Origin: Euprymna scolopes
Lineage: Eukaryota
Reading direction: 5' to 3' (one strand)
Length of the DNA: 64,000 bases
Assembly (NCBI GenBank): GCA_053919585.1
Contig: CM132814.1
Part shown: piece by piece, positions 1-64,000 of the stretch
Layout: each line of letters opens with the position of its first letter
Position numbering within the stretch: position 1 is the first letter of the stretch
Position numbers and translations under genes: made by a program
The notes under the pieces: model-generated
Databases searched by the model: none
What the model was told of the DNA's origin: nothing
The model's input: the letters and a program-made list of their open reading frames with translations, nothing else

Positions 1-11795: not shown

Positions 11796-13099
11796 TATAT
11801 ATATATATATATATATATAATTTGAATGGAAATATTTCTAAATTGCTATTAAATTTAGACTGTCGATAACAGAAAATATTCAAATTACGAGGTGACTGAC
11901 TACCGCTTGCTAGATTCATGAGTCGGAAATTGTAGCAAAAAGGAGGAAGAACCAATCTGGTAGCAAGTAAATTTATATTTTTTTTATATTGGCATTTTAC
12001 TTTACTTTATAGATTACGATATATATCAATTGTTTAAACGAATGTTGGTGGTAGCGGTAATTACCCGTAATTCATGAATAAACATCTAACATAAATATCT
12101 AATAGGATATATTGTATATACATGTCAAGACATTGTTTGAATGGCCATATCTGTTCAACGTACGTCCTGAAGTGGAGATTTCACGTATAATTGTATATTA
12201 ACATATTAGCGGGACCCGTGGGAAATGTACGGAATAATAAAAATATTTAATCAAAAAATAGATTTTGATAAAACTGATATATTTATGGATACCGTAAAAA
12301 TGAGTTTTTCTGGCAGAAAATACAAAGAATATGCTGCAAACCTGAGGTTGCTCAAATTTCTATGAAAATAGTGTTCATCGTATTTTTACGTTGAAGTTTC
12401 TTAAATTGGCATAAATTAATAAGTGCTAATACTAAGAAAGTAACATTGTACATATAAGAAAATCTCAATTGAAAGGAAATGTTTAATTTACCCCTTTATT
12501 TTGCATTGTTTCAGTTAATATTCTTCCCTGACGTAAGGCCTTCCGTAAGTGTTGGGGGGTTGGCTGGGAAAATACAATTTTTTCTATTCTAATCGCTTTG
12601 AAGAAGCGTGATCCCCAAAGAAAAATAGGAAAAACAGAATATTGTAGCAACATTTCGGCTCGACTCGATTAATTCTATGTAAGTGTTTGAGAATTTCTTT
12701 AATGTTTTCTCTTGGAAAATATATCTATATCAAGTTGCCAATTTCCAAAAAAGAACATACATCTGCCCTCGCGCGTAAACAAATTTTACAAGATAATCAT
12801 TTTAATTTCAAGTCCATCATTCGTCAGTTTTTTCTTTGTTTCTTATTATATTGTTCTATTTTTTTATTGTAGCACAATGGGTGAAAACACTTTCGAGGGA
12901 GTCATGAGTTCCCATCACGTTTGGTCTTTTACAAAACAAGGCATCTCAGTGATTGCAAAAATTTAAATATGTACACTCTTGCTACATGGAGTGTTAAGCG
13001 GTAGTTTTCAAAATTAGGGGCTTGGTGAAAGGTCGGTCTTACGTGATGGCATCGTGATTTGGAAATAAAATGCTTTTTAACGTAAGTCAGAGTGATTTA

Positions 13100-13325
13100 G
13101 TCTTTACTTGACGGTTTATGCATATGAGCTAAGTTAATCGACTTGCTACAACTGAAAGTGCTCCAAAAAAAAGAAACAATTTCCTTAAAAGGCTGACAGA
13201 ATCATTTACTATAATAATGAAATACCTACAGACAGTAATCGTTAACGCTTTCGGAAATCTTCAGTGCACGGTGTCACGATTAACGCCAGCCGAGGGATTC
13301 GAACCCCGGCAACAGAAGCAATGTC
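13100..13325 (-). mobile_element. Same SINE-like repeat, copy 3 (inverted)
   Basis: Minus strand reads ctgttgccggGGTTCGAATCCctcggctggcgttaatcgtgacaccgtgcaCTGAAGAtttccgaaag...tgtaggtattt...cactttcagttg, collinear with copy 1. Confidence 0.7.
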
Positions 13326-13333
13326 TAAATCAT

Positions 13334-13404
<71 letters not shown>

Positions 13405-13560
13405 CACATATAAAGTGTGTGTGCGTGTGGTTGTGTGCGTGTTTAAATATGTGAAAATATAAGACTCATATTTAAAACTCATACTAATGCATATGCACAC
13501 ATATCTATAGAAAATATATTCACACATAGACACACACACACCCACCCACACACACACATA

Positions 13561-13609
<49 letters not shown>

Positions 13610-14161
13610 CAGCATAATGAAATGCAATATATCTACTAGTTTACAAATCCAGTGATTATATATCTTACAAAATATTGTTGGATGTAATATTTTATATGAG
13701 ACTGTTCCAGCTAAATAAACTTGCTCAATATACTAGATAGTACAAATAAATAATAATTTAGGAATTTAAAATTTCTGATTGAAAAAAGTTACATTTCAAA
13801 TATATAAATGTCATTGTATGCTAGACAAAGACTACAGTATATAAAGTATATTTCCTTAACCCATGAGTGTTTGATGTTTATACATCTCCTCGCATGAAAC
13901 ATATTAGCAAATATTATAAAAGTTTTTCGCCTGCTTTGCTAAAGGTAATAAATATCGAAAATTAAGTTTAATGTGTGTAATGTTTTTAAATGATTTTAGC
14001 TACATAGATTAAACGAAATTATATATTGATGCAGCAAAAAAAAAAAGGATATTGAACTTCTAATCGAAAGTGTATGCTAAATCCTGTAATTGAAGCTCTT
14101 GATATTCGACATATAAAATGATCCAACGGGTATTGTAATAAGTCCAAGGAAGCTGGTAACA

Positions 14162-14276
14162 ATTACGACCCCGCAGTACAATATCAGATCATTGTCTCGG
14201 CTGGCATGGTTGATGGAGACATTCAAGTGGGCCCTGAAAAAGTCACACGGCTCGCCGACTGATAGGGCGCTATAAC
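14162..14276. repeat. 115-bp dispersed direct repeat, copy 1
   Basis: 112/115 identical to 15959-16073. Confidence 0.95.
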
Positions 14277-15169
14277 ACATTTCCAGAGTTTTTCTTTAGT
14301 CTGATTGGATATGCGACAAATATTTGATTATATCAATCCGGTTAATTTTTTTTCATTTATCAGTTTCAAAATTCTGTGCAAGTTTTCAATCAATTTTTGT
14401 ATTGTTGTGGAGACGCCTACTAATTAGCATAGGTGGGTGAAAAGATATAGATAAAGGTATCAAGTCAGCAAGACCGGGCAGCTGTGCCCGAACGCCGGAT
14501 AGGCAAGACACATGTGCGGGTTGCTCCATGAAAGACTTTAACACGCCCTCTGTCGGACAATCTTCCAACTGCAGTACAACTTCACCTTTTAAATATGTAT
14601 CATCTTTTCGTCTGAATATATTTGTTTTACCTTTACTTTCTGCATTCGTGTTGTTATTGATACAGACACAACATGTATAGAAACAAAAGATATCCGTAGA
14701 CACACAAACAAAATTAACTTAAAATTACTTCAAATTAAAATAACTAAATAAAAAGAGTTCTTATCAAACAAAAGCAAATAGTCTAAAGGAAACACAAGCA
14801 AACGTCAGCTTTGAACCGTTTTTAGGAAACTGCATGTCTGCTGTAAGTTAATTAAAGGGACCCTTTTTAGGTTTTTAACTTATAAAGGAAGATTGTGAGC
14901 AATGGAGATCCTTAGTTCCTGCTTTTCATTTGTCACGTATTTTACACCCATTTCTGTATCATTTTGCTTTCCTTGTTAATATTTTATTTTGTATATAACA
15001 TTTAAATGCTCTTTACACCCGTTGCATATTGTCAAATATATAGTTTCTCAGTAGTGTAACTAAATAATGATGTTTTTATGGTGATTGATGAAGGATATAT
15101 ATATACTGACGGATGTATAGTATAAATACAGTATTTTGGTGGGAGTAGAATTCCATTAAGGAATTTGCG

Positions 15170-16400
15170 GACCAAGCTTAGTTAACACACGTGACTAATG
15201 GCCGTCCTCTCTCTATCTCCAAATTTTCGCAGATACTTCCACTACAGACCGTTTACTTTGAAGACAGATGATAAACTTTAGTTTGTCGTTAATAGAGAAA
15301 AACAAAGTCTACTTGTATATACCGAACATAGACCTTCACCTTGTGGAACGATACTATTAAACTACGATTTAAAAAATTAGTGTAAAAACTTAGTACGTAC
15401 TTGTTTAATTATACGTCATGTCAACGGGTAATTCAGACTTGTTTTAAAGAAAAACGGAGTATTCGCGGACTCAGTCCTCGCAACATAAAACACTAACTGC
15501 CCAATAAAGAATATGATCGCGCATACTGAAAGAAAATTCCAGTCACCCTTACAGACATGATGGAGTGGTATTAAATGATGAGTGTATCCAGATAATAAAG
15601 AATAAAATCTATAATAAAACCCTTAAACATCCGATAGTTATTCCACATTACAATGATGCCGTTTCATATTACGACAGGGTTTGCAATAAAAAGCTCCTGC
15701 AGGATTCTTGTGTGGGGCATATGGAGAAAAAACTGCACAAAAACTATTAGGGATATTATACTTATCGGCCAAACATGGACAAAGACGAATCTGCAGGTCG
15801 TTTATATAGCCAGTACTATATCATCATCGTTTACAACCACATTCAATAGTCGGAAACCGAAAAACGTAAAAGAATTACGACAAATTGCACGATAATAGTT
15901 TTACATGGAATATTTACACGTTTCGGCGCCGTTCTGCGATACGTGCCAGTTTAATCATATTACGACCCCGCAGTACAATATCAGATCATTGTCCAGGCTG
16001 ACATGGTTGATGGAGACATTCAAGTGGGCCCTGAAAAAGTCACACGGCTCGCCGACTGATAGGGCGCTATAACCGTTTCTGCAAATAAAATAAGGCCAGC
16101 GTTCGATAAACTAATTTACAGCAAGCAAGACTTGAAAAGACTGTCATCCTTCTTTAAAAAGTTACGGCCATGGTGAAAAATGTTATTCCAAAATTTACAA
16201 GAATAAAAATGGAAAATGGGTATGATAAAATAAAACGTTCAAGGAGTAAATTTATATAATCTAATGCTTCGAGAAAATATAAGCAATTATAGATATAAGT
16301 GATATTATATTCGAGAAATTTGATCTCGATGCACTCCAGGATTAAGGTAAGAAGTTCAAACAGGAATAGAACGTTTACGCATTGCTTTTCAATAATTATA
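15170..16400 (+). mobile_element. Old Gypsy/Ty3 pol remnant (RNase H, zinc finger, integrase core)
   Basis: Across frameshifts: FRRYFHYRPFTLKTDDKL (RNase H), GHMEK...PNMDKD (zinc-finger region), EYLHV.APF...LIIL, then ENG and an SNG.ER-like piece after the 115-bp insertion. Confidence 0.7.
15959..16073. repeat. 115-bp dispersed direct repeat, copy 2 (inside the integrase remnant)
   Basis: 112/115 identical to 14162-14276. Confidence 0.95.
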
Positions 16401-16724
16401 TATTTGTTCACTACTTTCATGCTACTATAGAAAATGGTTTCTATGAATACGTTTTAACGCGCAAATGAATCTACATAATCAATATAAAATGTTTTGCTAG
16501 TATATACTGCGTGGAAATAGATTGTGTACATACCTCTACTAGCCTATCTGTAAAATTTTGCACATCGAATGTATCAGGTTGAGAATTTTTTCAAATAGGT
16601 TTTACTTATAATATCTTTACTTCATATATCAAGTTAAAAAGTGTCTGTCGCTCTATCTTATCGTTTAAATTGCAATCGTTTAAAAATATGTTTAGTTTCA
16701 GAAACTACAATATAATATCGACTA

Positions 16725-17270
16725 ACAGGGAAAGTCGTACACATTTTCCTGTTTCACTTACTGCTAGGTCGAAAAGCTGCTGAAACAACTCGCGATATCA
16801 ACGAAGCGTTTGGTCCAGGAAACATTACTGGGGGCAGAACGCAACTGTCGTTTAAGACGTTTCCCGGCGTCGACAAGAGTCTTGAAGATAATGAGCATAG
16901 TAGTCAGCCATCGGATGTTGGCTCCGATCAATTAAAGCCTAAGTCCAAACCAACCCATGCACCACTGTGAGAGAACATAATGAATTAGCCGTAACGTATA
17001 CGCCGATTTCCAACTATTTGAGAGGTTTTGGAAAGACAATAAAAATTTGATAACTTTTCTACAATAAAATGGAATGCCCTTATAACATGTAATCTTCCTT
17101 ATTTTGCACAAGACCAACTCGCTCTCGATTGGGTTAAGACTGGCGATAAAAGAGGGGTTCTTTACCACGACCGCAGAAGCTCATCTCAGGGCTTAGAACA
17201 ATACGAAGTTCACCGACACTTCCGACCGCTAAGATTTCAACAGAAGAAGGCCATGCTGACTGTTTATAGA
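16725..17270 (+). mobile_element. mariner transposase fossil (Hsmar1/cecropia-like), internally deleted
   Basis: LGRKAAETTRDINEAFGPG...SLEDNEHSSQPSDV..DQL and TGDKRGVLYHDRR...QQKKAMLTV match Hsmar1-type MGRKAAETTRNINNAFGPG...SLEDEERSGRP and TCDEKWILYDNRR...HQKKVMVTV. Confidence 0.88.
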
Positions 17271-17639
17271 ATAATAGACAACACGAGACAGAGATTCAAC
17301 AACTTGCAATATTCACAGCTCTCAAATTAGAATGTAATTCGAAAAAGTGGCCGTTGCATTGTATATAATTTAGAACAAATTATAAATGACAACAATAATA
17401 AGTGCTGTATTTTGACACAGTAATATAATAAATATAGGAAGTTAATCGTGCTTTAATCACCGCCCGAGTCGCCGGTAGCATAAGTCCGGGGTCAACTCTC
17501 ATATATTTTTTAAGTCCGATACAGAAAAGAAGCAGAAGAGAAAGTATTATGCATTTTAGTCATTATCTAGATTATGAATCCGTTTGTAGCTGAAAAATAA
17601 ACAATTTTCGCTTATTGTGGAGGATGCTGTGATTGTTTT

Positions 17640-18200
17640 GCTCTACAGTATCTTTGTTCCCGTTTAGTCATTAGATTGTCTATGTTCTTCGAATTGGCTT
17701 GTTCTGTTCCTCCATTCATATAAGTTGTTAGATTAGTCTCCAAAGTTGTTCTGATTTATACTGGCCTCGCGAGAGATTTCCTCAGCTGGTCTTTCTATCT
17801 AAATAGAAGGAGGCCTTTGGGTCTATTTTCTGCATTTATTTGACAAGAGTGCCTGTTTCGGCAGGCTAGTATCCCCCATGCGAGCAACGTCGCCAGACCG
17901 TCTGAGTCGGTGCTTCATGATCATTGACTCAATACCGGTAACGTTTGCTTTCTCGAGGAAAGTTATGTTAGACACCAATCGTCCCACTTAATCCACATAG
18001 TGACCGCAATTTTTCTTCTGGTTGAAATTTTCGAGTTTTTTTTATCACCTTTACTGTAGAGGGTCCATATATTGCACGCGTATATTAGGATGAGAACACT
18101 ATGGCGTTGCATACAATCACTTTTGTCTAGGGGGTAAAGTCCTTGTTCTTGAAGACCCTGGGGGTAGTTTTTAAAAGCGGTGTTGCTTGCCTATAGTCGG
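17640..18200 (-). mobile_element. RTE-clade LINE remnant (post-RT C-terminal region)
   Basis: Minus strand: RVFKNKD...ILIYACNIWTLYSK...KLENFNQ...KWDD.VSN...IESMIMKHRLRRSGDVARMGDTSLPKQAL (consensus LRWxGHVxRMxDxRLPKQ). Confidence 0.82.
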
Positions 18201-18217
18201 TAAGAAGATATTTTACT

Positions 18218-18271
<54 letters not shown>

Positions 18272-18299
18272 ATCCGAACTTATTAAAATTAAATAGGTT

Positions 18300-21000
18300 G
18301 AAAGTACCGGTAGGTAGTAGTCTCAATAAGTGATTACTGTCTATACAAAGGATGATGTTAAACTACTTGTATTAGCATTAAATGATACAGCCTCTCTGCC
18401 AGGAATTGACATGTCTTGTTGCGACATATAAACAAAATTAAAACAATAAAAGAAAAGACTCTTTCTTATAAGTTCCACTGGGACGGAAGATAGCAGTACG
18501 AGAGAAGTCACTTTTTGTGACTAAGTGGTTGAAGGAACAGAACTGTTCCCATTCTGTTGACAAACGCCACCAATAAAACCATTAAAGAAAATCGAGGGAA
18601 ATAGTTAGTTTATGCAAGTCTCGTGATGGGCAAGGAGTACTTAAATTTTAAAAGTTTCCACGACGACGAGAATGATGAAGGAAGGATAAAAGAAGATGTT
18701 GTAGTTTCTTCATCTTATAGGTGCAGGGTCAGACCAATCAAGATGTACAAGCTAATTCAGATAAGGAACTTGACCGAACGTCAGCTGCCCAAATTAAAAA
18801 ATATATTAAAGACCAGCCTCATATAAAGATGAAACTTTGTCAAACTCCAATCCATAAGCGAAAAGTGGTTGAGGAATAAGTAAGGGATAGAACAATCTAA
18901 ATCGCGGTGGAGTTTGTCAAGAGTCATTCTGAATAAAAAAGGTGGTGGGCTTACTACCTCTACTTGGAAAAGACACTTATCTTTCTTCCCTCAATTTGAG
19001 ATCAACATTCTGGCAGGTGGCCCTTGATAATACTGATCTAAATAAGGCCGCATTTGCTTGTCAAACGGGGTATTTCCAATTAAAGGTAATGCTTTTGGAG
19101 TTCTTTAATGCACCTGGGATATTCTTACAATTTATGTCGGTAGCGTTTGAAGGATGAAAACAGTTTCCTGTGACCTATGTGGACGACATTCTGATCTTTT
19201 CATGTAATGTAGACGAACACTTCACACACTTGCAGACTGCATTTGACAGACTAAAGCAACATGGGTTGAATTCGAAATTAAGAAAATGTCAATTCCTAAA
19301 CAAAGAGACCAGGTTGCGTCATTAACCGAAACAGAATAAACCTGATAGTGACGAACTCGAGAAAATCGGGTCTATACTAGAACTAAAAACTGTATGACAG
19401 GTGAGAGGATTTAAAAGTGCTATAAGTCATTACAGAAGATTTATAACTGCATCCCCAAGTATAACACGTCCAATAATAGCTCGCACCAAGAAATATGTTC
19501 GGTTCAAATGGTCAGAGGAGTGTCAACGTTCAATTGATACACTAAAACGGGCATTCCACTATAAAAGTATGTTGGTTTAAGTAAGCCAACACTAGTGTAT
19601 ACAGATGGAACTGACCAATGTGTAGGAGCATGTCTAACGCATCATCCCACAACGTAATATCCCATAAAATGGTTCCGGTACCCAATTTATTTTTGTCACA
19701 ATTGCTAAGTCCCAGAGGACAACGGTCGCCAGTGATAGAAATATAAGCATATGCTATGATATATGCTTTACAAATGTTGGACAATTACTTGAATGGATGC
19801 ACATTTACTATTAAGACGGATCCTAACCCTCTACAATATTTACTAACTGAAGATTTGAAGAACAAAAACTAAAGCAAAGGGCGTTGAGAATCAATGAGTA
19901 CCACTGCAAAATCGAGGATTTGCCCGGGAAAGACAATACTTGGACCGAGCGACTAACACGTATTCCAAATAAATTGAAATTGGAATAAAAAAGAGCTATA
20001 AGTGGACGATAAGGCGTACGAAATAAAAGTTCTAAATTCGCATACATTACAAAGTAGGCTAACCTAATGTGATGCAGATAGGACTTTGAGAAGGATAAGT
20101 TATAAAACTATACATGACCAATGTCTGAAAAAATACGTGTAGTGCAATCCAGACAATTAATCAAAGAAGGCGCCAAGGGCTTGGTCGGCTAAATATATGA
20201 GACAGGATGGTCTATTATATTTCCTGTCCGGTAAGAGTGAGGATATAAGAAAACGTATCTTTTAGAAGATATATATTAAACAAAATATCATGATCATCTA
20301 GGTCACTTGGGAGTATACAAAACCCATGAGCTCATAAGTAAAAATATTATTGGCCAGGGCTATACAGGGGAGTCAACAAATATATAAATCTATGTGAAAC
20401 ATACCAATCAAGAAGTAGAAAAGATAGTGTCTCATCATTACTAGAAAGTGATATCCCATCCTACCCTTTCCAAACGATAAGCATGGATATCCCTGGTCCT
20501 TACAATTAAACATTTTCACAGATTCTTGGTGGATATTTTGTTAAAACTTACTTTAGGGAAAAACAGAGATTGCACGGTAATAAGGCATTGACTGCTGTGA
20601 GTTTTACCCCCCCAATGCTCACCTTAATTCATGCTGTTCAGGCGTGATGAAGTTCTGCCCATCGATATTTTTCTAAGCTTTGAAGGAATTCCATTGGATA
20701 GGACCATCACAAACTATTCCATAAACAACAAACTAAATTTTGCACCCCAAGCTAGAAAGAGAATTGAACGAGCCTAGAAAAAGCGAAATAATAGGAAGAA
20801 CCGACATAGAGTGGAGAAAAAGCTAAATGTAGACGACCCTGTATATTATAAAGTACATGTTAAACATGGTAAACTTGATATAAAGTGGATATCCTATTAC
20901 CGTAGAGTAGAAAAAAAACTGACCGCATCGTTTATTATATGGGACCAACTAAGTGGGACGACAAAAGAGCGACGATTTAAAATTGGCAGAAACAGATGAA
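18300..21000 (+). mobile_element. Gypsy/Ty3 LTR retrotransposon pol remnant (RT, RNase H, integrase)
   Basis: LSSLNLRSTFWQVAL...KAAFAC..GYFQLKVM...NAPGIF, then YVDDILIFS at ~19175, KCQFL, FKWSEECQ, EI*AYAMIYALQMLDNYLNGCTFTIKTDP, HDHLGHLGVYKT...YYWPGL and PFQTISMDIPGP. Domain order RT-RH-IN. Confidence 0.92.
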
Positions 21001-21419
21001 TGAAAACTTACATCTATTAATAAACAAAGCAAGAGAGTTAAAAAATCCAGGTGGGTCGTCCCACCCCAGAGACGGACTCTGATGAGGACGTCCAATTTCA
21101 GCTTATACCCTGTACATAAGAGCTAGCCGAAACTTCAAATCCAGTCGAGAAGGCAGGGGTCCATATGGCCCTTCATTCAGGGGACTGAGAAACAGATGAT
21201 AAGATTCCTTTATCAGCATTCAAAAAAGTAAAGCAGGAACATATTGACCAATCTGAGGTACCATTAAATGACAGAGTCAGGTGTTCTATTAAAAAAGTAA
21301 GGGGTTGAACTACCAGAAGCAGTCGGCTTACCAAGTGCTAGTAGGTTTAGTAAATATTATTACGAAATGTCCATGTAATAAAACAACTTAGTAAAACAGG
21401 CCCATCTTTTATCTCTCCA

Positions 21420-21918
21420 CAGATATGGATGGAGGAAAACTGTTGATAGCATCGATAATGTTTGTGGTAGGTTGGGGCCTGGAAACGTAGCCAAAACACT
21501 ATATTCCATAAAATTAATGAAGTGACGATTCACGTGCAAAATGGTTAATAGCGTAAACAATAGATTTTTAAACATACAATGCACTGCATCCTCATATGGA
21601 ATCCGAATTAGAAGAAACCACTGTTGCAGTAAGGAAATTCAAAAAACCCTGCGTGAGTTGATATAACAAGGATTGCTCAAATTTATGGTGATTTCTATTA
21701 CATGAGATGGGATTAAATGTTACTGGAGAAACATAGAAAAAGATATCAAGGGAATGAGATTGCTTAAAAGTAAAACTAAGAGGTCACTACCCCATATAAT
21801 AGAGAAGGCATTGAATGTATTCCTCGGAACCGGAAAGAGGAGGCATTTTAAATTATTAGAGATGAGTTAGCTATTTTTTAAAGGGATAAATTAACTTTCG
21901 TTCATGCAAAAGAAAAAA

Positions 21919-21992
<74 letters not shown>

Positions 21993-22700
21993 ATATATAT
22001 GTAGATAGTACACAAAACCTTTGCATTGTTGAATTTTTCAGAGAGTGCAAAGGAGGAATATGAAGAAGATGTCAAGTAGAAATCTAACCAAGTATCAAGC
22101 TAACACAAGCTGTTGTTTTAGCTGATGAAATAAGACAGTGGCCACGACATCCAAATTACAACTGACACAGGAATACAGGGAGAAATCAAAAACGCTCGAT
22201 GTTTTACCTTCAATGAACACTCTAGAAACTCTAATGAGCTGTACAGCATAAGGGGATACTATTATACCCTCACCATACTACTAAGTAAAAGAATCATTTG
22301 AGATAAGAGATACTATTTTGCGGTTAGCAAATATCTCGGTTAAAATATGGGTAAAATTATAGGAACCTTTAACACTAAATCTTCCCCAATCACATAGAAT
22401 ATATTCCTAAATTAATGGGGCCGTTAAAACAAGTCAAGTTAGATGAACCCGCTAACAAGTAAAAGGAATAAGAAAGAGGACCCCCCCCCCCGGAAATATA
22501 AAAATCAATTTTCAGATGGTTTCAGCAATTCTAATAAGTATGATAATAACTGCCATGATAACAGGTTTCATTGCATGTATTTGTATAAGGAAAATTAAAA
22601 GAGAAAAACCGGAAATGTTGCAAAAGGGCTGGAAGAAAGAAGAAAAAAGATATAGCTACACAACCACATCAAGAAAATGCAAAAGAAGAATCTGACGTGG
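21420..22700 (+). pseudogene. env-like (class I fusion, baculovirus-F/errantivirus-type) remnant of the Gypsy element
   Basis: Signal-like LIASIMFVVGWG, then IFHKINEVT..RAKWLIA. Furin-like site plus fusion peptide SKTKR/SLPHIIEKALNVFLGT (21769-21831), then a heptad-like segment. TM plus basic tail ISMIITAMITGFIACICIRKIKREK (~22535-22610). Confidence 0.7.
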
Positions 22701-22789
22701 CGTCAAGTAACTTGCACCAGACAGAAACTGCATTAGAAGAACCCCTGCGCTTATCAAAAAAAAAGTTGCATGCCTGATAAAAACACTAC

Positions 22790-23190
22790 AATCACCTACT
22801 AGACATTGAATAAAAAGAGATGTTTTGCTTTATTATTAACCTAGTTTCATTGAAAAAAAAGAAAATAAATAACCAAATATATATGTTCGCATGACCACAA
22901 ATAACCAAAAACAAAACAAACAAAATCCAAAAAATGAAAAATTCACTCACTATATACTTGAAAAAAACAAAGAGATTTCTTGCACCACTATAAGCACACT
23001 TTCATGCTCTGAAAATATAGGTGGCAAGGCATATTGGATCTTACCCCCCACCTACTAGACATTAAAAAAATGTTTTCGCATCACTAATAACATAGTTTAA
23101 GAGTTTTTTTTTAATGTAACCATGTATGTATGTATACATAAATAATTGACTAAATCATAACGATCATCTACTAGACATTGAAAAAAGAGA
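22790..23190 (+). repeat. Three degenerate direct repeats beginning caYctactagacatt
   Basis: Motif at ~22794, ~23049 and ~23166, each followed by an A-rich run. The first two continue with atgtttt...taac.tagttt. Confidence 0.65.
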
Positions 23191-26009
23191 GAATTATATG
23201 TTGTTCATTTTAACTGTGTTACAATTTTAAGTTGCATTGAAGAAATAAAACAATGCGCCTATTGAGAACAGTATTATTTTAATCATTTTGATATTCTCAT
23301 TATTTGCTGTTAAATTATATTTTTCCATATTCAAATAATAAGTGAAATAGTTGAGGTTTTTGCTGATCCATGAAGACAATTCAATAAATAGGTATGGGAG
23401 GGAATATGACACTACCATTTCAGTGTCATGAGTTGACTGGTGAAATTAATCAAATCTTTAATTAATGAGGCAGTTTAAAATAAACTAATTTAGTTGTGAA
23501 AATAATTAATTTTCAAATTACTGAATCATTTGGATTTTAATAATTAACAAATTGTGGAAATCAGTGATAACGAAGAAAAGAAAACAAAAGAAAAGATCAC
23601 CAAATACAGATACGTTGATAGAAACGACGAAGTTGTTAATAGAAAAGCAAAATAAATTAGATGTTTAATATAAGAGAAATGACAAAAGGGTCAATAATGT
23701 GCCAGAGGAGTTTACCTGCTAACCTTTTACCAAAAGCAAATAATTCTAAGACGATATACGAACGTCTCAGAGGAAAAAAGAAAATCATTTCGATTTTAAT
23801 AAAAATGAAACCAACACAAATGTTTCGAACATTGACACGTGCGCTGGGTCAACCTGATGGGTGAATAAAGTGCAAAGTTTGAAAAAAGACCTTTGGAGCA
23901 GTCAAATAAATTGAAGCGGTCAAAGATATTTAAGCCCAGACTATTGGCTGCTCAAGAATGAACAATTACATACGAGTCTGGGGGAGGGGCGTTTCTTCTT
24001 GTCGCTTCCCCATGGCCGTAGTGTTTCCTCTTGTTCCTCCACCACGGTCGTGGTGTTAAATTATTGGTCGACAGAATGGGCAACTGCCAAGGTTCTGGTC
24101 CATGAAAAGAGGGGCACCGAATGGGATCGGTGCGTTTCCCCTTGACCGAGAACCAGTTTCCTTGCAGACAACTCCGGCGCCGACATATCTGTCATTTTTA
24201 CTACCAAAACCTTTCCACCAGTCAACCATATTCTCTCCGTAATTCCGGTATTCAACTTTATTTCTTAACCATTTTTTCACATATGTTTAACACCCATGTG
24301 TTTCAATAAATCTTGTTATTGGTGTCAATCAGCTGTTTACTACCATTCTTTTGGAGGTCTTAGATATCCTTGGCAACCCCAACTACAAGAACTGACCAGT
24401 GTTTTTTTTTTAGGCTGCATCATGTCAAGCCTTCTTTTATGAAACTATTCTGACACAACGCGGGACACGAAGAAAGGTTTGAACGGCAAAAATTCTATCT
24501 AGTAGTCACGACACCCCGACTACTTTATCATGACAATATCGGGACACCATAAACAACATCACGGCGGACATGAACAATGTCAACCTAACGTTTAAATTAT
24601 TTTTGCAGTTTCTCGTAATTGTCTTTTGCGATTATCATCGAGTTCATATTAAAGTTTCAGAGTAATAAAAAGACAATTAAGGTAGTATGACCGTAATAGG
24701 CCAGTGTAATTTCTAATAATAAATTTATATAACAAATGAAAACAACTGGTGATAATCAGAAAACTTATATTCCATAATGACTATTTGTAAAACCATATTA
24801 AACCTTTACGACCTAAATTAAGAGGTGAATAATAATAAAAAAAATATATTTATTGATGAATTTTTTATGGCGGCATACTGATTATAAGCAATGTACAGCC
24901 ATTAAATGCCCTTAGCAGTGAAAAATTTCCATTTTTCTGCTGGTAAGCTGTATACAATTTTCTCAAGGTCTTTTGGGAATAGAGAAAGGTAAGCGAGTAG
25001 TCTATGATCATTATCGTAGAAATTTACGTAAAACATACCAAAGAAACAAAGACCACCTAAATGCTAAGTACAGCATCATTAACGGTAGTGGCCAAAAAGT
25101 GGGTGTTCACTGTAGTAGAGCGTTATGATTTTTAATATATGCATTTCAGTGCAGATAATAGCTTGAAATATTTACAAAAAACTGAAAAATCAAACAGCAA
25201 ATAATAAAGGCAGCACTGTACAGGTCCTACTATTCTTTTTAATTTTTTCTCTTAATCTGGAAGTTATACCTGTACTCGATGAAAATCGCACGAAAATAAA
25301 GTACAAACAAGTGAAAAGTTGAAATCTAAAGGCTATGGTCAACATTGTTCAGATCTCTCAAACATTAGTAATTTATAAAAAATACATTTTTAGAACGGAA
25401 TTTCTTGTGGTTATGTCCTGTTATACTATTGTAGCTTAGTGTCCAAGCGATACTAATCTGAGGAATCCGTGGGAAAAATCCGAAATCGTAAAGAATTGCC
25501 AATTGTTAGGATGCACCAATATGTTAAATCAAAAATTAAAGAAGAAAAAAAAACGATTAGTAAACGAACAGATAGTATATCTGTAGTACGACGTGTTTTC
25601 AGGGAGATAAAAAAAACACAAGTGGAAGTGTTTCTGATGGGATAAAAACACACACTGTTTTCTTGTGATTTTCGACGGCGACAAAAGAGTGTGTTGTAGA
25701 GGCTAGTGTGTTTCGAAGATTATAAAATAAAGCATAATTTAGTCGAGCACGTAACTGCTGCACGAAACAAAATATTTCTAGCAGACTATTGAGTTATGAA
25801 GACGTACGTACTGCATAAAATCTGATTCATAATTAATTGGCCATTATGTAATGAATTCCATAGAAATAGCGATGAAGATAACATTCATGTGTTTCTGGTT
25901 CATTTGAGATATTATTTTATATATGTTGATATCATATCGATAAAAAAAACTTTTAATATACATTTGGTTCTAAAGAGTTTTCCACAGCCTTTATAAACTG
26001 CTTGCTGGA

Positions 26010-26050
26010 ACTACTACTGCTACTACTACTACTACTACTACTACTACTGA
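26010..26050. repeat. (ACT)n microsatellite
   Basis: Directly visible. Confidence 0.9.
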
Positions 26051-28579
26051 TAATAATACTACTAATAATAATAATTATAATAAGAATAATTATCTAATAA
26101 TTATCTATAATTATACTAACTTCTTAAATTAACATTCCTCTGTTTACAAAATAAAAACGATGTAGGTTAGCCTTTTATATTTTGATTTAAAAGTCATGGC
26201 TTTAAAATACTAAGCAAATTCTTTTTTAATAATAAAAACCTGGCCGCGTCTAAAAATATTTTTTTTAATAATTAGATATTTGAATCCTTGTGAATGTATT
26301 CAAACGGTCCTTTAGAAAATTAATCGAGCAGATAATTGCCTGACGAAATAAAATATCACTTGCAGAATAGTAAATAATGAAGACGTGGGTACTGCATAAA
26401 ACAAAATATTTGATGATTTCCTTATGAATAGTGATAATATTAACCGTGCAATCTTTAAAAATGGACTTTTACGTTCGACACCGGTATCGATTAATGTACC
26501 CAGATGTTTGTTTTTATTTTTAATGGACAATGTTTCGCAAACTTTAAGTGGGTAAAATTATATAGCAGTAATATTTCCAAAGTAAGAATGTGATTTAAAT
26601 TTTGTTTTAATAACCACGGAATTTAATAGGAATAGAAATAATGGCAGGTTAAATTTTAAAATGGTTAAACGCGTTGTGTTTTATGATTTAAAAAAAAAAA
26701 AATATTGAACATTACAAGGTAAACTTCTGGACACTTGTGTATTTTTGGTGCCGTGCTAAAATAATATTATTATTTAAAAAAAAAAACATGTTTAACATAG
26801 GGAGCGGAGGATATTTTGTATCCAGTCTGTACTTCAACTTTAAAATTAAATTTTAAAAAAATATCGCGAAAATTGAATTTAACATACAAAAAATATTTAC
26901 AAATAGCACCGTAACAAAAATGCATACGCACATGTTAATACTGTGTTTGACGAAAACATTGTTTTTAAAAGAGACTACACCCACATAATATTTTATAAAA
27001 ATATTTAGACTTTTTACTGTTGTTTTACAAAATATAAAATCGAGTTTTTAAGCGCTCGTTTTCTGACTATCTTTGTAAGTTTTTAGTGGTTCAACTTTAT
27101 TAAAGGTGTTTATTTAGAGAAAAAACAATAAGTGTCGGGTGTACCTTTAGAATCAAAAACCATGGCAAACATGAGAGGATAATGTCTTGGGAATCTCGAT
27201 AATAGTTCAAAAATAAAAAAAAATCAAGAAAATACTGAAGTAGATATAGTTTTAAAAATAGCCTCTCCTTCAAAAGAAAACAGATTTATATATAGTTTAA
27301 AGTAATGTCCAAGATCAGTGCTCGGGAAAAATTAAGCTACCGGAAGTGGACACGTTTAATTATGTGAGGAAACCGAACGGAACACAGACATACAGTCAAG
27401 ACAGGAAAAACTCAAAATATATATATATTGATAAAAAAAAAAGTTAGTTTCTATTATTATGAAAACAAAAAGAAACATCTTCTTATATTCTTAAATAATA
27501 AAATAAATATTCTATTTAGAAAAGTTAATTTAGTTTTAATAGTTATTGTGTCCACGAAAGAAAAAGGACCTTCTGCAATTTGTTGGCTGCGGACATCTAT
27601 TTCAGAGCCTTTCAGTAATCTGTTGCCAGGTGGCGCTTCTCGGTCATAAAATATGTAAAGTATTAATTTGTTGTTGAAATTCCAAAATCGCTTTAATTTA
27701 AGTATATGTTTCATAAAAAATAATTATTTGTTCGAAAAAAAAAGAAAACTAATTTACATTATAAAAATCCAATGTATCTTTTATTACAAAATTGTCTTTT
27801 TTTTAATTATATTTTCTTATGCAGGCATTTAAATAAATGATTTTACATAGAAAGACATTTTATACAAGAAAAGTTTTAATTTTAAAATAGTTTTTTTCTG
27901 TTCGGAAAAAAGAAATCTTGTTAGTTACTTACTTGCCGTGTTATTTGACCAAGAAGAAATTTAAGATATAACCACCTTGTAATGGATTCCGCCTTCATAC
28001 TGCAATGCCCTACACTAACGATTTTAAGACATCAGCACCTTTCTTGTATTAGCAAAAATAAAACAAATATTTTCTTCAAAACAATTAATCCCTAACCAAT
28101 GTCTAGCAGTTACTGCCATCCATAGCTGTTGTCGTCTCCCCACGTTTTTGGGCAGGTACGCGTCTGGCGGCTTTGAGTAGGATTGGAACAGTTATTTTAA
28201 GATTATTTTTCCCTGGAACCGAAGAGATTAAACGTCTCTGTCCACTGCGCCACAGACCCTGAAACGCAGTGGATAGTGGAGTGGAAAAAAAACTAAATCT
28301 AGTATCAAAAATGTGGTGTTTCATATATTTTAAGAAAGGTTGTGTTTGATACACTCTACTAGAGAGCCATGATATGATTTATTTTAAAATACCCGGAACA
28401 GTGTTTCATGGTAAATAAATGTTGACTGATTTTTAGAACCTGTGGTCCAATGTCAATCCATGTAAATAAAACTATTCAGCAATGTGAATAGTTTTATTTA
28501 TTGACTTACACTCAAAAGATGGTCAACGAAAGTGGTTTCATTTTTTTAGTTGTTATTGTTTGACACCAAATTCAAAGAT

Positions 28580-28630
<51 letters not shown>

Positions 28631-28841
28631 CAGTGTGACCCCCCAAAAAAACAAAACCTAAATGGAGGCCATCTAGAAAATATGCTGTTGAACGGAGAAA
28701 AAAGGCAAGATACCCTAGTGTCTTGATGTGATGTTTTAAATACAATAAACTAGGTATCACCAAAGTTTCATTTAATTCAAACAAAATACTAAGAAATGGG
28801 GCCCAATTAGAGTTAGGGCCCGTTTTTATTTGGTCAACCTG
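28631..28841. mobile_element. Tc1/mariner-type MITE (~210 bp)
   Basis: TA-flanked ends cagtgtgacc... and ...ggtcaacctg (reverse complement caggttgacc), giving imperfect TIRs and a TA target duplication. Confidence 0.7.
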
Positions 28842-28884
28842 TATAAATCTGGATGTGTGTGCGTGTGTGCGTGTGTGCGTGTGT

Positions 28885-29430
28885 GGCCACGAATAGGATC
28901 CTATATGGTTGACTATTTTAAAACCTGATTACATATAATTATAGAAAATGTATCGAGACACAGTAATGGATGTGTTTGATCTGGCAGAACGGTGGTTCAT
29001 TAAAATTGTGGGGTCTGCGTTCGCGCCTGGTCGACAAAGTATGGAAATAAAATTTAAAAAAAAAAGACGTTTACAAGTGTTTTGGATACAGATTTACATA
29101 CGAATACTTTAATAAGTATGTTTTAACTTAAATAGGGATTGTATAATGAAATTGTGGGGTCTGTGTTCGCGCTTTACCTCCATAGAATGGAAATGGGCAC
29201 ACACTTTCATAAAGACTTTTCATATCTCTATCTGCGTAGGTATACTTTGATAATTATGTTTCAGTTTGAAGAAATATGATCTAATAAAATTATGGGGTGT
29301 TCGTTCGCGCCTGACCTCCATAGAATGGAAATATGTCACAAAGTTTAACAAGGTTTTTTTTTTTTAAATAGATCCACAGAATATTGTGATAAGTGTTTCA
29401 GTGTAAACAGGTATTGTATAATAAATTATG
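28885..29430 (-). mobile_element. Non-autonomous Helitron/HINE-like repeat with ~150-bp internal subrepeats, copy 1
   Basis: The reverse complement is collinear with 39170-39625. The subrepeat core aaattRtggggt..gttcgcgc recurs at ~29005, 29150 and 29290. Confidence 0.7.
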
Positions 29431-31375
29431 GTGTTTATCTATTTCATTTTTACTTTAAATTTTCTGTAAGGAATGCTTAGAGTGTTTAGTAACTAATCTC
29501 TTCTTGGGCGGAAAAATATGAAAAAATATCGTAAAACATGAATTTAACCTGAAAAATATATTTTTAAATGGCGCGATGCTATCGCGCAGTGCCATTTTAT
29601 GCATCCTAGATCAATAGCTATTTTAAAATGTGTGTGTATTTTTCGTACGTCGCTATTTGTAATTAGGGTATTCTATTAAATTAAATCTGTACGCTCTTTT
29701 TTTCAATCGTAAAGTGTCAAAATATTTACAAAAGAGCCTTCCCTCCTCAATGTAAAAGAATATTTACAAACCCCCTTTTCCACTCGAACCCATTGTAAAA
29801 CATCATCTTGCATTATTTATTTTTTGTTAATAAATATTAAGAATCCACCGTCGATAAATCACTTAAATGTACCAGTTTTTAAGGTTTTCGAGTGTGCAGA
29901 AAACGAAAATAACATTTAAAAAAAAAACTCCAGCATACGAATAGATTCCAAGATCTGAGTAAATGATATTTTTTTTTCAAAAGTCGGAGATCACTTTTTT
30001 TTATTATAATAAAACCTGAAATTTACACCTACTTTATGGTTCAATTTTGTTTGGTGTTTTTGGGTAGAGGCTGATACACGTGAAATCGACCAATGATGCC
30101 TGGTAGCCCCCCCCCATATTTGGTGCGCAGTTTACAATAATTGTGTTCATTATAAGCTGAACCTCATAAACAAAACGTGTTTATAAAGTGGATGTTCATT
30201 GTAAGTTGCATTATTATATACACATTGTAAACGTAATGTGTTTTTTACTGCATACCAGAAAACCTATAAAAGGGAGAATTTTTAAGAATTTTAAAGATGG
30301 GTGGAATGTCGAATATATATTCATATGTAACCTTTTTATTTGTTTAATATGAAGTTAAATAAAATTTTAATTACATCCTTACGTGTGTAATAATAGTGTG
30401 ATGTATTTTTTTCAACTTGGAGGGGTTTTAATATGAACAAACATGCAAACATATGACTCGAAAACAAAATGAAACGAAATATTCTCCCATACGTCCCTAG
30501 TAATATTATATTAACAACGAAATACTATTGTGGTAACTTTATTACTGAAGTAAAAAACTTATATTCAATAAATTGTTAAGTACATAAGAACATGGCAAAC
30601 CATAGCGTGCTTTAATTTAAGCTATTAAAGGTTTGTGAATCATTTATAATATGAACAAATTGTAAGTGAAAACGTCGAATTTGCAACGCATAAAAACAAA
30701 TGAAATTAAATATTTTTTTCGAAAGCGTCCTTAATACCCGTTGAGTAAAAACGAATTATTGTCTCTTTATCTTCATTACTACATTGAAATACTATTTATA
30801 ATGATTTTTCACGGTAACTTTATTACTGAAATAAAATATAAATAATTATTATTTGTCACTGTAAATGAAGTAAATGTAAACCTCAAAGAAGAATATGTTC
30901 GGCAAAAGTCTATTTAGTAACATAAAACGACAAATAAGTACTAAAGGAGGGTGGTTGTTTCCTAGTGATTTTAGAAACATATAAATGCAAATAGTACTGG
31001 CAAAAATTTTAAAGAAGTGGGAATTATTATTTTTTCCGGAGATTCCGACGTTTGTAATCGGGGTATTTAATGTGTAATTATTCGACAAACAGAAACCATG
31101 TTTATAAATACACCCGGTGTAGAATAGAGGCTTAACACTTTTTTAAGAATATAGCGGATCATTTTAGGTGCTTCCTCTGACGAGGAACATGACGCTCCTA
31201 GGAATAAACGTAATGTTTTAATATTACGGAATAATGTGTCTTTAATAGAGTTCTATTGTTATAAAATGTTATTGCAAAATGCGTAAACCTAATAGATTAT
31301 ATGTGGAATCTCTTGGTGTAAACCTACGGTATTTTGGTCCAAAGAGGTTAAAACGGTGCCTCTTGTAAAATATAC

Positions 31376-31430
<55 letters not shown>

Positions 31431-31454
31431 TAAGTTATAAAATATACATATATA

Positions 31455-31695
31455 TATTAAGTTATAGAATATATATGACGATTAAGCTACACTGAATATT
31501 CCGCGTTTCATCCACACTAGCACTCTTCAGGCTTATTCGCATAAGCCTGAAGAGTCCTAGAGTGGATGAAACCATATATATTCTATAACTTACTAACTAG
31601 CTCTACTACGTATTGACCACTTTTTTAGTAAATACTTAAAGTTTACGCATAAATCTATACTTTCGTACATTAATTTTATGTGAGTAAATTAAGTA
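31455..31695. repeat. Small palindromic-head repeat, copy 2
   Basis: 32-bp arms 31505-31536 / 31541-31572 (2 mismatches) plus outer arms taagttatagaatatatatg / catatatattctataactta. The tail is similar to 7585-7715. Confidence 0.85.
31481..31536 (-). ncRNA. Type I hammerhead ribozyme (minimal, palindromic stem III)
   Basis: Minus strand: UAAGC-CUGAAGA-GUGCUAGUGUGGAU-GAAAC-GCGGAAUAUUCAGU-GUA-GCUUA. This gives stem I UAAGC/GCUUA, the conserved CUGANGA and GAAA core and a GUA cleavage triplet. Stem II is intact (GUCC..GGAU) in the mirror arm. Confidence 0.72.
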
Positions 31696-32128
31696 TATAT
31701 ATATATATATATATATAAAAATTGTCAGTCTAGGACATTCTAACAGTACATCCATATAAACTTATGGGTTGTTGATTCCCAAAAATGAGAACAGACTTTA
31801 AGTGTACTCTATGATTTGAAGTAGTACATTTTCTTGAATCTCGCTTTTCTGTAAGTGTCTTGCTTGTCAACTTTAATTTGTAGCGGCGACATATATTTCA
31901 AAGAAGCTAGTAAATGTCCTGTGTGTTGTTTTCTTTTATCGAAGTATTTTCTCCCCTTAGTAGTCTGTTTTATACAAAACACTTCATAACAGAAGACCGG
32001 AGATGATAATAAATATTTACATATAGACATTCACATACAAACTCAAAATACAATTTATATACGACTTGGTTTCGTCGCCATAGACTCTGAAGCGTACGGA
32101 ATCTAGGTTAAAAAGTAGTATGGAAGGG

Positions 32129-32182
<54 letters not shown>

Positions 32183-32574
32183 GATTATTTTTAAATATTG
32201 TTAATTTCAATGTTAACCGTTTTCGTTTAACGGGTTGAAACTGTTATGATAAACACCGAATGAATATTAGAATAAACACGCATAAATGTAGAAATAAAAT
32301 TATGAAAAAATAGGAAATAATAAATAATAGGGAAAAAATTGGAAATGAACACAAAAAATACAAAATACGAAATTAAGATTTTAAACAGATATTTTGCTTA
32401 GCAGAGCACCCAAGATGGCTGACTTGTAACAACGTGGCAATAGAAATTTCTTTTTCCCACAAAAACCAGGTTACTTTTTGTTGTAAACCACGAATGGAAA
32501 CATCACCTGATGAGTTGTTGAGAACAGGAAATTTTTATGAACACATAAAAACAGTGGTTGCTGTTTTATTTTTT

Positions 32575-34840
32575 ATATACGAAGAATAACTACTTATCAA
32601 GGTCCGGAGGCCACTCAATACTAAGAGTGATCAGTGTAGCGTAGTTTATGGTACTATATCGTAGCATTCGTTACCAGTGGAAATTTGGTAATTATGATTA
32701 ATTAAGGGGATGGTTCAAAAAGAATTTGTTCATGTTCAACGGGAGGACGACTAAAGTGTATTCAATTGGAAAGCAGAAAAATCAGACAAAGTTTTACAGG
32801 CACGCAGCTATTAGAAAAATGTTTTGAATAAACGCTCCGATGTATGCACAGATAATGATTAGGGGAAATTATTTATAGTGGTTTCAAATAGGCTGATGTT
32901 TATCGTGAAAGTTTTGCGAGGCGGGCAGAGTTTGGAGCTAAAACGAACATTTTTCATCAAAAAAGACGATAAAGAAGAGGCATGCTCGTGTGTTTTGTCT
33001 GACAAGGATTGCAGGGAAGGGAAAAGGGCATCCTCTAGTAGGATACGAATTTTATTTTGATCTCTGTAAAGGTAAGGTCTTTCTAGCACCTCCTGCAGAG
33101 ATGTGGGTTAGGGTTAGGCTTAGACGTACCCGGCTTTTATAAAGGTATAAAATTGAATCAGCAGTGAGATATATAATAGAAAGGTAGAATGGCCCCAATA
33201 TTTTTCCAGCGACTTTCGCAATGGATTTGATGTCCATGTTCCATTGAAGACCAGGCGTTTAGGTCAAGATTGTAAGAACATGGAGTATCCTCAAGATGTT
33301 AGCCATCTATTTCAATTGATGCCGGTTTGGGATAAAAGTGTCGATAATGTAAAACGTGCAGCTTTGTTTTAGATGCATTAAAAGTAACCAACCACATGTT
33401 TCCCCATTGTACAACATGCTCAAGATCATAGAAAACAGAACCATAAAATAGTTCATCATAAACGGCTATTCATGTGTTGCCATAGATGGTAGTGTCGTCA
33501 GCATAAACGTCTACGATTTATCTTAGGGTGTGACTGGGAAGAGCATTTATGTAAATCAGGAAGGCAGTTGGATCCAGAGAGACTCCACCATTTATACTGT
33601 TCATTGACAACATCTCTCATTGTCCTATCAAAGAGATATGATGTAATAATTGAGTAGGCATTTCCAGTTATACCGTAGCTTAAGATATTGTGAAGTAGAC
33701 GTTTCTTCCATATCCTATCAAAGGCCGTAATATGTCAAGAACAATTGCCCTAAAAAAGAAACCTCTATGAAGAGAGTCGCTAATCCACTGAGATATAACT
33801 CTTTGAACATCTGCTATAGATCTAGAAAAACTGAAACCATATTGCATGTCAATGAGGTTATTTTTGCTGAGCTGGTTGACTACTAGATTCCAGAAACGTA
33901 CTCATAACACATGAGGCACAATAGACTTATAAGTATGTACTGAGGGAAAGCTGACCAGCTACCTGATTTGTTAAATCAAGACCCTTTTTTATATTTTACA
34001 AAACTCGTTGAAACCAATCCACTGCTTAGCTACCTTTGAATATCTGAACTGAGCATTACCCTTTTTAGTTTGTTGTTTGCAGACTTGAATGCGGTTTTAG
34101 TTACAGTAGATTTATTACGGTAGAAGCAATGAAAAAAAAACTATTTTTGTGACAATGGAAGTTGCACATTCTGAAGAGTACCACGGCTGCCTATAAGGTT
34201 TTCGCTGGAATTTTTTGGAATGGATGAAGCGGTCTATACCTACAATTTACTGTTGCGTAAGGGCTGATAATATTTAGAACACATGGAATGCAGAGATAAA
34301 GGTACGGAAGCTATCTCAGTCAGCAACGAGGCATCGATATTCGATACGATTGGCGAGTTACGTCTGAGGATTATTACATTTCAACTTTATATTTACTGAT
34401 ACAATCGAGTAGTCAGAAGATCCCAGTGGAAACAATAGAAGCTTAACACAGCTCAAGACAAGTGAAAAAAATATCTAGGAATCTTGCATACTGACCCTCA
34501 TAGTCGGACACGGGGGTCGGTTCGTTAACAATCTTAGTGAGATGATGCGCAATGGAGAAATTGTGACATAACCTCTCTGCATCATCTGTTTTGTTTGAGG
34601 GAGCTAAGCATTCCACATTGTTAATATTGAAGTCCCCAGAAGTGAATGTTAGCCGAAGGATTAGCAGACAGGATATAGTCAATTTTCTCAGATATGCTCT
34701 TAAAGGTAGTAAATCCGCTGTTGTTGATACGATAGAGGGCAGATATAAAGGCAGTATTGTGAATAAGCGCAAAAAGAGGAAACCGCTATTCGCACTAAAG
34801 ACAAATAAGGTATTTACATCATTCAGTTCCTACGTGATAT
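32575..34840 (-). mobile_element. Longest CR1-Zenon-like LINE copy (APE endonuclease, RT, 3' UTR), decayed
   Basis: GDFN...LTKIVNEPT...FLDIFF (APE, ORF 34443-34772), VYADDTTIY at ~33483-33508, and ILYLYKSRVR...LFPSLQSLS. The 3' UTR matches the other two copies. Confidence 0.88.
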
Positions 34841-35009
34841 GAAGATCCTTATTTTAATAATTTCTATATTATTAAAATAAACCTGTAACTTATAATTCAT
34901 TAATTTATATTTTCCTTCTTTCTGCCCTTCAACTACAACGCCCGAAAATTAAAAAAAAATATTCATAAAATATTTTTCAATTCCCCCTCCCAGCTAATCT
35001 ATCTATCTA

Positions 35010-35086
<77 letters not shown>

Positions 35087-35399
35087 CCGAAACGACCGTA
35101 CAGATAATTGACTTTGTTGTTGTTCCTTCTTATGAAACTGATTTTTAATTTAATNNNNNNNNNNNNNNNNNNNNNNNNNNNNNNNNNNNNNNNNNNNNNN
35201 NNNNNNNNNNNNNNNNNNNNNNNNNNNNNNNNNNNNNNNNNNNNNNNNNNNNNNNNNNNNNNNNNNNNNNNNNNNNNNNNNNNNNNNNNNTGTATTTGTA
35301 TTTATATATGTTTATATATGTATATATGCGTGTATTTTTACGTATCATTGATATTTGCATGGCTTAATAGCTTCTAAAAAAAGATCCATATTGTTATCG

Positions 35400-36200
35400 G
35401 ACTAATGTAGATAGACAGAGTATGCAATAGAAATGCTGGGATATTTATATCTGCTGTGCGGAAGTACACGTTTTAGACTTCGCTTGGACGAGCCTATGAA
35501 AAGACACCAGTTTTTTTAGGAATATGCGGCAAATTAAGGGGCGTAAACAAGTCAGTTGTGTTTGTACAGTTTCACAAATTGTCCTACATGTCGAAAACAA
35601 AACGGAGTTTTTGTTTTTATTCCTGAAACAATTGATTCTAACATCTTCAACTGTTTTAGCCGGAAAGCAAAGAGTTCTGACTGCTTTTTTTGACAGATAC
35701 AAATCACGAGCAAGATAATTCAGCTCTTCTTGCCTGATCCAGGGTGGCTTGTTGCCACTTGTTCCTAAATATGTAGACTGAATATCTTCCAAGGATATTG
35801 ACTCGACACAATCGTCCCTTGAAGGTATTCTTTAATCAGATGAGAAAAAAGATCCTTATTTACTGGAGGTACAGAAAGAGCATCTGAATGGGGAACGGGC
35901 CTCATAGCAGATCTAAAGTTGGGCTATTTGATATTTTTTTCATAGAAGATACATTGAAACAAGTTATATCAGTTAAACAAAAATAATAATCATCTGCATG
36001 GTTTCGCAATTACTCCATTGGAATAGGGTTTACAACAGATACATGGAGACCAAGACTTACGCAGATCACCAATTTTACAGTCAAAATAGTGTAGGCACTC
36101 GGTTCCTAGGAGGAAGGTCAGGGTTCGACGCTGTTCGACTGGTATGAAATCCCTACATACTTAAAAGAAGGAATTGGCCTTGTTGAGGCATCCTCAAAGT
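35400..36200 (-). mobile_element. DNA transposon transposase N-terminal remnant, Chapaev3-like (CMC superfamily; family assignment tentative)
   Basis: YLHYFDCKIGDLRKSWSPCICC...HADDYYFCL...PNFRSAMRPVPHS...IRQEELNYLARDLYLSK match the YFGCKIGDQDKSWAPHICC / DDCYFC / SAIRPVPH / QxELNDLxRDL motifs. Confidence 0.7.
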
Positions 36201-36425
36201 TTTGACATGCGTGAAGTCATTGCAGAATCTGAAAATATAACAAAGTAAAACGAAATCATATGCAAGGCAATACAATGTGTATTAGAGCAACCCAAAAGAT
36301 GTGTAATAAGATAGTGAAGGGGCACCTGCCTAGCCTGCTAGACAACGTATTACAATGTCTGCCAGAGCACTATCGTGTGTGGAGTGAGACATGCTGTGTT
36401 AAATGTCAACCTCTGTATTAATATG

Positions 36426-36484
<59 letters not shown>

Positions 36485-36499
36485 AGGGGAGAGGGGGAG

Positions 36500-37430
36500 C
36501 AGAGACCCGCATAAGTTTACAATACACATTTTAAACTGTCATTTCTTAATTTTTAGCTTCAAAATGGTAATGAAACTATTGGGAACATAGAAAATGTATT
36601 GAACCGCAGACAGGTAATGTGGGAAAAATAATAAAAATAATAATTTAACACAATGCGAAAAGAAAACTCAATAATTAACAACGCAAAAGTTATACAATAT
36701 TTAACAATTAATAGTAGTTTGTAGCATAACCATAATTGTTTATTATAGCAGACGGTTTGAGTAATCTCCCACGAACTTCTTATATGTGTCTTGTGTTATT
36801 GTATTCCATTTTTCAGCACAAATAATCTCCAATTCTCGTAAAATTTGAAGTTCTCTTCTATCGACCCGTAATTTCAATTCTCCCCATAAATTCTCCATAG
36901 GATTGAGATCAGGAGATTGACTAGGCACCTAAAAAACATTCACCTTATTTGAAATAAGCCAATTTTGTGTGAGTTTCACAGTGTGTTTTGGATAGTTATC
37001 ATGTTCAAAATCCACTCTGATTTCAATTTGAGCTACTTCAGACTTTCTTTCGGATTTTTCTCCAAGATACTTCTATAAAGTGCTCCATTCATTTTTCCTT
37101 TCATTATTTCCACTTTTCCTAGACATTCCGCACTTAAAAATATCCAGATAATAATTGATACTCCTACAAATTTTACGTTTGTAATGGTATTTTTTGAATG
37201 GTAATCAGTACCCTTTTCTCCAAACTTTCGGTGTTTTTGGAGTGCCAAAAATCAAATTTGGTCTCATTTGACCAAAGCACGTAATGCCCCAAAACTCTAG
37301 AGGATTGCATACTAATTAGCAAAATCAAGCCTAGTACGAATATGCTTTATCTTAAGAAGGGGAGTTTTCCTTGGTGATCTAGAGAAGATATATTTAACGT
37401 GAATGCTTCTACTGTAATTGTGTCTATAGT
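36500..37430 (-). mobile_element. Tc1-like transposase fossil
   Basis: PSQSPDLNPMENLWGELK (SPDLNPIE motif), VKFVGVSIIIW...G.MNG.LYRSIL and an upstream PRKTPLL. Confidence 0.88.
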
Positions 37431-37887
37431 AACGTTAATTTCACTGTTTCTACACCCTTCGTGGTTAATATACACGTTAGATATACGTTGTTAATATATA
37501 CGTTAGATATACGTGTGTTCAACACGTTTGGTTCATTTGCAAGGACAACGTGATCAGCCAAATGAAGGCTCGATGCGTTATACTTCTAGTGTCGAATTAC
37601 TGTTCCAACAGAATTCAATGGAACGTACGGCCACCAAACAATCGCAACAGGAACAAATTTATTAAACGCCGAAAACGTTCGAACACATTAAGCAATCTAG
37701 AGTTTTTGAAACTGCAGAAGTTATGAACATTGCATAGACGATGGTTGCCCGCAATTTAGCTATTATTCCGTAGAGAGTGCCCATTCTAAACCATTTTTAT
37801 GTGGCGTGATAACTATCATTAGACAATAATTATTCATTATACATACACACACTAGTGGTTTATCCTTACGCAATATAAAGTATGTAA

Positions 37888-37956
<69 letters not shown>

Positions 37957-38879
37957 TGAGGAAGAGAAAGCGAAAGAAAGAGTGAGAGAGAAACGAGACC
38001 GAGAGAGGGCGGAAAACGTTATCATCACCTGTCTCGTTTTGTTATCTATATATAAATAAGATAAAAGATAACGTGGGTATTATTCAGATTGTGTAGCTGT
38101 TTCACATACGAGTGACTGGTTTTTAGTTTTTGGAACGTTTATTTGTTTTAATAAATCATTTTGCCATCATTTTTCATAAGTTTTGGTGTCGGTTTCGAGT
38201 ACAGCTATTGGCAGCAAGACAGCTATCTTATATGATGTATTTTTCAAAGAATTATTCACAGGTTTTTGTTTCGTTTACGAAAACTTATGTGCTATAAGTT
38301 ATAACTGATAGCACGTAATTTTTTTTTTTAGAAATAAGTGTACAAGGAATTCTTCATAAGTTTCGGATTCGGTTCTGAATATAGTTGATGCGAATCGCGT
38401 AATCATTTCACATAAATTATTTGATCAAATATTCTTTATGAGTTTTGATTTCGGTTTTGATTATAGATGAAGAGACTCAAGTATCATATTAAATTATACT
38501 TACGACTGGACTACCTAAAGCGTTCCTTACTAGCTTAGCTAAATACGTTTGCAGTGTTAACAAAAGAGCTACAATATTTTCAGAATGTGTTCATTTACGC
38601 TGAAAATATGCAGATCGCAAACATCAATATATTACATATGAATGAGTCCCCTTTTCCGCAAGTGTTCATAATTATGTTTATTATTAAAAAAGTATGGATA
38701 GAAATGTTATATGTACAACAACATTAAGCGATGTAGGTCGTTCAGTCGTAAGCAGAAAGTTTTCCGCATATAATTTTTAACTCATAATAGTTGTGTGGGT
38801 GTGCGTATATGTACATGTATAAATGTGTGTTTACACACACACACACATATAAATATATATATATATATGTATATATATA

Positions 38880-38914
<35 letters not shown>

Positions 38915-38916
<2 letters not shown>

Positions 38917-39643
38917 AAAGTACCCGTCGTTGACTGGGTTCAAAAACAGCCTACAGAAAATGGACTCTGATTTATGAAAGTAAGATAGGTTATGAAAAGG
39001 AAGGGTTTTAAAGATATAGCTTCGAATTTGGGGGTATCAAAACCAAAGCAAATATGATGAAAGTAAAAATAAAATAGATAACCCCCATAATTTATTATAC
39101 CATATCTGTTAACACTGAAACAATTATCACAATATTCTGTAGACCTATAAAATAAATACCTTGCTAAACTGTGTGACATATGTCCATTCTATGGAGATCA
39201 GGCGCGAACCAACACCCCATAATTTTATTATTCTATATTTTTTTCAACTGAAACATAATTACCAAAGTATACTTACGCAGATAGATATGAAAGTGTGTCC
39301 CTATTTCCATTCTATGGAGGCCAGGCGCGAACGCAGACCCCACAATTTTATTATATCATCCCTATTTAAGGCAAAACGTACTTATAAAAGTATTCTTATG
39401 TACACCTATATTAAAAACACTTGTAAACGGTTTTTTATAATTTTTTAAATTTTTTATGTCCATACTTTATAAACCAGGCGCGTATGCAAACCACACAATT
39501 TTAATGAATCATCATTATGCCAGATCAAACATACCCATTCCTGTGTCTCGATACATCTTTCATCATTATATATGATCAGTTTTCTATAATAGTCAACCGT
39601 ATAGGAGCCTATTCGCAGTGGCGTTCAACTTTATATTATAGAT
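38915..39643 (+). mobile_element. Non-autonomous Helitron/HINE-like repeat with subrepeats, copy 2 (more complete)
   Basis: Terminal hairpin-like acccgtcgttgactgggt, three caggcgcg..c..a.cc.ca.aatttta subrepeats and an end at tatattatagat. Collinear with the inverted copy at 28885-29430. Confidence 0.7.
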
Positions 39644-40167
39644 ACACGTGTGTGTGCGTGTGCTCGCGTATGCGTGTTATGTATAACTGTATCTGTTAAG
39701 GAATTCACATATTCCACATATTTTAGTCTAGTGATAACAATATCTTTGATTCTATGTAAATTTTTTTTAGTAAAGATGTTTTATATTTACAGTTTTAGCT
39801 ATTATGAATAGTGTCCAATTCTATAAATATGCGAGCCAGTCTGCTGCAGCGATTACAATCACGTAGCTCTCATTTTTGGGGAGCTGGAAGTTCCTCCATG
39901 AATAAAACGTGTGCCTAAATAGTTCTGCACTTCTGTCATGCACGTGTTTTGTGAGTTTTTNNNNNNNNNNNNNNNNNNNNNNNNNNNNNNNNNNNNNNNN
40001 NNNNNNNNNNNNNNNNNNNNNNNNNNNNNNNNNNNNNNNNNNNNNNNNNNNNNNNNNNNNNNNNNNNNNNNNNNNNNNNNNNNNNNNNNNNNNNNNCATA
40101 TTGTACGGACTAATACATATAGCAGTTTTTGGCTGTACACGTTGGGATTCAGTGTGTCTTTATTTAA

Positions 40168-40260
40168 AACTAGCGGTGGCTACCCGGCGTTAATCATGTG
40201 CTTGTAGGTGTGTGTGTGTGTGTAAAAAAAAACGTGAAAAGAAGAAATGAAAGTTTTAGT
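40168..40260 (-). mobile_element. Helitron-type 3' terminus (GC-rich subterminal motif plus CTAG|T)
   Basis: Minus strand reads ...aacgccgggtagccaccgCTAGt, similar to the terminus at 61520-61550. Confidence 0.5.
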
Positions 40261-43200
40261 AGAAAGATCGGATTGAACCCCGAAGCCTTGGCGCGAAGGT
40301 GGAAACGAAAGGAAAAAATAGGCAACGACCTAGGAATTGAGGAGCGTGTTAAATTAAGTGTTAAAAAGTTGCAGAGGTTCGATTGAAAGTTGGCCGCTTA
40401 ATGAGGCAATCGCGGGGTCGTGTCATTTTTTTTTTATTACTGCGGGGCAGTCTTTTAGCGCTTGTTTACTTTGTTTCGAAACGGATCAGTTTTTGCTTCC
40501 CGAAAATGAGGAGGGGGTGGAAGCCAGCTTCCCATTTAAAGGGATATTCCAAAAACTGTGAACCAAAACTGAAAGTGAATTCCCGTCAAGAACGGATCGG
40601 GCGAGACCGGCAATCATGGGTGTCAGCCGAACAGCCTCGTAACAGACGCAGAGCACCTGTTAAAAACAAAACAAAGCAAATCGAAAAAAATGCCAACGCA
40701 AATAAACTCCAAAAAGAAACTTACCCTGTAAAATTCCAATATGTTTAATATATTTTAGTATGTAATTATTCGGATGTTTGTTTTTTTTTCGTTTTTTTTT
40801 CTTTTTTTTTGGTTTTTGCCAAGTATTTACCCGTAGTTTTTTTTGTGTGTTTATATTCAATTCGTTTCGTTTCGTAGATTATAAACATAGGTCACAGACG
40901 GTATTTATCGCTGTCCGAGTTAAGAAAATAAAAAAGAATAAGTAACTAATCTAATAATAATTCACCCCTCCACCTCAGTATCACCTTAAAAGCAACTGTG
41001 AACATAGACGACGGAAAGAAATATAACTAAAATAAGAAAAATATAAAGTCCAGTATCTCCTTAAAAAAATACACGCGATGTTCTCTGTGTAAACTGTCAA
41101 CGATAATGAGAAAAAAACAATAAAATAAAACAAAAAAAGGGAAAAATGGCGTAAGTACTCATTAGATTAGGTAATAGAAGAAAAAGAACAATAAATGAAT
41201 AAAAAATTGTAAAAAAAAGAAAAGAAAATGCAATAAGTAACCGTTAGAAAAGTTGTATACCAATCTACTTTTAAAGCAACTATTAACGCAGATCGGTGTT
41301 TTCTATAAATTTTCTACTGTGAACGGTCAAGTCCGGCGTAAATAGTTGTCGGTGTCCATTGATTATAAGCAATTTTTGCAGCGAAATCTCACCAGATGAA
41401 ATATAGGAATTTACGATCAGCGACGTTATGGAAATAATATGCATATAACACACCTCAGATATTGTGCTGCAGTCTGTGTGTAATGGATTTGCATGTAATG
41501 TTTCGATTTTAATCCTATTAAGGTCAAACTCAGACTGAAAAAATTAGTCCATTTTATTTATATAGAGAAGAAGAGAAGAGGAGAGATATAGCAACGACCC
41601 ATGCCAGCCAGTTTTAGCTGAGGACATATGAACTCGTTGATATTTCCATGTCCATATCGTTTTACACCGGGGATCTGGTTTCCCCAAATAAGTAATATGC
41701 CCCGGTAAATAATAGTGTTACACAAGTCCATACGCAATCTTTAAAAAGTGCTAAAGCGTTAAAATATTAATTCTTAAAAATGTTGTAAAACTTTCTATGC
41801 ACCCGTGTTCAACTAATCCAAAATATAGTTAAATACAAAAGTTTGATTTCTCAATTATAAAAAAAATAAATACACATGTTTTATTGCATAGAGATGACTA
41901 CTTCCCAGAAGAACTGGCTACGAAAAACACTCGTGCTCGGATTTCTTCTTCATAGGTTTGCCCATGCCGACATTTTATGTAATCAGTGAATGAAAGAGCA
42001 AAGTTCCAACTAAAGCAAGTTAGAAGTAAAAACCAGAAGAAAGACATAACTATGGTAGTTATACAAAAACATATTGAACAAAAGTACGTGTGAATCTACC
42101 ATCACTGTCCCGTCGCTGTTCATCTACATCTGAACTATGCGTCTAGTCTGTCAATTTTAGAATTACAGCTAACACTCACTGTATTGTTTGACACTCCAAA
42201 CTTGTCTCTAGACCTCTCCCTCGTCGTTTCGAAACAGCCAATATTCACCAAATTTATAGATATTTTTTTTAATTAGATTACAAAAGGAAAACGTGAATTA
42301 ATTAAGCGAAATATCTTTCGACGCAAATTTTAAGATTCTGAAAGCAATGTGCATTACTGATTGTATGAAAAATCCCAAGTATTCATAATGGACTCCTTTT
42401 TCTGGTCAGTGTATGATTAACCAGTTCGTGGAAAATAAATATCTTACGTTATTTGTCTAAAAAGAACGCATTAAACATTGCGTGAATCCGCTTGATTTAA
42501 GAAGCAAAAAACGATATTTATTAGAATGACAGAAAATGTCTATTTTCCTTAGTCGTAAAATAGTTTAATTTATACATATCCCCTATTTGTTAATATAGAG
42601 CAAGTTATTTATGGTGCATTATACAATACCAAATACATAGTAGGTATTCCAAAAATAAAACAACAATATGACTTGATGCTCTCTAATAGAATCGAAAAAC
42701 AACTTTAAGTGCCCTAGTCTCTAACGTTTAAGCTATCGTTACCTAAATAGGGGCCCTGTCGGTGGGGCATTAGAACACGCCGACTGTCCCCCTGCAGAGG
42801 GTAAAAGTCCTTCAATGGGGGTCCTGGAACCGACCTAGATAGGAAATAGGTAAAACGAACATATTTTTGTATATGGAACATAATAAAGCAAGACGGCTTC
42901 CTAGCTGTCTAAAATATCTAATTCCGGTGCAATAGGTTCTAGATAAGGTCGTATGTTAAATTAACTCGTCTAATTCCCATCATCGCTGACCATCACGATG
43001 TGGTCTTACATGACAGCCATTAACTCTTATACTTCGCTGGCGCTCAGATTAAACTTTTGACTCACAACACGATATACCCGTGCAAAATTACGCATACAAA
43101 TATAAATTTATCGAACCAGTCTGTTTCTCTTAATAGAATTACACCTTCAGCCGATAATGACATATAAACTCACTCATATATTATCGCATGAGAAAATGTG

Positions 43201-43499
43201 CTAGGACTCTTAGCGTGATTTATCTCTCAAGATCCGTTTCTTTGTGGTGTGAACAAACTGAGATACCAATAGCACACTCGTTAGCAAGCATGCGTAGACA
43301 CGTTGGATGAAGCGATGGTGCTGGGCGTGGGAGAATACATTAACCTCAATATCGATTAACTGAAAAGTTTCAATCACACCTTACTGGTGTTTATATAATT
43401 ACACCCCACAAAGCACGCACAGATAGAACTAGTTTTCATTAGGATTGCAAAACAAATCTAAAAGTAATCGAGTGCATGTTATAGTATTACACACAGGGA

Positions 43500-44000
43500 A
43501 AATAAAATAAAGAAAGAAAAATGCAAAGCAATTCAATATTAATATCAACATTTTAATGCAATTAGAGAAGCAATACATGTTGAACACTTCTTTTCTAGCG
43601 AATGGAATTGAGAACTATGATATATTTCTGTCTGTACTTTTTATGAAATTTAACACGAAGATACTTCATGAACCTGGCAGTAGACATAGACAGGTTTTGT
43701 AATGGAAGTTTTTAGATATGTGGCGATAATCGATAATACAAATGACCTGACGAGCGCACGAAACAATCGATTTTTTTAACCTCTTAAAGAGCCTTATATA
43801 ACAGTTGTCTTGAAATCATCTCGAAAGGCTCGACATACAAAAATTAACTGCGTGTTTCTTGATATTACAAGGTGATTACCGACATGTCTATTTTAGAGCA
43901 ATACTGAAAAATGAAAAAGTTTTCACTAGCATTTTAAACGAAATTTAAACTATAAAACAGAAAAACAATTATAAAATCAACAGTATATACCGTACAGTGG
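43500..44000 (+). mobile_element. Possible hAT (Ac/ZBED-like) transposase remnant
   Basis: Scattered pieces AIREAI...SSEW...FYEI...TACFLD resemble the hAT region K.AI...EW...PF....A..LDPR. Very degraded. Confidence 0.3.
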
Positions 44001-44204
44001 AATTATTACTATAATTAATTGTGGAGTAATCGCAGCATGGAAGCATATGAAACTTCTTAACGATCCACTGCATTGAGTCCAAAACAGTCCCACCCTATCA
44101 ATGGATTTGATTTAAGAATAGGGCAATTTCACCGATTTCTATGAAAAATATATAGGTGAGAAACATTCATCGATCATTATTCATCCTTGTCAATATCGAC
44201 TCTG

Positions 44205-44259
<55 letters not shown>

Positions 44260-44399
44260 GGGTGGCCCACTTAAAAGTAGTGCGATCTCTCTAATTTATC
44301 CTTTATTGATGTTTTCAGTGAAATCGGTCCATTAAAAAGTAGCCCGATATTTCTCATCTTTTTCTTAACGACTAACTTACACATCAAGACCAAATGCAA

Positions 44400-45441
44400 T
44401 TATTTTTACCGACAAGATAGGGTCACACGATAAAACACAAGAAAACGGCCAATGTAGACTCTTTGAACAAATACACGAAGTTCTAAACCATATAGTAAGT
44501 GAATATAGCAGACTGCTTCAAAAAGTAATAGAGAAGCAGGGATGACCCACTGGGAATTATGCAAACAAGTGCATTTTGAACGTACAAACAAATGGTAAAG
44601 CATAAGCTCGCAACAGTACTCGAAAACTAGAACCACAAAATCCTATGAGACATGGACATACATATGGACAAACCCATCCAAGAAAGAAGACCAGATGTAA
44701 TAATTAACAAGAAATAAACATCCTGTCAAATGGTAGATTTTGCTGGGACAGCTTACCAGAGGAAATGAGAAACGGAGCAAATACGCAGAGCTAAACGGAG
44801 AGTTAAAAGGGATTTGGATGATGAAGAACATCAAAATAATTCCTATAATAGAAGGAGCACTAGGAATAATTTCGAAAAAAATGAAAAAAGAATGGGAGAA
44901 ATTGGAATCAAAGGAATTGCTTCAGAGATACCACGACTAACAATAATGAAAACGGCTGAAATATTAAGGAAAACCCGTGAATGCAGTTAATAATACAAGT
45001 ATGCAATATAATGAAGAAGCGTTACAGGAAAAGAAGAAAGCTGAAGCTGCATATCTACAAGTTCTACAATCTTATTATGTATCCCCTCCGATTGTGTCAT
45101 CACCGATCTCCCCTAGAAAACATGGGTGATGCCAAAGTGTCATGAGCGGTCAATGAGGATGGAAAATTTGAGGAGACAACAATGACCAGACCTCTGATGG
45201 ACAAGCACGAAGAGAACTTAGACATTGGAGAGGCTTAGTTCCACTCAAATTCAAGTATAGAACGATAGCCGCTGCCAACGAGAAATCAATGGTGGGAAAG
45301 TGTCGCGATGATGCAAATTCATTTGAAAATGCTATCGAAGGAGGTGGAGAGAGCTGGGCGTCGGGGAAGATTTGTTGTCACTCAGCTTCCAGGGAACACC
45401 ACAGGTTTCTAATAAGATCTTTGGTGATCTGTATGAAGCTG
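44400..45441 (+). mobile_element. R4/Dong-like non-LTR retrotransposon 3' part (RLE endonuclease plus 3' UTR)
   Basis: VDFAGT...EKRSKYAELNGELKGIWMMKNIKIIPIIEGALGII (restriction-like endonuclease, IPIVIGALG motif). The 3' UTR is shared with 55800-55980 and 56100-56330. Confidence 0.85.
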
Positions 45442-45744
45442 NNNNNNNNNNNNNNNNNNNNNNNNNNNNNNNNNNNNNNNNNNNNNNNNNNNNNNNNNNN
45501 NNNNNNNNNNNNNNNNNNNNNNNNNNNNNNNNNNNNNNNNNNNNNNNNNNNNNNNNNNNNNNNNNNNNNNNNNNNNNNNNNNNNNNNNNNNNNNNNNNNN
45601 NNNNNNNNNNNNNNNNNNNNNNNNNNNNNNNNNNNNNNNNNNNNNNNNNNNNNNNNNNNNNNNNNNNNNNNNNNNNNNNNNNNNNNNNNNNNNNNNNNNN
45701 NNNNNNNNNNNNNNNNNNNNNNNNNNNNNNNNNNNNNACAAAAT

Positions 45745-46375
45745 ACCATGTAAGATAATCAATTTGATTGACAGTTTATGGACAATAAATAAATAAAATT
45801 AAGGGTCAAAGATGGATCTCCCGAGGTGGTTCCTTATCACTAATAGCGTCCATTATATTTGTAGTACCCCTGAACAATTTATTAAGATAATTCCAGATCG
45901 GATATAAGTTCACTAATACAGAAGAAAAAAATTAATTAACTTATGCTGATAGACAACCTGACACTGACAGAAAACAAAAAACACATACCTAGAGATACTA
46001 ATATATACGAGAAGAACTTAAGCCAGGATATCCAAATAAATTCGATATTAAAATGTGCGCACTGCTGAAAATAAGAGGGGGGGCTGAATGCAGCAGAAGT
46101 ACAACCAAACCAAAAAGAGATGTGATGGAAATGATAGCTAAAATTCCTGGGAACACTGAATACAAACAAAACAAATGCAACAGAAATCAAAGAGTAAGTT
46201 TGAAAGGAATAAATTAGAAGAACAAGAAAACCTCTCGAAATAATACTTTATAGTAAACACCTTATAAAAGTAATAAACACTTAGAAAAATACTTTAGATA
46301 GTTTATAACCTAAACCATAAAAGGAAAAAAAGAATCTTTATCAGAAGACCCTAGAAATTCATGACGATATGATAA
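45745..46375 (+). mobile_element. R4/Dong-like RT-domain fragment
   Basis: Remnants of GIFQGDSLSPLLF (observed WISRGGSLSLIASII) and INHLxYMDDxKL (observed IN*LMLIDNLTL). Confidence 0.65.
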
Positions 46376-46519
46376 TGTAATGCCTATAAATGTTCAGAAT
46401 TTCAAGGTAGAAAATCAATTTAAGGAAAAAGTCAATGAGAACAGTGAGACTTTATTTGTCAGATGAGGTACAATACATAGCTGCGATTTAATTACGAGCA
46501 GGTATATAACAAACTGATT

Positions 46520-47710
46520 TCCTCTCACCACTAACGTTAATCATATTTATTATGTCCTAAAGAATATCTTAAGAAAATGTAAAGTGGGACACATAAACAC
46601 ATTTAGATGAAAGATTGTATATGGATAATGGAAAACAGTTTGCAAAATGTAAGAAGGAACTAGAAACGCTAGTAAACACGACCAGGATGTTTAGTCAGGA
46701 TATTCGGATGAAATGGTTATGGAAAATTTCTTACCATTGATCAGGAGAAAATGAAAAATGGAGACACAGAAAAGTATGATACCACTCAACCAAACATAGA
46801 TGCTTGCACTAGATTTACACGATAGCTACAAACGTTTAAGCGTGCTGAGAACAAGCATTAATGAAGAACCTGAATTGTCTAAATTGAAAAGAAATATCTT
46901 AGAAGCAAAAGTAAAAAGTCCTCGAATCTATATAGGAGAAACACAATAAAAGGTATAACCATATGTGGAGTGTAACAAGTAAGGCATTCTGAACTGTTTA
47001 TGCGTTTGATAAAAGAAGAACTGAAGCATCTCCTCGAGAATACTAGAACATTAATAGCAATGCATAATACACTGCAACCAAAGGATGGCAGTGATCGAAT
47101 CTATGTGTAAAGAGAAAACTAGAGCGGAGAGAGCGGGGTCATATAGAAAATTGTATAAATGCTAGAAAATTAGAACTAGAAATATACATATTGCAGATCG
47201 TTGAAAGTATAATAACTGCAGCAAAACGCACCAAAAATGCAAACAAGACTGAAAGAGAAAAGGCAAGGAATAATATGAGAAAATAAAATTGGGACGAGAA
47301 ACAGATTCACGGACAAAAGATGAGACAGACAAAAGTCGTTGACAATAGCTACAAAATGGAAACCTTAACAGAGAAGCAGATTACTAAAAACAGGTAAACA
47401 AGATAATGTGATTAGAACTGACTACATTAAAGCACATATCCCAAACACAATGAAAACAACAAATGCACGCTGCAGACAATAATAAAAAAAACTATAAACC
47501 ACATAATATACTAATGCAACAAACTAGCCTTAAAAGAATACAAAAAATAGGCACGGCCAAGTAGGGAGAGCAGTACACTGGCAATTACGCAAACAACTAC
47601 ATCTTGACCACGCAGGCAAATTATAAAAGAAAACCGGCAGCAATACTTTAAAATGAATTCGCAAAATCTCATGGGACCTGAACATACAAACAGATACCTC
47701 CAGAAGGGCT
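46520..47710 (+). mobile_element. R4/Dong-like RT C-terminal/CCHC fragment
   Basis: LYMDNGKQFAKCKKELETLVNTTRMFSQDIRM...MHNTLQPKDGSDRIYV...CNKLALKEYK..HGQVGRAVHWQL. Confidence 0.8.
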
Positions 47711-47879
47711 GAGGTTTCATTATTTTATTATAGATTTTTAATAAATAAATCCATTGCCCGCTCTAACGAATAAGACAACAGATGTGCAGACAGTGAATTA
47801 ATCTCACTTGAGAATGACAAGAGAAACATCGTTGTTATTTAGAGTAGTGATTTCTTTGTATTTGCGTACGTAAACAGAA

Positions 47880-49080
47880 ACATTATTTTAAGGTGTGATT
47901 ATTCCACTTATTGCATCCGTATTTTCTATTACTTAAATGCGCTGAGGTTCAAGACCTAGTATGTACAATTAGAAGAATAGAAGCACATGCTTTCACTGTT
48001 AGATTACAGAATACTCTGTTACCAAAACATGTTAGTTACAAAAGCATGTTCATCCAAGATATGATTAGAGTTAAAATCAAAAGAAACGGTATCAAGTCAA
48101 AAGAAAAAAAGTCTCGATAGGTCAGCCAATTAAGTAACGCCTATCTGAGTTGTGCAACACTCACGACTAAATATCCATCGCTAATACCGAATCTTCTTGT
48201 CAATTTGGGCTTAAAAAGAAAACGATACAGAAGCGGGGATGTCCGATAAAAAAAACTGCATAAAGCGCGCGAAATAAATACCACATCGTTAGCAAATAGC
48301 TATAGGGATACATTTCAGTTAGGTTACAATAAATGATAGAAATCTTGAAGAAGTTTTGAAAATATCTTATGCCTCTGCTGCGAAGTAACAGGGGTATGTA
48401 TTCTAGTGTTGAGAAGTATCTGGTAGTAAAACATATTGCAAAAACGGACATCGACACGGTGGGACATCCACTCATAAAAAATACCTGTATTGGACCCCAC
48501 TAAAACAGAAAGTACTAGTTGAAAAAGCAATCGTTGAGATGCTTGTGCTAGGGTTCATCGAAACATTCAAGAGCACTTGGGATTTTCCCATAGTATTAGC
48601 TAAAAAATGATGGGAGGCAACGATTATGTGTGGATATCAGCGCTTGACATAAGCTACCGAAAATATAAAGATTATCACTACCAATTATTGATGATGATGT
48701 AGCACTAGATAAATAGATTCGCAATCAGAATATGATAGCTGTAAATAAACGATAATGATAAATAAAAAGCTTAATTTGTTATTGTTTGGGAACTTTTTCC
48801 AATATAATGGTATGCCTTTCATGATATATACATAATTTTCTCAGAGCAAACGTCTATAGTGCTATAGTGCAAGGAATACTATGCTTTAGCATAACGTTTC
48901 GATGGTTTAGAATTTTCAGACAAAATCGAAACTCATCTCATACATATTACAAATGTTGTTTTTTTTTATATTTGAGAAAGCATAATTAAAAATTAGAACC
49001 GTCGAAATACGAGGTTTTCAAGAACACAGACAATAGTTCGTGTTAAGAATAATCAAAGAAGAAATACATTTGACAAGAGT
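47880..49080 (+). mobile_element. Gypsy/Ty3 RT remnant
   Basis: IDTVGHPLIK..YWTPLKQKVLVEKAIVEMLVLGFIETFKSTWDFPIVLAKK.DGRQRLCVD...LPIIDD (consensus SPWxxPxVLVxKKDGxxRLCVDY...LPxIDD). Confidence 0.82.
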
Positions 49081-50394
49081 TGTTACATATTGTTAACATT
49101 AAAACTTTAATCTTGATCAACAAGGATGAAATATTTCGGTAATGATTCAGTTATATGTCTAACTATACAAAAAAGACATTCTCGCCATGGAAGCAGTTAA
49201 CTGGGATTTTTACCTGTCAACGTATTCAACCGCTTGGAACATTGTTTAACGGATTAAAATGTTCTCGAAGGCTTATAATGCAGTAATGTATAGTCGTTAT
49301 TAGCAGATAAAAATAATAAATAATTTAATAATTATTAATTTACCTGATTGTTATCTTTCTTTCTATTTTTTCAACTGTAGATAATTTATATTCCACGGGT
49401 TCTTTCGAGTGCATCAATCACCGTAAGTGAAGAAAGGCGTGTCCGCTCTCTATGCTGCCAATTGTTAATTAGCGTTTGTGCTAAAAAAATGTAAGATTTA
49501 GATGAGTAAAACAAGAGAATCACATTACCTTAACAATTAACGTAATTAATTTAAACTTTAACGCGTTTCAATGCATACAACCTGAAGCACAACTTAACAA
49601 TTAACAATTAACAGCTTTCTTAGTAGATATACAATTCTCCAATGATGATGCGTGATGAAAAAAAAAGAACAGGTAAATGAGAAATATTATTACATTATTT
49701 ATACTTTATTTATTTATTTTTCTGCTCCAAATTATTGTACATTTATGCATTATAAACCTTTAAATACACATTGTATTCAACCGCTTTTAATAGTTTGTGA
49801 ATACATCAACATTACTTTTTATTCAGAAATAAAAAAGAAGAAATAATAAAAAGAATTGTTGAGAAAAAACGAAAAGGTTAAAACCAACAAACAATACACA
49901 AAGATAGTTTCTTTAAATTAATGTATTCATGATTTAATTTCTTTTAAGTTTCTTTTCGTATTCTCTTTTAATTCCCCACCGCAGTCTTTTATAAATTATT
50001 GTAATGTTTTTTTGGAAAAGGGAAGTTGAGAGTATGTAGAAAATCGGATGCGCTGTGTGTATCACTGGCAGAAACAAAAACAAATCACCGATAAATCTAA
50101 AAAAAGCGTGTGCATCGAAAACTGAAACGAAAAACACCCGAAAAAAACTAATGGGCAGTGGAGGGAAAACGACTGGGATACTCATGGCCGACAATATGAC
50201 CGGGAAAAGTACTTAAGTTGAACATTGGTCTGCATATGCAGCAGGGAGGTCCGTGTTAACTTGTAACTATACATTTACAATTGTTCTCAAAAATTTGTCC
50301 TTAGTTATGGTTATTGTAAAAAAAAAAAAAAAACCCTACTCAGTGAAAACAACAACCAATCTACTATTAGTACAACAGCTGGTACTAGTCGTGG

Positions 50395-50395
<1 letters not shown>

Positions 50396-50428
<33 letters not shown>
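50396..50428. repeat. (GAT)n microsatellite
   Basis: Directly visible. It explains the poly-M/H/S ORFs. Confidence 0.95.
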
Positions 50429-52266
50429 AACTGAAGTAATGCCAAGGAAAACCATTGCATGTGGTGACTAACACACACAAACAACATACGCAAACTGGAT
50501 ACAGAGAAAAGGCTACAGATGTAAAACGCAAAAGAGCATCGCATGGAATCATGAAAACGGAAACTGCCTGTCGCTTTATCCCCATTAATTGGCAACGCAT
50601 AGAATATGTGAGTAGGCTCAAGGAGGATGGCAAAACTGAGTAGAGAAAGCACTAGCCAGTTCTCTGTCGGTTGTGTGCAATGGAGACTGAGCTCCCTTGT
50701 TAGAAAGAGAATTAGGTTGGCGAAAAGATTATTTCGGGATTGTTCATTTTGATTTTGAATAATGTATTTTCCAATAACGTTTCGCTATATTACTTTTATT
50801 TTATATATCATTTTTACAGTTTAGATCACTCTTATTAACTGTTTTTATGCATTCGTTTATAAGCAAATCACTTTTCTCTTCAGTACGTTGAATACTTTAG
50901 TATTCTTTGTTTGGGTCGAGATATTTATATTAACATAATAGGAAGAAGCCGCAAGAACTTTCTTGTCAAACTTAAACTAATTTATACACGTTATTTTGAA
51001 GCAAATAGATACATAGAGACAAGAAATCATTACATAATTAACTCTGTTTGGTGGCTGTAAACTTTTTACTCGATTTTTTTACGAGGCTTATTTGTTTTTC
51101 CTTGACAAAATGGCCACATATTTTGCTCAACTGTCACGAAATTTTGTCACCTAATTTTGCCACAAAACTTTGTCAAAATATTGTTCGCGCGAGAAACCTG
51201 GATCGATTACGGCAGCAGTGAAAGTTATGCTTTTGACGATAAATTCTCTGCTTTTCATTGTCAAAATTCACAACTTCTCAGACTAATAGGATATCCACTC
51301 CTATGATCTTGATTTTTGAAAATTCTTTATTAAATATGGAGATGTAAGACATAATTAAGACTTTAACACGCATTTATCTTATCAGATAGAGGTAGGCAAT
51401 CTCACATCTGACTCAAATTTTTGTTTAATTAATATATATAAGCATTTGTTTACTATATATAATAGAGCCGCTAACCGGTATTTTTTACTTGAACGTCACA
51501 ACTTAGCTAGGTCAAAAAGCCACTAAATCATAACGGGTCATAAATATAAGTAGTTATTGAGACAACTCAATTAAAGCGTATATTGGTTGAATAGTGGTAT
51601 AGCTTATGTATTAAAAAGAACGGACCAACAAAAACGTATTAGCAATAGATTTTATTATGACTAAATTATAGTCAGCCTTGAAAAAGTTCCACGGTATCTT
51701 GTTACACAGACCAGCAGCTTTAGGAAAGAATTTCTGATCATGGAATGTTTGTTTAGTTTAAGGACGGTATAGAGAGTAAAGGAAATTGTTGACGATTGTT
51801 TAGCTTAATGAGTATTTGTTACGGACGTTTTGCAGGATAACGGATTCGGCAATGGCTTTAAGCTCAGTCAACCACCTAGTATGAAATTAAAGATAAAGCC
51901 GAGTTAGTCTTCCGACGTGGCAAACGGTGGCATAACGGTGAAAAGATCATCAACAAATTCTGGAGACGGCTTTATACACTGTCAAGGAAGAAAAAGGTTT
52001 TCTCATTAGCTCGAAAGAAAATGTGATAGTAATACTCGACCTTGGTTCTTATTCGTTTCGGATTCAGCCGATTAGTAAGCAAAAAATTATATTAGCAAAA
52101 TTATGTTACAGATATACAAATTGCGGTTCTGAATAACAAACTTGCCAAGAATACCTGACCAGAACGTATTAGAGTTAATACTATGTAAAGCGTCTTGGTA
52201 AGTAAATTATTATTGAAATATATTTATCACCTTATCCAATATGGTTATATATATGTGCGTGTGTGT

Positions 52267-52299
<33 letters not shown>

Positions 52300-52587
52300 G
52301 TAAACTATATATATTCGTTTAGATATACTGCCAATGTTTTATAGTACTGGCTAGAATAACATTGCGATTGAATTGCAACTGAATATATTCTCTCGTTGTA
52401 AACATGCTCTGATTAAAGTAATGTTAATTCAGTTTTTCTGCGCTTAATGCATCCATGGTAAGTACATTCGTAAATCACGCAGCATTCTTTCTTATATAAA
52501 TTAATTACTTGTGAACAAAGGAGATGGTTCCACAGTGATTTTGTTTTGTAGCTTAACACTTTCTGGATCTATTGTACTTCTACAACA

Positions 52588-52653
<66 letters not shown>

Positions 52654-53464
52654 CGATTCACCTTATATCAGATTTAAGGAATGCCGAGTTCTGTATTGAA
52701 GTGGTTTATGAGATTTTGTAGACGGATTTCCCTGCAAAAATGGCAGAAATCGTAAAAATTTAAAAATAAACATCAAATAAAGATTCATCTCATACAACGT
52801 TTATATTTTAAATAGCAACCATGAAAGAAACAATAGAAAAAGCCGTAGTATATTACACTATTACTATAACACAATCTGTCTATCTATTTTTCTTTATCTC
52901 TCTTTCTTTCCCTGTCTCTGTAAGTATTCATCTATTTCTCTNNNNNNNNNNNNNNNNNNNNNNNNNNNNNNNNNNNNNNNNNNNNNNNNNNNNNNNNNNN
53001 NNNNNNNNNNNNNNNNNNNNNNNNNNNNNNNNNNNNNNNNNNNNNNNNNNNNNNNNNNNNNNNNNNNNNNNNNNNNNNNNNNNNNNNNNNNNNNNNNNNN
53101 NNNNNNNNNNNNNNNNNNNNNNNNNNNNNNNNNNNNNNNNNNNNNNNNNNNNNNNNNNNNNNNNAAAAAACAAAATTAATAATTGGTAATCAACATTTCG
53201 TCCCTATTTCGTATGAATCACATGATTTAATTGGGAAATGCTGAGAAAACACGCTACAGACCACATGCGAGTGCAAAACAGAAAAAAAATGTAGGTTCCT
53301 TTTTATTCTAGAAAATAAATTTTAAATGTGCGTTGAAATACTTTTTACTCTGCTGTTTATATAATATGGAATGCGTTTACGTGTAAGGTTTAATTAGTCT
53401 TTTATAGTGATAATTTATTAATTTACTAAGCATTCGTACTGTTAATTTTTTTTATTATTATTTA

Positions 53465-55430
53465 CTCACTAGGAGTATCTACAAAAACCTTTATATAAGA
53501 TGCTTTTTGAGAACAACTTGTGATGTTTCCTTGCAGTGTCGGTGATATCAAGTCGCCCTAGACGTCCAGTAATCTCCACTCGTTAAGATAAACTTTGCCA
53601 AATACGTGCGTTTTCGCAACAGCAGCTTATCGTTATTTTCCCCTTAGCGCGACTACTAGACTTCACTGGAATTTGGGTTGCAGTAAGCCTTCTCAAGATA
53701 CCAGTTCTCTTTGCACTAATCCAGAGGAGGTCTCTACCAGTGCTTTTTTATCTCGATCTTTCCATCCTCTTTGACCCTCATTATTTAGTGTGGTAATCGT
53801 TTATGGTGCTTCTCACACGCACAAATCAAAAAAGGACCGGTATCTTACAATTATACAGTTTCAATTTCATGATTCAATTTGATGCTTCTTCGTAACTGTT
53901 TGATGCATCTGTAAACGTTTATGTGTCCAGTATATGTGTAAATTGTGTGGTGTGTTAATCTCCAGATTCAGAGGGGTTCCTTAGTATTTCTGCAGTTTAC
54001 ATGATAGAAATTTGTCCTATATACTCAGATATCCTTCTGATTACAATTTCAACTAGTCTTTTTATCAAAGTGTTTTGTATCGTCCTTAGCGCTTTTACTA
54101 TTCATAGTGTTTTCTGGACATTTTTCATTCTCCAGCTCTTTTTGAGCTCTGCCCATAACCGTGCATTTGCTAAGTTTCATAGTCTCCTTGATCTGCACTT
54201 TGTGGCCTGCTGAAACGGCAAAATCTACAATCGCGAGAACTGTTCTACTTGTAAACTATTATGATATCCGGTATTCTGGCTGTAATGGGTTTATCCGTTT
54301 GTATACCCATGTTCCATAAGATAATGTGGTATTAATGTTTCGAGTGCTGGTGCCTGTTTATCTTTGTATGATATGTATGAATGGTTAAGATATAATGCTT
54401 GCCATAATTGCAAATGTACTGCGTTCCCCACTTTTATATTCGTTTCGGGCGTGTTTGCTTATTTCACTTATTATGTGGTTTATTGTGTCTTCCTTTTGTT
54501 AATAGCATATGCATGTGCTGTTTTCTTGTTTTGTCTATCTTTGCTTAGATTTGGTGTGTTCTTATTGTCTTATTTTGTACAGCTGTTAATAGTGATTCAA
54601 TTTGTCTCTTTATGTTTCCATGTTGTAGCAATTACCCAGCGTTTCGTTAGTCTTTTTTGTAATATCTAAGAATCGTTTATATAATTAGTTGTTGTTTTTT
54701 TTCATTTTTCTGCGTCTTATTGCTTATCTTGTTGTCTACCTTGTTATTTTTTGTCTGTGCTTCTTGCTGCAATAATTATTTATTCAGTGTTCTGAATTCT
54801 GTATTATCTTGTTTTTTTTGGTTATTTACATAGTTATCTATACAGACCAGTCCTTTTCCTCCCTCTTACATTTTTACATATAGTAGATCAGTATCATCCT
54901 TCAGGTGTGCATTTTTCATTGTTAAAAGTTTCCTGGAGTCTGATCGTGATTCCTCACTTGTCCTTTGACCCAGCTTATAAGCGGTCCAGATTATCGAATT
55001 AGTGACACTGTCTACGTGCGTATCTTTTAAATGAGGATGTTACTATATAGTCTAGTTTCCAAAAGTGTTCTTGTTCTTCTGAGAAGTTAATTTTCTATTT
55101 TCTCTTTTATTTCCCTTGCTTTGATGGCGCCTGCTTCCGGCACTCTCAACTATACTTAGCTATTATGTTCACGTAGTGCCATAATTCTGTATGATAAAGT
55201 AGTATTATACACAGTGTTTCTTTTAGTGTTCCCATCCTTATCGACAGTAGTGCGTACTTTTTCATACCGTATTCCGTTCGGATATCCTGGCTAAACAGTA
55301 TTGAATTTATTAGCGTTTCTAGTTCCGTCTTTAATTTTAAATAAAATTTCAGGTTATCCCTATACATTAGGAGGTTCACCTTTCCTTTGCCATAGTGAAG
55401 TTGTATCAGATTTGGCATTTTAAAATTGTT
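53465..55430 (-). mobile_element. 5'-truncated R4/Dong-like retrotransposon flanked by AAT repeats
   Basis: KVNLLMYRDNLK...ELETLINSILFSQDIRTEYGMKK and RIPDII...IVDFAVSAGHKV...ELKKSW (RLE). A long AAT tract lies at 55430-55520 and a short one at ~53453-53463. Confidence 0.85.
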
Positions 55431-55477
55431 ATTATTATTCATATTTATAGTCATATCCATATTCATATTCATATTCA

Positions 55478-55526
<49 letters not shown>

Positions 55527-55739
55527 TTTCATACAGACAATTAACAATATATTCTCTATGAGAACGACCTGTGATGTTCTCTTTAATCGGAGTTATAACA
55601 AATATGTCCACATTTACAGTATTCATCAATTATTTCGATTTACAAAATAACGTGTGCTATAGTACCACATGTTTACTATTAATTAATAAATAAGTGTTTA
55701 TTTGTACATTTATGTCATATACTATTCGTTGTCTCCCTA

Positions 55740-55980
55740 TTCAAATACTGTTTTCGGGTTGTACTCGCACCGTTTCTCTATGCATTATTAGTGGCAAACA
55801 AGGAGCTGTCACACGGGTTATCAAAACCCCTCTTTGAATCCAACCTGTGGCGCTCGCTGACAGAAAGTGTGACAACAAGTCTCCTCAAATTTTCAGTACT
55901 CTCTCCCTCTTCTGATAACATTTGCAAACAAATTCGCATTATTGCAACAGACGATTTAGATTGATTTCTCGCTGATATCG
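55740..55980 (-). mobile_element. Short 3'-UTR-only R4/Dong-like fragment
   Basis: ctctccctct...atttgcaaa...attcgcatt...ttgatttctc matches 56177-56250 and the inverted copy at 45265-45355. Confidence 0.6.
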
Positions 55981-55982
55981 TA

Positions 55983-56038
<56 letters not shown>

Positions 56039-56071
56039 ATTATTATTATTATTGTTATTGTTGTTGTTGTT

Positions 56072-57590
56072 GTCTTACAAGGAGGTTTTACAAAAGTCAT
56101 CCTAGATATCACATTAAGGCAGCCTGTGATATTTCCTTGAATCTGAGGGACAGCACGTCCTCCTATATTTGATAGAACTCTCCCTCTCTTTCGATAATAT
56201 TTGCAAATGAATTTGCATTTTCGCAACCTCTGCTTTCTGTTGATTTCTCCGTTGAAGCAGTCATTGGCCTTCATTAGAATTTGAGTGGCAATAAGCCTCC
56301 CCAAAGTCCCAGTTCTCTTCGCACTTACACACCGGAGGTCTGATCAGTGTAATTCTTTGACTCTATTAGGCTATTCGTTTTCACTCTTTTTTGTAGACGT
56401 AAGTTATGTGGTAATGGGAGGTTAGAGAGCTTTTAGGTATGCAGATTCAATATTCTTGGTTTCATCTAGTGTTTCATGTTTTGCTCTGCAGCAGATTTTT
56501 TTTCCGCGTGTGTGGTTCAGGTGTCTCTACATTTGTATTTATTTGGCCGATACTCTGATTCCTCTTTCTCCCATTCTTTTTTCGAAGATTTTCGAGATCT
56601 TTCATATGCTTCTGCTATTATAGGCATTATTTTGATTTTCTTCATTTTCCATATACCTTTCAGCTCTGGCCAGCTCTGTGCATTTGCTCCGTTTTCTTTG
56701 ATATTAACCCAGTGTTCAGCTGGAACAGAAAATCTGTGATTTGACAGGAGGTTTCTTTATTTTTAATTATTACGATATCCGGATTTCTTGCTTGGATTGG
56801 TTAATCATTTTGTATGGCCATGCCCCATATGATTTTGTTATTCTTGTTTTCAGTAACGGTTGCCTGCTTGTGTTTGTACAACTTGTATTTGCGTTCAAGC
56901 TGCAGTTGTTTACATAATTTCCAGTTTACTGCTCTTTCAACTTGATCCTGTCTGTTCGTGTATTCTTTTGAACGAGCTGTTTTGTAATCACTTATTATAT
57001 GCTTTATAGTTTCGTCTTTTCTCTGACAAAGTCTGCATTTACTGTTTCTTCTGTTTTATCGATCGTTGTTTTGATGCGGTTGCTTTTTATGGAGTTTTCT
57101 TGTGCTGCAGTTATTAGGGATCTACTTTCTCGGTTAACTTGTACTTTTCGCATGCATATCCAATTGTTTTCGTTTTTTTTTTTCATCTTTTGTTATCCTC
57201 ACGAATCTTTCATGTAGCTGTTTTTCCCCCAGTTTTCTTTTCTCGTCTAATGCTTTAGTAGTTCTGTTTTATCTATTTGTTACGTGTTTTCTGCTGCAAT
57301 GATTATTTTTCCTTGTTCTTTTTTTTTTTTGTATAATTCACACAGTATTTTTTAAAAACTTTATTTCTTTTACCGTAGAGTCGGTCAATATCATCCTTTG
57401 GGTGTAGTGAATTTTAAATGATCACGCGATTTTTGCTCTTCTGCTCGGGATGTCTCATTTCTCCTTTGGTCCATAATATGAACAGTCCTGAGTATCTTTT
57501 TGTAGTGATACTGCGCATGGATTTTTTTTACTTATATTCGGTTTCTTCAATATAAGTTAGTGTTTAGAATTGTTTTTGTTCTGAGATATT
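56072..57590 (-). mobile_element. 5'-truncated R4/Dong-like retrotransposon bounded by AAT tracts on both sides
   Basis: HYTQRMILTDST (frameshifted HPKDDIDRLY), NRESRSLITAAQENSIKSNRIK, IQARNPDIV...DFLFQL and K.AQSWPELK...KIKIMPII. (ATT)n at 55985-56071 and 57593-57634. Confidence 0.87.
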
Positions 57591-57634
<44 letters not shown>

Positions 57635-58398
57635 GTGTGATTTAAATAGGAACAAAACGATGTCTGCATTTTGTTCTTAGGAAGTTATATGTTCGACTCC
57701 ATAAGCAAATTTTATCAGCTGCCTTTGTTCACACCCGCGAAAGCACTTTCTGTTAAATAGCTGTTATGTTGTTGGTTTCTGTGTTGTAATAATGAGTTTC
57801 GTGTTGAAAGTTGGTTTATTTTACTCTCCTATAATATTTGCTTATTTAAAAAATACAGGAAGTTACTTAAGATTGTCTANNNNNNNNNNNNNNNNNNNNN
57901 NNNNNNNNNNNNNNNNNNNNNNNNNNNNNNNNNNNNNNNNNNNNNNNNNNNNNNNNNNNNNNNNNNNNNNNNNNNNNNNNNNNNNNNNNNNNNNNNNNNN
58001 NNNNNNNNNNNNNNNNNNNNNNNNNNNNNNNNNNNNNNNNNNNNNNNNAAGAATCAGAAAATATGAAGAGAAATAGTGTTTGGATATTTTTTTAAATTAA
58101 CCGTTGGATACTTGTTTCAGATAATGCATGGAAGATATATACTCACTTTTCTACACACATTCTTTTGCGATTTAATCCAAATGTTTAAACTTCACATGGC
58201 ATCAACTTATACAATACAAAAAACAAAACAGTGAATACGTTCTAACATCATGCGCATGAATCCGTTCGATTAACTGATAAAAAAAGCGCGTGAAAACAAC
58301 AAGTATGATTTAATAGCTAGATAAACAAAAGGTGTAGTATATATGTATGTACCTGAAAAGACTATGTGTATTACAATTTCAAATTGTAATAATAATAG

Positions 58399-58447
<49 letters not shown>

Positions 58448-59183
58448 CATGCTCATCTAGGAAAGTCAAATAAATTCCTGAAATACTTATTGATCATCAT
58501 CTGTCGATTATTTTGACCTTGTTCCACAATAGTGTCGCTGTTTTTTTTCTTTTTCTTTTCACATGCGATAAGGTTGTCGCGACTTTCCGACCTCTCCCTG
58601 TATCACAGATCTTCTGTGTATAAATTTAAGAGTCAAGCAATTCAGCGCAGCTGCAAATGTGCTAAAAATACTAAGCAAACCCACTCAAGAGATTAGTACA
58701 ATTTGGAGGTTTGTAAGTGTAGAAACATTATACATCCTTTAATTATCGGCGAATGAAGGATGATTATTATCTGTCGAACCGTATTAATGTTTCCTCAATA
58801 ATCATCAACTAGGGGCTCACTCTAAGAATGCAAACATATAATTTTTCTTTTCCAGACAAAAAAAACATTACTGAAGTCGGTGTGCAGAGTATTTAACTGG
58901 AACATTGCATAAACAACACTCAACGTGAGAAAACTAGTCCGATCAATACAAGTAATATGATGCGAGTTGTTATTCTAATGACTAAGTTTCCATTATGAAT
59001 ATATTTAAATAGTCGTTTAAATAAATTTCTTACAAAATATATGATGTTGATATACATTCCTTTTATTTTCTGTTTTTTTTTTGTTCTTACATATACTTTT
59101 AACATATTCACTATTAAATTTATGCGCTTATTTTTTATATTCACCCTTATGAAAGCAGTCTCCGATTATTCATTTACGTGTAT

Positions 59184-59243
<60 letters not shown>

Positions 59244-60167
59244 AATAGGATTAAAAATCAAGACATTTCATGCAAATATAATATGCACAAACTGCAACAA
59301 AATATCTGAGGTGTGTTATAGGCATATTACCTCTCCACTTCCTCGATATATAGATTTCTATATTTTTTCTGCTGAGAATTCAATTCCACAATCTGTAAAA
59401 ACCAATGGAAGCAGTAAATTCTTTTATCTCTAATTAATTCTGCCTTTCCCTGCCACCACTTACACTGTTTCTGGATCGTTCACAAGAGACAGTTACGCCG
59501 GTTCGGGTTTTCTTTACTTCGTAGTAAGTTAAAAATTGGAATGGAACTTTACCGTGCCTTTTCGTTCTATGCTTCCTTTTGAGTGAAAGGCACCACGGAA
59601 TTAACCGATACCGACATTCCCACAAACATGAATTTTTACCTAACGCTTTATTTTACGTTGCTTAATAACCATTTATATTACTACAACAAATTGTATAGCA
59701 TACTATTCAAACATTCTTTTAGAGAAATTCGTATTCTGTAATACGAATTCAGTTTACACATAGAAAATCGCGTTTACTAAACACACCCGCAACGAACTTA
59801 CCTTTGATTCTATACACCCATTTTTTAAAGAAAATAAACATATCATATATCATTTCCGTTTTATTTAGTTTTGTAGTTGCTTAAAAAAGCTAAAATGGAA
59901 TTTCAACGTGCATTTTAATTCTATGCTTTCAACGAGGTGAAACGCACCATGGGCTACACAGAATCGAACTAGCCTTGGATGCCATGTTTTACAACAAACT
60001 TAATTGGTCTCCAAGTCTTACTTATAAAACATTTGTTTTTCTTTCAGCGTACCCTCATCAATTAACACTTAGCAGCCAATATTCAGGCAAATGCACTTTC
60101 ATATCACATTGCATTATACAACCGGTAACTTTTTTGTTAAGGGACTTAAAATCACCAAACTCAGTTG

Positions 60168-60250
60168 GAGTGCTCCGTGGCGTAGTGGTTACCTAGCGTT
60201 GTCGTGTTTTTTGTCCAAACACCAAGAATTTAAATTTTAAACACCCTTTC
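60168..60250 (+). repeat. Degenerate tRNA-derived SINE head
   Basis: A-box-like TGGCGTAGTGG at 60178-60188. No intact B box or cloverleaf. Confidence 0.3.
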
Positions 60251-61319
60251 ATTCATTAAATTTTTGTACGTTTTCCATTTACTAAACCAGATTCCGTTGC
60301 ATTTCTGTGCAAAGAACACAGTTACCTACAAAACTGGAATAGAATTTAACATTTCCTTCCTTTCAAATATTTATCTTAGAAAATTAAAATGCACATTGAG
60401 TTTCCTTTCTTCACCAGCAAGGGATGAAACTTACAACATAACTTATATTGTGGCATTTCTTTTTAAAGTGTTTGCCATACAAAATTAGTAATTCTTTCAA
60501 TTTTTCGCGCAGAAAATATACACATAACATTTATATTACAACAAATTTGGTTCTTATGTTTGGGGAATAAATAGAGTTTCATTTTTTTGCCTAGAGGGCT
60601 TAGTGAAAACATCTATAATAATGTTAGTTTCCCCCAAAAAATTGGTGCCTAAAGCGGCTCTGATTCTTTCCATCTTTTCGCAAAAATAAAAACAATCGAA
60701 ATCATTTCCCATTCATTTCGTTTCCAAAATATGTCCGCTGTTTGCATTTCCTTAAACTTTACTCCCGTCATATATTACTAAATCGTTTCATAATTACTAA
60801 ACTCAGACATGCGATTCAGTATTTTAAACGTTGAAATTATTTTTTTGTCGGTAGCAGTGGGGGAAACAAACATGAACTTTATTGTGTCATTTTTTCCAGT
60901 TTTAAAAGCGATCAAATATCAGAAATCCAAAATACAAGACCATAGAGTTAATTAGTTGAGTTTATAACAATCTTTCATTTTTACACAATACAATTTTTAC
61001 AATATGCCACCAAAAAAGACTTCCCTTAGTCGTAATACAACAGCACTTTCAACCAGAAACATATCGACAATGGGGGCATTATGAACAGTCTCAGGAAGAT
61101 ACTTTTGGTACTTCATTGATGAAAACGTAAATCATGAATATAGGTCACATCAGCAAGTTAATTTTAACCCAGACTCATATGAGGCGGAACAGTCTCAACC
61201 TACATTGTGGAAGTAATGGATGCGCAAAACAGACATGCTATATTAGAAGCAATGCATAGACGAACAGTATGTACAACCGCTCCTAAATCATCTTTCTGAT
61301 ACTTTAATAAATTCAAACA

Positions 61320-61550
61320 TGGCCACGTTACTATTTCTTGGTGGCCGAGCTGTTAACTCCGCACGTTTTTTTTTCACATTTATTTTACAACTTCGGTTTC
61401 GATCCTTCCTACTTACCTATCAAAGCTTTTACTTTTACCCCCCCACCGAAAACAAACACTCATTCTTTCTTTATTATTTCTTCGGTTTTGATTTACCCAA
61501 ATTCACACACATCTCGAAACACCCGGCCAACGCCGGTTACCCCCGTTAGT
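61320..61550 (+). mobile_element. Helitron-type 3' end
   Basis: Subterminal hairpin ccggc-caac-gccgg about 10 nt before gttag|t (CTAG-like). Confidence 0.5.
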
Positions 61551-61949
61551 TTAAAATAATTTGCTTATATCTTAGTATGTAAAGCGATTCAACTCTACGT
61601 AGGTTTCACCTACCATTTTTATTAGGAGTGTATTTACTAACTTTAACGAGATTTGTCTAATCAATGGGATATTTTTCGTTAAGTCAATTTATGCAGGATG
61701 CTAATCATATATAGGTTTATTAGTAACTAACTTACATAGTTCATTTAATGAAACTCAATGGTTAATATACCTGAATTTTGACAGCAGTATGTAAAACAAA
61801 AATATGTTAAAGATTTGTCACTAACCCTGACGTTATTTTCATAAATAAAACTTTTTACATTATATTAGACCTTCCTACTTTTGTCTAAAATAATTTTCTT
61901 CCGATTCTAAAGTTATAATCGTTTATACTATTCAATTTACGTTTCATTT

Positions 61950-62950
61950 GTTTGAATTGATTTGATACGATTTATTGTGTATCATAGTGGTATACCACAC
62001 CTTTATTTAATTTGTATTATGCAGTTTATTTAATGTATCCATTTTGTAAACTTGTATCAATAATTTGATAAACTTCCTTTGATATATCCATTTTCACCTG
62101 CTCGCTTTTATTCATCTTTCCCCTTTCTTAATCATAGTATTATTGATATTATAAATCTTATTAACATTTACTGGTTTTACTCCTTTATTATTATCTGTGT
62201 TTACCATAATCCCAATCCTGTTGGTTTTTAAATCAGTATTTCCATCTAATTACGTGTTATTATTTGTAAGGATAATTTTATTGCTTCATTTTTATATCCA
62301 GTTTTTCAACAACTACTATAAAGATACAATAAAGTGAATTAAGCCTCATTATGATAAGTTATCCGGAAATAAATATTCATTGTTTTTTTTTCCTGTCGCA
62401 CCTTGCAGCCCAGTATCGAGCATCACATATTTGAATATCTACTCCAGAACAATATACCTGTCTTTTTGGGTAACGGGATGAAAACAAATGTTTTTCCTCT
62501 CTGCAATTTGCAGAAATAATTTAACACCTCTTATTCAAGAGATAAAGTCCTCGAAAGAATATACACCGCTGATGTTAGTGCACTGGCCGAATGGATGTCG
62601 GTATTGACTATGAATTTTCTTATGCTAACAGAAAAGGTAATTTGGAAAATTTTAAACTTACTAGTTTGCATATTCCATCAAGAATTGATGGAAAAATTAT
62701 TCTGTAAATAGACTGACAGATATTCCTTAAATATAATTAAGTGATGGCAGTAATTTAAGTGTTGATATATAAATTGATATCTATTATCCTTATTGAAAAC
62801 ATAAGTTTCGATGACTTGATATTTAAAATATGGGATTGTTTTTTAAATGTATATCTTATAGCAATGTGTGTATGTATTGTTATTTTTTCGCTGTTCATGT
62901 ATTTCCATATTTTCTTAATCATGCTCTTGTGACAGTTGCTAAATGATTAA
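61950..62950 (-). mobile_element. Possible piggyBac transposase remnant, very decayed
   Basis: Minus-strand pieces SMIKK.YG...QYI, VYLQNNF and KVWY loosely follow piggyBac DESMxxYxGxHxxKQYI, VYxDNFF and KKWY in the correct order. Confidence 0.35.
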
Positions 62951-64000
62951 TGGCATAGACTTAATTCATCCGTGTGCAACGTTTATTCCAGAGAGACATT
63001 TTCTTCAAACCCAACTTTGTCATTGGGCCTTATCTTCTCCGAAAGGGTTAAAAAAAATAAAAGAGTGCCGAACTATCACACTTTGGAAACATTAAAGACG
63101 ATTTTAATGTCCTAAAAAAACACGGAACTTAATTTTATTTTTTTGTTTATTGTCTTTCTTTAAATATTATGATATAGTACCGGCTAGATATTCGAAATTA
63201 TGTAAATAAAGAGCTCAACCGTTAGAAAAACAGACTGAACTGTTGTGGTGACGCCTTATGCACAAGATATGAACTCACCTAACTGTAAAAACTGAGTTTC
63301 AACTCTGAGGGGGCGGTGTAATTTTCGTTGTCACTACGAAGCCAGTATTACTACGAAAGTTTCACTTTGCATATGCGTGTGCTTTGTTTCCTTATAACTT
63401 ACCTTTTACTTCGATTGCATAATATTATATTTTACATTTCAAATTAAAGAAATACTTTAAAGCTGAACCAAATTCGTCATGGTTTAGATTTATTTAATTT
63501 CTTTAATTAAAATTTTCGTAAGCAAGTATTTGTGCACAAAGACTGAGATTTTGTTTTGCTAATCATCTGCATAAAAACAGAAAAGAAAAGAAGAAAAAGG
63601 AAGATGCTTTAAGAAAAGGAACTGAAAAGGCTGACAGCTGTTTTATGACAGAACAGGTAACGTTTATTAGCGCGCGTTAAAAAACTTGTGAAGAGAAAAA
63701 AAGATGCATTATGGCGTTTTAAACGCTAAATCTTATTTACTTATTTATTTTAAACGCCAAATCTATTTTAAACGCTAAATTTATGTAAAAAGTGAAATTA
63801 ATTTTTAACGAAGAATCTATTAATTTTTATAAAAATAATTTTTAGTGAAATTTTTACCGTGAATAATATAATTATACTTAGTAACTAATATTCTTCACCA
63901 TACTATAAGAGTAATTGGCATATATATAAATTTTCACGTCTGTTTGTATATATGTCTGTACCTTTGTATTATATAGAGAAATAGCGCTAAATTTATAGTT

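What the first reader, a model, noticed from the sequence alone, without database searches (positions are those of the whole stretch)
31455..31695. Palindromic mini-element carrying a type I hammerhead ribozyme, with a mirror-image partial copy on the other strand
Seen: the minus strand 31536-31481 folds into a type I hammerhead with stem I UAAGC/GCUUA, CUGAAGA, stem II, GAAAC, a stem III whose apex is the palindrome GAAUAUUC, and a GUA triplet. The motif is mirrored around the hairpin centre at 31537-31540. The plus arm has the better stem II (GUCC/GGAU) but has lost stem III by a ~27-nt deletion. The copy at 7541-7581 keeps GAAAC-AUGGAUUAUUCUGU-GUA-GCUUAA, with mostly pairing-compatible changes in stem III (G-U to A-U, C-G to U-G, G-A to G-U, one new U-U near the apex). 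Known: minimal hammerheads with palindromic stem III occur in Penelope pLTRs and non-LTR retrozymes and can cleave as dimers. Inference: this is a ~200-bp non-autonomous ribozyme-bearing retroelement family in this genome.
Basis: partly seen in the sequence, partly recalled or inferred. Interest (0 to 1): 0.8.

Follow-up and report, generated by a model that had tools for sequence, protein, structure and literature searches.

The report
Penelope-like retrotransposon end with hammerhead ribozyme
The palindrome is two truncated, head-to-head copies of the 3' end of a Penelope-like retrotransposon (Hydra clade) inserted in a (TA)n microsatellite, each carrying that element's hammerhead ribozyme motif; it is real, but it is the known insertion pattern of this transposon class.

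Summary
Window 31483-31535 (minus strand) carries a type I hammerhead motif. It is mirrored about 31537-31540, and the plus arm lacks 27 nt that include helix III and the cut site.

The stretch is one of roughly 10^5 copies of the 3' end of a Penelope-like element (PLE) of the Hydra clade. Longer copies join the motif to an ORF remnant with the Hydra signatures: a CxCX5C linker, a GIY-YIG nuclease without CCHH, and CxxC/CxH motifs. They also show variable 5' truncation, (TA)n targets and an optional 104-nt tail.

The palindrome is the usual PLE by-product of two independently 5'-truncated copies joined head to head. It is not a designed mini-element.

The hammerhead is supported by:
- Homologous elements from other organisms carry one at the same place, with covarying helices.
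- A covariance model built only from those scores the family consensus at 28 bits (E about 1e-5).
- Among subfamilies only N7, pair 10.1-11.1, loop II and one mismatched pair vary.

Rfam misses the motif. RNA-seq shows no read ends at the predicted cut, so catalysis is untested. This window's two copies look impaired.

The scan noted the same family elsewhere in this genome (s1-288474).

Verdict: a new member of a known kind, of modest interest.

The parts
31364..31454 (.). Left (TA)n target microsatellite, with a short degenerate duplicate of the arm's outer end at 31430-31454
   Evidence: both ends of nearly all copies abut (TA)n
31455..31536 (-). Inverted, 5'-truncated copy of the PLE 3' end, without tail
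   Evidence: matches consensus positions 32-117 of the 3' region in reverse orientation
31483..31535 (-). Hammerhead motif, type I, complete but with a G.G mismatch in helix II; predicted cut between 31488 and 31487 on the minus strand
   Evidence: by reading; model R1 17.9 bits, full model length
31537..31540 (.). Junction of the two copies (TCGC here, GCGC in the family), the hot spot where both cDNAs end
   Evidence: 23 of 126 arms start at this position, with a 4-nt overlap
31541..31595 (+). Direct, 5'-truncated copy of the PLE 3' end; a 27-nt internal deletion after 31572 removes helix III and the cut site
   Evidence: R1 only 11.4 bits
31596..31694 (+). 'Tail': optional ~104-nt extension beyond the proximal 3' end, present on the direct copy only; contains the motif ATTGAGCAC that also follows the hammerhead in related elements
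   Evidence: copies with and without tail; compare with PMC11167929
31695..31717 (.). Right (TA)n flank
7500..7709 (+). Second, older copy of the same structure: inverted arm (7500-7540, its left part masked by N), direct arm with helix III and GUA (7541-7607), tail (7608-7709)

Best explanation
The stretch is an insertion product of a Penelope-like retrotransposon (PLE) of the Hydra clade. The element's RT/GIY-YIG protein cuts a (TA)n microsatellite. It primes reverse transcription of element RNA from both DNA strands, starting at one of two sites near the RNA's 3' end: a proximal site that gives no tail and a distal site that gives the 104-nt tail. Both cDNAs stop early (5' truncation) and are joined head to head, often at a self-complementary GCGC. 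This leaves an inverted copy, a direct copy and a tail, which reads as a palindrome. Each copy carries the element's 3'-UTR hammerhead. That ribozyme is type I, with a fully palindromic 9-bp helix III suited to pairing between two ribozymes, G.U or A-U at positions 10.1-11.1, and cleavage after GUA. It lies 33 nt from the proximal 3' end and about 30 nt downstream of a TATA-like box. Shown here: family structure, link to the ORF, truncation pattern, and conservation and covariation of the motif. Inferred from the literature: priming on both strands and the two RT start sites. Not shown: that this RNA self-cleaves. In short palindromic copies a transcript would fold into a long hairpin rather than a hammerhead. 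In this window one arm has a helix II mismatch and the other lacks helix III, so these two ribozyme copies are probably dead passengers.
For: Family size: at least 3026 first-look candidates. Five copies turned up in about 130 kb of unrelated sequence, which suggests about 10^5 copies.

Longer copies L091-L096 have variable 5' ends. In L095 and L096 they continue upstream into an ORF remnant with:
- the linker CNCRHRTLC (CxCX5C);
- GIY-YIG (Pfam PF01541, E 1.4e-3) with no CCHH between GIY and YIG;
- CxxC and CxH around the conserved E and N.
These are exactly the Hydra-clade features in PMC8557442 section 11. That section also reports (TA)n targets, hammerheads, an upstream inverted 5'-truncated copy and a one-sided tail.

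Protein homologs: 2528 hits. Full-length ones are about 700 aa with DKT, RW and YRDD motifs.

Hammerheads sit in the 3' UTRs of homologs from other organisms (L098, L100, L102, L103, L104, L106). On their alignment 93% of cells pair. The covariation score is 0.805 against 0.23 shuffled (0 of 500) and 0.04-0.14 when slid.

Model R1, built from those six only, scores our family at 28.2-28.6 bits, E about 1e-5. Canonical hammerheads of this genome score 36-40 bits as controls.

Among 126 arms the only common variants inside the motif are N7 (A71/G14/C7/T3), 10.1 (G55/A38, opposite U), loop II and the G.A mismatch pair. The 13 core positions vary by 1-8%.

Across 50 head-to-head pairs the two arms have independent truncation points but shared subfamily markers.

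Two consensus arms co-fold into the dimeric hammerhead at -30.6 kcal/mol.

PMC11167929 reports that a PLE protein cleaves and extends both strands and that two RT start sites explain the tail.
Against: - No Rfam hammerhead model reports the motif even at E<=10 on a 74-nt stretch.
- RNA-seq raw reads from two species show no pile-up of read ends at the predicted cut, with even depth on both strands that follows copy number.
- The monomer's minimum-energy fold (-12.8) is not the hammerhead (-9.6).
- G10.1-C11.1, called highly conserved in PLE hammerheads (PMC4209133), is G.U or A-U here.
- Only 1 of 126 arms starts at the predicted cut site, so cleaved RNA is not the usual template.
Confidence: 0.85

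Rival explanations
1. A self-propagating ~250-bp non-autonomous palindromic element (retrozyme-like or SINE-like). It amplifies as a unit and needs its two hammerheads.
For: About one fifth of arms share the same apex. Any RNA carrying the 3' region could in principle be mobilised in trans. A 2026 preprint argues that animal retrozymes are non-autonomous PLE derivatives.
Against: Truncation points of the two arms are independent and widely spread. The shared apex occurs on at least 6 subfamily haplotypes that also exist in long copies. The short copies lack the TATA/CCAAT region. There is no tandem, unit-length organisation. Element ends do not coincide with the cut site.
Confidence: 0.1
2. 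The motif is homologous to PLE hammerheads but is catalytically dead or nearly so in this family, carried along only because it lies in the RNA region the RT recognises.
For: No read ends at the cut. The 10.1-11.1 pair is non-canonical. The alternative fold is more stable. PLE hammerheads have low activity in vitro (PMC4209133). Hammerhead mutants did not affect insertion in vitro (PMC11167929).
Against: The core is kept while N7 takes all four bases among subfamilies. G.U at 10.1-11.1 recurs in related elements L104 and L106. An active PLE hammerhead also left no RNA-seq ends.
Confidence: 0.25
3. A foldback or MITE-type DNA transposon (TA target, long terminal inverted repeats) in which a hammerhead-like string arose by chance.
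For: TA flanks and long inverted repeats. The loose descriptor gives about 400 chance hits per genome. Rfam is silent.
Against: Variable 5' truncation with a constant 3' end. Continuity with an RT-family GIY-YIG ORF. A one-sided tail. The independent model hit and covariation in homologs.
Confidence: 0.02

Closest known systems
Hydra-clade Penelope-like elements (Craig et al. 2021, PMC8557442)
   Same: C-terminal GIY-YIG without CCHH, CxCX5C linker, CxxC/CxH motifs, (TA)n insertion, a hammerhead near the 3' end, 5' truncation, an upstream inverted copy and a one-sided tail.
   Different: The tail here is about 104 nt, against the 30-40 nt reported for PLEs. Copy number is very high. The RT portion of this family was not retrieved. 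The host appears to be a large (5.9 Gb) invertebrate genome.
Minimal PLE hammerheads that act as dimers (Cervera and de la Pena 2014, PMC4209133)
   Same: Type I. Palindromic 15.2-16.2 and helix III. Located in the PLE terminal repeat. The paper reports 'dual' motifs close together on opposite strands.
   Different: Helix III is a long 18-nt palindrome (9 pairs, including one G.A mismatch) instead of 1-2 bp. Pair 10.1-11.1 is G.U or A-U instead of G-C. Rfam RF00163 does not score it.
Poseidon PLE of Anolis (Frangieh et al. 2024, PMC11167929)
   Same: Two alternative 3' ends, matching the two RT start sites that define a 'tail'. Extension from both DNA strands fits the head-to-head copies. No RNA-seq ends at the hammerhead cut.
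   Different: A different PLE clade. There the hammerhead overlaps the ORF start. No biochemistry was done here.
Non-LTR retrozymes of animals
   Same: Hammerhead-bearing, PLE-related non-coding repeats.
   Different: Retrozymes are head-to-tail tandem units bounded by cut sites and give circular RNAs. These are dispersed head-to-head truncated copies whose ends do not match the cut site.

Membership tests
Hammerhead ribozyme, type I | Catalytic core C3 U4 G5 A6 N7 G8 A9 ... G12 A13 A14 ... A15.1-U16.1, H17 | tested here: met
   CUGAAGA, GAAA and GUA are present in the window's minus arm and in the family consensus. Core positions show 1-8% minor alleles while N7 shows all four bases.
Hammerhead ribozyme, type I | Three helices around the core, helix I open, supported by covariation | tested here: met
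   Family consensus: helix I 5 bp, helix II 4 bp, helix III 9 positions including one mismatch. Six homologous elements covary in all three helices. Model R1 aligns the family over its full length at 28 bits.
Hammerhead ribozyme, type I | Match to the curated Rfam model RF00163 at gathering score | tested here: not met
   No hit even at E<=10. The same model also misses the hammerheads of the related elements, so this reflects model sensitivity.
Hammerhead ribozyme, type I | Site-specific self-cleavage after H17 | tested here: inconclusive
   Raw RNA reads show no ends at the predicted cut. The same was reported for an active PLE hammerhead.
Penelope-like element, Hydra clade | C-terminal GIY-YIG lacking CCHH, CxCX5C linker, CxxC and CxH around the conserved E and N | tested here: met
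   Translations of L096:344-574 and L096:578-772, Pfam GIY-YIG, definition.
Penelope-like element, Hydra clade | PLE reverse transcriptase with DKT and RWK motifs upstream of the nuclease | tested here: inconclusive
   Seen in full-length homologs P0151 and P0238 (DKT, RW, YRDD). The RT part of this family itself could not be fetched.
Penelope-like element, Hydra clade | Insertion into (TA)n, 5' truncation, inverted upstream copy, optional tail | tested here: met
Non-LTR retrozyme | Head-to-tail tandem units each bounded by hammerhead cut sites | tested here: not met
   Copies are dispersed and head to head. Only 1 of 126 arms starts at the cut site.

The most novel reading that the evidence does not exclude
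The roughly 10^5 head-to-head PLE ends make this genome unusually rich in near-perfect 80-250-bp inverted repeats. When transcribed within host RNAs these would form long dsRNA hairpins, possible substrates for RNA editing or small-RNA pathways. Separately, the unusually long palindromic helix III might let this PLE hammerhead cleave as a monomer, unlike typical minimal PLE hammerheads.
Probability: 0.15. Interest if true: 0.5.

Novelty: new member of a known kind. Interest (0 to 1): 0.3.

Why it matters
The finding turns an odd-looking 'palindromic ribozyme element' into an annotated repeat class: truncated, inverted ends of a Hydra-clade Penelope-like element that may account for some 10^5 insertions in (TA)n microsatellites of a 5.9-Gb genome. 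It also documents a hammerhead variant that Rfam's model does not detect (long palindromic helix III, G.U or A-U at 10.1-11.1). Hammerhead censuses based on Rfam would therefore undercount PLE ribozymes in such genomes. Finally, the pattern of junctions (independent truncation points, a GCGC hot spot, a tail on one side only) is genomic support for the two-strand, two-start-site model of PLE integration.

Tried and rejected
1. 'Left arm always intact, right arm always deleted' looked like a directional copying signature. It was a selection artefact of querying with this window's copy. A sample chosen by the tail alone shows intact palindromes, truncations on either arm and much longer copies.

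2. Helitron, MITE and foldback readings. There are no TC..CTRR ends and no matching terminal inverted repeats beyond the palindrome itself. The tail is one-sided and truncation is from the 5' side only.

3. Shared 3' tail with the tRNA-hammerhead SINE of this genome: no similarity.

4. Stem III 'compensatory' changes in the 7541 copy are CpG decay.

5. RNA evidence for a transcription start after the TATA box or for cleavage: none. Depth follows genomic copy number on both strands.

6. A joint in RNA reads at L094 1177/1178 to 1198 on opposite strands lies within 1 nt of the predicted cut. It comes from one or a few loci and can equally be read as a copy end abutting a short (TA)n, so it is left unexplained.

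7. MAFFT could not align our long helix III with the short ones (A2), so the model search was used instead.

8. Supplements of PMC8557442 are not held, so the published Hydra hammerheads could not be compared directly.

Full report
**What is in the window.**
- On the minus strand, 31536-31481 reads UAAGC, CUGAAGA, GUGC..GGAU, GAAAC, a 14-nt stretch with the apex GAAUAUUC, GUA and GCUUA.
- The region is an inverted repeat with arms 31494-31536 and 31541-31583, 84% complementary and 4 nt apart.
- (TA)n lies on both sides.
- Rfam finds no hammerhead at gathering score in the window. It also finds none at E<=10 on the 321-nt region, where only hairpin-like miRNA models respond.

**It is a very large repeat family.**
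- The own-genome search gave at least 3026 first-look candidates, with the scored copies 80-89% identical.
- Copies also turned up by accident in loci fetched for another reason, and twice in this window. That is about one per 26 kb, or roughly 10^5 copies in 5.9 Gb. This estimate is rough, from five events.
- The first alignment suggested an always-intact left arm and an always-damaged right arm. That was an artefact of selecting copies by similarity to this window's copy.
- A sample selected by the tail alone contains perfect palindromes, copies reduced to the tail, copies with only the outermost 20 nt of each arm, and copies in which the arms are separated by more sequence that continues the inverted repeat.

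**The longer copies show what the element is.** Loci L091-L096 share a constant 3' end but start at different points upstream, which is 5' truncation.
- In L095 and L096 the sequence continues into a degraded reading frame. It contains a CxCX5C motif (CNCRHRTLC) and a GIY-YIG nuclease core, VVY...YYVGMT...FKPRYYDH (Pfam PF01541, E 1.4e-3).
- The frame has no cysteine pair between GIY and YIG. It has a CxxC and a CxH on either side of a conserved E and N, and then a stop.
- About 400 nt of 3' UTR follow, with two CCAAT-like boxes and TATAAAAAC. The hammerhead motif lies about 30 nt downstream of that box, and 33 nt further comes (TA)n or a 104-nt extension followed by (TA)n.
- Craig et al. 2021 (PMC8557442) define the Hydra clade of Penelope-like elements by these protein features. 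They also report insertion into (TA)n and readily detected hammerheads.
- For PLEs in general they describe strong 5' truncation, an inverted 5'-truncated copy next to the 5' end, and a tail at one end only.
- An exhaustive protein search found 2528 relatives. Full-length ones are about 700 aa on contigs of 2.2-3 kb and carry the DKT and RW motifs and a YRDD box upstream of the nuclease.

**The palindrome is an insertion by-product.** I extracted 126 arms and 50 head-to-head pairs from all held sequence.
- The two arms of a pair start at independent positions of the element, for example 61 and 1, 71 and 35, 33 and 49, or 34 and 83.
- The arms of a pair share the same subfamily markers, so both were copied from the same source variant.
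- There is a hot spot: 23 of 126 arms begin at a self-complementary GCGC, and pairs of this class overlap by those 4 nt. This gives the perfect 'mini-palindrome' of the window.
- That class occurs on at least six marker haplotypes, which are also found in long copies. It therefore arose repeatedly rather than amplifying as one family.
- The inverted copy ends at the proximal 3' end without a tail. The direct copy usually carries the tail.
- This fits the biochemistry reported for a Poseidon PLE (PMC11167929). That protein cleaves and extends both DNA strands, and reverse transcription starts at two sites whose spacing defines the optional tail.
- These mechanistic steps are taken from that paper and were not shown here.

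**Is the hammerhead real?** On its own the motif is weak evidence. A loose descriptor hits about once per 30 Mb of random sequence, and the window's own arm fails it because of a G.G mismatch in helix II. Three independent lines support it.

- *Position and covariation in relatives.* 3' UTRs of homologous elements from other organisms carry a hammerhead at the equivalent place. These are L098, L100, L102, L103 (a bryozoan genome), L104 (a tandem pair of elements) and L106. Their helix I, II and III sequences differ, and all have GAAAC and a palindromic helix III. On their alignment 93% of cells pair. The covariation score is 0.805 against 0.23 for shuffles (0 of 500) and 0.04-0.14 for slid partners.
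- *An independent model.* A covariance model built only from those six finds the canonical hammerheads of this genome at 36-40 bits. It finds intact copies of our family over the full model at 28.2-28.6 bits (E about 1e-5 in 113 kb), the window's minus arm at 17.9 bits and its deleted plus arm at 11.4 bits.
- *Variation within the family.* The only frequent variants inside the motif are N7 (A71, G14, C7, T3), position 10.1 (G55, A38, opposite an almost invariant U), loop II, and the single mismatched pair of helix III. The 13 core positions show 1-8% minor alleles. Reads from a second species show the same pattern: N7 A to U in 37%, 10.1 G to A, and the helix III A to U change that turns G.A into G.U.

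G.U at 10.1-11.1 also occurs in L104 and L106, so it looks like a clade trait. Two consensus arms co-fold into the dimeric hammerhead through helix III at -30.6 kcal/mol. The monomer prefers another fold, -12.8 against -9.6.

**What is not shown.**
- Catalysis is untested.
- Raw poly(A) RNA-seq reads of the window's presumed species (three runs) and of a related species (one run) were laid on L094:900-1318. They show no pile-up of ends at the predicted cut (1178|1179) and no start after the TATA box. Depth is equal on both strands and rises toward the 3' end as genomic copy number does.
- This weighs against efficient cleavage of the bulk of mostly decayed copies. It is not decisive, because the same absence was reported for a PLE hammerhead that cleaves in vitro.
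- Only 1 of 126 arms begins at the cut site, so cleaved RNA is not the usual template.
- In this window both ribozyme copies look impaired. A transcript through the palindrome would form an ~80-bp hairpin rather than a hammerhead.

**Comparison and verdict.**
- Hammerheads in PLE terminal repeats have been known since 2014 (PMC4209133). That paper already notes dual motifs close together on opposite strands.
- Hydra-clade PLEs with (TA)n targets and hammerheads have been known since 2021.
- The features specific to this family are the long palindromic helix III, the non-canonical 10.1-11.1 pair (with the resulting blindness of Rfam's model), the ~104-nt tail and the copy number.
- I file it as a new member of a known kind.

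Noticed in passing
G000, more than 70 places, e.g. C7:153143286-153146864, C3:36915533-36921114; contig L097: A second, very young Hydra-clade PLE family. Protein P0003 is 100% identical at more than 70 places, with open frames up to 738-768 aa and no stops, and many copies sit as inverted or tandem pairs. It is only about 52% identical to the nuclease remnant of the family studied here. It looks currently or recently active.
   Followed up: partly
L035-L043 (G000:C8:10432194-10435515) and L031-L060: Canonical type I hammerheads (RF00163, 50-57 bits) sit in 410-bp head-to-tail arrays. Each unit ends in a tRNA-like segment. This is a retrozyme-like or SINE-like family unrelated in sequence to the one studied.
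   Followed up: partly
window 11415-11458 (+) and 11745-11788 (+): Model R1 gives 21.0 bits (E 0.0023) and 10.3 bits here, inside the tRNA-headed SINE-like repeats that another first-stage note flagged. They are degraded hammerheads below Rfam's threshold.
   Followed up: no
L094:1023-1105 and equivalent positions in L076, L089, L091-L096: Two CCAAT-like boxes and TATAAAAAC lie about 30 nt upstream of hammerhead helix I, in the PLE 3' UTR. L102 has TATAAATA about 45 nt upstream of its hammerhead. This could be the internal pLTR promoter, but RNA reads gave no evidence of a start site.
   Followed up: partly
L094:1177-1198 (reads of X42, X40, X41): An abundant RNA-read joint on opposite strands lies within 1 nt of the predicted hammerhead cut. 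There are also reads in which a direct copy seems to begin at or next to the cut site after an inverted outer arm. They come from one or a few expressed loci and are unexplained.
   Followed up: no
tail, window 31596-31694; L103:3770-3800; L104:2730-2790; L102:1370-1385: The motif (A)TTGAGCAC(T) recurs downstream of the hammerhead in Hydra-clade elements of different hosts. In the tandem L104 it lies in the 5' UTR before the next ORF, so the 'tail' may correspond to the start of the next unit.
   Followed up: partly
whole genome (header): The genome has 5.9 Gb in 925 contigs, with at least 46 chromosome-scale pieces, and (TA)n microsatellites that serve as landing sites for at least three hammerhead-bearing repeat families.
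   Followed up: no
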